A stretch of DNA of 56,275 bases from Planctomycetota bacterium (GCA_003669125.1 QWQF01000151.1:1-56275), one strand, 5' to 3'. Positions 1-56,275 are shown, numbered from the stretch's first letter. Notes: generated by a model not told the origin, from the sequence alone. Numbers and translations are program-made.

Positions 1-1133
1 TGAGCGATCCCGCAACCCGATCACCGGCTCACGTCCGAGCGATGCTCAACGCGGTCGCCGTGCAAATCGGAGCAGCGAATTCCAAGGCGGAACTGGCCAC
101 GATGATTCGGCAACTCGATCTCTTGGCCGCCGATGCGAACGGCAAATCGCTGGCGGAAGAATTGGTCCGCAATCTCGTCAGCAAGCAACCCGCCGCCAAG
201 GAAATGCTGGCCGGCGCGACGGGGGGCAAGGCTCGCGAGATTCTCGCCGCGCTCGTCCGCGATGCGATCGTCACGGCTCGCGATGAGGCGAAGGCTCCGG
301 CCGATCGAGCGGTTGCCGTGCGGACGCTCTCGTCCGCATCGCTGGCCGAAACGAAAGAGTTGTTCGCCGAGTTGCTGCAATCGAAGCAGCCGCAGCCGGT
401 GCAGGCCGCGGCGCTCGAAACGCTGGCTCGGTTCGATGTCGCCGACGTGCCGCGCCTGATCCTCGCCGCGTGGCCGTCACAGACGCCGCAGCTTCGAGCG
501 ACCTCGGTCGAGACGCTGTTCACTCGCGCCACTTGGATCGCCGCGTTTCTCGACGCGGTCGAAAAACAGACGATCGCGCGAGCCGATCTCGATCCCGCTC
601 GCATCCTGCTGCTGCGACAACACAAGGAGGCTGCAATCCGCGATCGCGCCACAAAGCTCTTTGCCGGTGCGACGCTGGCGCGACGGCAAGAAGTCGTCGA
701 TGCCTACCAGAAGTCGCTCGATCTGAAAGGAGACGTCGATCGCGGACGCGCGCACTTCCGCAAGAACTGCGCGGCGTGTCACAAACTCGAAAACTTCGGC
801 GAGTCGATCGGAGCGGACCTCAACGCGATTCGCGACCGGGGCACGGCAGCCGTGCTACTCAACATTCTCGATCCGAACCGCGAGGTGAAGCCGCAGTTTC
901 TGAGCTACGTCATCGTGCTCGACAGTGGCCGCACGCTGACCGGCATGATTGCCGCCGAAACTGCCAACAGCCTGACGCTTCGCAAAGCGGACAACACGAC
1001 GGAATCGGTCTTGCGAATTAACATCGACGAACTCAAAAGCACCGGCCTGTCGTTCATGCCCGAAGGGTTGGAGAAGCAACTCGACCCCGCCGCAATGGCC
1101 GACCTGCTGGCGTATTTGAATTCGATCAAGTGA
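1..1133 (+). CDS. C-terminal part of a PVC-type heme-binding (CxxCH) HEAT-repeat protein; the 5' end lies outside the window
   Basis: The frame is open from the window edge, with no stop before the first Met at 42. Helical HEAT-like repeats are followed by a mono-heme motif CAACH (about nt 768-782). The C-terminal segment runs parallel to the C-terminus of the 21207-24242 protein. Confidence 0.8.
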   Translation, partial: SDPATRSPAHVRAMLNAVAVQIGAANSKAELATMIRQLDLLAADANGKSLAEELVRNLVSKQPAAKEMLAGATGGKAREILAALVRDAIVTARDEAKAPADRAVAVRTLSSASLAETKELFAELLQSKQPQPVQAAALETLARFDVADVPRLILAAWPSQTPQLRATSVETLFTRATWIAAFLDAVEKQTIARADLDPARILLLRQHKEAAIRDRATKLFAGATLARRQEVVDAYQKSLDLKGDVDRGRAHFRKNCAACHKLENFGESIGADLNAIRDRGTAAVLLNILDPNREVKPQFLSYVIVLDSGRTLTGMIAAETANSLTLRKADNTTESVLRINIDELKSTGLSFMPEGLEKQLDPAAMADLLAYLNSIK

Positions 1134-1143
1134 GTACCCCACC

Positions 1144-2355
1144 ATGAATCGTCGCTTCTTTTCGCAACTCCTGGCGCTCGGTGCCGGATCGCTTGGACTT
1201 TGGCAGGCTCGCGCGCGAGCCGATGAGGAACTCGCTCAAGCTCCCGCTGGCGGGACACAGAAGATCGGCGGTCCGCCGAATCCGCGTCGGCTGGAGCCGG
1301 TGAACGTCGCGGACTTTCAGGAGCTCGCGAAGGCTGCGCTGCCGCCGGCGACTTACGATTACATCACGAGTGGCTCGACGGACGAGGTCACGCTGCGAGA
1401 CAACGTCGCCGCGTTTCAACGGCTGCGGTTGCTGCCTCCGCTGCTGACCGGCGTGGCCGAGGTCGACACGGCGACGACCGTGCTCAAGCAGCCAATCGCG
1501 TTGCCGATCTTGTTGGCTCCGGTCGCGGGGCAGAACTTGTATCACCCGCAGGGTGCACTGGCGTCCGCTCGCGCGGCGGCTTCCGCGAAGACGATCCTTG
1601 GCGTCAGCAGCAGTGTCGGCCACAGCGTCGAGGAGATCGCGGCGGCCAGCACTGGGCCGAAGTGGTTTCAGCTTTACATGCCGAAGGACCGTGCGGTCGC
1701 TCGGCGATTGGTCGAACGTGCCGAGCGAGCCGGCTTCAAAGCGATCGTGCTGACGGTCGATCTCGGCGAGCGCAAAGATGCCGATAAACGGAATCGCTTC
1801 ACGCTGCCGGAACCCGCGCTGCGAAAGCATCTGCGCGACATCGGCTTCGACCTCTCTGAGCAGATGACTTACAAGCAGTTACTGGCGTTCAACGATCAGG
1901 CTTGGGATTTGACGCTGTCGTGGAACGCGTTCGATTGGCTGCGTTCGATCACGAAGCTGCCGCTGCTGGTCAAAGGAGTGCTCCGCGCGGACGACGCGAA
2001 GAAGGCGGTTGCGATTGGACTGAATGGAATCGTCGTCTCGAATCACGGCGGCCGACGGCTCGACGGTGTCCCGGCGAGCATCGATCAGTTGCCGCAGATC
2101 GTCGCGGCGGTCAACGGCAAAGCGGAGGTGTTGCTCGACAGCGGCATCCGTCGCGGCACCGACGTCCTCAAGGCGCTCGCGCTGGGAGCCAAAGCGGTCC
2201 TGATCGGCCGCCCCTACGCCTGGGCGTTGGCGGCCGATGGTGAAGCGGGAGTCTCGAAGATTCTCGAACTGCTGCGTGAGGAACTGGTCAGCGCAATGCT
2301 CGCCAGTGGTTGTCCGAACGTCGCCAGCATCGACCGCTCGCTGCTGGTGTCGTGA
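1144..2355 (+). CDS. FMN-dependent alpha-hydroxy-acid dehydrogenase/oxidase (LldD / glycolate oxidase family) with a twin-arginine-like N-terminal signal
   Basis: ATG at 1144. Family hallmarks are present along the TIM-barrel core, including VVSNHGGRRLDG and DSGIRRGTDVLKALALGA. The N-terminus MNRRFFSQLLALGAGSLGLWQARA looks like a Tat signal. Confidence 0.85.
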   Translation: MNRRFFSQLLALGAGSLGLWQARARADEELAQAPAGGTQKIGGPPNPRRLEPVNVADFQELAKAALPPATYDYITSGSTDEVTLRDNVAAFQRLRLLPPLLTGVAEVDTATTVLKQPIALPILLAPVAGQNLYHPQGALASARAAASAKTILGVSSSVGHSVEEIAAASTGPKWFQLYMPKDRAVARRLVERAERAGFKAIVLTVDLGERKDADKRNRFTLPEPALRKHLRDIGFDLSEQMTYKQLLAFNDQAWDLTLSWNAFDWLRSITKLPLLVKGVLRADDAKKAVAIGLNGIVVSNHGGRRLDGVPASIDQLPQIVAAVNGKAEVLLDSGIRRGTDVLKALALGAKAVLIGRPYAWALAADGEAGVSKILELLREELVSAMLASGCPNVASIDRSLLVS

Positions 2356-2372
2356 GGCGAGGAATCCAAAAT

Positions 2373-2460
2373 AACCCGAAGCGTCAGCGAGGGCGGTCGC
2401 TCCAAAACGCTCCCGATCGAAAGTCTTTTGACGCATCCGCCCTCGCTGACGCTTCGGGTT
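2373..2460. repeat. REP-like palindromic element, family A, copy 1
   Basis: Perfect 24-bp inverted repeat: aacccgaagcgtcagcgagggcgg (2373-2396) and ccgccctcgctgacgcttcgggtt (2437-2460), with a 40-nt spacer. It lies between convergent genes. The same arms recur at about 8781, 33500 and 54680. Confidence 0.85.
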
Positions 2461-2477
2461 AGTGTGTTGGCACTCGA

Positions 2478-5333
2478 TTATGGCGCTTCGATCAGTTCGG
2501 CGGGTGCGACTGTTCGCGTCTGGCGCGGGAGCGGTGTGGCGGACGTCGCCGATCGCGGTTCGCTTTCGGAGCGAGAGCTACCGAGTACGGTCGGCGACGC
2601 GACGCGCGACAGCCAACTGGTGAAGTTGGTGACCGATGACGAGGCCACGATTGGTGTCGGTCCGGACGATTCCACGCGAGGCAGCGGAGTCATCGTCGCG
2701 GACGTGAGCAACTCGACCAACATCGTTGTGGAGGTCAGCAGAATCGCCGGACTGCCGGGCATCGGCCCTGCTGCGGTCTCGGCGGCGGCAGCGGCGATGA
2801 TCGGCAGTGTTGAGTCACGGCGAGCAATCGTCAGCGCGGTGCGGCTCTCCGGAGTGCGTGCCGCTGACTCGGTGGATTCGATGCGACTGGGGTTGCGGAT
2901 CGTTGCGATGTCGCTGCGAGCGGTGTTCGCGGCGAGCAATGTCGGCGGCAGATTGGGTTGCGGTCCCGGACTTTCGACGCGCGGCGGTGTGTTGGCTGCG
3001 AACGAGTTGATCGTTTCCGGTGTTGCACTCGTCGCGGGAAGCACGACTTCTTCGGTCAGCGGAACGGCTTTGGGAACGGCCGGCGACTTCGCGGGAAGTG
3101 TCGCCGTCAGAGCATTCGCGGTGGGCGAGCTGACCGATGATCCTGTGACGGTCGAAACAGTTCGATTCGGCGGCAACAGCGAACGAGCAGTGATGTCGTT
3201 GGATGTCGTCGGCTTTCCGATCGGAGCCGCCTCGGTTCGTAGCACGCTGAGCGATTGGGTCGGCAACGGCAATTCGGTCGCAGCGATCGGAGTCACACCT
3301 GGCAGCGCTTCCGGTTCGATGAGATTGCTGGGCGCGGTGGCTCGGCTCGTCGCGCCACTGCGTGCGAGCGAGGTCAATCGTGAAACGTCGGCATCGGACG
3401 AGAGGAGAGCGGGTGGTGGCGTGAGCTGGGTGACTCGCGCGGCGGGAGCACGCAGTGCGGCCTGATTCGCGGCGGCCGGTGGCACGGTTGTTCGCTCGGT
3501 GGCCGATGGGACGAAGGTTTGTTGCGCGGTGCTCGTCGGTACGACGGCATGCGGCTTCTCAGGCTCGGAGGTGACGGCGGTGAGTGTCGCCTCTTCGGCC
3601 GGTCGTGCAGTCGGTCGTGTCAGCACCGAAGGGATCTGTTGTCGCGCGAGGACCGCGAGCCGCGTCGACTGGCTTTGCAGCGGATCGATGTCGGAAATGT
3701 GAGCGATCTCCGATCGTTGGCGGACGGTCCCCCGATCGCTGGGCCACCGCGCCGCAGGTCGCAACGTCACCGTATTGGATGGCGACGCGACCGGCTGCGG
3801 AGCACTCTTGGTCAACGTGTCGAAGCGGTCGAGCTTCGGCAGTTCGACGGCGTGTGACAGATCGAGATCCAGAAACGTCGCGACAGCTAAACCCTCGGCA
3901 TTAAACGCTGACAACGGGCCGGTCGAAGGCGGCGACGAATTCCAAATCGTGGTTCGGAACGCGAACAACAGTCCGGCAGCAATGACGATGGCTGCGACTG
4001 CCAGTCGACGGCGTCTGTGCCGAACCGGTTCCGGCTTCAACGGGACAACGGGTGGCGGCGCAGGGTCGCTGCCGAGCGTCGCGGAGGCAACCAACGGGTT
4101 CACCGGCTTGGCGGCTGCCGGTACTTCAACTGGCGCGGTGATCGTCCAACTGGCGAGCGGATTTTTCGGCGGCTCGCTGCGCTTCGGCGCGGCGGTCGTC
4201 GGACGGGTCACGACGGGAACGACGACTGCGGCGGCGCGTGCTCGACGGGACCAGCGCCACACGAGCAGAAACAAGATGACTCCAGCAAACGGCACGCCCC
4301 ATCTCGCTCGGCCGAATGGTTCGAGGTGCGCGGTGCTGATTGCCAATCGTGAGACGACGTACTCGCTGCGTGACAGGAAGATCTGCTTCGGCCCGTCGCG
4401 TTTGCTGACGAACGCGAGCGAGCGACCGTCGGGCGAGAATGCAGCGTCGAGATCGTCCACGTCGGACGCGATGCCGTCGCGCAGTCGCTCGGCCGCGCCG
4501 GCTTGGCCGTCGCGCAGCGGTGCTCGGAAGAAGGCGAACGGAACCGGTTCACCGGATCGACCGCCGCGATTCGAGGCGAACAGCAGCGAGCTTCCGTCTG
4601 GCGAGACCGCTGGGCTGCGTTCGTGGAAGTCGGGCAAGTTGGCAGACTCGACCGGTTGCGGTGCTGACCAAGCGGCGTCGAGAGCTTCGCGCCGCGTCAC
4701 GAACAGGTCCGCCTTTTCGCCCGGCGCGACGCGGACAAAAAACATCGTCAGTCCGTCCGGGGCGAGGGCTGGATCGAACTCGGCGGCATCCGTGTTGATC
4801 GTCGCTCCGGCATTGCTTGGTCGAGACCAATGGTTGCCGTCGTTCGTGGCTTCGTAGAGATCGAAGCCGCCGTGACCACCCGATCGGTTCGATACCAACA
4901 CTGCCGTCCGCCCGTCGGCGGTGAGTGTCAGACGGCGGTCATCATCGACGCTGTTGAGTTCGCGCACCGACTCTGGTTTCGACCAATGTTCTTCGACCAG
5001 CTTCGAGCGAACGATGTCCGCTTTCTGACCGGGCCGCGCGCGAGAAAAAAACAATGTCTGGCCGTTATCGGCAAAGCACGGTCCGGAGAGTTCGGTTTCG
5101 TCGGCCAGCGATCCTTTGCCGGAGAACTCGCCCAGCAACTCGGCCGTGCGAAAGGCGAGTCGTCCGGTCGGTGGCGTTGAGCCTGACTCGTTCGTTTCAT
5201 CGACCACCACGTCGTGCAGCAGCGGTCTCGGCAACGACCAGATCAGTCCGGCGAAGGCGGCCACAACGAAGAACCATCGGCCTCGGCGGGGCCGGTTCGG
5301 TTGGACGGGCGTGTCGGACGGTGGCGTCGGCAT
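2478..5333 (-). CDS. Membrane-anchored PD40/TolB-like beta-propeller repeat protein with a long Pro/Ala/Thr/Ser-rich tail
   Basis: ATG at 5333. N-terminal TM segment (RRGRWFFVVAAFAGLIW). Repeated PD40-like units (e.g. FSPDGRSLAF, VSPDGSSLLFASNRGG, LAPDGLTMFF). Further hydrophobic segments follow, then about 550 aa of low-complexity sequence. Confidence 0.7.
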   Translation of the reverse strand: MPTPPSDTPVQPNRPRRGRWFFVVAAFAGLIWSLPRPLLHDVVVDETNESGSTPPTGRLAFRTAELLGEFSGKGSLADETELSGPCFADNGQTLFFSRARPGQKADIVRSKLVEEHWSKPESVRELNSVDDDRRLTLTADGRTAVLVSNRSGGHGGFDLYEATNDGNHWSRPSNAGATINTDAAEFDPALAPDGLTMFFVRVAPGEKADLFVTRREALDAAWSAPQPVESANLPDFHERSPAVSPDGSSLLFASNRGGRSGEPVPFAFFRAPLRDGQAGAAERLRDGIASDVDDLDAAFSPDGRSLAFVSKRDGPKQIFLSRSEYVVSRLAISTAHLEPFGRARWGVPFAGVILFLLVWRWSRRARAAAVVVPVVTRPTTAAPKRSEPPKNPLASWTITAPVEVPAAAKPVNPLVASATLGSDPAPPPVVPLKPEPVRHRRRRLAVAAIVIAAGLLFAFRTTIWNSSPPSTGPLSAFNAEGLAVATFLDLDLSHAVELPKLDRFDTLTKSAPQPVASPSNTVTLRPAARWPSDRGTVRQRSEIAHISDIDPLQSQSTRLAVLARQQIPSVLTRPTARPAEEATLTAVTSEPEKPHAVVPTSTAQQTFVPSATERTTVPPAAANQAALRAPAARVTQLTPPPALLSSDADVSRLTSLARSGATSRATAPSNLIEPEALPGVTPIAATELPLPTQSLSVLRTEAAPIGKPTTSNDITARSLLPPNRTVSTVTGSSVSSPTANALTATLPAKSPAVPKAVPLTEEVVLPATSATPETINSFAANTPPRVESPGPQPNLPPTLLAANTARSDIATIRNPSRIESTESAARTPESRTALTIARRDSTLPIIAAAAAETAAGPMPGSPAILLTSTTMLVELLTSATMTPLPRVESSGPTPIVASSSVTNFTSWLSRVASPTVLGSSRSESEPRSATSATPLPRQTRTVAPAELIEAP

Positions 5334-5372
5334 GGGGACATTGAAGACACTGCGACGACGATCGGCAAGTGG

Positions 5373-6257
5373 CTACGTCAATAAGCACTCGCGAGTCACG
5401 TTCGCGGCCGCGCCGGTCACTCGGTAATCGAGCCGCAGTTTGTCTTTTTGGAGCGTGATTGCGGTGAAGCCGGGGCGGAACTCGATCGGGTTGTAGCCGG
5501 CGGCTTTTTGCTCTTCGAGTTTGCGGTCCTGGTTGTAGAGTGCGGAAGGGAAGCAGATTTCGTGGATCGGTTTGCGATCTTCCCAGCCGCGCAGACCATT
5601 GTGGAAGTGGCCGTGAAATAGGGCGAGCACCGGTGAAGTCTTCACGGCGACGAGATCGTAAAACTCTGTCTGTCCGTGTTTCGGTTTGACGTGCCAGCCG
5701 CGATCAGGATGTTTGTTGTCGTGTGCCGGGACGTGCATCGCGACGACGACCGCTTTCGAGGCTTGCCGCGCGTCGGTCAGTTGGCTGCTGAGCCAATCGA
5801 GTTGCTCGCGCGTGAGGAAGCCGTCGTGCGAGTCGGTGTGCGCATCGTTGAGCAGGATCACTCGCAGCCATTGATGATCGAACGTGGTGTCGATTTTCGG
5901 GCGGAGGTACTTCTCGAACAGCGGTTGCGGATCGTGGTTGCCGGGAATCTCGTGAACCGGCTTGCCAATCGACTCGCGCGTCTTGAGGTAGATCGGGTAT
6001 TGCTCTTCGCGCCCGCCATCGACGACGTCGCCGAGGTGCAGCACGAACGCTCCCTCCTGCTTCGCAACTTCGGCGGCGGTCTTCGTCCACAGCTTGGCTG
6101 CGGAGTCGTCTCCTTTGTAGCCGAGATGTGTGTCGGTGATGACGACGAACTTGAGTTCCGGTTTTGAGGTGTTGTCGGCGAAGACGTTTCGCAGCGGAAG
6201 AATCAACGGGGCCGCGGCGACGCTGAGAAACGTGCGACGATCGATGAGTTGAGACAT
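5373..6257 (-). CDS. Calcineurin-like metallophosphoesterase with Tat signal
   Basis: ATG at 6257 preceded by GAGGA; the track start at 6278 is a TTG. MSQLIDRRTFLSVAAAPLILP is Tat-like. Metallophosphoesterase motifs are present: VITDTHLG, HLGDVVDGG, GNHD, VAMHVP, GHFH. Confidence 0.8.
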   Translation of the reverse strand: MSQLIDRRTFLSVAAAPLILPLRNVFADNTSKPELKFVVITDTHLGYKGDDSAAKLWTKTAAEVAKQEGAFVLHLGDVVDGGREEQYPIYLKTRESIGKPVHEIPGNHDPQPLFEKYLRPKIDTTFDHQWLRVILLNDAHTDSHDGFLTREQLDWLSSQLTDARQASKAVVVAMHVPAHDNKHPDRGWHVKPKHGQTEFYDLVAVKTSPVLALFHGHFHNGLRGWEDRKPIHEICFPSALYNQDRKLEEQKAAGYNPIEFRPGFTAITLQKDKLRLDYRVTGAAANVTRECLLT

Positions 6258-6288
6258 CTCGGTGTTCCTCAAACGCAAGTGGTCAGAA

Positions 6289-7137
6289 TCATGAGGGCAG
6301 AATGATGTCGGACAGGCCGAGGACTTGTTTGACTTCGTCGAAGCTCAGCAGTTCGTCGGCCAGTGAGTCGATTCGGCCTTCGCGGAACAGCGTCTTCGCG
6401 AGCTGACGCACGACCGAACCGGTTGCCAGCAGCGTCGCGACGGGATCGACCATAATTTTGAAGCCGAGTTCTTGCAGCTCCTCTGCGCTGAGGATCGGAG
6501 TGACTCCGCCGAGCAGCATGTTGGCGAGTTGCGGATACGGCACCTCGCGCGCGATGCGGACGAGTTCGTCGCGGCTGCGTGGGGCTTCGACGAAACAGAC
6601 GTCGGCTCCGAGTTCGCCGTAGCGGCAGGCTCGTTCGATGGCGGCGTCGAGTCCTTCGATGGCTCGCGCGTCGGTGCGGGCAAAGATCACGAAGTCGGGG
6701 TCGCAGCGCGCGTCGAGGGCGACCCGCAGTTTCTTGAGCATCTCGTCGGCGGGGATGACTTGCTTGCCAGCGAAGTGTCCGCAGCGTTTCGGGCTGACTT
6801 GGTCTTCGAGCAGGATGCCGGCGGCTCCGGCTTGCTCGAAGTCGCGGACGGTGCGGGCAACGTTGTGCAGATCGCCGTGGCCGGTGTCTCCGTCAGCGAC
6901 CAGCGGAATGCTGATCCGCGCAGCCATGCGACGCACGGCTTCGGTCATTTCGGAAAGCGTGACCAAGCCGACATCCGGCCAACCGAAGACGCTCGCCGAG
7001 ACGCCGAATCCGCCGAGAAACAGCATTTCGCAGCCAGCTTGTTCGAGCAACCGGGCGGTGAAAACATCGTGCGGCGCGAGCGTCCGGATGATGCCCGGTC
7101 GGGCGAGTCGTTCACGCAGTCGGCGTGCGGTGGTCAT
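6289..7137 (-). CDS. Isocitrate lyase / PEP mutase superfamily enzyme (methylisocitrate lyase or carboxyvinyl-carboxyphosphonate phosphorylmutase-like)
   Basis: ATG at 7137 (MTTARRLRERL...). Motifs match the ICL/PEPM family: PLVADGDTGHG, ILLEDQVSPKRCGH, ARTDA. The longer track ORF (to 7545) only reads through the REP-B repeat. Confidence 0.85.
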   Translation of the reverse strand: MTTARRLRERLARPGIIRTLAPHDVFTARLLEQAGCEMLFLGGFGVSASVFGWPDVGLVTLSEMTEAVRRMAARISIPLVADGDTGHGDLHNVARTVRDFEQAGAAGILLEDQVSPKRCGHFAGKQVIPADEMLKKLRVALDARCDPDFVIFARTDARAIEGLDAAIERACRYGELGADVCFVEAPRSRDELVRIAREVPYPQLANMLLGGVTPILSAEELQELGFKIMVDPVATLLATGSVVRQLAKTLFREGRIDSLADELLSFDEVKQVLGLSDIILPS

Positions 7138-7165
7138 GGGTGTTCCTCGGACATGGTGCAGCATT

Positions 7166-7264
7166 TCTCCCTCCCCCTTTGGGAGAGGACCGGAGTGAGG
7201 GGGCCGTTGATCATTGCATCCCTCGTTCGGCCTTCGGCCACCTTCTCCCAAAGGGAGAAGGGTC
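7166..7264. repeat. REP-like element, family B, copy 1
   Basis: A ~99-bp element with nested hairpins (ccttctccc-aaa-gggagaagg; tctccc...gggaga). Its reverse complement aligns along its whole length with 17463-17561. It lies in a divergent intergenic region. Confidence 0.8.
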
Positions 7265-7352
7265 ATTGGTTGCCGCGAGCTTGCTCTTCGCAGTGGGGCT
7301 GTCCCATCATGCCGACCCTCGACTGGTTTTCCAATCAACGCGGAGGTCTTCC

Positions 7353-8774
7353 ATGAGGCTGTTGAACGTGTTCGGAGTTTGTCTGCTGACGATCGCTGTT
7401 GCTCAAGCGAATGCCGCCGAAGTTTGGTCGCGGTTCCGAGGCGAAGGGGGATCGGGACGGGCCGCGGCCGGATCGAAGTTGCCGACGGAGATTGCGCCGG
7501 ACAAGCACGTCGTTTGGAAGATCGACTTGGCTCCGGGACATTCATCGCCGGTCGTCTTCGGCGATCGAATTTACGTCACAGCCGAGAAGGACAAACACCT
7601 CGTGACGATCTCGCTCGACCGCGCGACCGGCAAGACGCTGTGGGAGAAGGTCGCTCCGCACGAGAAATTCGAGTCGGTGCATGGCATCGGCAGTCACGCT
7701 CAGTGCAGCCCGACGACGGACGGCGAGCGAGTCGTCGCGCTGTTCGGAAGCTGCGGGCTGTTTTGCTACGACCGAGAAGGCAAGGAACTTTGGAAAGTCC
7801 CGATGGGTCCGTTCAAGAACGAGTTCGGGGCCGGCAGTTCTCCGCAGATCGTGGACGACCGCGTCATCGTCTGTCAGGACCACGACACCGATTCGTTCCT
7901 CGCGGCGTATGACAAGCAGACCGGCAAGGTGCTGTGGCGGACGGATCGGGCGGAGTTTCCTCGCAACTACTGCACTCCGATGGTTTGGACGGTGAACGGC
8001 AAGAAGCAGATCATCATTGCGGCGACTCTGCGCGTGATCGGCTACGACTTCGAAACCGGCAAGGAGCTGTGGACGGTGCGCGGGATCTCGCGGATGGTCT
8101 CAATCAGCCCACTGCTGACCGAGTCGGGAATGTTGATCGCCGGTGGCTGGGCGGCTGGCGGCGAAGAGACCGAACGGATTTCGGTCGAGCCGTTCTCGGT
8201 CATCAAGAAAGACATCGACAAGAACAACAACGGCACGTTCGAGAACGACGAACTTCCCAAGGGGGACATCAAGCAACGCTTCCCACAAGTCGATCGCAAC
8301 AAGGATGGCTCAATCACCGAGGCGGAGTACGAATACTTCCGCTCGCTGTTCGAGCAAGGACAGAACTCGATCGTCGCGATCAAGCCAGGGGCCAACGGCG
8401 AGGCGACGGACTCGCACTTGCTCTGGAAGCAACGCAAGCTGATCCCGTTCTGTTCGTCACCGGTCTCTTTCGGGGACTTCGTGTTCACGATCAAGGACGG
8501 AGGGATCTTCGCCTGCCTCGACGCCAAGACCGGCAAACATGTCAAACAAGGCCGAGCCTCCGGGACCGACGAGTACTACAGCTCACCGGTTGCCGGTGAC
8601 GGCAAAGTCTATTTGATCGACGAGGAAGGACGGCTGACGGTGCTCAGCGCCGACCGCGAATGCCGCACGCTGCACACGGCCGAGTTCGGCGAGAAGTCGT
8701 TCGCGACTCCCGCGATCGTCGACAACCGCATTTACCTGCGGACGAACAGACACCTGTATTGCTTCGGCGAGTGA
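7353..8774 (+). CDS. Secreted PQQ-like (BamB-type) beta-propeller repeat protein with an internal EF-hand pair
   Basis: ATG at 7353 preceded by GGAGG. Signal peptide MRLLNVFGVCLLTIAVAQANA. Repeated PQQ-like blades (SSPVVFGDRIYV, LWKVPMG..., GKVLWR, GKELW). Two canonical EF-hand loops, DKNNNGTFENDE and DRNKDGSITEAE (about nt 8211-8330). Confidence 0.8.
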   Translation: MRLLNVFGVCLLTIAVAQANAAEVWSRFRGEGGSGRAAAGSKLPTEIAPDKHVVWKIDLAPGHSSPVVFGDRIYVTAEKDKHLVTISLDRATGKTLWEKVAPHEKFESVHGIGSHAQCSPTTDGERVVALFGSCGLFCYDREGKELWKVPMGPFKNEFGAGSSPQIVDDRVIVCQDHDTDSFLAAYDKQTGKVLWRTDRAEFPRNYCTPMVWTVNGKKQIIIAATLRVIGYDFETGKELWTVRGISRMVSISPLLTESGMLIAGGWAAGGEETERISVEPFSVIKKDIDKNNNGTFENDELPKGDIKQRFPQVDRNKDGSITEAEYEYFRSLFEQGQNSIVAIKPGANGEATDSHLLWKQRKLIPFCSSPVSFGDFVFTIKDGGIFACLDAKTGKHVKQGRASGTDEYYSSPVAGDGKVYLIDEEGRLTVLSADRECRTLHTAEFGEKSFATPAIVDNRIYLRTNRHLYCFGE

Positions 8775-8780
8775 CGCCGT

Positions 8781-8870
8781 AACCCGAAGCGTGAGCAAGG
8801 GCGAGCGTTCCAGAACGCTTTGCCGCACATCGAGCCGACGGAACGTTCGCTCTCGCTGACGCTTCGGGTT
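8781..8870. repeat. REP-like palindromic element, family A, copy 2
   Basis: Arms aacccgaagcgtgagcaagggcgagcgttc and gaacgttcgctctcgctgacgcttcgggtt, followed by cgttttt. It sits immediately downstream of the 7353-8774 gene and may double as its terminator. Confidence 0.8.
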
Positions 8871-9002
8871 CGTTTTTGGCGTGAGCGATCGGCGAACAAT
8901 CGCGTGAAACCTCGCGTTCCCACGTTTCGGGGGCACAGCTAGACTGCGGACGTTTTGCGAATCCATGAATTTTTCGACATCGCGGGTCCGAAGGAGTTTC
9001 CC

Positions 9003-10022
9003 ATGCGTGTTTTTTCTTCCAAGTGGCCTTGGCTGACGGTCGCGGCACTGTCGGCAGGCGTGATCGTCGCTGGCGGCAACTTCACGCTGGCGTGGCAGAA
9101 TCAAAATCCTCGAACGCGAACAAACTCGAGTCTGCAACTCGATGATTCGGACCCAGAAGTGAAAGTCCTTCGTGCTCCCGGCGAAGTCACGTTGCCGAAG
9201 TGCTCGGTCAAGCTGCTCGACAGTGTGATCTTGGCGACTGACCGGCCGGGGTTGATCATGAACGTCGAACCAAAAGAAGGGGATGAAGTCGCAAAGGATC
9301 AAGCGATCGTCTTCCTGAAGGACGATGCACTGGTGGCGATCTATGAAGTCGCCAAAGAAAAGGCGGAGAACGACATCAACAAGCAGTTTGCCGAGGCCTC
9401 CGCGGCAGTGGCTAAGGCTGAACTGGAGAAGATGCTCGAAACCAACCGTAAAGTTCCGGGGGCGATCCCCTCGACCGAAGTCGAGCGTGCTCGACTGAAC
9501 TTCATCAAAGCCCAGTTGCAGGGCAAGCAAGCGGAACATGAGCAGGTGGTCGCAAGACTGGAAACGAAAAAGGCTGCCGCCGAATTGAAATCCTGCAAGA
9601 TCGAAGCCCCGTTCGACGGCAAAGTCCGAAAAGTGCTCAAGCACAAAGGGGAAGCGGTGACGCAAGGCACGCCGATCCTGGAACTCATCAGCACGCGGAT
9701 CGTGAGAGTCGAGGGGTATCTGCCGGTTGAAGACTTGTGGAGCGTGAAACGCGGTGACCCCGTCGAGGTGCAGATCGACTTCCCGGATCGCGAATTGGAG
9801 ATCGAAAAAGAGGTCTTCCAGGGCAAGGTGTACTTCATCGATTCGACGGTCAGCCCGGTGACACATGGAGCTCGCGTTTGGGCCGAGGTCCAGAATCCGG
9901 ACGAAAAGTTGATCGAAGGTTTGTACGCCAAGATGACGATCAAGCACGGCCGACGTGCCGCCGGAACTGCGAAGAAGGTCCCTGCAGCGTCCGGCATCAA
10001 ACAGGCCGGTGCCACGAAATGA
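9003..10022 (+). CDS. HlyD-family periplasmic adaptor (membrane fusion protein)
   Basis: ATG at 9003 preceded by AAGGAG; the track start at 8955 is a TTG. N-terminal TM anchor. Lipoyl-like halves (VEPKEGDEVAKDQAIVFL; IEAPFDGKVRKVLKHKGEAVTQGTPILEL) flank a coiled-coil segment, with a beta-barrel C-terminus. Confidence 0.8.
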   Translation: MRVFSSKWPWLTVAALSAGVIVAGGNFTLAWQNQNPRTRTNSSLQLDDSDPEVKVLRAPGEVTLPKCSVKLLDSVILATDRPGLIMNVEPKEGDEVAKDQAIVFLKDDALVAIYEVAKEKAENDINKQFAEASAAVAKAELEKMLETNRKVPGAIPSTEVERARLNFIKAQLQGKQAEHEQVVARLETKKAAAELKSCKIEAPFDGKVRKVLKHKGEAVTQGTPILELISTRIVRVEGYLPVEDLWSVKRGDPVEVQIDFPDRELEIEKEVFQGKVYFIDSTVSPVTHGARVWAEVQNPDEKLIEGLYAKMTIKHGRRAAGTAKKVPAASGIKQAGATK

Positions 10023-10086
10023 CGAACGGCCGTCTGTCGTCGTTCATCGCTCTCTGCCGCCCCAACTTCCCCGAAGCTGACCGCTC

Positions 10087-12321
10087 ATGTCGATCGCTGG
10101 CAATCCCGCTCAATCATCGCTGACTCCGTCCAATCGACGGCCGATTCCCTTGCAGGTTCGGCCCGACTTGCGGATCGAGCGCATTGAATACCAGGGCGTC
10201 GCCTACTGGGTCGTCAAAGAGCCGGTCGGGTTGAAGTACTACCGCTTGCAGACCGAGCAGTACGAAGTCCTGCACTTGCTGGACGGCAAACGCAGCCTCG
10301 AAGAAGTTCGCGACGAGTTGCTCCGCATCCTGCCGACCGTGCGGTTGCAAATGAGCGACATTCAGCACTTGATCACCGACCTGCACGAGAAGGGTCTCGT
10401 TCACAGCAATCGCATGGGCCAGGGAGCCGCGTTGCTCAAGCAGAAGAAGGACAACTTCCGCAAAAAAGTGTGGCAGACGCTCCGCAGCTTGCTGTACTTG
10501 CGGCTGCCCGGTTGGGATCCGGAACGGACGCTGACATTCCTCGATCCGCTGTTCGGCTGGTTGTTCCGACCGGTGGGTCTGGTTCTGATGACGCTGTTCT
10601 GCGTCGCCTCGTGGGTGATGCTGGGGACACGCTTCAACGACTTCACCGACCAAATCCCTGAGTTTCAGCAATTCTTCGGCTGGCCAAACATGGCCTACCT
10701 GTGGGTCACTCTGGCCTGTTGCAAGATTCTGCATGAGTTCGGTCACGGGCTAAGCTGCAAAGTCTACGGCGGCGAATGCCACGAAATGGGGGTGATGATG
10801 CTCTGCTTCAGCCCCTGCTTGTACTGCGATGTCTCGGACAGTTGGACGCTGAAGAACAAGTGGAAGCGGATCATGATCGGCGCGGCCGGCATGTACATCG
10901 AAGCGATCATCTCCGGCTTCGCCATCTTCTTTTGGGCCTACACCGAAACCGGCCTGATGCACCACCTGTGCTTGAACATCTTCTTCGTGACGTCGATCAC
11001 GACGGTGATCTTCAACGCAAACCCGTTGATGCGGTTCGACGGCTACTACATGCTGGCGGACTTCCTCGAAATCCCGAACATGCGGCCCAAAGCCGACAAG
11101 CTGATGCGCGAGAACTTCGCGTGGTACTGCCTGGGGATCGAAGCCAAGCCGGACCCGTTCATGCCGGAGACCGGCAAGTTCTGGTTCATCGTCTTCGCGG
11201 TCACGGCCAACATCTACCGCATCTTCGTGATGGTGGCGATCCTGACATTTTTCTACACCGTCCTGAAACCGTATGACTTGCAGAGCCTCGGGATCACGAT
11301 GGCCGTGTTCTCGTTCGCCGGCATCATCTACTCGATGTTCCACAACCTTTACCAGATTCTCACTGCTCCAAGGATCGAACCCATGAGCCGTCCCAAAATC
11401 ATCGCGACCTGCACGGTGCTCGTGACTGTTCTCGGCGTGGGATTGTTCGTGCCGATCCCCTGGCACGTCGAGGCGATGTTCATCGTCGAACCGCACGACG
11501 TGCAACACGTTTATTCGACCACGCCCGGTTTCCTGCGCGAGCAATACGTCGCCGAGGGACAGCGTGTCCAAGAAGGCGATCCGCTCTTCGATCTGGAGAA
11601 CCCCGAAAAGGACGACAAGAAGCGCGAGATGATCGTCCAGGGCAACGTGGTCATGGCCGAGATTCGCGTGCATCGCGCCACCGGCTCGATCGCCGAGGAA
11701 GAGATCGCCAAAGAGAAATTGCAGACCGTCAAAGAGCAGCTCGCCGAATACGAGCATCAACTCTCGCAGTTGAAGATCGACGCCCCCTGCAACGGAGTGG
11801 TGATCGCGCCGCCGTCCGCACCGGAACCTAAGTCTGATGAAAGTCGCCTGCAACTGGCTGCTTGGCATGGCACTCCCTTGCTGCCGAGAAACCGCGACAG
11901 TTTTCTCGAAGAACGCGCGCACGTTTGCAGCATCGCACCGGACGATAAATTCCAAGCCACGTTGCTCGTCGATCAAAAGGACCGCAACGACATCGACATC
12001 GGCACGGCCGTCGAGTTGAAATTCGACTCGCTGGCTGCCAGGACCTATGTCGGCAAGGTCGAAAAGATCTCCGACCGCCATCTGGAATTCGTGCCGCAAC
12101 TGCTATCCAACAAACTCGGCGGCGAAGTCCCGACCACAACGGACGAACAAGGCCGCGAACGACTCGTCAGTGCCGCGTACCAAACGACGGTCCTACTCGA
12201 AGAGGACATCCCGCTGCTCCGTTCCGGCATGCGTGGCCGTGCCCGCTTCTCGATCGGCCATCGATCCGCGTGGGACTGGATCTGGCGCTACATCAAAACG
12301 ACGTTCCATTTCCGCCTCTGA
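10087..12321 (+). CDS. Fusion protein: PqqD/RRE-like N-terminal domain, site-2 protease (peptidase M50) membrane domain, and HlyD-like C-terminal domain
   Basis: ATG at 10087. HEFGH at about nt 10732-10746 and NANPLMRFDGY at about 11014-11046 form the complete S2P zinc site, spread over multiple TM helices. The C-terminus carries lipoyl/beta-barrel motifs (IDAPCNGVVIAPP, GMRGRARFSIG). N-terminal residues ~45-107 resemble a PqqD-type winged helix (EVLHLLDGKRSLEEV...LITDLHEKGLV). Confidence 0.8.
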   Translation: MSIAGNPAQSSLTPSNRRPIPLQVRPDLRIERIEYQGVAYWVVKEPVGLKYYRLQTEQYEVLHLLDGKRSLEEVRDELLRILPTVRLQMSDIQHLITDLHEKGLVHSNRMGQGAALLKQKKDNFRKKVWQTLRSLLYLRLPGWDPERTLTFLDPLFGWLFRPVGLVLMTLFCVASWVMLGTRFNDFTDQIPEFQQFFGWPNMAYLWVTLACCKILHEFGHGLSCKVYGGECHEMGVMMLCFSPCLYCDVSDSWTLKNKWKRIMIGAAGMYIEAIISGFAIFFWAYTETGLMHHLCLNIFFVTSITTVIFNANPLMRFDGYYMLADFLEIPNMRPKADKLMRENFAWYCLGIEAKPDPFMPETGKFWFIVFAVTANIYRIFVMVAILTFFYTVLKPYDLQSLGITMAVFSFAGIIYSMFHNLYQILTAPRIEPMSRPKIIATCTVLVTVLGVGLFVPIPWHVEAMFIVEPHDVQHVYSTTPGFLREQYVAEGQRVQEGDPLFDLENPEKDDKKREMIVQGNVVMAEIRVHRATGSIAEEEIAKEKLQTVKEQLAEYEHQLSQLKIDAPCNGVVIAPPSAPEPKSDESRLQLAAWHGTPLLPRNRDSFLEERAHVCSIAPDDKFQATLLVDQKDRNDIDIGTAVELKFDSLAARTYVGKVEKISDRHLEFVPQLLSNKLGGEVPTTTDEQGRERLVSAAYQTTVLLEEDIPLLRSGMRGRARFSIGHRSAWDWIWRYIKTTFHFRL

Positions 12322-12327
12322 TCGCGG

Positions 12328-14181
<1,854 letters not shown>

Positions 14182-14249
14182 GGACCGCTCCTCAAACGTC
14201 GTCGGTGGACAGCGCATTTGGCGTTTGAATCATGCCGTAAGCAGAGGGT

Positions 14250-15161
14250 TCAGCCAAGCAGCCAGACCAACAATCCTTTGGCGAGATGCATGCGGTTCTC
14301 CGCTTGCTGGAAGACGATGCTGCTGGGACCGTCGATGACGTCGTCGGTGACTTCCTTGCCGCGCCGAGCGGGCAGGTCGTGCATGAACAGGCAACCGCTC
14401 GGAGCTTTTGCCATCAATCGCGTGTTGACCTGGTACGGAAAGAAAATGCGATTGCGGCGGTCGGCTTCGGACTCCTGCCCCATACTGGCCCAGACATCGG
14501 TGTAGACGACGTCGGCGTTTGCAACCGCAGTCGCCGGGTCCGTCATTTGAGTGATGTCGCACTTCGGAAACGTCAGACGAATCGCTTGCAGCAAGTCTTC
14601 GTCCAGTTCGAAGTCGCGCGGAGCACACACCGTCATCGACATGCCCAGTATCGACACGATCATCGCCAGCGAGTTCGCCACGTTGTTGCCGTCGCCGACG
14701 AAGACCAGCCGCTTGCCTTTGACGTCACCCCAGACTTCCTGCAGCGTCAGAATGTCGGTCAATGCTTGGCAGGGATGATCGTCGTCGGACAGGCCGTTGA
14801 TGACTGGACATCGCGAATGCGACGCAAAATCCTCGATCAGTTTTTGCGAGAACGTCCGCAGCACGACCGCATCGGAGTAGCCGCTAATGACGCGAGCGAC
14901 ATCGGCCAAGGATTCACGGCCGCTGAGCCCCGCGTCCTGGCCACTCAGAAAATTTCCGGTCCCGCCAAGTTGGGCCATCGCAGCGTCGAAGCTGACTCGC
15001 GTGCGCAGCGACGGCTTCTCGAAGACTTGCGTCAAATAGCGGCCTTGCAGCAGAGCTGGCCGCTCGCCGCGCTTCCAGCCCGCCTTCAGTTCATGCGACT
15101 TCGCCAAGATCGCGTGGACGTCATCCACGGACAAATTCAAGAGTGAGGTGAGGTGTTTCAT
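14250..15161 (-). CDS. argF: Ornithine carbamoyltransferase
   Basis: ATG at 15161. Motifs FEKPSLRTRVSF, HPCQAL and the HDLPA-type segment (FMHDLPARRG), over 303 aa typical of OTCase. It lies 6 nt after argD. Confidence 0.9.
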   Translation of the reverse strand: MKHLTSLLNLSVDDVHAILAKSHELKAGWKRGERPALLQGRYLTQVFEKPSLRTRVSFDAAMAQLGGTGNFLSGQDAGLSGRESLADVARVISGYSDAVVLRTFSQKLIEDFASHSRCPVINGLSDDDHPCQALTDILTLQEVWGDVKGKRLVFVGDGNNVANSLAMIVSILGMSMTVCAPRDFELDEDLLQAIRLTFPKCDITQMTDPATAVANADVVYTDVWASMGQESEADRRNRIFFPYQVNTRLMAKAPSGCLFMHDLPARRGKEVTDDVIDGPSSIVFQQAENRMHLAKGLLVWLLG

Positions 15162-15167
15162 TTTGGA

Positions 15168-16376
15168 TCAAATCGTTTCGTTGGCCATTTCTCGCAGCAC
15201 AGCCGCCAGCACGTCGCAGCCTTCGTCGACTTGTTCCGGCGTGACGTTCAGCGGCGGCAGCAGGCGGACAACGGTGTCGTGAGTGGCGTTGATGAGCAGG
15301 CCGCGTTCCATGCACTTGGCAACGGCCGGTGTGGAAGGAATGCTGAGTTCGAGGCCAATCATCATCCCGCGAATTCGCAGTTGCGAGATGATCGGCAACT
15401 CGGCCTTCAGTTTTTCGAGGTGCGAGCGGAAACGGTCGGACATCGCTTGGCAGTTCGCCAACAAGCCCTCCTCTTCGATGGTTTGAATCGTCGCGATGCC
15501 GGCCGCCATCGCCAACGGGTTGCCGCCAAACGTGCTGGCGTGCATTCCCGGACGCAGATCGGGAGCCAGTTCGTTTTTGCACAAGATCGCGCCGGCCGCG
15601 ACGCCTCCCGCGAGTCCCTTGGCGAGCGAGATGACGTCGGGCTGTACTCCAAACTGTTGGTAGCCGTACCACGTTCCTGTGCGGCCCATGCAGGTCTGCA
15701 CTTCGTCGAAGATCAGCAGGCAGCCATTTTCGTCGGCCAGTCGTCGCAGTCCTTGCAGATAACCTTCCATCGGGAGGTTGATACCTCCCTCGCCTTGCAC
15801 CGGCTCGATCAAAATCGCGCACGTCTCACGATCAAGCAGTTTCGCCACGGCGTCGAGATCGTTGTACGGCGCGTATCGAAATCCCGCCAGCAGCGGGCCA
15901 AGACCTTCGTGGTACTTCGGCTGCGCCGTCGCCGTCACGGTCGCGAACGTCCGACCGTGAAAACTATTCTCGAAGCTGATGACCTTGTACCGCCCATCGC
16001 GCGCATGCAGCCGAGCCAGCTTGATCGCCGCCTCGTTCGCCTCTGCACCGCTGTTGCAGAAGAACGCTTTTCCGAAGCCTCGCGTCGAGAGCATCTCGGC
16101 GAAGTTCCCTTGAGCCTCGGTGTACCAAGTGTTCGGGATGTGAATCAGCTTCGTGACCTGTTCTTGAATCGCGCGGACGACTCGCGGCGGACAGTAGCCG
16201 AGAATGTTGCAGCCCCAGCCGGGAAACAAGTCGAGGTAACGTTTTCCCTCGGCGTCCCAAACGTACGAACCTTCGCCGCGCACCAGACTGATCGGATAGC
16301 GGCGATAGTTCGGGATCACGAACTTCTCGAACTGTTCGATGGTCTGAGCACTACTTCTAGTCGCTGCGGCGTCCAC
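15168..16376 (-). CDS. argD: Acetylornithine aminotransferase (class III PLP aminotransferase)
   Basis: GTG at 16376 preceded by AAGGAG gives a 402-aa product. The longer track ORF (to 16643) would overlap argB. Motifs include [14 protein letters not shown] and [10 protein letters not shown]. Confidence 0.85.
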
Positions 16377-16482
16377 GGGAAACTCCTTCGCATCCAAATT
16401 CCTCCGCGAGAATCTGCAGAGGGAAAACAAAACACTCACCAACGGAAAAAACAAAGGCGGATGGCGAGCACTTCCACCCAAG

Positions 16483-17355
16483 CTACAACACGATCTCCGT
16501 GCCCACGCCCGTGTCGGAATAAATCTCCAACAGCACCGAGTGCGGCATCCGGCCATCGACCACATGGACCTTGCCAACGCCGGATTGGAGCGCTTCCAAC
16601 GCGGCCTCGACCTTCGGCACCATCCCTGCGTCGATGATGCCATCGCGGATCAGTTCGCGACAACGTGCCGCCGTCAGATGCGACTGCAACGTCGCCGGAT
16701 TGTGCCGATCCAAAAAGATCCCCGGCACGTCGCTGACGAAGATCAATTTCTCGGATTTCAAAATCCGAGCGATCGCCGCCGCCGCCGTGTCCGCATTGAC
16801 GTTGAGCATCTGCCCGGACGCATCGACCGCGACCGAAGGAACCACCGGAATGATCCCCGCCGAGCAGACGTCTTCCAGAAAACTGTGGTCGATGTCGATC
16901 ACCTCGCCGACAAAACCCAGATCCACCGGCCCGTCGTTGCTGGGGAACTCTAGCTTCTTTCCGATCAGGCAATTCTGAGTCCGATAGCTCAGCCCGATCG
17001 CGTTGCCGCCTTGCTGGCGAATCTCGTTGACGAGTCCGCCGCAGATATCTCCGGCCAACACGTTCGCGACGATCTCCAACGTCGCGGCGTCGGTGTACCG
17101 CCGACCCTGAATTTTGCGAGGCGTGATGCCCGCCGCCGCCATCGCCTTGTCGATGTCCTTGCCGCCGCCATGCACCAGGATCGGGTGCAGCCCGACCGAT
17201 TGCAGGAAGATCACATCCGTCAACAAACTGCGAACGGCGTCTCGTTCTTCGAGCGCACTGCCTCCCAGTTTGATGACGACATGCTTGCCCCGGAACCGGC
17301 GAATCCAAGCCAGTGCCTCGATCAGCACATTCGCTTTTCGGATCGCTTCGTCCAC
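16483..17355 (-). CDS. argB: Acetylglutamate kinase
   Basis: Motifs [33 protein letters not shown] and NVNADTAA. The start is uncertain. I favour GTG at 17355, which has AGGGG upstream. The track start at 17409 is a TTG with no visible RBS. Confidence 0.8.
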
Positions 17356-17462
17356 GGAAAACCCCTGAAATTGGCTGCGGGAAGGCGGGCGATTGTATGA
17401 GGCCCCCAAAGAGTGTCAATCAGCCGCGCCAACGTCGCCGCGACCGGAGACGGCTTCAATTC

Positions 17463-17561
17463 GACCCTTCTCCCTCCGAGTGGAGGTGGCCGAAGGCTGG
17501 ATGAGGGATTCACGAACGATCGAGTCCCTCACCCCGACCCTTGCCAAAAGGGAGAGGGAGA
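17463..17561. repeat. REP-like element, family B, copy 2 (inverted relative to copy 1)
   Basis: gacccttctccct...ggtggccgaaggc...gagggat...ccctcac...caaaagggagagggaga aligns with the reverse complement of 7166-7264. It lies between the HAD-hydrolase gene and argB. Confidence 0.8.
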
Positions 17562-17582
17562 AAAACAGAACACCAACTCCGC

Positions 17583-18263
17583 TCATTCCGACCACAGCGA
17601 CAGGACCGATTCCACATCGGCGAAGTCCGCGAACAGGTGATCCGGAGCAGACGGTCTGAGTTCCTCGATCGAGTACATCCCGGTGGCGACGGCGATAACT
17701 TTCGCCCCGATCGCTCGGCCGCAACGAACGTCGGCGGGAGTATCGCCGATGACCCACAGCTTCTCGTGATTGATGGTTTGCGGGGCATGATGTTCGGAGG
17801 CCACCATCAGCGCCTGCCGAGCGACGTCATCACGGTCGGCGTGATCGTCGCCGAATCCGCCGAACGCAAAGTGCTCGGCCAAACCAAAGTGCCGCAGCTT
17901 CTGCCAAGCGGCCTCGCGATAGTTGCCGGTGAGCAATCCCAATCGCACGTCGTCTCGATCACTCAGCCGCGCGAGCAGTTCGCGTACGCCGGGATAGACG
18001 GTTCCCTGTCGCCGGGCCAATTCTTCCGGCAGCACTTTCAAATACGTCTCCTGCAACCGAGCGTGTGTCGAATCGGATTCTTCCAGCTCGTGAAACCGAA
18101 TCAGGTCGCGACCAATCCCGCGATCGGTTCGTCCCGCCGTCGGAATGCCGTCCGTCGGAGCGGTGACGCCGAATGCGAGTTCCAACGCGCGCTCGATTCC
18201 CGCTTGTCCCGCGCCGCCGGAGTGCAACAACGTTCCGTCGATGTCGAAAAGAATGACGTGCAT
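17583..18263 (-). CDS. HAD-superfamily hydrolase (phosphoglycolate phosphatase-like, subfamily IA)
   Basis: ATG at 18263 (MHVILFDIDGTLL, the DxDGT motif I); the track start at 18272 is a TTG. Motif IV is present (WVIGDTPADV). Confidence 0.8.
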   Translation of the reverse strand: MHVILFDIDGTLLHSGGAGQAGIERALELAFGVTAPTDGIPTAGRTDRGIGRDLIRFHELEESDSTHARLQETYLKVLPEELARRQGTVYPGVRELLARLSDRDDVRLGLLTGNYREAAWQKLRHFGLAEHFAFGGFGDDHADRDDVARQALMVASEHHAPQTINHEKLWVIGDTPADVRCGRAIGAKVIAVATGMYSIEELRPSAPDHLFADFADVESVLSLWSE

Positions 18264-18268
18264 GGTTC

Positions 18269-19216
18269 TCAATTTCGCTTCTGTGATTGGCGGGCCATCA
18301 GGGAGAGTAGCTCAAACACCAGGTTCGCGGCCAAGATGGCGGTGATGTGTTGCGAGTCGAACGGCGGGGCGACTTCGACGAGATCGGCTCCGATGAGATT
18401 GAGGTCGCTCAGCCCGCGCAGCAATTGCAGCATCTGATGACTGGCGAAACCGCCGACTTCCGGAGTGCCCGTGCCAGGTGCGAACGCCGGATCGACGGCG
18501 TCGATGTCGAGCGTGACGTACAGCGGACGCGGACCCATTCGCTGCTGAATTTCAGCGAGCACGTTCCGAATGCCAAGCTCTATGGCTTCGTCAAACGTGA
18601 TGAGCCGAGCACCGAGTTGCTTCGCATCGGCATAGTCCTGCGGGCCAGCGGTCGGGCCACGGATTCCGATCTGCAAATAGGCAGTGGTGTCGATCAAACC
18701 TTCTTCGATGGCGCGGCGAAACGGCGTTCCGTGGCTGTATTTGAACGTCGGATATTCTTCGTCCCAGGTATCGGGATGCGCGTCGAAGTGAACGACGGCC
18801 AGCGGGCCGTGAAGCTTGTGATGTGCTCTCAACAGCGGCAGGCTGATGGAATGATCGCCGCCCAACGAGATCAACCGCGAGCCGGTTTGCAAAATGGTCT
18901 CGGCGGTTTGCTCGATCGCTCGGTGCGTGGCGATGATGTCCACAGGGATGACATCGACGTCTCCGTAATCGACGACGTTGAGCACCTCGAACGGCGCGAC
19001 CTGCTGCGCATTGTTGTAGCCCCACAGCAGCAGCGATTGCTCGCGGATCGCTCGTGGGCCGAAGCGTGCTCCGCTGCGATACGACGTCGAGCTGTCGTAC
19101 GGCACGCCAAGAATCGCGACATCCACACCGGACAGCTCGCGCGTGTGCGGACGTCGGCCGAAGGTGCAAATGCCTTGATACGGCTGAGCGGAAAATGGTG
19201 AACCGGTCGTGGCCAT
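18269..19216 (-). CDS. speB: Agmatinase (ureohydrolase family)
   Basis: ATG at 19216, 5 nt after the speA stop. Mn-binding motifs HFDAHPDT, GGDHSI and LDIDAVDPAFAPGTGTPEVGG. Confidence 0.9.
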   Translation of the reverse strand: MATTGSPFSAQPYQGICTFGRRPHTRELSGVDVAILGVPYDSSTSYRSGARFGPRAIREQSLLLWGYNNAQQVAPFEVLNVVDYGDVDVIPVDIIATHRAIEQTAETILQTGSRLISLGGDHSISLPLLRAHHKLHGPLAVVHFDAHPDTWDEEYPTFKYSHGTPFRRAIEEGLIDTTAYLQIGIRGPTAGPQDYADAKQLGARLITFDEAIELGIRNVLAEIQQRMGPRPLYVTLDIDAVDPAFAPGTGTPEVGGFASHQMLQLLRGLSDLNLIGADLVEVAPPFDSQHITAILAANLVFELLSLMARQSQKRN

Positions 19217-19221
19217 GACGA

Positions 19222-21120
19222 TCACTCCAAATACGTCGAACCGTTCGCGGCCAGTTCGTACTGCTTGACCGACTCGGCCGCGCGGGTCTGATCGATTCGT
19301 CCGGCGGTGATTTGAGCCCCAATCTGGCGCTGGAAGTTCTCCAGGCATTGCTGCTTGTCGTACTTCGCAAAGCTGAGCATGTCGGCGATTCGGCTGCCGG
19401 CGATGAGCTTCGTGATGTGATAGCGGCCGTCCGTGTCGATCACGACTTGAGCCTCCGTCGGATGCCCGAAGAGGTTGTGATGACTCCCCATCACTTCTTG
19501 GTACGCCCCGGTCAGAAACAGCGCGACGAAGTACGGTTGGTCGTCGAACTTGTGCAGCTCCAAAACTTGCTTGACGTCTTTCAGATCGACGAACCGGTCG
19601 ATGCAGCCGTCGGAATCGCAGGTCACATCGACCAGCGTCGCGAAATCGGTCGGACGCTCATGGAGCCGATGGATCGGCATGATCGGAAAGAGCTGGTTGA
19701 TCGCCCACGAGTCCGGGGCCGATCGAAAGACCGAGAAGTTGCAGAGATATTTTGTCGCCAGAATCCGCTTCAGTTCGTCGAACTCCGGCTCATCGGTCTC
19801 GGCCTGATGGGCGAGTTGCGAAGCCTTGGCGCAGATTTCCCAGAACAGCACCTCACCCTTGGCGCGATCTTCGAGGCTGACCAGTCCGAGATTGAACTGC
19901 GTGTGGAGTTCATCCTTTTGGTCGAGCGCGTCGTGGTAGTACTCGCGATAGTTTTTGATGCTGACGCCGTCGAGCAGCGACTTGAGTTCGTAGATCACCT
20001 GCGGATCGTCGTCATCGACGGCGGCGGTCGGGATGTCCTCGGCGAAGGTTTCGATCTCGTCCCGAATCTCCGTGACGAACAGCGTGTGATACGCCGTCAT
20101 CACTCGGCCGCTCTCGGTGACCAGATGCGGATGCGGGACTTGCTCGTCGTCGCAGACCGTCTTGATCGTGTAGACGACGTTGTTGGCGAACTCCTCGACG
20201 GAGTAATTCACCGAACCATCGAACGTCGTCTTCGAGCCGTCGTAATCGACCCCCAGTCCGCCGCCGATGTCGAGGTACTCGACCGCGACGCGCATCTGCC
20301 GAATCTTGGCGTACACGCGAGCCGCCTCCTTCATCGCGTTCTTCACCCGCTTGACGTCGGTGATCTGCGAGCCGATGTGGAAGTGCAGCAGCTTGAGCGA
20401 GTCGATCTTGCCGGCCGCTTGCAGCAGGTGGACGCACTCCAAAATCTCAGACGTCGTCAGTCCGAACTTCGCCGACTCGCCCCCCGACGACGCCCACTTG
20501 CCGGAGCCTTTCGAGTACAGCTTGGCCCGCAGCCCGATCCACGGCATCTCGCCGGTCTCGTTGGCGACTTTCAACGCCATCTTCAACTCATTGAGTTTCT
20601 CGACCACGATGACTACTCGCTTGCCGGCTTGCACGCCGAGCGACGCCAACCGCAAGAACGTCTCGTCCTTGAAGCCGTTACAGACCATCAAACTGTCGGC
20701 CGGCTGTTCGAGCGACAACGCGGCGTACAGCTCCGCCTTTGAGCCGCATTCGACACCGACACTTTGCTTCCGGCCTTCGCGCAGAAATTCCTCGACCACC
20801 TCGCGCCGCGGATTGACCTTCATCGGAAAGACCGGGAAGTGCCCGCCGGTGTACTCGAACTGCTTCGCGGCCGACTCGTAGGCCAAACACAACCGCTGCA
20901 ATTGAGCCGCCAGAATCTGCGGAAACCGGAGCACAAACGGCGGCGCGAGTTTGCGTTTGTCGATCAGCTCACGAACCAACTCGTAGGCGTCGGCGACACG
21001 AGCGTCCCCCTTGGCCGGATGCACCGCGAGATGCCCGTCGCGGTTGATCGAGAAATAACCCGCTCCCCAATTCTCAAGGCCGTAAATTCGTAGGACGTCG
21101 TCCAACGTGGCGGAATTCAT
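19222..21120 (-). CDS. speA: Biosynthetic arginine decarboxylase
   Basis: ATG at 21120 (MNSATLDDVLRIYGLENWGAGYFSIN...), the typical SpeA N-terminus. About 632 aa with an Orn/DAP/Arg decarboxylase fold. The longer track start at 21210 adds an atypical leader. Confidence 0.9.
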   Translation of the reverse strand: MNSATLDDVLRIYGLENWGAGYFSINRDGHLAVHPAKGDARVADAYELVRELIDKRKLAPPFVLRFPQILAAQLQRLCLAYESAAKQFEYTGGHFPVFPMKVNPRREVVEEFLREGRKQSVGVECGSKAELYAALSLEQPADSLMVCNGFKDETFLRLASLGVQAGKRVVIVVEKLNELKMALKVANETGEMPWIGLRAKLYSKGSGKWASSGGESAKFGLTTSEILECVHLLQAAGKIDSLKLLHFHIGSQITDVKRVKNAMKEAARVYAKIRQMRVAVEYLDIGGGLGVDYDGSKTTFDGSVNYSVEEFANNVVYTIKTVCDDEQVPHPHLVTESGRVMTAYHTLFVTEIRDEIETFAEDIPTAAVDDDDPQVIYELKSLLDGVSIKNYREYYHDALDQKDELHTQFNLGLVSLEDRAKGEVLFWEICAKASQLAHQAETDEPEFDELKRILATKYLCNFSVFRSAPDSWAINQLFPIMPIHRLHERPTDFATLVDVTCDSDGCIDRFVDLKDVKQVLELHKFDDQPYFVALFLTGAYQEVMGSHHNLFGHPTEAQVVIDTDGRYHITKLIAGSRIADMLSFAKYDKQQCLENFQRQIGAQITAGRIDQTRAAESVKQYELAANGSTYLE

Positions 21121-21206
21121 GCCCCGATCCTTTTGCGTGGTGGATGCGTCTCGCATCCAACTCCCCTGCAACGCCGCGAGACGCGTTGCCCACGTTAGCC
21201 CAACGC

Positions 21207-24200
21207 TCAATCCTTCGCGAGGTACGCAAACAGATCACGCAACTCCTGCGGCTTGAGTTGTCGATACAAATCGTCCGCCATCAGCGAGACCGGTGACTCG
21301 CGCAGTTCTTCGATGTTGGCCACGGCGACCGTGACTCGCTCGTTCTTCGCGTTGGCGATCGTCAGCCCCGCGTCGTTCCGCTCGACGATCATTCCGCTGA
21401 GCACTCGGCCATCGACCGTCTGCACGACGTGGCTGAGAAATTCCTTGCGGATGACGACGCTCGGATCGACCAAACTGATCAGCAGGTAATCGCGGTCCTT
21501 GCGATTGGCCGTCGTGAGGTCTGGGCCGAGCTTCGTCCCCTCGCCAAAAATCTGATGACACGCGGCACAGTGCTTCTTGTAGATCGCCTTGCCGGCTTCG
21601 ACGTTGCCGCCGGCCGCTCGCAGATCGTTGTTGAGCCGCCGCACCTCGGCCAACTTCTCCTCGCGACTCGCCGCCCCCAGCTTGCCCCAATGCTTCGTGA
21701 CCAGCGCGTCGAGGTCGCGGTCCTCGAACAGCGCGACGCGACGGACTTGATCGACCGGGATGTCACTCGCCTTGAGATGTCCCTGATCGACGAACTTCAG
21801 CAACGCCGCTGCCGACGCACGCCGCCCCAGGAACAGCTCGATCGTTTGAGACTTCGGCTTGGAGGACAGCTTCGGGAATGCTGACAGCAACGTGGCTGTG
21901 ACCGCAGCGCTGTTGAGCCGTGCCAGCACACTCGCTGCCGCCGAGCGAACCGCCTCCGGTTCCGTCGCCGACAACATCACCGCCAGCAGCGGTTCGGCCG
22001 ATACGGGTTCGACGGCATCGGCCACGAGGGCCAGCAAAGCCACACGACGACTGGCATCGGCTTGCGGATTCAGACACTCTTTCAACGTGCGGTCGTACGC
22101 CGGGCGATACTTCAGTCCGAGCGTGAACGAAAGCAACGTCGAATCTTCCAGCTTCGTCTGCCAGCGCGAAACGATCCACTCGGTCAGTTCCGGCGAGAGC
22201 AAAGCAAGCGTCGTGGGTGACGGCTCGCGCGGAGCCTCTCGCCATCCCGCCAGCAACGACGCGAGCAACCGATCTCGTTCGTCGTCGTTGGGCGCCGCTC
22301 GCAGCAACTGGAGACACGAAGCGTGGTCGGCTGCTGTCCCCTCGGCCGCGTAACGCCGCACGAGCCGCGGCAGCAACGTCTCGCGTCCGAGCTTCGACTT
22401 CCACAACGACGGACGAACGAATCGCTTCATCACTTCGTCTCGCTCGCTGACGCTGTGCCGTTCGACCGCCCACCACCAGAGCAGCGGCAAATACGGATCG
22501 GCGCTGTCGATGTCCCGATTGATGTTCGCGTTGATGACCGGCATCGCCTGATGCGCCGGCAGCCGCGCGGCAGTGCAGGCCAGTTGCTGCCGCACATGGA
22601 CCGACGGGTCTTGTTCGGCAAAGTCGTCCAACCGATGAGCCATCGCCATCGAGACCGCTTGCTTGGGATCGCCGAGCAAGCGCACCGTCCACATCCGCAC
22701 GGCAGCATGTGGGCTGTCGAGCAGCTTGAAGGCCAGCGCCTCATCAAAGCCGCCGCAGACATTGAGCGTCCACAACGCCTCGAGCGCGGCGGTTTCGTCG
22801 CCGTCGTTCAACGCCGTTTGTCGCTGTTTCTCGACACTAGCACGAAGCGCGAGCGAGTGGTCGTTCGTCGGTTGACCACTCGCTGGCGCGTCGTGCTTCT
22901 GAGGCAAGCGCCGAGCCAACTCTTGTCGCGCGTGTCGGACGTACCACTGACTGCGATGCGAATGCCGCTTCAGCAATTCTTCGGCCGACAGCTTTGAGAA
23001 GTCGATCGGCACAGCGGGCTTCGTCCCCTTCGCGGCGATGCAATAGATGCGTCCATTCGAGCGATCCCACTCGGCATCCGGATCGGGATGTGCCGTTCGC
23101 GAGTCGTGCCAATCGGAAACGTAAATCGCGCCGTTCGGTCCCATCGTCACATCAGTCGGTGCGAACCACGAATCGTTCGCAACCAGCAACTCGCCTCCGT
23201 GAGTTGTCTGAATCGTTGAACCGCGTTGCTCGATGTTGTGCCAATACACGCCGTGGCCCAGCAGATCGCCGGAGATGTACTTGCCTCGAAACGACTCTGG
23301 AAACGAGTCCCCTTGATAGACGATGCCACCGACCGTCACATGTCCGCCGCGAAAGTTCTTGTGCAGTGCGTGATCGAAGAAACCGTAGGCGTGTGGGTTG
23401 TGCAATGCTCCGTGCTTGGCGAACGCCTTCACGAAGCTGCCGCCTTGCACTCCATGCAGCAGCACATGCCCGCCCCAGTTCGTGCTGTAGAACAGGTTGC
23501 CGACGCGATCAAAGTCCAAGCCCCACGAGTTACCGCCTCCTTCGCAGAAGAGTTCAAACTCACGCGTCAGCGGGTGATAGCGCCACACGCCTTGTTGAAA
23601 CTCGATGCCGCGCACGTTCGCAGTCACGGTGCTCCCTTGGCAGCCGTACAACCAACCGTCCGGTCCGAACGTCAGCGAGTTCGCGACGCTGTGAGCGTCC
23701 TCCATGCCAAAGCCGCTGAGCAACACTTCGGGATCACCGTCCGGAACGTCATCGCGATTGCGGTCGGGATAGAACAACAAGTAGGGCACATTGAGCACAA
23801 ACACGCCATCATGCCCGAACGCGATTCCGGTCGTGAGATTCAGCCCGTCGATGAAATCGCGACCACGATCCATGCGGCCGTCACCGTCGGTGTCTTCGAG
23901 GATCGTGATCCGATCCACTCCGCGCGGCCCCTTCGGCGGCGGCTCCGGCACGCGGTCGTACTTCGTCCGCGAGAAGCGATCAACCTGCACACGCTTCAGG
24001 CCCGCCGGGTTCGGGTACTGCAAATACTGAATGACCCACAAGCGGCCACGATCATCGAACTCAATCGCCACTGGCTGTCGTACAAGCGGCTCGCTGGCGA
24101 CAACGCTGACCTCGAAGCCGTCAGCCACCTTCATCCGCTTGACGGCCTCGTCGGGCGAGTAGCCTTGGCCGAACGCAGTTATCGCGAGGTGCGCCAGCAG

Positions 24201-24242
24201 GCCAATGGCAATGAGGCAAACTCTGCAAGCCGTTCGGGGCAT
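21207..24242 (-). CDS. PVC-type heme-binding protein: sorbosone/glucose dehydrogenase-like beta-propeller, HEAT repeats and a C-terminal cytochrome c domain
   Basis: ATG at 24242 preceded by GGAGG. Signal peptide MPRTACRVCLIAIGLLAHLAITAFG. The long N-terminal domain is compatible with a soluble dehydrogenase propeller. HEAT-like middle region. C-terminal CAACH heme motif. The C-terminal ~130 aa parallel the protein at 1-1133. Confidence 0.85.
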   Translation of the reverse strand: MPRTACRVCLIAIGLLAHLAITAFGQGYSPDEAVKRMKVADGFEVSVVASEPLVRQPVAIEFDDRGRLWVIQYLQYPNPAGLKRVQVDRFSRTKYDRVPEPPPKGPRGVDRITILEDTDGDGRMDRGRDFIDGLNLTTGIAFGHDGVFVLNVPYLLFYPDRNRDDVPDGDPEVLLSGFGMEDAHSVANSLTFGPDGWLYGCQGSTVTANVRGIEFQQGVWRYHPLTREFELFCEGGGNSWGLDFDRVGNLFYSTNWGGHVLLHGVQGGSFVKAFAKHGALHNPHAYGFFDHALHKNFRGGHVTVGGIVYQGDSFPESFRGKYISGDLLGHGVYWHNIEQRGSTIQTTHGGELLVANDSWFAPTDVTMGPNGAIYVSDWHDSRTAHPDPDAEWDRSNGRIYCIAAKGTKPAVPIDFSKLSAEELLKRHSHRSQWYVRHARQELARRLPQKHDAPASGQPTNDHSLALRASVEKQRQTALNDGDETAALEALWTLNVCGGFDEALAFKLLDSPHAAVRMWTVRLLGDPKQAVSMAMAHRLDDFAEQDPSVHVRQQLACTAARLPAHQAMPVINANINRDIDSADPYLPLLWWWAVERHSVSERDEVMKRFVRPSLWKSKLGRETLLPRLVRRYAAEGTAADHASCLQLLRAAPNDDERDRLLASLLAGWREAPREPSPTTLALLSPELTEWIVSRWQTKLEDSTLLSFTLGLKYRPAYDRTLKECLNPQADASRRVALLALVADAVEPVSAEPLLAVMLSATEPEAVRSAAASVLARLNSAAVTATLLSAFPKLSSKPKSQTIELFLGRRASAAALLKFVDQGHLKASDIPVDQVRRVALFEDRDLDALVTKHWGKLGAASREEKLAEVRRLNNDLRAAGGNVEAGKAIYKKHCAACHQIFGEGTKLGPDLTTANRKDRDYLLISLVDPSVVIRKEFLSHVVQTVDGRVLSGMIVERNDAGLTIANAKNERVTVAVANIEELRESPVSLMADDLYRQLKPQELRDLFAYLAKD

Positions 24243-24311
24243 TGGGGCCTCCAAATCGAAGGGCGCGTACCAAGTGGAGGATGGACACTCCTGCTCGTCC
24301 TGCGGTTCACG

Positions 24312-24338
24312 AAAAAGGACGGGCAAGAGTGCCCGCCC
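24312..24338 (-). terminator. Candidate intrinsic terminator after the 24375-25463 gene
   Basis: On the minus strand: gggcgggca-ctct-tgcccgtcc (9-bp stem with one G-U pair) followed by TTTTT. Confidence 0.55.
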
Positions 24339-24374
24339 TACGGATTGCCTGGCAGGTTCAAAACTTGCCCCTCG

Positions 24375-25463
24375 CTACGGCAGCGCGATCGTCCGCAACT
24401 CAAACGAATTTGTGACGATCACGGCATGCGTGCTGTTCAGCTTGTCGAGCTGCACAACCCCTTCGAGTTCCTTGATCGTCTCGTAGGACTGGCCGGCGAT
24501 GCCGGTGGCTCCGCGAACCGGTTCGGTGATACCCGGATTCTTGGTGATACCCTCGGTCGTGATCTTCATCACTCCGCGAGCACTATTGGCCATCAGCAAG
24601 TAATCTTTGCCATCTTTCTTGTAGACGATCATGTCGAGCGGCTGGTTGCGGTTGCCGAGTTCGGCGACCGTCGTGCCACGAGTCTTCTCGCCCGGCTTCA
24701 GGCTGTTCACAGGAAACTTCACGAGCGGCGTGCAGGTGAAGCCCGCCAACAAGCTCGCTTCGCCATCGATGTTGATCGGCAGGAACGTGCGAACGACGGC
24801 GGTGTCCTCGAACTTGCCGTGAGCGCCGTGGTAGATTTCGACGCTCGTGCCGGCATTCGCATCCGTGAACGGGAACGGAATCTCGCGCACGTTGGACGGC
24901 GAACCGCCAGCCACGCCGGAGACATAAACCTTCCCTTCGGCATACGCGATGTCGGTGATCGATTGGCCGCGCAGATTGGCCGGGCCGCGCTTCGTTGCGA
25001 CTTCTTTGTCCTCCGGAGCGTTCGGCAGTTCGACTTTCTGGAACGGAATTTTTTGCAGCCCGACTTGGCTCAGCTTGCCGTCAGCCGTGATCTTCACCAC
25101 CGCCGCGCTTCCCGCCTTCGAAACCGACAGGAAGACGTTGCCCGTCAACGGATTCACGGCCAGATCGTTAATCGCGATCTTGTCGGCGTTCACACCGAGT
25201 GTCTCGGCGACTTTCGCATTCAGTCCGGAGACGTTGATCTGCACCTTGCTCGGATCGCCCTTGGTGTCGCCGGTACCGAGCGCGAAGACGGTGGCTCCTT
25301 TGGCATCGCCGACGAACAAAATCCCATCCGGACCAAACGCCAGCGAGCCCGCCGATTTGAGTTCCGGAGTCCCTTCCTTCAAGCCCCACTCCGCTCCGAA
25401 GGCGGTGCTCATCGAGACCAACAGACCAGCGATGACACAGGACACCGAACGACTCGCTCGCAT
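24375..25463 (-). CDS. Secreted hypothetical protein (beta-rich, possibly propeller-like)
   Basis: ATG at 25463. Signal peptide MRASRSVSCVIAGLLVSMSTAFGA. Coding-like composition over 362 codons. I recognise no family motif. Confidence 0.6.
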   Translation of the reverse strand: MRASRSVSCVIAGLLVSMSTAFGAEWGLKEGTPELKSAGSLAFGPDGILFVGDAKGATVFALGTGDTKGDPSKVQINVSGLNAKVAETLGVNADKIAINDLAVNPLTGNVFLSVSKAGSAAVVKITADGKLSQVGLQKIPFQKVELPNAPEDKEVATKRGPANLRGQSITDIAYAEGKVYVSGVAGGSPSNVREIPFPFTDANAGTSVEIYHGAHGKFEDTAVVRTFLPINIDGEASLLAGFTCTPLVKFPVNSLKPGEKTRGTTVAELGNRNQPLDMIVYKKDGKDYLLMANSARGVMKITTEGITKNPGITEPVRGATGIAGQSYETIKELEGVVQLDKLNSTHAVIVTNSFELRTIALP

Positions 25464-25602
25464 GATTCACTCCTGCTGAAGAATTCCCGCTCGGTGCCTG
25501 CCGCCACGCGAACAAGTCACCCAGCAACGTCGGGCGAGCAGTATGCAATCCGCCGTTGGGAATGAAAACCAAGCGAGACTCACGGCTGCCAAAGTTGCCG
25601 AG

Positions 25603-25647
25603 CAAAAAACAAAAGCACCCCGGTCCCTTCAACTTGGACCGGGGTGC
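25603..25647 (-). terminator. Intrinsic terminator of nrdJ
   Basis: Perfect 12-bp GC-rich stem (gcaccccggtcc / ggaccggggtgc) with a 9-nt loop. On the minus strand it is followed by TTTTGTTTTTTG, about 60 nt after the nrdJ stop. Confidence 0.8.
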
Positions 25648-25705
25648 TCGATGCCAGGACGAACCGCTCCGTCAGCAGCATCCCGTGCGTTTCGCAGAAC
25701 AGGAA

Positions 25706-28700
25706 CTACGAGCAGCCCAGGCTGGCTCCGCAGTTGTGGCAGAGGTAGCAGTTGCCGTTGCGGACGGTGATCGCTCCGCAACTGTCGCAGGCCGGCGCGT
25801 CGCTTTGGAAACGGGCGAATTGCAGGTTGCGAACGGCGGGGCTATCGCCCGATTCCGGGAGAACGCCCAACGCGGAACTCAAGCCAGCTGCGTTGACGTG
25901 CGTCTCGATCAACGAAGCCAACTCTTTGGTGACGGAGTCGGTCGTGGCTGCGGGCGCGGCGTGTCCGTTGCCATGACCGTTGTTGCCGTTGAATCGCGGG
26001 CTGTTCGCTTCGCGATAGCCGGCGACGAACTCCATGCCGAGCCAGCGGTAGATGTAATCGACCACCGACTTGGCGTGCGGGATGTCTTGGCTCTTCGTCC
26101 AACCGCTCGGCTCAAAGCGGCTGTGCGAAAACTTCTCGACGAAGACTTGCACCGGCACTCCGTATTGCAGGCCCATCGAAGTCAGCGTGCCGATGACGTC
26201 CATCAGACCGCCAATCGTGCTGCCCTCTTTGGCCATCGTGATGAAGAGTTCACCTGGCGTGTTGTCCTCGAACAGGCCGACGGTGATGTAGCCATCATGA
26301 TTGCCGACGCTGAACTTGTGAGTGATCGAGTTCCGCGTCGCAGGCAAGCGACGGCGAGTCGGTTGCCCCAGAGCCGTCTCGACGGTGCCGTCTGCCTTTT
26401 TCTTGTCGCCCTCTTTCGACGTGTTCAACGGCTGCGATTGCTTTGAGCCGTCGCGGTAGATCGCGAGCGCCTTGAGGCCCAACTTCCAGCCGTCGATGTA
26501 GGCGTCCTCGATGTCCTCGACCGTCGAATCGGCCGGCATGTTGACCGTCTTCGAGATCGCCCCGCTCAAGAACGGCTGAGCGGCGGCCATCATCTTGACG
26601 TGCCCGCGCCAGTGGATCGTCCGAACCCCCTTGGGAGCCTTGAAGGCACAGTCGAAGACCGGCAAGTCTTCGTTCCGCAGGTTCGGAGCACCTTCGATCG
26701 TGTCGTTCTTTTCGAGGTAATCGAGAATGCCCTCAATCTGCGGCTGATCGTAGCCGAGCGACTTGAGCGCAACCGGCACGGTGCGGTTGATGATCTTCAA
26801 CATGCCACCGCCGGCGAGCTGCTTGTACTTGATGAGCGCGATGTCCGGCTCGATGCCGGTCGTATCGCAGTCCATCATGAAGGCGATCGTGCCGGTCGGC
26901 GCGAGCACCGTCGCCTGAGCGTTTCGATACCCGTACTTGCGGCCCGATTCGAAACACTCGTCCCAAACTTGCTGAGCCGCCTGCCGCAAATAATCAGGGC
27001 AGCACGGGTCGATGCGATACGCAGCCTCGCGGTGCATCGACATCACTTGGAGCATTGGCTGCTCGTTCTCGGCATAACCGGCGAACGTCCCGATGCTGCT
27101 GGCGATGCGACTCGACGTGAGGTACGCCTGCCCGTTGAGCAACGCCGTGATTGATCCGCACACGCCGCGACCGGCGTCGCTGTCGTACGGAATACCCCAC
27201 GACATCAACAAGCTGCCGAGGTTCGCGTAGCCGAGCCCCAACGGCCGGAACAGATGGCTGTTCTCGGCGATCGCCGGAGTCGGGTAACTGGCGTGATCGA
27301 CAAGAATTTCCTGAGCGGTGATGAAGATCGCGCACGCTCGGCGGAAGCTGTCGATGTCGAACTTGTTCCCCTCACGCGAGAACTTGCGGAGGTTGATGCT
27401 CGCCAGATTGCAGGCCGTGTCGTCGAGGAACATGTACTCGGAGCACGGATTGCTGGCGTTGATGCGGCCAGTGTTGGGGCAGGTGTGCCAGCGATTGATC
27501 GTCGTGTCGTATTGCACGCCGGGGTCACCGCAGATCCACGTTCCGGAGGCCATCTCGCGCATCATGTATTTCGCGTCGTATTCCGGGCCGGCCTTGTTGG
27601 CGTCGGTGACCCAGTGCGTCCGCCACTTCTTGCCTTCGAGGGCCGACTGCATGAATTCGTCGCTGAGTCGCACCGACAAGTTCGCGTTCTGGAACATGAT
27701 CGAGCTGTAGGCTTCGCCGTTGAAGTTCGATTCGTACTCACCCGAGTCGATCAACAGCCGAGCCTTCTTCTCTTCCTTCGTCTTGCACTGAATGAATTCG
27801 AGAATGTCCGGATGCCAGTCCTTGAGGCTCTGCATCTTGGCCGCTCGGCGAGTCTTCCCGCCCGACTTCACGACCGCTGCGATCTGGTCGTAGACCCGCA
27901 TGAACGACAACGGCCCCGATGGGATTCCGCCGCCGGAGAGCTTCTCTTTGGAAGAACGGATCGTGGACAGGTCAGTGCCGGTACCCGACCCAAACTTGAA
28001 CAACATCGCCTCGCTGCGAGCGAGACGCATGATGTCCTCCATGTTGTCTTCGACCGACTGAATGAAGCAGGCCGAGCCTTGCGGGAACTCATACGGCGTG
28101 TCGGGCCGGCGAATCGACTGCGTCTCCACGTCCCAGCGATAGTTCCCCTGCGAACCTTTGACTCCGTACTGGTGATACAGCCCGACGTTGAACCACACCG
28201 GCGAGTTGAAGCAGCCGTGCTGGTGCAGCAACAGCCAAGTCAGCTCGCGATAAAACGTCTCGCCGTCGGCCGGCGTCGCGAAGTAACCGTCCTTGATGCC
28301 CCAATCGGCCATCGTCCGCGAAACGCGATGAATCACCTGCCGCACGCTCGTCTCACGTTCGGGAGTCCCCGGCTCGCCGTAAAAATACTTGCTGACCACC
28401 ACGTTCGTCGCGAGTGCCGACCAGTCCTTCGGAACTTCGCAGTTGGTCTGCTCGAACAGCACCTTGCCGTTCTCGTCCTTGATCGCGGCCGTGCGGTAAT
28501 CCCATTCCGTCGTCGAGAACGGATCAACGTTTGCCGGGCAGAAGTGCGGAGCGATCTTCATCGGGGTCGTCTGGGGCGTGAAATGCGGCCCTGATGCGGG
28601 TGCGTTGCGAACTGCGGTTTCGCGATTCATCTGTCCGTTGCCTCCGTGACCGTTGTGGGAATTGTCGTTGTGCGAACGAGTGGTCGAAGCGGAAAGGTAG

Positions 28701-28735
28701 TCAGCATCCAAAAGCGTGTTGGCGTCGTGCATCAT
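25706..28735 (-). CDS. nrdJ: Adenosylcobalamin-dependent (class II) ribonucleotide reductase
   Basis: ATG at 28735 preceded by GAAGGAG. RNR core motifs are present (NPCSEY...LASINL, TGIEPDIALI). The characteristic C-terminal Cys-rich tail is CDSCGAITVRNGNCYLCHNCGASLGCS. About 1009 aa. Confidence 0.9.
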   Translation of the reverse strand: MMHDANTLLDADYLSASTTRSHNDNSHNGHGGNGQMNRETAVRNAPASGPHFTPQTTPMKIAPHFCPANVDPFSTTEWDYRTAAIKDENGKVLFEQTNCEVPKDWSALATNVVVSKYFYGEPGTPERETSVRQVIHRVSRTMADWGIKDGYFATPADGETFYRELTWLLLHQHGCFNSPVWFNVGLYHQYGVKGSQGNYRWDVETQSIRRPDTPYEFPQGSACFIQSVEDNMEDIMRLARSEAMLFKFGSGTGTDLSTIRSSKEKLSGGGIPSGPLSFMRVYDQIAAVVKSGGKTRRAAKMQSLKDWHPDILEFIQCKTKEEKKARLLIDSGEYESNFNGEAYSSIMFQNANLSVRLSDEFMQSALEGKKWRTHWVTDANKAGPEYDAKYMMREMASGTWICGDPGVQYDTTINRWHTCPNTGRINASNPCSEYMFLDDTACNLASINLRKFSREGNKFDIDSFRRACAIFITAQEILVDHASYPTPAIAENSHLFRPLGLGYANLGSLLMSWGIPYDSDAGRGVCGSITALLNGQAYLTSSRIASSIGTFAGYAENEQPMLQVMSMHREAAYRIDPCCPDYLRQAAQQVWDECFESGRKYGYRNAQATVLAPTGTIAFMMDCDTTGIEPDIALIKYKQLAGGGMLKIINRTVPVALKSLGYDQPQIEGILDYLEKNDTIEGAPNLRNEDLPVFDCAFKAPKGVRTIHWRGHVKMMAAAQPFLSGAISKTVNMPADSTVEDIEDAYIDGWKLGLKALAIYRDGSKQSQPLNTSKEGDKKKADGTVETALGQPTRRRLPATRNSITHKFSVGNHDGYITVGLFEDNTPGELFITMAKEGSTIGGLMDVIGTLTSMGLQYGVPVQVFVEKFSHSRFEPSGWTKSQDIPHAKSVVDYIYRWLGMEFVAGYREANSPRFNGNNGHGNGHAAPAATTDSVTKELASLIETHVNAAGLSSALGVLPESGDSPAVRNLQFARFQSDAPACDSCGAITVRNGNCYLCHNCGASLGCS

Positions 28736-28875
28736 GCACTCCTTCAACCAAGAGAAATGAAACAAGGGGGAGCCGGGGCCTCTTGACCCGCTCGAAAGCA
28801 ACCTCCTGCCGGGAAACTACCGTGAAAAAAGCGAATTTCAGGCGACCAAGAACCAGTCAACCGACGAGAATCGAA

Positions 28876-28923
28876 CCACAACTAATTGTGGGACCAAGAT
28901 AGGTCAGGCCCCGCATCTAGTGT
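28876..28923 (-). promoter_or_regulatory. Candidate tandem NrdR boxes in the nrdJ leader
   Basis: On the minus strand: ACACTAGATGCGGGGC (28923-28908) and CCACAATTAGTTGTGG (28891-28876). Their starts are 32 nt apart. They match 10/16 and 11/16 positions of the published NrdR-box consensus acaCwAtATaTwGtgt. The second box is a CCACAA/TTGTGG palindrome. Confidence 0.45.
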
Positions 28924-28940
28924 GTGGAAACCGGGTCGGA

Positions 28941-28968
28941 AATATAAATCGGCAGCCCGAATTGTCAA
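28941..28968 (-). promoter_or_regulatory. Candidate sigma-70-type promoter of nrdJ
   Basis: On the minus strand: TTGACA (28968-28963), a 16-nt spacer, then TATATT (28946-28941). It sits in an AT-rich stretch directly upstream of the candidate NrdR boxes. Confidence 0.45.
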
Positions 28969-29149
28969 GGTGATGAATTCTTTCGGAACGTCCAAAATTC
29001 AATTCCGAGTGGTCGTAACCTGTCGGTGAAATCCAGGCTTAGCGAGTTCGGGAAAAATGAAAGAATCGTTAAGAGCCGCTCATCACCGCTCGACTCGGTG
29101 GATGCTTTCTGAACTGCGGCGCTGGTGAAATCACAATCCACTGCGCATG

Positions 29150-29176
29150 AAAAAACCCGGCCAAAGACCGGGTTTT
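29150..29176 (-). terminator. Candidate intrinsic terminator after rplU
   Basis: On the minus strand: aaaacccgg-tctttgg-ccggg followed by TTTTTT, about 20 nt after the rplU stop. Confidence 0.55.
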
Positions 29177-29196
29177 CTCACAATTTCTCGGTTCGA

Positions 29197-29556
29197 TTAG
29201 GCACCGGCGGCAGGGGCCGTCTCGACAATTTGCAGGCCGGGAACGGAGATGCCGGTGATCTTCACTTGGGTGTAGCCCTGGCGATGGCCGGTGTGCCGGC
29301 GATAGTTCTTGCGGCGGCGCATCTTTTGGATTTCGAGTTTCGGGCCTTTGACCAGCGGTTCGACGATTTCTGCGGTGACACTGGCACCGGAAATCGACGG
29401 GGCACCAATCACGCTCGCTCCGCCGCCGTTGGCGAGGAAAATCTTGTCAAAGGTGATCGAATCGCCGGTTTTTGCGGTATCGATGAAGTCGATCAACAAG
29501 GTGTCGCCGGTGGAGACTCGGTACTGGTGGCTGCCGTTTTCGATGTATGCAAACAT
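29197..29556 (-). CDS. rplU: 50S ribosomal protein L21
   Basis: ATG at 29556 (MFAYIENGSHQYRV...), the canonical L21 N-terminus. The KMRRRKNYRRHTGHRQ motif is present. 119 aa. Confidence 0.9.
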   Translation of the reverse strand: MFAYIENGSHQYRVSTGDTLLIDFIDTAKTGDSITFDKIFLANGGGASVIGAPSISGASVTAEIVEPLVKGPKLEIQKMRRRKNYRRHTGHRQGYTQVKITGISVPGLQIVETAPAAGA

Positions 29557-29619
29557 GGCTCGGAAATTCCTCAAAACTCTGGCTCGGAGGCGGAAAGGGT
29601 CGGGCACTATAGCCGGGGG

Positions 29620-31188
29620 CTATCGCGATTTCGAGTCAATCCCCACCGGAATCCGAGTGACCGTGCCGGAGTCGTCCTGGGTTTGGCAGTCGAGGTGGTT
29701 GGGGCTGACGTCGGTACGGGCTGTGATGTTGATGATCAGGCCACCGGTGTCCTCAAGCAGATTGATCTCACGGCGGCGGCGGTTGTTGAGGTAATTGGCG
29801 ACACGCTCGTGGACGTCGATCCCAATTTTTCGGACCCCTTCGCGCTGGGCGACGGTCATTAGCAGACGCATGACCTCGATCGCGACGCTCTCCGCCGTTT
29901 TGACGAGGCCGACGGCGGCGCAGCACGGGCAGTTCTCGAAAACGCTGCGGCGGAGCGACGGGCGGATGCGTTGCCGAGTCATCTCGATCAGGCCAAACGG
30001 GCTGATGCGGAGGGCCTTCGTGCGGGCACGGTCGCGACGGAGCAGGTCGCGGAAGTGAGTTTCGACGCCGCGGCGGTGACGCTCGTCGCGCATGTCGATG
30101 AAGTCGTTGACGATCACTCCGCCGAGATCGCGCAGACGAAGCTGCCGGCAGATTTCTTCGGCCGCACGAAGATTCATCTGGTAGGCGGATTCCTCGGCGT
30201 TGTCGTCGAAGCGGAAGTTACCGCTGTTCACGTCGATGGCGACGAGTGCTTCCGTCTGATCGATGACGATCGACCCGCCTCCCTTGAGCGGGACGTGCCG
30301 TTCGTGGATGCGGGCGATGTCGTCTTCGATGTGGTAGTGATGGAAGATCGAATCCTTGCCGGTGTACAGCTTCACGCGGTCGGCGTGGTCGGGCGAGATG
30401 ACGGTCATGAACTCGCGGGCACGCTCGAACGTTTTTGGCTCGTCGATCCAGACGGACTCGACGTCGTCGCGGTAGATGTCGCGCATGGTGCGAATCATCA
30501 GGTCGCTGTCTTCGTAGATACTGATCGGCGAGTGATATTTCTGAACTCGGCGGACGAGCACCTTCCACAAGCGGACGAGGTAGTCGAGATCCCGTTGCAG
30601 ATCGGCGGCGTCTCGCTCGAGACCGGCGGTGCGGATGATGAAGCCGAGGCCCGGCGGCGGTTGCAGCGTGTTGAGGATCTTCCGCATCTTGCGGCGGCTG
30701 TCGTCGTCTTCGATCTTGCGGCTGACACCGACTCGCGCGAGGCCGGGCATCAGCACCAGGTAGCGGCCGGGGATGCTGACGTACGTCGAAAGGGTCGGCC
30801 CCTTCGTGCCGATCCCTTCTTTGATGACCTGCACGAGCACTTCGCTGCCGCGTTTGAAGATGTTCTGAATCGGCGGTTTATTGCGGACGCTGCGCTCGTT
30901 GAACGGGCGGCGGCCGCGGCCCTCTTCCTCGCGTTCGGGGACGAGGTGTTTGTAGTACTGGTATTCGACGTCGCTGACATGCAGGAAGCCGTTGCGGCCG
31001 ACGCCGAAATCGACGAAGGCGGCCTGAATACTCGGCTCGATGTTGACGACTCGGCCTTTGTAGATGTTGCCGGCGAAGCTCTCGACGCTGTTGCGTTCGA
31101 CGTAGAGTTCTTCCAGCACGCCGTCCTCAATGATGGCGATGCGGCTCTCTTCCGGCTGCAGGACGTTGACAAGCATTTCCTTCTTCAT
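29620..31188 (-). CDS. rng: Ribonuclease E/G family endoribonuclease (RNase G-sized)
   Basis: MKKEMLVNVLQPEESRIAIIEDGVLEELYVE... S1 domain (GNIYKGRVVNIEPSIQAAFVDFG). DNase I-like and Zn-link regions (VIDQTEALVAIDVNSG, CPCC). 522 aa, with no long C-terminal scaffold. Confidence 0.85.
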   Translation of the reverse strand: MKKEMLVNVLQPEESRIAIIEDGVLEELYVERNSVESFAGNIYKGRVVNIEPSIQAAFVDFGVGRNGFLHVSDVEYQYYKHLVPEREEEGRGRRPFNERSVRNKPPIQNIFKRGSEVLVQVIKEGIGTKGPTLSTYVSIPGRYLVLMPGLARVGVSRKIEDDDSRRKMRKILNTLQPPPGLGFIIRTAGLERDAADLQRDLDYLVRLWKVLVRRVQKYHSPISIYEDSDLMIRTMRDIYRDDVESVWIDEPKTFERAREFMTVISPDHADRVKLYTGKDSIFHHYHIEDDIARIHERHVPLKGGGSIVIDQTEALVAIDVNSGNFRFDDNAEESAYQMNLRAAEEICRQLRLRDLGGVIVNDFIDMRDERHRRGVETHFRDLLRRDRARTKALRISPFGLIEMTRQRIRPSLRRSVFENCPCCAAVGLVKTAESVAIEVMRLLMTVAQREGVRKIGIDVHERVANYLNNRRRREINLLEDTGGLIINITARTDVSPNHLDCQTQDDSGTVTRIPVGIDSKSR

Positions 31189-31708
31189 GGAGCACCCTTT
31201 GAGTTCTGCGGGTGCGGCTCGTTGCGTTGGTCAGCGTTGTTGCCGTGCGAAGTGTGGCGACCTGCTCGAATGCCGGAGACGGACAAACGTGTCCGTCGGT
31301 GTGTTCGCTGACTCGCCGCGGATCGCTCTCGCGTGTGACACGCGAGACGGTGAAAGCGGCGAGCGGTGTTCGGCGAATGATCTGCGGCGTTCGTCGGTTA
31401 CACGAACGGGGCGGACCAACGAGCAGGGTCGGCAATGTTGAGCACGGCAATTCGTCGAGAAACAAAGTCAGCTCGCGGATCAGTCCACTTCCGCCGCGTC
31501 GCAACGCGGAACAGGAAGTCTCGACTCCCGGAGCCGTCATGGCCGCGAGCTTTTCAGCTTCGGCCAATCTCGGCGAAAAACAGACGCCTTGAGAACGAGC
31601 ACGCACCCTAGTGAATCCAGTCGGACGGACAATCTTGCCCGTCGTCTTCTTGAGAAACAGTGTTCGGTGTTGTTGGGGTCGGGCAGGAATGCCCAACCTA
31701 CGGAAATT

Positions 31709-33478
31709 CTAGTGGCCGACCTGCGGACAAATTTTGAAAAGTTCGCCTTGCAGGTAGTTGTCGACTCCGCGCGACAGGCCGAGCCATTCGGAATGAGTCG
31801 CAATGTCTTTGGATTTCGGGATCGTCAGCCGCCGGATAACGGCTTTCAGTTCAGGGATCGAATGCGGTGTGACGCTGATCCGTCGAATCCCCAAGCCGAT
31901 CAGCAGCGGGAGAAACTTCGGATCGGAACTCATCTGGCCGCACACGGTCACAGGGACTTTGCGGTCGGACTTTTCGGCGGCGTCCACGACCATGCGGATC
32001 ATGCGCAAGATCGCGGGGTCGCCGGTGCGATACAGGCTGGAGACGGCCGGATCGCCGCGGTCCACGGCGAGGGTGTATTGGATTAGGTCGTTCGTGCCAA
32101 TGGAGAAGAAATCGACCTCGGTCGCAAAGTGGTCCGCAAGAATCGCCGCCGAGGGGACTTCGACCATCATTCCCAGCGGCATCTCCCGCTGAAAAGGCAC
32201 GCCGGCTTCTTCGAGGTCGTCCATCACATCGCGGACCACCATCTTCGCCTGCCGGAACTCATACAGCGACGAAATCAGCGGAAACATGATCTTCACGCTG
32301 CCGGGCGGAGCCTTCGCGGCGGCTCGCAGGATCGCCCGAAGCTGCGTCTTGAACCCTTCGATGTACTGCAGACTCAGGCGGATGCTGCGGAGTCCGAGTG
32401 CCGGATTTGGGACTTCGGCAAACATTCCGTTGGACGTCGGCACTTTGTCCGCTCCCAGGTCCAGCGTGCGGATGACGCACTCGCGGCCGCCGAGGTCGTC
32501 GATGACTCGGCAATAGGCTTGATAGTGGTCTTCCTCGGTCGGCTCGACATCGCGGCCGAGATACAGGAACTCGGTACGGTACAGCCCGATTCCGTCGGCT
32601 CCGCGTTCGAGGCAGTGTTCGGTCTCGGTCGGAAATTCGATGTTGCCGAGCAATTGAATGCGTTCGCCGTCAGCGGTAATTGGCTCGGCGGTGCGATCGA
32701 CTTCCAGGGCCGCGTAATTCGCGTCGCTTTTCTTCTGGGCTTCACGCCGCTCGGCGATGACCGACTCGACGGGATTGACGATCACCTCGCCGCGATCGCC
32801 GTCGATGATGACGATGTCGCCGTTGTTGACCTCGGACAAGAAGTCGCCGACACCGACGACCGCCGGCAATTCGAGCGCCCCCGCCAGGATCGCCGTGTGG
32901 CTTGTCGGCCCGCCGACTTCGGTCGCAAAGCCGAGCACGAATTCCTTTTTGAGATTCGCCGTCTCGCTGGGGGTCAGGTTGTGGGCAAGGATGATCACCG
33001 ACTCGGCCAGGTCGGACAGTTCCTGCCGCCGTTTGCCGAGCAACTGCCGCAGCAACCGGTTCTTCAGGTCGTAGATGTCCTGCGCCCGCTCGGCGTGATA
33101 ACGGCTGCCGAGATCGGAAAAGAGCTTCGCGTACTTGTTGAGCACGATGTCGCACGCCCGCTCTGGCGTGTTGGTTTCGACGCGAATCAACCGCTCGATC
33201 TCGCCAACCAATTCCGGCGACCGAGCCATCAAAAGGTGCGCCCCGAAGATCGCGCCCAAATCGCTGCCAAGCCGCTCGGTGGCGACCCGCTGATTTTCTT
33301 CGATGTCGGCACAGACAGCATCGAGCGCCGCGTGAAACCGTCCGATCTCTGCGTCGATTTCCGCCTTGCTGGTGTAGTGCCGCTGGACTTTGAAGTTCTC
33401 GGCTCCAAACAACACCGCTCGCCCGATCGCCACTCCCGGCGACACCGCAATCCCGCGTTTGACCAACATGTTGCTCAC
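31709..33478 (-). CDS. ptsI: Phosphoenolpyruvate-protein phosphotransferase (PTS enzyme I, no GAF domain)
   Basis: GTG at 33478 preceded by AGAGG; an alternative ATG lies at 33469. Active-site region GGPTSHTAILAG. PEP-utilising C-terminal barrel (FFSIGTNDLIQYTLAVDR). 589 aa. Confidence 0.9.
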   Translation of the reverse strand: MSNMLVKRGIAVSPGVAIGRAVLFGAENFKVQRHYTSKAEIDAEIGRFHAALDAVCADIEENQRVATERLGSDLGAIFGAHLLMARSPELVGEIERLIRVETNTPERACDIVLNKYAKLFSDLGSRYHAERAQDIYDLKNRLLRQLLGKRRQELSDLAESVIILAHNLTPSETANLKKEFVLGFATEVGGPTSHTAILAGALELPAVVGVGDFLSEVNNGDIVIIDGDRGEVIVNPVESVIAERREAQKKSDANYAALEVDRTAEPITADGERIQLLGNIEFPTETEHCLERGADGIGLYRTEFLYLGRDVEPTEEDHYQAYCRVIDDLGGRECVIRTLDLGADKVPTSNGMFAEVPNPALGLRSIRLSLQYIEGFKTQLRAILRAAAKAPPGSVKIMFPLISSLYEFRQAKMVVRDVMDDLEEAGVPFQREMPLGMMVEVPSAAILADHFATEVDFFSIGTNDLIQYTLAVDRGDPAVSSLYRTGDPAILRMIRMVVDAAEKSDRKVPVTVCGQMSSDPKFLPLLIGLGIRRISVTPHSIPELKAVIRRLTIPKSKDIATHSEWLGLSRGVDNYLQGELFKICPQVGH

Positions 33479-33499
33479 GAAAACCTCTAACTACAAGCT

Positions 33500-33529
33500 A
33501 ACCCGAAGCGCCAGCGAGGGCGAGCGTCC
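33500..33529. repeat. REP family A, solo or degenerate arm (copy 3)
   Basis: aacccgaagcgccagcgagggcgagcgtcc matches the left arm of the other copies. Only a degenerate partner (cggcttcggctt) lies downstream. It sits between the HPr gene and ptsI. Confidence 0.6.
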
Positions 33530-33573
33530 AGCCGATTTGATTCACGGCGAAGCGGCCGGCTTCGGCTTCTTGC

Positions 33574-33846
33574 TCATTCGGCGAAGTTCGACTCGAACAA
33601 CTGCACGATCCTGGCCAGCGCCACCTCGGCATCTGCACCCGAGGCGATTACTTCCAGTTGATCGCCGAATGCGGCCATGCCCATCAGGTCGAAAATATTC
33701 TTCGCATCGGCGAGCTTCGATCCATTGCGAATGCGCACGTCGCAACTCAGGCCGTTCGCCAGCTTCACCAGCCGCGAGCACGGCACCAAGTGCAGGCCAT
33801 GTTCCAGCCTGACTGTCACGGTGCGCGAGACGGATTCTCCGCCCAT
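33574..33846 (-). CDS. ptsH: HPr-family phosphocarrier protein (divergent)
   Basis: ATG at 33846. 90 aa, with an HGLH active-site His context and an HPr-like C-terminal half (IASGADAEVALARIVQLFE). Residues aligned to Arg17 and Ser46 are Val and Asn. Confidence 0.75.
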   Translation of the reverse strand: MGGESVSRTVTVRLEHGLHLVPCSRLVKLANGLSCDVRIRNGSKLADAKNIFDLMGMAAFGDQLEVIASGADAEVALARIVQLFESNFAE

Positions 33847-33896
33847 CGAAAAGTCCCAAGGGCTTGCGTTGAAGCAGGAATTGCCTCCGTCGCAAC

Positions 33897-34370
33897 TTAG
33901 CCGAGTTGATTGTTGTCCGCGTCATTCAGCAGCGAGAGCACATCATCCTTGGACTTCGCCTGTTTCAGAAAATTGCAGAAGTTCTGATTCCGCAGATGCC
34001 GCGAAATGTTTTCCAAACCACGCAGATGGTCCCCCGGACGATCCGGCGGCGAGACCAACAAGAACAAGATTTGAACTCGTCCACCGTCGAGGCTTTGGAA
34101 GTCCACTCCGTCCTTCACCAATGCGATCGCCGCCACCAGCTTGCTGACAGACGCATGTTTCGTGTGCGGCACAGCGACTCCGTTGCCGATGCCCGTCGAG
34201 CCTAATTCTTCACGCTTCAAAATGGCCGTGACGATTCCCTCTTCGCTCTCTGCCGCAACAACTCCCGCACTCTTGAGCGCACCCACCAACCCGCGGATCG
34301 CGTCCTCTTTGTTCGTCGCCTGCAAATCGGGGACGATCGCACTGGACACGACAAAGTCCATCAACTTCAT
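33897..34370 (-). CDS. ptsN: PTS EIIA-Ntr type regulatory protein (EIIA_2 family)
   Basis: ATG at 34370, 8 nt after AGGAG; the track start at 34379 is a GTG inside the RBS. Motif [13 protein letters not shown] contains the phosphorylatable His. Confidence 0.8.
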
Positions 34371-34469
34371 GAAAAACACTCCTCTCGAAACGTAGAGCAG
34401 ACGGCTTGCCTGCTTGAATCTCGCGCGTCGTACAGGCGAGTCGTCTGCGCGACGACGAAACCTTTGAAA

Positions 34470-34799
34470 TCACTCTTCGTCAGCCAACTTCTTGGCCGGT
34501 TCGTGCCGGTGGTGATTCTGGACCTTTTCTTTGTATTTGTGAATCTGCTGCTCGATCTTGTGGTGTGCTCGGTCGAACGCAACCTGAGCCTCCGCATCTG
34601 AATCGTGAGCCACAAAGTCATGCTTGTGCTCGGCATCGACGAGGATTTCGACTTTGGCGTGACTATTTTCAAAGCTGATGGTCACGTTGATGGCTGTGAT
34701 CCGCTCAAAGTAGGTCAACAGCTTTTCGACCTTCTCAGCCATGTAGGCCCGCACATCTTCTTTGATGTGCCCGTGACGGCAAGTGATTTCCACATGCAC
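34470..34799 (-). CDS. hpf: Ribosome hibernation promoting factor / RaiA family (short form)
   Basis: GTG at 34799, 8 nt after AGGAG, gives (M)HVEITCRHGHIKEDVRAYMAEKVEKL..., the typical HPF N-terminus, in a 109-aa product. The longer track ORF overlaps the upstream gene. Confidence 0.8.
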   Translation of the reverse strand: MHVEITCRHGHIKEDVRAYMAEKVEKLLTYFERITAINVTISFENSHAKVEILVDAEHKHDFVAHDSDAEAQVAFDRAHHKIEQQIHKYKEKVQNHHRHEPAKKLADEE

Positions 34800-34896
34800 G
34801 GCATGTTCTCCTGCGCGTGTTGATTTGTAATTGCCGATCGAGATTCTATCGGGGCTGTATCCGCAGCCACAAGTAGCCACTTTGAGCGATCCCGAT

Positions 34897-36039
34897 CTAC
34901 GCGTGATCCAACGCTTGTCGCAGGTCTTCGAGCAAATCGTCGGGGTTTTCGATGCCAACCGAGAGGCGAATCGTTTTTTCGGTGATGCCCGCCGCGAGAC
35001 GAGCTTCCGGCGTCATCGAGGCATGGCTCATCGTCACCGGATAAGCGATCAGCGATTCGACGCCCCCCAGCGATTCCGCCATTTGAAACAGCTTGGTCTG
35101 CATCATCATCTTCTTGGCCTGAGCGTAACCTCCTTTGATGTCGAAGCTGAGCATCGCTCCAAACCCGCGCTGCTGCCGTTTCGCCAACTCGTGATGCGGG
35201 TGAGTCGGTAAGCCGGGGTAATAGACCCGCTCGACTTTCGGATGTTCCGCCAGCATCTTCGCGACTGCCATTGCCCCACGCTGATGGGCCTCCATTCGGG
35301 GACCGAGCGTCTTGATTCCGCGCAGCACCAGCCAGGCATCAAACGGCGAACAGGCCAAGCCCAGGGCATTGTGGACGTAGGCGATTCGTTCGGCGTGAGC
35401 CTGATGCTGAGTCACGACCGCTCCGCCGACGACGTCCGAGTGCCCGTTGAGGTACTTCGTCGTCGAGTGAACCACGACGTCCACGCCAAACTCGAACGGA
35501 CGTTGCAGGTACGGCGACAGGAATGTGTTGTCCACAATCGTGATCGCTCCGGCCTCTTTCGCAATCGCCGAGACCGCCGACAAGTCCACCAGATTGAGCA
35601 ACGGGTTGCTGGGGGTCTCGATCCAAATCCCTTTCGTCTGCGGCGTCAGAGCGGCACGCACATTGGCCGGATCACTCATGTTCACAAACGAGAATTTTAG
35701 CTCGTAGTCCGGCAGGACTTTCGAGAACAGCCGAAACGTCCCGCCGTAAATATCGTGCCCAGCGATGATGTGGTCGCCCGACTTGAACAAGTACATCGCA
35801 CAGGTGATCGCGGACATGCCCGTACTGGTCGCTCGACAATCGATGCCCCCTTCGAGCGCCGCGATGTTCTGCTCCAACGCCTGACGAGTCGGATTCCCCG
35901 ACCGCGTGTAGTCGAAGCCCTTGTTGGTTTCCAAATCGATCCACCGAAACGTCGACGTCGGGTAAATCGGCGTGATGCAACTATTGAACGACGGGTCTTT
36001 ATCGACTCCGACGTGAACGCACTTCGTTTCAAATCGCAT
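34897..36039 (-). CDS. Cys/Met-metabolism PLP-dependent enzyme (cystathionine gamma-synthase / beta-lyase family)
   Basis: ATG at 36039 (MRFETKCVHVG...). PLP-lysine motif HSTTKYLNGHSDVVGG. 380 aa. Confidence 0.85.
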   Translation of the reverse strand: MRFETKCVHVGVDKDPSFNSCITPIYPTSTFRWIDLETNKGFDYTRSGNPTRQALEQNIAALEGGIDCRATSTGMSAITCAMYLFKSGDHIIAGHDIYGGTFRLFSKVLPDYELKFSFVNMSDPANVRAALTPQTKGIWIETPSNPLLNLVDLSAVSAIAKEAGAITIVDNTFLSPYLQRPFEFGVDVVVHSTTKYLNGHSDVVGGAVVTQHQAHAERIAYVHNALGLACSPFDAWLVLRGIKTLGPRMEAHQRGAMAVAKMLAEHPKVERVYYPGLPTHPHHELAKRQQRGFGAMLSFDIKGGYAQAKKMMMQTKLFQMAESLGGVESLIAYPVTMSHASMTPEARLAAGITEKTIRLSVGIENPDDLLEDLRQALDHA

Positions 36040-36252
36040 GGTTCTCAATTCCAAGTTCGTCAAACAGATTTCAGAAGCGACCGAGGTAGCGTAGCCGCTC
36101 GCAATCGCAGCCCGCAAACATGTGTCGTCGAACGGCGGCGGATGTTGGAGGCGGTTGTCATCTGTCAGCCAGATGCACCGCGACGGAGTTGCTCGCGAAC
36201 CACGAGCAACATACGGTGACGCCACCGCAACCCGTTTCAGAGGATCAACCTG

Positions 36253-39200
36253 ATGCCCTCGGATCGAAGTCGAACGGCCGGATGGATTTTTGCCGGCCTC
36301 TGTTTTGTCACGTCACAAGCCCGCGCCGCCGACGCGCCCTCGTTTGAGCGGGAAGTTCGGCCGATCTTGTCGCGGTACTGCTTCAAGTGTCACGGTCCTG
36401 ATGAGGGACAGCGGCAGAGCGGCTTGCGGCTTGATGTTCGCGAATCCGCGATCAAATCCGCCGACAGCGGCAAACTGGCGATCGTCCCCGGCAAACCGGA
36501 CACCAGCGAATTGATCCGCCGCATCAATCTCGCGGACGGCTCCGAAGAAAAAATGCCTCCCGCTTCGACGAAATTCGAACTGACCGCCGAGCAACGCGAC
36601 ATTCTTAAACGCTGGATCGCCAGCGGTGCGGAATATCGGCCGCACTGGGCCTTCGTCGCACCGAAGCGGCCGGTGCTCCCGAAGGTGCGCGACACGAGTT
36701 GGCCACGCAACGGCATCGACCATTTCGTGCTCGCGCGTCTCGAGGCCGAAGGACTCAAGCCGTCACCGCCAGCGGATCGGCACACGCTCGCGCGGCGTGT
36801 GTTCCTCGATTTGATCGGCATCCCGCCGACTCCGACCGAGATTGACGAGTTCGTCAACGACCCGTCGCCCAATGCCTACGAGCAACTCCTCGATCGGTTG
36901 CTCGCGTCGCCAAGTTACGGCGAGCGTTGGGCGCGGCGCTGGCTCGATCTCGCCCGGTACGCCGACACGAACGGCTACGAGAAGGATCGTGCTCGCAGCG
37001 TCTGGCCGTACCGCGATTGGGTCATCAACGCGATCAACGCCGACGTGCCGTTCGATCAATTCACAATCGACCAGTTGGCCGGCGACATGCAACCGAACGC
37101 GACCGTCGAGCAACGGATCGCAACCGGCTTTCATCGCAACACGATGCTCAACGAAGAAGGTGGCATCGACCCGCTGGAGTTTCGCTTCCACGCGATGACC
37201 GACCGCGTCGCGACGACTGGCTCCGTTTGGCTGGGACTGACGATCGGGTGCGCTCAGTGCCACACGCATAAGTACGACCCGATCGCGCACACCGATTACT
37301 ACCGCTTCTTCGGCTTGCTCAACAATGCCGAGGAACCGGAACTCGACATCCCGGTTCCGGAACTTGTCGCGAAGCTAACCGAGATCGACCGCCGCGTCGC
37401 CGAACTCGAAGCTGACCTGCCAAATCGATTTCCGCTGCCGGACGAATTCACTTGGACGCCGCTCAAGCCGATCGCCGTGAAGACCAACAACGGCGCGGCT
37501 GCGGAGATTCAATCCGACGCGAGCGTCCTGTTGAGCGGACCAAATCCCGAAACCGATTCCTACGAGATTCAAATCGACAGCGACCTCAAAGACGTCGTCG
37601 CGATTCGGCTGGAAGCACTGGTCGACGACAAGCTGCCGAGCAAAGGCCCCGGACGCCCTCCGCACGGCAACTTCGTGCTCAGCGAGATCACCGCGTCGAT
37701 CGCGGCGCGCGACGTTCCCGGCGAAGCTCAGCCGCTCAAATTCGCGCACGCCTCGGCCGATTTCTCTCAGGATCAATTCGCGGTTGCACAAGCGATCGAC
37801 GGCAACGCGAAGACCGGCGGCTGGGCAATTCACGGACCCGGCACATGGAACGTCAACCGCACCGCGACCTTCGTGCTCGCGCAGCCGACGGGCTTCGCCG
37901 ACAAGACCGCGCGTTGGACGATCAAACTCGAACAGCAACACGGCATGAAGCACACGCTCGGCAAGTTTCGCCTCAGTCTCGGCCGGCGAAATCCGGCCGG
38001 GGGTTCGGTGGACGATCAACGTCGGCAGCATTTCAATCAGAGATTCAACGCTTGGCTCGCCTCCGTCGAGAAATCGGCGGTGAAGTGGATTCCACTCCGC
38101 CCCGTCGCCGCGAAGAGCAACCTGCCGTTGCTGACCATCGAACCGGACGGTTCCGTCTTCTCCAGCGGCGACATGTCCAAGAGCGATGTTTACGAAGTCT
38201 CGTTCGCCGACGTCCCCAGCGGCATCACCGCGGTTCGTCTCGAAGCGTTGCCCGATGACCGTCTCCCCAAGCACGGTCCCGGTCGAGTTTATTACGAAGG
38301 TCCGCACGGCGACTTCTTCTTGAGCGACATCGCGATCGCGAGGCCCGACGGTTTGATTCGGTTTGCTCGCGCGACGCAATCGTTCGCAAGCGGCGGCAGC
38401 ACGGCAGCGACCGCGCTCGACGACAACAAGCAAACCGGTTGGTCGATCAACGGCGGCCAAGGCAAACCACACGCAGCGGTCTTCGCGCTGGCCGAGCCAC
38501 TTTCGTCAACGGCCTTCACGCTGCGAATGCTCTTCGAACGTTATTACGCCGCCGGCATCGGCCACTTCCGCATCTCGGTCACGACCAATCCGTCGGCCAT
38601 CGAGGCAACCTTCCTGCCCAGTGCTGTCGAATCCGCGTTGCTCACTCCGCAGGCTTCGCGTTCCGCAACACAGATTGAGCAACTCCGGAGACACTTCGTC
38701 ACGATTGCTCCGGAACTCGCCAGCGAGCGACAAGCGATTGAGAACCTGCGTGCTCAGCGTCCAACGCTGCCGACGTCGCTCGTGATGCAAGAGCGTCCCG
38801 CGAGCAACCCGCGCCCGACGCATCGGCATCATCGCGGTGAGTTCCTGCAACCGAAAGAACTCGTCACCGCCGGCAGTTTGTCGGCGTTGCCTCCACTGCC
38901 GCCGAACGCCACAGCCGATCGGCTCGCACTCGCGAACTGGCTGGTCTCGCCAGAAAACCCGCTGACCGCGCGAGTGACTGCCAACCGTCACTGGTCCGCA
39001 TTCTTCGGCCGCGGCCTCGTGCGCACGCAAGAAGACTTCGGCTTCCAAGGCGCGCTGCCCACGCATCCAGAATTGCTCGATTGGCTGGCGGTGGAATTCG
39101 GAAGTCGGAGTTCCTGGAGCCTCAAACGCCTGCACCGCCTCATCGCCACGAGTGCGACGTATCAGCAGTCGAGCCGTGTCACGCCGGACTTGTTGCGTCG

Positions 39201-39840
39201 CGATGCTCAAAACGAACTGCTCGCGCGCGGCCCGCGCTTCCGAGTCGAGGCCGAATCTGTGCGCGATTCATTGCTGAGCGTCAGCGGATTGCTCGGCCGC
39301 AAACTCGGTGGGCCGAGCGTCTTTCCGCCGCAGCCGGCGAACATCACGACCGAAGGGACCTACGGGCAACTCGCCTGGAAGGTCAGCGAGGGACTCGATC
39401 GGCATCGCCGCAGTTTCTACACGTTCGCGAAGCGGACCGCGCCGTTCGCGATGTTCACGACGTTCGACGCACCCAGCGGCGAGGCATGCGTCTGCCGCCG
39501 CGAAGTCTCGAACACGCCGCTGCAAGCTCTGACGCTGCTCAACGACGTTGTCTTCATCGAAGCCTCACAAGCCCTCGGCCGGCAATTCGCGGCGCTGCCG
39601 AGCAGCGATGACGCGCGACTCGCCGACCTCTTCCGCCGCTGTCTCACGCGACCACCCACCGCTGTCGAGATCACGCTGTTGGGTCGCTTCCTCAAGACTC
39701 AGCGAGAACGCCTCACCACAAAGGAACTCGACGCCGCAACGCTCGCCGGTCCGGGCGAGGGAGATGCCAGCGAACGCGCCGCCTGGTCGCTCGTCGCGAG
39801 AGCGTTGTTGAACTTGGACGAAGCCGTCACGAAGGATTGA
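36253..39840 (+). CDS. PSCyt1/DUF1549/DUF1553 (PSD1) giant secreted protein
   Basis: ATG at 36253. Signal peptide. N-terminal CFKCHGPD planctomycete cytochrome c motif. DUF1549-type segment ([38 protein letters not shown]). [12 protein letters not shown]-terminal DUF1553-type segment ([28 protein letters not shown]). Confidence 0.85.
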
Positions 39841-39851
39841 TCCGCTCCAAG

Positions 39852-41252
39852 TTAGCTCAGCAATATCCGCTTCATCCCTTCGGTCAGCACGTCATCGATC
39901 TCCGGTTCGCAGAAGGCGACGCTGACTTCGTAGCCGCCGTTGGCGTATTCCTCTTTGACCGGGATGTACCACGGGCCGCCGTCGCCGTAGGCCGACGTGC
40001 AGACGAAATTGTCCGGCTGCATCTGCTGGGCGCGGAGTTGGTATTCGATGAACGACTCGGCGGGGAGATGCAGCAGCTTCACGCCGCCCAGATGCAGCGA
40101 GCTGAGCACGATCGGGATGCGTTTCTCGACGCGATGCAGCCACGAGAGCATGTACGACGGACGGTTGCGGTTCACGACGGCGTTGGTCTTCGTCGAGATT
40201 TGTTGAGCGATCATCTCGGCGTGCAACGATGAGCGTGGGGGCGGCAGAATTTCGGCGGTCTTCCAGGCGAGCGTTTTGATCTCGGCTCGTTCGAGTTTCG
40301 CTTCGGACGCGACGATGCCGTCGTACACGCGCTTCGTCAGGATCGGCCGCACCGCTTTCGAGCCGTCGTTGTACTTGCCGGCCGAGACGTTCCCCGCGCA
40401 GCCGGTGAAGTAGACATGCAGGCAATCCGGCTCGTCCTGCTGCCGCTGCTTGCGAGCCAATCCGGCGAAGTCGCTGGTGGCTCGGCCGTCGGCGTAGTAG
40501 CTCATCGGGTGTGTCGCGTAGTAATGCAGTGAGGCCAGTTTCTTTTCGCCGTTGAAGAAGGCGACCGTCTTCAGGAACGGATCGATCAAGCCGTCGGGCA
40601 ACGCGATCAACTTCGGATCCGTGCAGGCACTGCCTCGCATCGCCAGCACTTTGCCGGACTCGTCGCGATGGACTCGGCGGTTCGAGGCGACTCCTTCGAT
40701 CTTCCCCTGGCCCCAGCCAATGTGTGTCACGGGGCGTGCTTGTTTTATCGACTTTTCGATGGCCGCTCGGCCCGCGTCGAGGCAGCGTTTGAAGAAGTCG
40801 AGATCGACGATGTGCGGCAGGTCGCCCTCGGCGAGCACGATTCGTTCGGCTTCGAGACAGGCGAACGGCGCGTTGTGCTGATGCACGCAATGCACGGCGA
40901 CTCGATCGGCCGTCGTCCCGGCTGCCTGAGCGAGCGCCGTGCGCCACTCGAGGTGAGCTTCGTTCAACAGCCCCGTCCAATCGACGGCACACAACACGAT
41001 CGGCTTGCCGGCTCCGAGCAACACGACTCCAACCGCTTCGAGCGCATCGTCCACAACTTCAATCGGCTTGATCCACCCCCCGCAGCACGAATGACCGAGC
41101 GGCGGCGTGACGTCAAACTTGAACGGAGCGATGTGCAAGCTGCCGGCGGTTGTCTCGGCGGCGTTGAGTGTTTGGCTGACCGACAACGACCAACCAGCGG
41201 CGGTTGTGAGGACGGTCTCTTTGAGGAAGTCGCGGCGCGAGAAATTGTTCAT
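39852..41252 (-). CDS. Tat-signal hypothetical protein (possibly a neutral/alkaline ceramidase-like hydrolase fold)
   Basis: ATG at 41252 (MNNFSRRDFLKETVLTTAAGWSL); the track start at 41270 is a TTG. The functional guess rests only on loose resemblance (FDVTPPLGH..., VHCVHQHNAPF). Confidence 0.65.
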   Translation of the reverse strand: MNNFSRRDFLKETVLTTAAGWSLSVSQTLNAAETTAGSLHIAPFKFDVTPPLGHSCCGGWIKPIEVVDDALEAVGVVLLGAGKPIVLCAVDWTGLLNEAHLEWRTALAQAAGTTADRVAVHCVHQHNAPFACLEAERIVLAEGDLPHIVDLDFFKRCLDAGRAAIEKSIKQARPVTHIGWGQGKIEGVASNRRVHRDESGKVLAMRGSACTDPKLIALPDGLIDPFLKTVAFFNGEKKLASLHYYATHPMSYYADGRATSDFAGLARKQRQQDEPDCLHVYFTGCAGNVSAGKYNDGSKAVRPILTKRVYDGIVASEAKLERAEIKTLAWKTAEILPPPRSSLHAEMIAQQISTKTNAVVNRNRPSYMLSWLHRVEKRIPIVLSSLHLGGVKLLHLPAESFIEYQLRAQQMQPDNFVCTSAYGDGGPWYIPVKEEYANGGYEVSVAFCEPEIDDVLTEGMKRILLS

Positions 41253-41476
41253 AGCGAATCGGTCCTGCAAATGAGTCTGTAGCCCGGACGCTTACGTTTG
41301 GGCGATCGGACGTCGGCGTCCAATCTACTTGTAATCCAGCGACACGCCGTACCGCGACCGAAAGGGAGCCGACCCGTCATTACTCACCAGGTCGATCCCT
41401 GACGGACGCGGTACGGATTCGTTTATGCTGCCGCCGTCGCGGAATCACTTCTCACTTCTTTTCGCGGGAGCACCTC

Positions 41477-42208
41477 ATGAATCGACGCCGGTTCGTCAAC
41501 GCCATCATCGTCGGCTTTGTGTTGAGTTCGTTGCTACTGACCATCGAAAGCTCCGTCGCCGACGAGCCGAAGTCGGGAGCATTGATCCAGTCGCTGCCCA
41601 AAGACGGATCGTGGGCCGAGTTCAACGTGAACGTGAAGCTCAATGGGCAAGAGATCGGCCCCTCGTGGAAGCTGCGGTCGTTCGGCCAGGCATTTCATGG
41701 CGGGAAGCAGTGCCGGTTCATTGAAATGGAACAGACTTGCGATCATCCGCAATTGGCGAATGTGACCTGGCGACTGCTCGTCCCCGAAGAGGAATTCGGA
41801 GAGGGGAAAGACCCGATCAGCAAGATGGTGAAATGCTGGGCCAAGTACGGATCCAACGAACCGGAAGTGGTGGAATCGATCCCACTCAAAGACCCCGCCT
41901 TCGCGATGCTGTTGGCAGGCCCGAAGCAGAATCTCAAGAACGAAGAGGCCAAAGAGAAGATCAATTGGCAACAGGGGGATCTGGAGTGCTCGGTGGTCAG
42001 CGGACACAACGAGCTTGAATTCGGCAACACGAAGTTCGGCATGACGCACCGAGTCTTCCGCCACAAAGACGTGCCGTTCGGACTGGCGGGAATACAGCAA
42101 GAACTGAACGCCAGCTTCGGCGGCCAGAAGCAAATGGCCGTTATCAAGATGACGCTGAAAGACCACGGCAAAGACGCGAAGGCCAAGCTGCCGGATTTGC
42201 TCCCGTGA
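41477..42208 (+). CDS. Hypothetical membrane-anchored or secreted protein
   Basis: ATG at 41477 preceded by GGGAG. N-terminal hydrophobic segment (FVNAIIVGFVLSSLLLTI). Coding-like composition. No recognisable motif. Confidence 0.6.
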   Translation: MNRRRFVNAIIVGFVLSSLLLTIESSVADEPKSGALIQSLPKDGSWAEFNVNVKLNGQEIGPSWKLRSFGQAFHGGKQCRFIEMEQTCDHPQLANVTWRLLVPEEEFGEGKDPISKMVKCWAKYGSNEPEVVESIPLKDPAFAMLLAGPKQNLKNEEAKEKINWQQGDLECSVVSGHNELEFGNTKFGMTHRVFRHKDVPFGLAGIQQELNASFGGQKQMAVIKMTLKDHGKDAKAKLPDLLP

Positions 42209-42284
42209 AGTGGGTGCTGCTTGCGACTCGTTTTGAAATCGTGACGGACATCACTCTGAAACATCCTTTTCTTGAAAGATCATC

Positions 42285-43625
42285 ATGGATCGTCGTCAGT
42301 TCTTGAAAGCCGGTGCCGGCAGTGTTGCATTGAGTTCGTTTCTGCCCGTGCTTCCGGCTGCGTTCGCGGCGGAGCCAAAGCCGAAGCGCGTGGGCCTGAT
42401 CGGCTGCGGCTGGTACGGCAAGTGTGACTTGCTGCGGCTGATTCAGATTTCGCCGGTCGAAGTGGTGTCGCTGTGCGACGTGGACAAGAAGATGCTGGCC
42501 GAGGCGGGTGAGATCGTGGCCTCGCGGCAGGTGTCGAAGAAGACTCCGCGGTTGTACGGCGACTATCGGAAGATGCTCGCGGAAAAAGACCTCGACATCG
42601 TCGAGATCGCGACGCCGGATCACTGGCACGCGCTGCCAATGATCGAAGCGGTGAAGGCTGGAGCGGACATCTACGTCCAGAAGCCGACGAGCGTGGACGT
42701 CGTCGAGAGTCAGGCGATGCTGGCTGCGGCTCGGAAACATGGACGAGTCGTGCAGGTCGGGACGCAGCGACGCAGCACGCCGCATTTGGCGGAGGCTCGC
42801 GAACTGATTCAGGAAGGGAAGCTCGGCAAGATCGGGCTGATTGAGATTTACTGCTACTACCACATGCGTGCTCGCGAGAATCCGCCTGACGCGACGCCGC
42901 CGGATTATCTCGACTACGAAATGTGGACCGGGCCGGCTCCGATGCGGCCGTACAACCCGCTGGTGCATCCGCGTCGCTGGCGAGCGTTCATGGAATACGG
43001 CAACGGGATCGTTGGCGACATGTGCATCCACATGCTCGACATGGTCCGCTGGATGGCAGGACTCGGCTGGCCGAAGACGGTCAGCTCGACCGGCGGCATC
43101 CTGATGGACAAGAACAGCAAGGCGAACATCTCCGACACGCAGACGGCGACGTTCGAGTTCGACGGCGTGAACGTCGTCTGGCAGCATCGCACCTGGGGCT
43201 CCTCACCCGATCCGAAGTATCCGTGGGGCGCGACGTTCTACGGCGAGAAAGGGACGCTGAAGGCCAGCGTCAACAGCTACGACTTCATCCCGAACAGCGG
43301 CGAGGCGATTCACAAGGACGTGACGATGGAGTTGGAGCAATACCCCGAAGACAAGACCGAGAAGGATCTCGAAAAACATGTGGCCCCGGCGATCCGCCGG
43401 CACATGCAGAACCTGCTCGACTGCATCGCGACGCGTGGCAAGCCGGTGGCCGACATCGAAGAGGGGCACACCTCGACGGTGAGCTGCATCCTCGCCAACT
43501 TGTCGATGCAGCTTGGCCGATCGCTCACCTGGGATGCGGCGAAGGGCGTGATCGCCAACGATCCGGCCGCGAACAAATTGCTGCGACGGCCGTATCGCGG
43601 ACCGTGGGTGCATCCTGAAGTGTGA
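42285..43625 (+). CDS. Gfo/Idh/MocA-family oxidoreductase with Tat signal
   Basis: MDRRQFLKAGAGSVALSSFLPVLPAAFA. Rossmann N-terminus (VGLIGCGWYG). The family signature around EKPTS is present as YVQKPTS. Confidence 0.85.
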   Translation: MDRRQFLKAGAGSVALSSFLPVLPAAFAAEPKPKRVGLIGCGWYGKCDLLRLIQISPVEVVSLCDVDKKMLAEAGEIVASRQVSKKTPRLYGDYRKMLAEKDLDIVEIATPDHWHALPMIEAVKAGADIYVQKPTSVDVVESQAMLAAARKHGRVVQVGTQRRSTPHLAEARELIQEGKLGKIGLIEIYCYYHMRARENPPDATPPDYLDYEMWTGPAPMRPYNPLVHPRRWRAFMEYGNGIVGDMCIHMLDMVRWMAGLGWPKTVSSTGGILMDKNSKANISDTQTATFEFDGVNVVWQHRTWGSSPDPKYPWGATFYGEKGTLKASVNSYDFIPNSGEAIHKDVTMELEQYPEDKTEKDLEKHVAPAIRRHMQNLLDCIATRGKPVADIEEGHTSTVSCILANLSMQLGRSLTWDAAKGVIANDPAANKLLRRPYRGPWVHPEV

Positions 43626-43723
43626 CGCGGCCCTTGCCGGTGTTCTTGCGTGATATCGGACGGGGTCATCTGGTAATCTGCCGCCGGTTTGAGACCGTGC
43701 TGTTTTTCCGGAGGGTGATGGTC

Positions 43724-46700
43724 ATGCGTGCGAGACTTTTCTGGAGTGGGTTTGTCGCGGCCATTGCCTCTTTGGCTGGTTCCGTGTTGGCCGCCGACAG
43801 TGGCCCGTTGCCTGACGTCGTCGAATTCAATCGCGACATTCGTTCGATCCTGTCGGACAACTGCTTCTTCTGCCACGGGCCGGACAAAAACAAACGCAAA
43901 GCCGATCTGCGGCTCGACACGCAAGAGGGCTTACACGGCAAAGACGGCGAGCCAGGAACCGTCGCACCGGGCAAGCCGACCGACAGCGAACTCTTCCGCC
44001 GCATCACTTCCGCCGACCCCGAACAGAAAATGCCACCGGCCGAGAGTGGGAAGTCGCTGACGCCGCGAGACATCGCGCTGCTCAAAAAATGGATCGAGCA
44101 GGGTGCGAAGTTCGAAGGCCATTGGGCATTCCTGCCCGTCAAACGCCCGGCCGACAGCCGTGATCCCAAATCTTCAACCGCCATCGACACGCTCATCGCC
44201 GACGAACTTGCAAAGCACAACCTCAAACCATCCGCCGCAGCCGACCGCGTCACGCTGATTCGGCGGCTGAGCTTCGACCTGATCGGTCTGCCGCCGACGC
44301 CGGAAGAAGTCGCTGCGTTTGTAAACGACTCATCGCCGGCCGCCTACGAAAAGCTCGTCGATCGGCTGCTCAAGTCGCCGCACTTCGGCGAACGGCAGGC
44401 GATGTGGTGGTTGGACCTCGTGCGCTACGCCGACACCGTCGGCTATCACGGCGATCAAAACATGAGCGTCTCGCCGTTTCGGCAGTACGTCATCGACTCG
44501 TTCAACGCGAACAAGCGCTTCGATCAATTCACGATCGAGCAACTCGCCGGCGATCTGCTGCCGAATCCGACTCGCGAGCAGTTGATCGCCTCCGGCTACA
44601 ACCGCTTGGGGATGATGAGCGCCGAGGGCGGAGTGCAAGACAAAGAGTACCTCGCGAAGTACATCGCCGAACGAGTCCGCAACGCGAGCGGGACATGGCT
44701 GGGCATCACGCTGGGCTGCGCCGAATGCCACGATCACAAGTTCGATCCGCTGACCACTCGCGACTTTTATCGCTTCGAAGCCTTCTTCGCCGACATCCAA
44801 GAACGCGGTCTGTATTCGGGTGCGCACGCCGACGGCAACTGGGGGCCGTTCGTCAAAGTCCCCAACGCCGAGCAAGAGGCCACGCTGACGAAGCTCGATC
44901 AAGAAATCGCCGACGTCAAAAAGTTTTTGGGAACATCGACGCCGGAATTGGCGGCCGCTCAAGTCGCGTGGGAGAAGTCGCACGTCGTGTGGACATTGCT
45001 CAAGCCGGAAACGATCACGTCCGCCGAAGGAGTCACGCTCACGGCCAAGAATGACGGCTCGATTTTGGCCAGCGGCAAAAACCCGGCGACCGACACCTAC
45101 ACGTTCGTCGTGAAAAATCCGCCGAAGGGGATCACCGCTTTTCGGCTCGAAGTTCTGCCGGACGATTCACTGCCGGCGAAAGGTCCGGGCCGAGCGGGCA
45201 ACGGCAACTTTGTGCTCAGCGAGTTCACCGTGAAGCACATCGTCGGCGAGACGATCGACGAGGCCGTCCCGTTGCAGAACGCGACCGCGACCTACGAACA
45301 AACGGGAGCCGCCGAAAACAACCCGTACAAAAAATGGGCAGTCGCGGCGGCGATCGACAGCGACGCGAAAGGCAAAACGTGGGGCTGGGCGATCATGGAA
45401 AAAGTCGGGCAGCCGCAGACTGCCGTGTTTGAAACCGTCAGCGACATCGCCGGCGGCGAGAGTTCGACGCTGACGATCTCGCTGCTGCAAAATCTCGACA
45501 ATCCCAACCACACGATCGGCCGCTTCCGCCTTTCGGTGGCAACTTCGCCGCGACCGATCCGAGCCGATCAAGCTCCGCCGCCGAACATCGCGGCGCTGCT
45601 GGCGATCGCTGCCGGTCAACGCAACGACACACAGAAGAACGAACTCGCCGCGCACTTCCGATCGACCGCGCCGGCTCTCGACGCGGCTCGAAAACAAATC
45701 GCCGAACGCGAGACCGCTCGCAAGGAAATGGACGCACGAATTCCCAGCACGCTCATCACCGCCTCGGTCCAACCGCGGATGGTCCGCATTCTGAAGCGGG
45801 GCAACTGGATGGATGACAGCGGCGAGGAAGTGACTCCTGCATTTCCGGCCGTCTTGTCCTCGCAGCCTCTCGAAAGCCCGACACGTCTCACGCGGCAAGA
45901 GCTCGCGAAGTGGATCGTCTCGAAGGACAACCCACTGACGGCGCGAGTCTTCGTCAACCGCATTTGGAAACAGCTCTTCGGAGCCGGCTTGTCGCGCAAG
46001 CTCGACGACCTCGGAGCACAAGGTGAGTGGCCGAGTCATCCGCTGCTGCTCGATCACCTCGCCGCCTCGTTTGCCGACAGCGGCTGGGATGTGAAGCAAC
46101 TCATCAAGTCGATCGTCCTGTCGAATACTTATCAGCAGTCGTCACTCGCCGGCCGCGAGTTGCGTGAAGCCGACTCGTACAACCGTTGGCTCGCGCGACA
46201 GGGACGCTTCCGCATCGACGCCGAACTCGTCCGCGACAACGCGCTGTCGATCAGCGGCCTGCTGGTCACGAAGCTCGGCGGCACGAGCGTCAAGCCGTAC
46301 CAACCGCCGGGCTATTTCGCGTACCTCAACTTCCCGGCTCGCGAGTGGCAGAACGACTCCGGCGAGAGCCTGTATCGCCGCGGCCTCTACACCCACTGGC
46401 AGCGGCAATACCTGCATCCGAGTCTGCTCGCGTTCGACGCCCCCAACCGCGAAGAATGCATCGCCGACCGGCCCCGCTCGAACACGCCACTGCAATCGCT
46501 CGTGCTGCTCAACGACCCGTCGTACGTTGAAGCCTCGCGAACGTTCGCCGAAACTATTCTGCGTTCTAGCGGCTCGACCACGCGGGACAAACTCGATTGG
46601 GCCTTTCGCCGCGCAGTCTCGCGACCGATCAAACCTGCCGAAGCCGAAGTCCTCGAACGACTGCTGCAAACGCATCTCGACGAATACAAGTCGGACGCGA

Positions 46701-46831
46701 CCGCCGCCAACGAACTGCTCACCGTCGGAGCGAAGCCGGCACCGGCTGATCTCGACAAATCCGAACTCGCCGCGTGGACCAGCGTCGCTCGGACGATTCT
46801 GAATCTACACGAGACTATCACGAGAAATTAG
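43724..46831 (+). CDS. PSCyt1/DUF1549/DUF1553 (PSD1) giant secreted protein
   Basis: ATG at 43724, 8 nt after GGAGGG. Signal peptide. CFFCHGPD. DUF1549-type segment (LIRRLSFDLIGLPPTPEEV). CAECHDHKFDP. C-terminal DUF1553-type segment (FDAPNREECIADRPRSNTPLQSLVLLND). Confidence 0.85.
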   Translation: MRARLFWSGFVAAIASLAGSVLAADSGPLPDVVEFNRDIRSILSDNCFFCHGPDKNKRKADLRLDTQEGLHGKDGEPGTVAPGKPTDSELFRRITSADPEQKMPPAESGKSLTPRDIALLKKWIEQGAKFEGHWAFLPVKRPADSRDPKSSTAIDTLIADELAKHNLKPSAAADRVTLIRRLSFDLIGLPPTPEEVAAFVNDSSPAAYEKLVDRLLKSPHFGERQAMWWLDLVRYADTVGYHGDQNMSVSPFRQYVIDSFNANKRFDQFTIEQLAGDLLPNPTREQLIASGYNRLGMMSAEGGVQDKEYLAKYIAERVRNASGTWLGITLGCAECHDHKFDPLTTRDFYRFEAFFADIQERGLYSGAHADGNWGPFVKVPNAEQEATLTKLDQEIADVKKFLGTSTPELAAAQVAWEKSHVVWTLLKPETITSAEGVTLTAKNDGSILASGKNPATDTYTFVVKNPPKGITAFRLEVLPDDSLPAKGPGRAGNGNFVLSEFTVKHIVGETIDEAVPLQNATATYEQTGAAENNPYKKWAVAAAIDSDAKGKTWGWAIMEKVGQPQTAVFETVSDIAGGESSTLTISLLQNLDNPNHTIGRFRLSVATSPRPIRADQAPPPNIAALLAIAAGQRNDTQKNELAAHFRSTAPALDAARKQIAERETARKEMDARIPSTLITASVQPRMVRILKRGNWMDDSGEEVTPAFPAVLSSQPLESPTRLTRQELAKWIVSKDNPLTARVFVNRIWKQLFGAGLSRKLDDLGAQGEWPSHPLLLDHLAASFADSGWDVKQLIKSIVLSNTYQQSSLAGRELREADSYNRWLARQGRFRIDAELVRDNALSISGLLVTKLGGTSVKPYQPPGYFAYLNFPAREWQNDSGESLYRRGLYTHWQRQYLHPSLLAFDAPNREECIADRPRSNTPLQSLVLLNDPSYVEASRTFAETILRSSGSTTRDKLDWAFRRAVSRPIKPAEAEVLERLLQTHLDEYKSDATAANELLTVGAKPAPADLDKSELAAWTSVARTILNLHETITRN

Positions 46832-46843
46832 TTCGCAAGAGGA

Positions 46844-48355
46844 ATGTTTCCGTTCATGACGTCTTCGCAGTTTGTCAGTCGCTGGCGAGGGGCAGACCTC
46901 GGCCTACCGATCCCGGAAGAACGGCACGCCGTGTCGGTCTGCTTGCCGCGCTGGCGGGACAACGTCGGCTATGAAGAGGGCGATCCGACGGTCACGGGCG
47001 CGATGCAGTGCGGCTATCCGCGCTTCTTTTTTCATCCCGACACCGCACGGCTGTTCGCCGAGTGCGAGCGTCAGTTGGCTCGGCCAGGCGAGTGCGCGAT
47101 CGCGTTTCCGTCGGAGCCTGTCGCACGACGCTGTGCGGAGTTCGTGGCCCGCGAAACCGGAGCGCTGGTGCGCGTCGGAGCCGGATTCGATGGACGGGTT
47201 CATGCCGTGTTGATGCCGCTCGCGGCGCGAGACACGGCGAAAGCGTTCTGGCAACACGCGGGAGAGATTATTCCTTCGCGACAAGCAGTCGCATTGCTCG
47301 AAGGCCACGTGGCGGCCGACGGTGCTCGCGCGAAGCAATTGCTTCGTGAACGAGTGGCTGAGTTGCAGGGTTGCTCAGCCGAGGACGTTTATCTGTTTCC
47401 GTCCGGAATGGCTGCTGTCTTCACGGCGTATCGACTGTTTCAACGGCTGCGGCCGGAACAGCGCAGCATCCAGTTTGGGTTTCCGTATGTGGACAACTTG
47501 AAAATTCAACAACGGCTGTCGCGGATTCAAGCGGCGGAAAACGCGGTCGCGTTCTTTCCGCGCGGCACTGAATCTGACATCGACGAGGTCGCACGGTTGG
47601 CGGCAACGGAATCGCTGCTGGGATTGTTCGTCGAGTTACCGGGAAACCCGTTGCTGGGCAGCCCGAATATCGCACGGCTCAGTGAGCTTTCGTTGCGACA
47701 GGACTTCCCGTTGTTGATCGACGACACGTTCGCGGCGTGCGTGAATCTCGACACGCTGCCAGCCGCGGATGCCGTGGCTACAAGCCTCACGAAATACTTC
47801 TCTGGTGCCGGTAACGTGCTGGCTGGCTCGCTGGTGCTCAATCGCGAGCGGCCATATTACGAGCGGCTGAAGACGCTTTTGGCTGAAGAGTTCGAGGACA
47901 TCTTCTACGGCGAAGACGCGATCGTTCTGGAACGCAACTCGCGCGACGTCGCCCAGCGGATTCCGCGGATCAACGCCAACGCCGCGCGGCTGTGCGAGTT
48001 TCTCGCCGAGCGTCCCGAAGTCGCTGACGTTTTTTATCCGGCGCGTGTCGATCGTGCGAACTACGAACGGCACCTTCGTCCGGGAGGCGGATTCGGCGGA
48101 CTGTTCTCGGTCGTGTTGCGCGACGCGGCCGCGAAGACCGAGCGGTTCTTCGATGCGCTGCAAATTCCCAAAGGTCCGAATTTGGGGACCAGCTTCACGC
48201 TCTGCTGCCCGTTCACGATCCTGGCTCACTACCGCGAGTTGGACTTCGCCGAAAGCTGCGGCATCTCGCGGCATCTGATCCGCGTCTCGGTTGGCCTGGA
48301 GGACTCGGACTGGCAGATCGAGCGGTTCGCGGAGGCCCTGCGGGAATGCTGGTGA
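46844..48355 (+). CDS. PLP-dependent Cys/Met-metabolism family enzyme with an N-terminal extension (fungal Str2/YML082W-like cystathionine gamma-synthase type)
   Basis: Starts 12 nt after the DUF1553 gene stop. N-terminal pattern HAVSVCLPRW...VGYEEGD...GYPRFFFH. PLP-lysine context SLTKYFSGAGNVLAGS. 503 aa, against about 380 aa for canonical members. Confidence 0.75.
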   Translation: MFPFMTSSQFVSRWRGADLGLPIPEERHAVSVCLPRWRDNVGYEEGDPTVTGAMQCGYPRFFFHPDTARLFAECERQLARPGECAIAFPSEPVARRCAEFVARETGALVRVGAGFDGRVHAVLMPLAARDTAKAFWQHAGEIIPSRQAVALLEGHVAADGARAKQLLRERVAELQGCSAEDVYLFPSGMAAVFTAYRLFQRLRPEQRSIQFGFPYVDNLKIQQRLSRIQAAENAVAFFPRGTESDIDEVARLAATESLLGLFVELPGNPLLGSPNIARLSELSLRQDFPLLIDDTFAACVNLDTLPAADAVATSLTKYFSGAGNVLAGSLVLNRERPYYERLKTLLAEEFEDIFYGEDAIVLERNSRDVAQRIPRINANAARLCEFLAERPEVADVFYPARVDRANYERHLRPGGGFGGLFSVVLRDAAAKTERFFDALQIPKGPNLGTSFTLCCPFTILAHYRELDFAESCGISRHLIRVSVGLEDSDWQIERFAEALRECW

Positions 48356-48422
48356 GCGGCACTATTTTTTACGTCACTTTGAACCACGAATCTGTTTTTC
48401 ATTTCAAACTTTGCGATCATCC

Positions 48423-48461
48423 GCGTAATCTGCGTTTTCAAAAGCGAAACGCAGATTACGC
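48423..48461. other. Perfect 15-bp inverted repeat (strong hairpin or palindromic operator)
   Basis: gcgtaatctgcgttt - tcaaaagcg - aaacgcagattacgc, in the AT-rich 144-nt spacer between the PLP-enzyme gene and the DUF1501 gene. No U-tract follows. Confidence 0.8.
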
Positions 48462-48499
48462 AAAGATTCGCAGAGTGACTTTTGATGATGAGGTCTGCC

Positions 48500-49933
48500 A
48501 TGCAAATTCCAACGTCCATCGCTCGACGAGCTTTTCTGCAATCCACCGGAGTCAGTTTGGGTTCGATGGCGCTGGGTTCGTTGCTGACGCGAGACGGCGT
48601 TGCCGCGGATTCGTCGGGGAAGCAAGTGCCGAAATGGCCGGGCGTGTTGAATCCGTTGCACTTCGCTCCGAAGGCCAAGCGAGTCATTTGGCTGTACATG
48701 GCCGGCGGCATGACGCACATCGATACGTTCGACAACAAGCCCAAGCTGGCGGAGTTGCACGGACAGCCGATGCCGGAATCGATCACCAAAGGACAACAGA
48801 TCGCCCAGCTTCAAGGGCAGAAGCTGAACTGCTTCGCGCCGCAGCATCCCTTCAAGCAGTGGGGCAAATCAGGGCAGTCGATGGCCGAGATTTGGCCGCA
48901 CCTCGGCGAGAAGTGTGCGGACGACATGTGCATCGTGCGATCGCTCTCGACCGATGCGATCAATCACGATCCGGCTCACACCTTCATGAACACCGGCACA
49001 ATGAATCCCGGCCGGCCGGCGATGGGATCGTGGCTGCTGTACGGACTCGGAGCCGAATCCGAAAGTTTGCCCGGCTTCGTCGTGATGGTCTCCACCGGCA
49101 AGTTTGGACAGAAGCAGCCGATCGCGGCGAGGCAATGGCATTCGGGATTCCTGCCGGGACAGTTTCAAGGAGTCGAGTTCCGTGGCACCGGCGATCCCGT
49201 CTTGTACGTCGGCAATCCCAAGGGAGTGACTCCGAAGCGGCAGCGTGACGTGGTTGATGCCGTGCAATCGCTCAACGGTATTGCCAACGAGTCGCTGGAT
49301 GATCCCGAAATTGCGACGCGAGTCAGCCAGTACGAACTCGCGTTTCGGATGCAGTCGAGCGTCCCGGAACTGATGGACGTCAAGAACGAACCGCAGCACA
49401 TCTTTGATCTGTACGGCACGAAGGGTGGCGACGGTTCGTTCGCGTCGAATTGCTTGCTGGCCCGCCGCTTAGCCGAGCGAGGAACTCGTTTCATCCAGCT
49501 TTATCACCGCGATTGGGACCATCACGGCTCGGTGAAAGATCACGTTGCCGGCACCGCCAAGGAAGTCGATCAAGCCATCGCCGCACTGATCACGGATCTC
49601 AAGCAACGAGACATGCTCAAGGACACGATCATCGTGTTCGGCTCCGAGTTCGGCCGCACACCGATGGCTCAAGGTAACGGCCGCGATCACCATCTCGCCG
49701 GATTCACAATGTGGTTCGCGGGAGGTGGTTTCAAGCCTGGCTTCAATTACGGAGCAACCGACGAGTTCGGCTATCACGCGGTTGAGAATCGCGTCTCGGT
49801 CCACGACGTTCACGCGACGCTGCTGCACCTGCTGGGAATCGATCATTCGCGGTTCAGCATGAAGTTCCAGGGTTTGGATTCGCGACTGACGGGTGTCGAA
49901 GGGGCACGCGTCGTGAAGGAATTGCTTGCCTAG
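48500..49933 (+). CDS. DUF1501 (sulfatase-like) protein with Tat signal
   Basis: ATG at 48500, 6 nt after GAGG (MQIPTSIARRAFLQSTGVSLG). Family-typical segments: GGMTHIDTFDNKP, DWDHH, GSEFGRTP, GRDHH. Confidence 0.85.
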   Translation: MQIPTSIARRAFLQSTGVSLGSMALGSLLTRDGVAADSSGKQVPKWPGVLNPLHFAPKAKRVIWLYMAGGMTHIDTFDNKPKLAELHGQPMPESITKGQQIAQLQGQKLNCFAPQHPFKQWGKSGQSMAEIWPHLGEKCADDMCIVRSLSTDAINHDPAHTFMNTGTMNPGRPAMGSWLLYGLGAESESLPGFVVMVSTGKFGQKQPIAARQWHSGFLPGQFQGVEFRGTGDPVLYVGNPKGVTPKRQRDVVDAVQSLNGIANESLDDPEIATRVSQYELAFRMQSSVPELMDVKNEPQHIFDLYGTKGGDGSFASNCLLARRLAERGTRFIQLYHRDWDHHGSVKDHVAGTAKEVDQAIAALITDLKQRDMLKDTIIVFGSEFGRTPMAQGNGRDHHLAGFTMWFAGGGFKPGFNYGATDEFGYHAVENRVSVHDVHATLLHLLGIDHSRFSMKFQGLDSRLTGVEGARVVKELLA

Positions 49934-49948
49934 CTGGAACAAGCGATA

Positions 49949-49988
49949 CCACCGGCAACTTCTGTTGCCCGTTGTCGTGGCTTTTTTT
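49949..49988 (+). terminator. Possible intrinsic terminator after the DUF1501 gene
   Basis: ccac-cggcaac-ttct-gttgcc-cgttgtc-gtgg followed by cttttttt. The stem is interrupted, so support is moderate only. Confidence 0.4.
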
Positions 49989-50480
49989 GAGAGTTCTGCG
50001 GTTGCCGTGAGGTTGGCTGATTGAACATGTCGTGGAAAGCCACGTCGAAATGCGCGACCCGCGCGCGCTGAGAATCTCCGATCGGCAAGCTTCGCTGATC
50101 GCGCTGTCTGAAGAGACCAGATCGACCTTTCTAGTCGCACATTCTGCCGCACGTCCCGCATGGCGTGCCGACCGCGTTGAGCTTGCCATCTGCGTGAACT
50201 TGGAGAGTCGCGGGAAGTCTGAGAACTCCGAAGGCTCTGACAAGTACGAGCGCCTGCACGGGATTCTCGTTCTATCCGTTCCGATAAGAAGCAATGGAGG
50301 ACCTGACCCCACAGCGCTCACTGGTGGGGATGTCCGAGTTCGTGCAATCAAGTGAAGTTCTTCGCTTCGAGGGACTCACTCGACGACGCGACTCAAATCG
50401 TGGCGGCAATTTCGACCGGTTGTTCCGGCGAATCGTCGAATAACGGAATTACTCGATCCAGAATGATCTAGGAGAGGACC

Positions 50481-51908
50481 ATGCGACACGGCCGAATTTC
50501 GGAACTGATTCGTCGATCCGCCGGAGCCCTGCTGCTGCTCGGCAGCGTTGGGGTTTCGACGGACAATTTGACCTTCGCTCAAGACGCCAACAGCGCGCCG
50601 CCAGTTCCGGCGGCACAGCCGGAGGGCAGCGATGCGGTCTACAAGCGAGCGGGCGAGCGGCTGGCTCTGCACCTGCAGCAGATTGGCAGCCAGCCCGTGG
50701 CTCAGGCCCCCGCCGAATCAAGCACCGCCGCTCCCGGCTGCGGCACTGCTGGCCAACCTGGTTGTCTGAGCGATGGCTGCACCTCGGGCAGTTGCTTGTT
50801 CGGTGGCCTGTTCGCTAATGGCGATGGCTGTGCCGAAGAAAAGAAAGAGCCTTGGGCGCTCATGTCGGCCTTCGACGATGAGTGCGGCAACAATTGTCTC
50901 AAGGACAAAGGCATCACCGTCGCCGGCTGGATGCAATTCGGATACGCCAGCAATCCCGACGGATCATTCACGGGCAACGGACCGTTCTTGGACGACCGCG
51001 AATGGAACAACATCAACCTCAACCAGATGTACCTGTACGTCGCCAAAGTGGCCGATGGCAGCAATGGCGTGGGCTTCGGCTATCGCGCGGACCTTCTCTA
51101 CGGCGTGGACGGCAATGACGCGCAGTCGTTCGGCAATCAAGCGGGCAAATGGGACTTTGCCAACGGTTTTGATCATGGCATTTACGAATGGGCCATGCCG
51201 CAGTTGTACGCGGAGATCGCCAGCGGCAACCTGTCCGTCAAGCTCGGTCACTTCTACACGCCCATCGGATACGAAGTGGTCACGTCTCCGGACAACTTCT
51301 TCTTCAGCAAGCAAATCACCTTTTACAACAGCGAGCCATTCACTCACACGGGTGCGTTGGCGACGTACAAGGTCGACGACAAGCTGAGCTTGATCGGCGG
51401 CTGGACACTGGGTTGGGACACCGGGTTCAACCAAAACCTGGGTGGCAACAACGCAATCATCGGTGCGACGTACGCGGCCAGCGAAAACACCACGTTGGTC
51501 TACTCGGCAGCGTTTGGAAACTTTGGTGTGCGTGGCGATGGCTCGATCAACAGCTTCATCCTGTCGCACAAATGGAGCGACAAGCTGGTGTCAGTCCATC
51601 AGATTGACATGTTGGGCACTAACAGCGGTGGCAACCTCGCTGACCCAGAAAGCCTGACTGCGGGTGACTCGGTCTCGTTCATCAACTACTCCTTCTACCA
51701 ACTCAGCGACAAGCTCAAGGCAGGAGCACGCCAAGAGTGGTACAAGGCCGATGGCGTGTCCTACAACACGTTCACCTACGGCGTGAACTACCAGGTCACA
51801 CCGAACGTTGTTGTGCGACCCGAAATGCGGCACAACTGGGCTCCGGGCAACGACGTCAGCCCCTGGAACGAAGACATCGCCGGCATCGACGCCATCTTCA
51901 AGTTCTAG
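50481..51908 (+). CDS. Outer-membrane beta-barrel porin-like protein (OmpL/BBP2-like)
   Basis: ATG at 50481 preceded by AGGAGAGG. Signal peptide. Alternating amphipathic beta-strand pattern, rich in aromatic residues and Gly. C-terminal ...IFKF (terminal Phe). Confidence 0.7.
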   Translation: MRHGRISELIRRSAGALLLLGSVGVSTDNLTFAQDANSAPPVPAAQPEGSDAVYKRAGERLALHLQQIGSQPVAQAPAESSTAAPGCGTAGQPGCLSDGCTSGSCLFGGLFANGDGCAEEKKEPWALMSAFDDECGNNCLKDKGITVAGWMQFGYASNPDGSFTGNGPFLDDREWNNINLNQMYLYVAKVADGSNGVGFGYRADLLYGVDGNDAQSFGNQAGKWDFANGFDHGIYEWAMPQLYAEIASGNLSVKLGHFYTPIGYEVVTSPDNFFFSKQITFYNSEPFTHTGALATYKVDDKLSLIGGWTLGWDTGFNQNLGGNNAIIGATYAASENTTLVYSAAFGNFGVRGDGSINSFILSHKWSDKLVSVHQIDMLGTNSGGNLADPESLTAGDSVSFINYSFYQLSDKLKAGARQEWYKADGVSYNTFTYGVNYQVTPNVVVRPEMRHNWAPGNDVSPWNEDIAGIDAIFKF

Positions 51909-51936
51909 TCGATTGAAGCGCGTCTGACAGAAAACC

Positions 51937-51970
51937 AAAGGCCGTGGTCGACTCTTCGACCACGGCCTTT
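51937..51970 (+). terminator. Hairpin terminator after the porin gene
   Basis: Perfect 15-bp stem aaaggccgtggtcga-ctct-tcgaccacggccttt, 29 nt after the stop codon. The following T-tract is weak (ccctttgg). Confidence 0.65.
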
Positions 51971-52193
51971 CCCTTTGGTGTCAGCGACCATGCAACGCAG
52001 GTTGATTCGGCTTCGTCCAGCGGATGCATGACCGCAGCAGGTCTCCTTGGTAGCCGCATTTCGGCAGCACGATGCGTTCGGTGTCGCGCAGTAGCCTCGG
52101 CGATCTGTGGACTTCGTGCTAAGTTCTGCAGTCAACGTTGCGATTCGTGAATAAACTCCTCCGACACCTTTCCCTCGAAATGTTGTTCAGGCA

Positions 52194-52700
52194 ATGAGCG
52201 TGCCCGTTGTTCCCAAGGTGTCGCCGGATGTCACAACGACGGCCTATCACGAAGCGGGGCATGCCGTCGTCGCGCTGGCTCTGGGCCGCGCGGTGCAACG
52301 TGTCAGCATCTTACCGGGACACGCCTGGCTTGGCCGCTGCGAGTTCCAAAAGGGACGGGTTCGGCCCTTGGAAGATTGGCTGGAACGTGAGATTCTGATT
52401 TCACTCGCCGGCGCAGCGGCCGAGGCTCGACACACCGGAGCGTATGCCTGGGACGGAGCCAGCGCCGACCTGCGAGCCGTCCGCCGACTTGCCGTGCAGC
52501 GAGCCGGCGAACGCCAAGCCGAACGACTCGAACGCCGTCTCTTGGCTAAGGTGGAACATCTGCTCAATCAAGCCGGTCACTGGCAAGCGGTCGAACTCAT
52601 CGCGGTGGAACTGCTGCGTCGCGAAACCATCAGCGGCCGAGCCGTTCGCCATCTGTTCGACCAGGGAAACAAACAGGCTGACGCCTCGGCCGGGCCGTAG
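52194..52700 (+). CDS. Stand-alone FtsH-type (peptidase M41-like) zinc metalloprotease domain protein
   Basis: ATG at 52194. TAYHEAGHAVVA is the FtsH HEAGH zinc motif. It is followed by the RVSILPG, LAGAAAE and GASADL segments, which parallel the M41 domain. Only 168 aa, with no TM or AAA+ module. Confidence 0.7.
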   Translation: MSVPVVPKVSPDVTTTAYHEAGHAVVALALGRAVQRVSILPGHAWLGRCEFQKGRVRPLEDWLEREILISLAGAAAEARHTGAYAWDGASADLRAVRRLAVQRAGERQAERLERRLLAKVEHLLNQAGHWQAVELIAVELLRRETISGRAVRHLFDQGNKQADASAGP

Positions 52701-53039
52701 TTCCTGCTTGATTTCGGGGGGTGAACGCAGGCATTCTGTCTCGCGTCAGAGATTTGGAGAGCGGCGGGTCATCGCCACTTTGGATGGCGGTGGAACCGCT
52801 TTCTTGGGATGGTTCGACGTTCAAAAACCAAAGCGGCTGGGCCGCGATCCAAAGCGGTGCGGGGCACCCTCTGGGTCCACCGCACTCCAAAGGCTGTTCC
52901 AAACGGATGTCTGGTTTTAGGATCACCGCGTTTTGAAAACGCAGTGACTCCGATCCGCTGGGCTGCGAAAATCAGGCAGGCGGTGCGTTCTCAGTTGGGA
53001 TTGGCAAGCAATTGATCGACGACCAAAGTTCTCCGAATC

Positions 53040-54473
53040 ATGATTCATCAAATCGGTAATTCGAATCGCCGTGAAATGCTGCTCCGCGCCGGCGCTGGCT
53101 TCGGGACGATCCCATTGTCGTGGCTGTTGCAATCAACGCTGAGCGCGGCCGAGTCCGACAATTCTTCGCCCGCATCCGCTCACAGCGCGAAAGTGCCGCA
53201 TCGGTTTGGGCGGGCGAAGTCGGTCATTTTCCTCTTTATGGAAGGTGGGCCGAGTCACATCGACACGTTTGATCCGAAGCCGAAGCTCAATGAGTGGGCG
53301 GGACAAAAGCTGCCGCCGAGTTTCAAGCCGGTGATTTTGTCGATGGGGGAGGTGGATGCTCCGCTGTTTCCGTCGAAGCGGAAATGGTCGCAGTACGGTC
53401 AGAGCGGGTTGTGGGTCAGCGATTGGTTGCCTCACACGGCCGAGTGCATCGACGACATCGCGGTCGTGCGGTCGTGTTGGACGAACGGCATCAATCATTC
53501 GGGGGGCGTCTGCCAGATGAACACCGGCGTGACGATCGCCGGGCGGCCGTCGTTGGGGGCGTGGGTCAGCTACGGACTCGGCACCGAGAACCAGAACATG
53601 CCCGCGTTCGTCGTACTGCAAGACGGCAAGGACGAAGTCGTCAACGGGCCGCGCAATTGGGGATCGGGCTTCATGCCGGCGGTCTATCAGGGAGTGCGGC
53701 TGCAAAGCGGCAAGACGCCGATCCCGAACCTCGATAACCCCGAGGGAGTGAACTCGGACCAGCAGCGCGGCAAGCTCGATTTCCTCACGCAGCTCAACCG
53801 GCAACACGCCGCGAGTCGGCCGCAGCAGACGGAACTGGATGCTCGCATTCAGGCATATGAGCTGGCGTTTCGGATGCAGGCGTCCGCTCCGGAAGCGGTC
53901 GATCTGTCGCAAGAAACCGCCGACACGCAGTCGCTGTACGGCATCGACCAGAAAGAGACCGAGACGTTCGGCCGCATGTGCCTGCTGTCTCGGCGGCTGG
54001 TCGAGCGGGGCGTCCGCTTCGTGCAGTTGTATTCCGGCAGCGGCAGCAAGTGGGACGCTCACAAAGGGATCGAAGCGAATCACTCGAAGCTGTGCCGCGG
54101 GACCGATCAACCGATCGCCGGCCTGCTGCGCGATCTGAAGCAACGCGGGTTGCTCGACGAAACGCTGGTGATCTGGGGGGGCGAATTCGGCCGCACTCCA
54201 ATGAGCGAACAAGGCGACGGCCGCGACCACAACCCCTACGGCTTCACGATGTGGTTCGCCGGCGGCGGAGTCCGCGGCGGCCAAACGATCGGCACCACCG
54301 ACGAGATCGGCCTGCACGCAGTCGAAGATCGCCTGCACGTCCACGACTTGCACGCGACGGTGCTCGCGTCGATGGGAGTCGATCACATGGAGCTGGTCTA
54401 CAAGCACAAAGGCCGTCCGGAACGCGCGACGATCAACGAGGGCCTCGTCTGCAAGAAGCTGTTCGGTGCGTGA
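53040..54473 (+). CDS. DUF1501 (sulfatase-like) protein with Tat signal
   Basis: MIHQIGNSNRREMLLRAGAGFG. Shares GGPSHIDTFDPKP, WDAH, GGEFGRTP and GRDHN segments with the 48500-49933 paralog. Confidence 0.85.
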   Translation: MIHQIGNSNRREMLLRAGAGFGTIPLSWLLQSTLSAAESDNSSPASAHSAKVPHRFGRAKSVIFLFMEGGPSHIDTFDPKPKLNEWAGQKLPPSFKPVILSMGEVDAPLFPSKRKWSQYGQSGLWVSDWLPHTAECIDDIAVVRSCWTNGINHSGGVCQMNTGVTIAGRPSLGAWVSYGLGTENQNMPAFVVLQDGKDEVVNGPRNWGSGFMPAVYQGVRLQSGKTPIPNLDNPEGVNSDQQRGKLDFLTQLNRQHAASRPQQTELDARIQAYELAFRMQASAPEAVDLSQETADTQSLYGIDQKETETFGRMCLLSRRLVERGVRFVQLYSGSGSKWDAHKGIEANHSKLCRGTDQPIAGLLRDLKQRGLLDETLVIWGGEFGRTPMSEQGDGRDHNPYGFTMWFAGGGVRGGQTIGTTDEIGLHAVEDRLHVHDLHATVLASMGVDHMELVYKHKGRPERATINEGLVCKKLFGA

Positions 54474-54679
54474 GCGAACACTCGAAAAAGGCCCGATCGC
54501 TTCTGCGGCGGAAGCCACAGGCCGGTCGTGGTGAGCTTTGTCGGATCCGCGTGATGGAGTCGTCTGGCGGCCTCCCCGCCGACCGGGAGAATTCACAGTC
54601 GCCAGCAATTCCCTTCCGATTGGAAGAGGCCGTCGGACAACCCGCAGGGCGTGCCCACAAATCTTGGCAAACGCAAACC

Positions 54680-54773
54680 AACCCGAAGCGTGAGCGCGGG
54701 CGATCGCTCCAAACCAGGGTCATTCTGCGATCGATGTTTCGTGAAGCGTTCGCCCTCGCTCACGCTTCGGGTT
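54680..54773. repeat. REP-like palindromic element, family A, copy 4
   Basis: Arms aacccgaagcgtgagcgcgggcgatcgc and gcgttcgccctcgctcacgcttcgggtt, between convergent genes. Confidence 0.8.
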
Positions 54774-54981
54774 CGTGTTGGCCTTCAAGGTCACCTGCCA
54801 AGAACAATTGGCACACCCGTCTCCCGACCTCGTACTCAAACGACCGCAAGTCTCCACAAATTCTGAGACACCTCTGGTCGGACAAAGCGGCGGCGCCGCA
54901 AGCCCCGCACCGAACACCCGCCAGCCGATCTATGTTCGGCGAGCATCGACCTCGCCGGAACACGGATAAGCAGTCGCGTTA

Positions 54982-55875
54982 TCACTGCATATGTACCAGG
55001 AGACTTGCAATTAACAGTTCGCGAAAAATCCAAATAATAATTGGTGCCAGCAGCGCGACTAAAATCATGATCGCACCACGGCGCACTTGGCCGCGACACA
55101 AAGCGATGAGCCCCAAGAGCAGGCCGAAGCAAGCACAGAACAGGCACACGAGGATATCGATCACGTCTGGAAACTTTTCCGACGGGTCCACCCTCTCCCT
55201 TACGGGCGTCGCGGCAATGTAACGCCCAATCTCTGCAGTCTCCATTTCTACACGGGCGCTAGCGCAGTAGTGGCAAGCGGTGACCCCCTCCGCGAACAAC
55301 CTGCCGCAAATTGGGCAAGCATTGCGCTTCGTGCCTTTCTTCTTAATGGTAGGTAAACCGGCTACTAACTCCTCCAGTCCGTCGAAAGTCGTGTCGTATT
55401 CGTCTGCCTCCTCGACCGGTTTAGCCTTGGGGATCGGCTCGCTATTTTTTTTCGCGGTCGGCTCCAAGAGTTTGTAAACCTCGGCGACTCGTTTCCAGGG
55501 GCCCTCTTTGGACTCGGCGACGAGGTCGTTGGCTTTGAGTCGGTGCTCTTTGAGAAGGCGGCGGATGTGCTGCAGGCTGAATGGCCCAGACACTTTCTCA
55601 CCACGTTTCAAGTAATTCGTTGTTGTACCCAAGGAACACTTCCAGACTTGAGAGGCAGCGTGTCGACGGGAGACCCAGCTTCGGAACAGCTGAGCCTCCC
55701 GTGGGTTTCGTGAGTTATTGTCAAATGTTGTGGAGGAGGTGAGTTGAAGAAGGCGGTGCGGGGATGCCACGGCCAGCGCGCATAGCTGGGTAGTGTGGCT
55801 CACGAACAACCACAACCCAAACTCTGACATCCACTGGGCTGTGGTTTCAACATACGAGCGAGTGATGCTGGTCAT
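54982..55875 (-). CDS. GYF_2 (DUF4339)-like domain, zinc-ribbon and two C-terminal TM helices protein
   Basis: GYF_2-like segment (GEKVSGPFSLQHIRRLLKEHRLKANDLVAESKEGPWKRVAEV). Zinc ribbon CPICG...CHYC. Hydrophobic C-terminus. The start is uncertain: ATG at 55875, or an internal TTG at about 55632 just before the GYF segment. Confidence 0.6.
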   Translation of the reverse strand: MTSITRSYVETTAQWMSEFGLWLFVSHTTQLCALAVASPHRLLQLTSSTTFDNNSRNPREAQLFRSWVSRRHAASQVWKCSLGTTTNYLKRGEKVSGPFSLQHIRRLLKEHRLKANDLVAESKEGPWKRVAEVYKLLEPTAKKNSEPIPKAKPVEEADEYDTTFDGLEELVAGLPTIKKKGTKRNACPICGRLFAEGVTACHYCASARVEMETAEIGRYIAATPVRERVDPSEKFPDVIDILVCLFCACFGLLLGLIALCRGQVRRGAIMILVALLAPIIIWIFRELLIASLLVHMQ

Positions 55876-55960
55876 TGGCTATTGGCGGATGACCAATAAA
55901 CAATTTCTTCTGGGTCGGGCCACTCGCTGGCGCGTCGTGCTGGCTCCAATCGTGTGGCGA

Positions 55961-56248
55961 TTATTTTTCCGTGTACTCAATGGTCATGGAGCAGGTCCAA
56001 CTTTCGCCGCTGCCGGTGGTGTTTTTTCGGATCGTTCGATAATTGATGCTCCCGGCCACGTCGCGCGCCGCCTGTGCGGCTTCGGATTCCGCCTTGGACT
56101 TGGACTTGCCGGTGCCGCTGACCGACGCTTTGACCTTCTTGCCGGCGGCCACGCAGGGCTGCGGTTCGTCCGCCGTCACCGATTCGCCGGGCAAACCCAG
56201 ACCGCACCACGCGGCCACGACGACCACCAGACTGCCGAATTTCCGCAT
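55961..56248 (-). CDS. Small secreted hypothetical protein (95 aa)
   Basis: ATG at 56248, 7 nt after GGGAGA. Signal peptide MRKFGSLVVVVAAWCGLG. Lys/Ser/Ala-rich middle. Two Cys in the mature part. Confidence 0.5.
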   Translation of the reverse strand: MRKFGSLVVVVAAWCGLGLPGESVTADEPQPCVAAGKKVKASVSGTGKSKSKAESEAAQAARDVAGSINYRTIRKNTTGSGESWTCSMTIEYTEK

Positions 56249-56275
56249 CGCTGCGTCTCCCACCGCGGACGTGAA

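What the first reader, a model, noticed from the sequence alone, without database searches (positions are those of the whole stretch)
9003..12321. Pump-less two-gene module: HlyD adaptor plus a PqqD/RRE-like - M50 site-2 protease - HlyD fusion
Two co-directional genes are separated by 64 nt.
- Gene 1 is a classical single-TM membrane-fusion (HlyD) adaptor.
- Gene 2 (744 aa) combines three parts not normally found in one polypeptide. (i) A cytoplasmic N-terminus whose pattern (YYRLQTEQYEVLHLLDGKRSLEEVRDELLRILP...MSDIQHLITDLHEKGLV) resembles the PqqD-type RiPP recognition element. (ii) A polytopic domain with a complete site-2-protease zinc site (HEFGH and NANPLMRFDGY). (iii) A C-terminal HlyD-like lipoyl/beta-barrel region.

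No ABC, RND or MFS pump, outer-membrane factor or peptide-modifying enzyme flanks the pair. Upstream is a PQQ propeller gene and downstream a convergent CRTAC1 gene. The nearest precedent I know for an M50 protease in peptide maturation is YydH of the Bacillus yydFGHIJ operon.

The combination suggests a self-contained peptide recognition, intramembrane cleavage and periplasm-spanning export or signalling device. I cannot tie it to a characterised system.
Basis: partly seen in the sequence, partly recalled or inferred. Interest (0 to 1): 0.7.

Follow-up and report, generated by a model that had tools for sequence, protein, structure and literature searches.

The report
Protease–adaptor pair of giant-adhesin secretion module
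These two genes are an ordinary member of a very large, experimentally unstudied bacterial family that most likely recognises, trims and helps export giant surface proteins, rather than a unique peptide-antibiotic device.

Summary
Gene 1 (9003-10022) is a single-TM HlyD/MFP adaptor. Gene 2 (10087-12321, 744 aa) has a cytoplasmic PqqD/RRE domain, a 7-TM M50 site-2 protease with an intact zinc site, and a periplasmic MacA/MexA-like adaptor. No pump lies nearby.

The fusion is not unusual. More than 4,000 protein clusters (50% identity) and 588 species genomes share it, from Planctomycetes to E. coli plasmids. Gene 1 sits directly upstream in 64 of 81 loci. RRE fused to a site-2 protease is already known from the daptide protease MpaP.

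The pair is the core of a module described in silico by Kamneva et al. (2015): M50-HlyD, short HlyD, GAF-HlyD, a secondary SecA_DEAD ATPase and sometimes TolC. I found those parts patchily linked in related loci.

In 11 annotated proteobacterial operons a large repeat protein lies immediately upstream; ten are giants of 2,300-12,700 aa. Eight of nine readable N-termini carry the LEPR-XLL motif (NF012209).

Best reading, inferred and not shown: the RRE binds this leader, the M50 domain cleaves it, and the adaptors with TolC carry the protein out. The window itself encodes no substrate, ATPase or TolC.

The parts
8991..8996 (+). Shine-Dalgarno-like AAGGAG, 6 nt before the ATG of gene 1
   Evidence: Read directly from the sequence. 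It supports the 9003 start over the upstream TTG at 8955.
9003..10022 (+). Gene 1: short membrane-fusion (HlyD/MFP) adaptor, 339 aa, with an N-terminal TM anchor (aa 11-29)
   Evidence: TIGR01730 scores 100 bits (cut-off 94.9); Pfam HlyD_D23, HlyD_3 and Biotin_lipoyl also hit. TM. A homolog lies directly upstream of the gene 2 homolog in 64 of 81 loci. Its profile matches the short MFP of the proteobacterial operons (62-95 bits in five operons, 30 bits in Kosakonia).
10087..12321 (+). Gene 2: RRE - M50 site-2 protease - MFP fusion, 744 aa
   Evidence: AlphaFold model has pLDDT 81.4.
10150..10407 (+). Cytoplasmic PqqD/RRE-type winged-helix domain (aa 22-107: three strands, then three helices)
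   Evidence: AlphaFold pLDDT 85.6. Foldseek top hits are PqqD, TbiB1 with leader and lasso B1 with leader. Pfam PqqD hits 20 of 21 family members. The top PDB profile hit is 3g2b.
10522..11448 (+). Polytopic M50 domain (aa 146-454), about 7 TM helices, N-in/C-out, with a cytoplasmic beta-hairpin at aa 233-248
   Evidence: Secondary structure. Hydropathy and positive-inside tally. Pfam PF02163 is above its gathering score. NF041824 covers aa 38-422.
10732..10746 (+). HEFGH zinc-binding/catalytic motif (aa 216-220)
   Evidence: H216, E217 and H220 are invariant in alignments A1, A3 and A5.
11014..11046 (+). NANPLMRFDGY motif (aa 310-320), carrying the third zinc ligand D318
   Evidence: N310, P313 and D318 are invariant from Planctomycetes to Gammaproteobacteria.
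11452..12267 (+). Periplasmic membrane-fusion region (aa 456-727): lipoyl halves, a 27+26-residue alpha-hairpin (aa 506-560) and a beta-barrel
   Evidence: Foldseek matches MacA, MexA and AcrA at E about 1e-11 over roughly 300 columns. The family profile hits MacA 4dk1 at 8e-9. Pfam HlyD_3 and HlyD_D23 hit.
12268..12318 (+). Conserved C-terminal helix with a TFxFRL-type ending (aa 728-744)
   Evidence: R734, T739, F740, F742, R743 and L744 are invariant among 17 planctomycete homologs. R734 is also invariant in Proteobacteria. Its role is unknown.

Best explanation
Genes 1 and 2 are the conserved inner-membrane and periplasmic core of a widespread secretion module that resembles type I secretion but lacks an ABC transporter. 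Kamneva et al. (2015) first noticed the module next to secondary SecA_DEAD genes.

Proposed mechanism:
1. The cytoplasmic RRE domain of gene 2 binds a short N-terminal leader of the LEPR-XLL type (consensus hydrophobic-E-x-R-x-hydrophobic-hydrophobic-S/D-A/G). Very large repetitive adhesin-like proteins carry this leader and have no Sec-type hydrophobic signal.
2. The M50 active site, near the cytoplasmic face of the membrane, cleaves the leader.
3. The periplasmic adaptor region of gene 2, the short adaptor of gene 1 and, where present, a third GAF-HlyD adaptor form the duct to a TolC-like outer-membrane channel.
4. Where present, a SecA-like ATPase and the small DUF3467 protein drive or chaperone the substrate.

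In this genome only the two core genes are linked. The other parts and the substrates, if they exist, lie outside the 56 kb.

Shown here: the domain folds, the motifs, the inferred topology, the family's size, the gene linkage across phyla, and the leader motif on linked giant proteins.

Inferred, not shown: leader binding by the RRE, cleavage by the M50 domain, the route through the inner membrane, and the energy source.
For: 1. Anatomy.
- RRE fold.
- Intact and invariant M50 site.
- MFP fold.
- N-in/C-out topology places the RRE and the active site on the cytoplasmic side and the MFP in the periplasm.

2. Homology to a known RRE-guided leader peptidase.
- NF041824 (daptide MpaP) scores 180.6 bits over aa 38-422.
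- Streptomyces mpaP aligns to aa 41-494.
- MpaP is described as an RRE-dependent intramembrane leader peptidase (PMC10036551).

3. Module membership.
- Gene 1 is directly upstream in 64 of 81 loci.
- GAF-HlyD occurs in about 20 loci, SecA_DEAD in 8, OEP in 11 and DUF3467 in 6 of the 80 planctomycete loci. They are scattered over the whole gene 2 tree, including lineages next to the window's clade.
- These are the components listed by Kamneva et al..

4. Substrate clue.
- All 11 annotated proteobacterial loci have a large protein immediately upstream on the same strand; in ten it is a giant of 2,300-12,700 aa, and in Phyllobacterium it is 1,412 aa. The unannotated Ensifer locus has an ORF of at least 3,342 aa that ends just before the module.
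- Eight of nine readable N-termini carry the LEPR-XLL motif.
- NF012209 scores 29.6 and 30.7 bits on two of them (cut-off 17).
- Profiles built from planctomycete loci recognise each operon part.

5. Planctomycete loci also contain large proteins with the leader near gene 2 homologs. They carry Big_9/cadherin, DUF5649, DUF4347+cadherin or RTX repeats, and one passes NF012209 (19.8 bits).

6. Leader subtype tracks operon type: xLL-S/N-AD with the SecA/DUF3467 type, and xF/Y-D-G/A with the TolC-first type.

7. Conventional pumps are absent: an ABC-like gene lies near only 1 of 36 well-flanked loci, and none occurs in the proteobacterial operons.
Against: - No experiment exists on any member. I found no paper beyond the 2015 in-silico description.
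- The window itself has no LEPR-type protein, GAF-HlyD, SecA_DEAD, DUF3467 or OEP. For this genome the module context is extrapolated from orthologs.
- In planctomycete loci, LExRxLL proteins are not significantly enriched near gene 2 (p about 0.1). The substrate link therefore rests on proteobacterial homologs that share only 20-26% identity with gene 2.
- One proteobacterial locus (Phyllobacterium) has a 1,412-aa neighbour without the motif.
- No M50 protease is known to form a protein-conducting channel.
- The TolC-first operons, including the E. coli one, contain no ATPase at all.
- RRE-leader binding could not be modelled, because no multimer prediction was available.
Confidence: 0.55

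Rival explanations
1. Tether-and-release variant. The same module secretes the giant adhesin, but the N-terminal leader stays bound to the RRE as a cytoplasmic anchor, so the protein remains threaded through the duct. M50 cleavage is then a regulated release step, not a signal-peptidase step, and is controlled by the GAF-HlyD sensor. This would work like LapG/LapD control of LapA.
For: - A GAF sensor domain is fused to the third adaptor in many loci (PMC4452313).
- The substrates are adhesin-like repeat proteins.
- The RRE and the active site are on the cytoplasmic side, where an N-terminus retained in the cell would lie.
Against: - Nothing distinguishes this reading from constitutive leader removal.
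- The window's clade has no linked GAF-HlyD.
- MpaP, the closest characterised relative, simply removes a leader.
Confidence: 0.15
2. One reading: a RiPP-type device. The RRE binds the leader of a small precursor peptide, the M50 domain cleaves it, and the fused and partner adaptors export the mature peptide, as proposed for EpeP/YydH and MpaP.
For: - The RRE fold and homology to MpaP.
- M50 proteases act in the epipeptide, pearlin and daptide pathways, and EpeP is thought to both cleave and export (PMC10885120).
Against: - No conserved short ORF was found within -3 to +1.8 kb of the gene pair in 80 loci.
- No radical-SAM, YcaO, LanB/C, methyltransferase or other modifying gene recurs among the neighbours.
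- NF041824 and NF058609 scores are far below their equivalog cut-offs.
- The gene tightly linked in Proteobacteria is a multi-thousand-residue protein.
Confidence: 0.1
3. Ordinary adaptor proteins for an unlinked ABC, RND or MFS pump. Planctomycete genomes often scatter functionally related genes, and the M50 domain would be an accessory (for example quality control) rather than the inner-membrane core.
For: - Both proteins have bona fide MFP folds.
- NCBI's pipeline names the homologs 'HlyD family efflux transporter periplasmic adaptor subunit'.
Against: - Proteobacterial operons that already include TolC and two or three adaptors still lack any pump gene.
- Only 1 of 36 planctomycete loci has an ABC-like neighbour.
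- The M50 catalytic site is invariant over the whole family.
Confidence: 0.08
4. Regulated intramembrane proteolysis for signalling. Gene 2 would act like RseP or SpoIVFB and cleave a membrane-anchored regulator such as an anti-sigma factor. The periplasmic HlyD-like region would sense envelope status, as PDZ domains do in RseP.
For: - Signalling is the canonical role of M50 site-2 proteases (established knowledge).
- Some homologs carry a PDZ insertion in the periplasmic region.
- A GAF partner suggests signalling.
Against: - No sigma or anti-sigma gene recurs nearby.
- The RRE, SecA_DEAD, TolC, multiple adaptors and linked giant secreted proteins all point to export.
Confidence: 0.05

Closest known systems
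Type-I-secretion-related module linked to secondary SecA_DEAD proteins (Kamneva, Poudel and Ward 2015, PLoS One, PMC4452313)
   Same: It has the same protein set: a Peptidase_M50+HlyD protein (gene 2), an HlyD/biotin-lipoyl protein (gene 1), a GAF+HlyD protein, SecA_DEAD and sometimes OEP. It lacks an ABC transporter and occurs in Planctomycetes and Proteobacteria. I recovered all of these parts in loci orthologous to the window.
   Different: The window has only two of the parts linked. The paper reported only weak M50 similarity and did not recognise the RRE domain, DUF3467 or any substrate. It is purely computational.
MpaP/DapP, the RRE-dependent intramembrane protease of daptide biosynthesis (Ren et al. 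2023, PMC10036551; NCBIfam NF041824)
   Same: It has an N-terminal RRE fused to an M50 site-2 protease. Homology is direct over aa 38-422 (180.6 bits; tblastn E about 1e-19).
   Different: MpaP is about 380 aa with no periplasmic adaptor and comes from Gram-positive hosts. It sits in a gene cluster with small precursors and the MpaB/C/D/M modifying enzymes, none of which occur here. The score is below the 300-bit equivalog cut-off.
EpeP/YydH/LiaK epipeptide M50 proteases of Bacillus (NF058609)
   Same: It is an M50 intramembrane protease that removes a leader, and it is suspected of also exporting the product (PMC10885120).
   Different: The similarity is much weaker (36.7 bits against a cut-off of 225, covering the M50 core only). 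These proteins have no RRE and no MFP, and their substrate is a small peptide.
Peptidase-containing ABC transporter systems with MFP and TolC (for example colicin V CvaAB-TolC). From my own knowledge, not tested here
   Same: The functional logic is the same: an N-terminal leader is recognised and cleaved at the inner-membrane component while the cargo passes through an MFP-TolC duct.
   Different: There the protease is a C39 cysteine peptidase domain of an ABC transporter that supplies both channel and ATPase. Here the protease is an RRE-guided M50 metalloprotease with no ABC component.
LapA/LapBCE with LapG-LapD, the giant RTX adhesin type I secretion system. From my own knowledge, not tested here
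   Same: It uses dedicated MFP-TolC-type export of multi-thousand-residue repeat adhesins. Proteolysis of the adhesin's N-terminus controls its fate, and a cytoplasmic nucleotide sensor is involved.
   Different: Lap uses an ABC transporter and a C-terminal secretion signal. LapG is a periplasmic cysteine protease. There is no sequence relationship to gene 2.
TriABC-OpmH, a tripartite pump with two different adaptors (PDB 6vej appears)
   Same: It is a precedent for two non-identical MFPs working in one assembly, as proposed for gene 1 and gene 2.
   Different: It is an RND-driven small-molecule pump with no protease.

Membership tests
Peptidase M50 / site-2 protease | HExxH motif in a TM helix | tested here: met
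   HEFGH lies at aa 216-220 inside helix 199-227. It is invariant in alignments A1, A3 and A5.
Peptidase M50 / site-2 protease | Second motif NxxPxxxxDG, supplying the third zinc ligand | tested here: met
   NANPLMRFDG lies at aa 310-319. N310, P313 and D318 are invariant across phyla.
Peptidase M50 / site-2 protease | Pfam PF02163 at or above its gathering score | tested here: met
   29.5 bits against 27.2.
Peptidase M50 / site-2 protease | Proteolytic activity | not testable with these tools
   This needs biochemistry.
RiPP recognition element (PqqD-like) | Winged-helix fold: a three-stranded sheet followed by three helices | tested here: met
   The model has b29-35, b38-45, b50-54, a56-64, a71-81 and a89-101 with pLDDT 85.6. 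Foldseek top hits are PqqD 5sxy, TbiB1 5v1u and lasso B1 6jx3 (probability 1.0, target TM 0.59-0.72).
RiPP recognition element (PqqD-like) | Pfam PF05402 at or above its gathering score (23.4 bits) | tested here: inconclusive
   The window sequence scores 13.6-17 bits. However, 20 of 21 family members match (best E 2.4e-6), and several homologs carry precomputed PF05402 hits.
RiPP recognition element (PqqD-like) | Binds a leader peptide as an added strand next to beta3 | not testable with these tools
   No multimer prediction or binding assay was available. The beta3 residues Y51 and R53 and the alpha3 residues L99 and H100 are conserved, which is consistent but not a test.
Membrane fusion protein / periplasmic adaptor (HlyD, MacA, AcrA type) | Lipoyl, alpha-hairpin and beta-barrel domains in the periplasm behind a TM anchor | tested here: met
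   Gene 1: TIGR01730 scores 100 bits, above its cut-off. Gene 2 aa 456-727: Foldseek matches MacA, MexA and AcrA at E about 1e-11, and the hairpin is at aa 506-560.
Membrane fusion protein / periplasmic adaptor (HlyD, MacA, AcrA type) | Partnered with an ABC, RND or MFS inner-membrane transporter | tested here: not met
   Profile, blast and motif checks found none in the window. Only 1 of 36 related loci has an ABC-like gene nearby. None occurs in the complete proteobacterial operons.
Daptide protease MpaP (NF041824, equivalog) | Score at or above 300 bits | tested here: not met
   180.6 bits. It is a homolog, not an equivalog.
Daptide protease MpaP (NF041824, equivalog) | Located in a cluster with daptide precursors and MpaB/C/D/M enzymes | tested here: not met
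   The neighbours are a PQQ propeller, a CRTAC1-like gene, arg genes and others. No conserved short ORFs were found.
YydH/LiaK epipeptide protease (NF058609, equivalog) | Score at or above 225 bits | tested here: not met
   36.7 bits.
Kamneva 2015 T1SS-related / SecA_DEAD module | Peptidase_M50+HlyD protein next to a short HlyD/biotin-lipoyl protein | tested here: met
   This is the window pair. The pairing is conserved in 64 of 81 loci. Its profiles recognise the corresponding genes of the proteobacterial operons.
Kamneva 2015 T1SS-related / SecA_DEAD module | GAF+HlyD protein, secondary SecA_DEAD ATPase and OEP in the same locus | tested here: not met
   All are absent from the 56-kb window. 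They are present in many orthologous loci spread over the gene 2 tree. The paper notes that components can be encoded elsewhere in the genome.
Classical type I secretion system | ABC transporter (HlyB type) plus a C-terminal secretion signal on the substrate | tested here: not met
   There is no ABC component. The candidate signal is N-terminal.

The most novel reading that the evidence does not exclude
The family defines a distinct protein-export pathway that has not been experimentally recognised. An N-terminal LEPR-XLL-type leader acts as a sorting signal. One polypeptide reads it with an RRE domain, removes it with an M50 protease domain and connects to TolC through its own adaptor domain, without any ABC transporter. 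In Planctomycetes this would be a general route for dozens of giant surface proteins per genome, and the window's gene pair would be its core. It would also be the first RRE known to recognise full-length proteins rather than small RiPP precursors.
Probability: 0.4. Interest if true: 0.85.

Novelty: new member of a known kind. Interest (0 to 1): 0.58.

Why it matters
Giant repeat adhesins with LEPR-XLL N-termini are common in Planctomycetes and Proteobacteria and also occur on E. coli IncF plasmids. I found no published account of how they leave the cell.

If the RRE-M50-adaptor protein is their receptor, leader peptidase and duct, four things follow:
- It would define a new secretion route.
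- It would extend the RRE concept from small natural-product precursors to whole proteins.
- It would explain a module that has been unexplained since 2015.
- It would give annotators a better name than "HlyD family efflux transporter periplasmic adaptor subunit".

The E. coli plasmid version makes the hypothesis directly testable in a standard organism. For this particular window the result is more modest: the pair is a typical family member, not a one-off invention.

Tried and rejected
- Conserved small ORFs as RiPP precursors around the pair in 80 loci: only antisense or shadow ORFs of neighbouring genes clustered; nothing credible.
- LEPR-type motif in the window: none in six frames.
- OEP, GAF-HlyD, SecA_DEAD and DUF3467 in the window, by blast and profile: none.
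- Positional enrichment of LExRxLL proteins near gene 2 in planctomycete loci: not significant (p 0.10-0.14). I do not use it as evidence.
- DUF3467 against PDB sequences: no meaningful hit. Its SecB-like chaperone role is only a guess.
- Source names for distant cluster representatives: almost none.
- Promoter and terminator scans around the pair: counts at chance level, uninformative.
- Whole-protein profile against PDB sequences: it found only MFPs and nothing for the M50 part. The Foldseek list for the full model was saturated by MFP hits, so the M50 fold rests on motifs and Pfam.
- Literature searches for follow-up on the 2015 module, LEPR-XLL, DUF3467 and DUF4347: no functional study. 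Subscription-only papers were not searchable.
- The planctomycete-specific Cys/His cluster as a universal second metal site: rejected, because it is absent from the proteobacterial homologs.

Full report
**1. The observation**

The window has two co-directional ORFs:
- Gene 1 runs from 9003 to 10022 (339 aa). An AAGGAG Shine-Dalgarno sequence lies 6 nt before its ATG.
- Gene 2 runs from 10087 to 12321 (744 aa).
- The two are 64 nt apart.

Gene 1 has one N-terminal TM segment (aa 11-29). It passes the NCBIfam cut-off for RND-type membrane-fusion proteins (TIGR01730, 100 bits against 94.9) and hits Pfam HlyD_D23, HlyD_3 and Biotin_lipoyl.

Gene 2 contains HEFGH (aa 216-220) and NANPLMRFDGY (aa 310-320). 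It passes the Pfam Peptidase_M50 gathering score (29.5 against 27.2). It hits HlyD_3 (40.5 bits) and HlyD_D23 (28.7 bits) in its C-terminal third.

Further out are metabolic genes only: a PEP-mutase family protein, a metallophosphoesterase, OTCase, a class-III aminotransferase, an amino-acid kinase, a HAD hydrolase and arginine decarboxylase. Blast, profile and motif checks of the 56 kb found no ABC signature, OEP, GAF-HlyD, SecA_DEAD or DUF3467.

**2. The three parts of gene 2**

*N-terminus.* The window sequence alone scores below threshold for PqqD (13.6-17 bits). The family-level evidence is consistent:
- 20 of 21 homologous N-terminal segments hit Pfam PqqD, with best E 2.4e-6.
- The family profile's best PDB sequence hit is PqqD 3g2b.
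- An AlphaFold model of aa 1-125 (pLDDT 85.6) has three strands followed by three helices.
- Its best Foldseek matches are PqqD and RREs solved with bound leader peptides: 5sxy, TbiB1 5v1u/5v1v and lasso-peptide B1 6jx3. ThcOx, CteB, TglHI, MibB and SuiB follow (probability up to 1.0, target TM 0.59-0.72).

*Middle.* This is a polytopic M50 domain. In the full-length model (pLDDT 81.4) the helices and the positive-inside tally fit seven TM helices with the N-terminus inside and the C-terminus outside. That places three things on the cytoplasmic side: the RRE, the beta-hairpin at aa 233-248 and the zinc site.

*C-terminus.* Residues 456-727 are a membrane-fusion fold with a lipoyl domain, a short hairpin (aa 506-560) and a beta-barrel. 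It matches MacA, MexA and AcrA at E about 1e-11.

**3. How common the architecture is**

The fusion is not rare.
- A word-indexed search found more than 5,600 relatives.
- An exhaustive search of 50%-identity cluster representatives found 4,278 at E<=1e-30. The best 150 are almost all 700-760 aa and align end to end down to 31% identity.
- One-genome-per-species contigs gave 588 confirmed loci. The best 80 are almost all labelled Planctomycetota; three carry other MAG labels.
- A profile built from the most distant members retrieves Pirellulales proteins.
- Full-length homologs at 20-26% identity occur on plasmids of Alpha-, Beta- and Gammaproteobacteria.

The catalytic residues H216, E217, H220, N310, P313 and D318 are invariant throughout.

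NCBI names the homologs variously as "HlyD family efflux transporter periplasmic adaptor subunit", "biotin/lipoyl-binding protein", "PqqD family peptide modification chaperone", "site-2 protease family protein" or "peptidase M50". JGI uses the YydH-derived name.

**4. Published precedents**

Two papers cover parts of the picture.
[quoted passage not shown] It describes MpaP as an RRE-dependent intramembrane leader peptidase. Gene 2 aa 38-422 match the corresponding NCBIfam model at 180.6 bits, below the 300-bit equivalog cut-off. Streptomyces mpaP aligns directly to aa 41-494.
[quoted passage not shown] It encodes a Peptidase_M50+HlyD protein, an HlyD/biotin-lipoyl protein, a GAF+HlyD protein, a secondary SecA_DEAD ATPase and sometimes an OEP, with no ABC transporter. 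They proposed a type-I-like secretion machine. They noted that parts can be encoded elsewhere in the genome, and they did no experiments.

I found no follow-up study.

**5. Context in relatives**

Across the 80 related loci plus the window:
- A gene 1 homolog lies directly upstream of the gene 2 homolog in 64. Seven more have no room on the contig.
- Other recurrent neighbours are a protein of about 670-730 aa with GAF domains, one TM and an HlyD region (about 20 loci), a SecA_DEAD/PP_bind/P-loop protein (8 loci), an OEP (11 loci within the fetched flanks) and DUF3467, which sits directly downstream of gene 2 in 6 loci.
- On a neighbour-joining tree these accessory genes are scattered over the whole family, including lineages next to the window's clade. 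The window's own clade (L001-L007, 79-94% identity) has only the pair.
- Only 1 of 36 loci with at least 5 kb on both sides has an ABC-like gene nearby.

That condition is not met.

**6. A candidate substrate**

In annotated proteobacterial replicons the module forms tight operons, and a large protein lies immediately upstream on the same strand in every annotated locus.

| Replicon | Upstream protein |
|---|---|
| Thalassospira marina | 4,033 aa, annotated LEPR-XLL domain-containing |
| Pontibrevibacter | 10,603 aa |
| Methylosinus | 8,847 aa |
| Azospirillum brasilense | 3,399 aa, DUF4347 |
| Kosakonia cowanii | 2,347 aa |
| Pseudosulfitobacter | 12,737 aa |
| Burkholderia anthina | 3,302 aa |
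| Alisedimentitalea | 8,148 aa |
| Azospirillum TSA2s | 4,330 aa |
| E. coli pABWA45_1 | 4,457 aa |
| Phyllobacterium | 1,412 aa |
| Ensifer (unannotated) | ORF of at least 3,342 aa |

Two operon layouts occur:
- giant, DUF3467, long HlyD, gene 2 homolog, SecA-like ATPase in most, short MFP, TolC;
- giant, TolC, short MFP, HlyD of about 450 aa, gene 2 homolog, with no ATPase.

Profiles built from the planctomycete loci recognise each part: the gene 1 profile gives 62-95 bits on the short MFP in five operons (30 bits in Kosakonia); gene 2 aligns end to end at 215-343 bits; the GAF-HlyD profile scores 46-73 bits; and the SecA_DEAD profile scores about 550 bits.

Eight of the nine giant N-termini I could read carry one motif within the first 60 residues or so:

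| Source | Motif |
|---|---|
| Thalassospira | VEPIEPRILLSAD |
| Pontibrevibacter | LDPMEPRVLLSAD |
| Methylosinus | FDTLEPRVLLNAD |
| Pseudosulfitobacter | LETFEPRVLLSAD |
| Kosakonia | WSLEPRMLFDGA |
| Azospirillum brasilense | ALEPRFMFDAAG |
| Burkholderia | LALEPRVVYDAS |
| E. coli | FALESRQLFDGA |

The exception is the 1,412-aa Phyllobacterium protein. The motif is NCBIfam NF012209, "LEPR-8K / LEPR-XLL domain" (29.6 and 30.7 bits against a cut-off of 17). None of these N-termini has a hydrophobic Sec-type core (read directly from the sequences). The leader subtype tracks the operon layout.

**7. The same clue in Planctomycetes, and its limits**

Eight large proteins with LExRxLL-S/T/A leaders lie within about 12 kb of gene 2 homologs in 7 of the 80 loci. 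One passes NF012209 at 19.8 bits. The four I scanned are adhesin-like:
- 17 Big_9/cadherin repeats;
- 21 DUF5649 repeats;
- DUF4347 plus cadherin;
- 19 RTX repeats plus Calx-beta.

Their closeness to gene 2 is not statistically significant (p about 0.1). Such proteins occur at roughly 6 per Mb of the sampled DNA, so they may simply be common and dispersed. The window itself contains none. For this genome the substrate link is therefore an extrapolation from distant homologs.

**8. Mechanism**

The best-supported reading has four steps.
1. The cytoplasmic RRE binds the LEPR-type leader.
2. The M50 site, at the cytoplasmic face, removes the leader, as MpaP does for daptide precursors.
3. The fused adaptor, gene 1 and, where present, GAF-HlyD form the periplasmic duct to TolC.
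4. SecA_DEAD and DUF3467 assist where they are present.

Shown: the folds, motifs, topology, conservation, linkage and leader motif.

Inferred: leader binding, cleavage, the inner-membrane path and the energy source.

Unexplained:
- No M50 protease is known to form a protein channel.
- The TolC-first operons contain no ATPase.

A close variant is that cleavage releases a tethered adhesin under GAF control, in the manner of LapG/LapD.

The small-RiPP reading is disfavoured because no short ORF or modifying enzyme is conserved. The hidden-pump reading and the signalling reading fit the complete proteobacterial operons poorly.

**9. Verdict**

The pair is real, intact and correctly described. It is a typical member of a very large family that has been described in silico but never characterised, so I rate it a new member of a known kind.

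Its interest lies in the family. The RRE assignment, the DUF3467 component and the link to LEPR-XLL giant proteins appear to be unreported in the literature I could search. The E. coli plasmid version is present in 24 of 5,426 complete genomes, which makes the hypothesis testable in a standard organism.

Noticed in passing
Gene 2 aa 224-247 (window 10756-10827): A Cys/His cluster (C224, C231, H232, C244, C247) is invariant in planctomycete homologs but replaced in all proteobacterial homologs. It may be a lineage-specific extra metal site or disulfides on the cytoplasmic beta-hairpin of the M50 domain.
   Followed up: partly
Homologs P0044-P0081 and P0103 (relative to gene 2 aa ~636-641): A subfamily of 822-829 aa carries a PDZ domain inserted into the periplasmic beta-barrel of the adaptor region. 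This recalls the PDZ domains of canonical site-2 proteases such as RseP.
   Followed up: no
E. coli plasmid pABWA45_1, NZ_CP022155.1 118682-138427 (L097/L098): IncF plasmids carry the module next to a 4,457-aa Ig-like/DUF4347 protein whose leader reads FALESRQLFDGA. It is present in 24 of 5,426 complete E. coli genomes, mostly on plasmids, and offers a tractable model.
   Followed up: partly
L083 11168-13084 (Methylosinus sp. C49, GYH34_RS19190): The gene is annotated 'prepilin peptidase' but scores 554 bits against the module's SecA_DEAD profile. This is probably a mis-annotation.
   Followed up: partly
window 7356-8774 (+): A PQQ-type beta-propeller protein has an EF-hand motif inserted at aa 304-335. 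It is linked to the pair only in the window's close relatives.
   Followed up: no
window 2478-5333 (-): A 951-aa protein has PD40 (TolB-like) repeats, a TM segment and a C-terminal tail of roughly 550 aa rich in Pro, Ala, Thr and Ser.
   Followed up: no
window 6289-7545 (-): The ORF for a PEP-mutase/isocitrate-lyase family protein has a low-complexity N-terminal extension of about 140 aa. The true start is probably further downstream. It also overlaps the long ORF call of the PQQ propeller gene.
   Followed up: no
window 52194-52700 (+): A 168-aa ORF contains a HEAGH motif near its N-terminus. I did not examine it.
   Followed up: no
L014, L015, L033, L053, L054, L059, L063, L067, L069, L071: About ten planctomycete loci have a gene 2 homolog without a gene 1-like gene upstream. 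Several instead have GAF-HlyD, SecA_DEAD or OEP directly downstream. They may represent a second arrangement or a paralogous set.
   Followed up: partly
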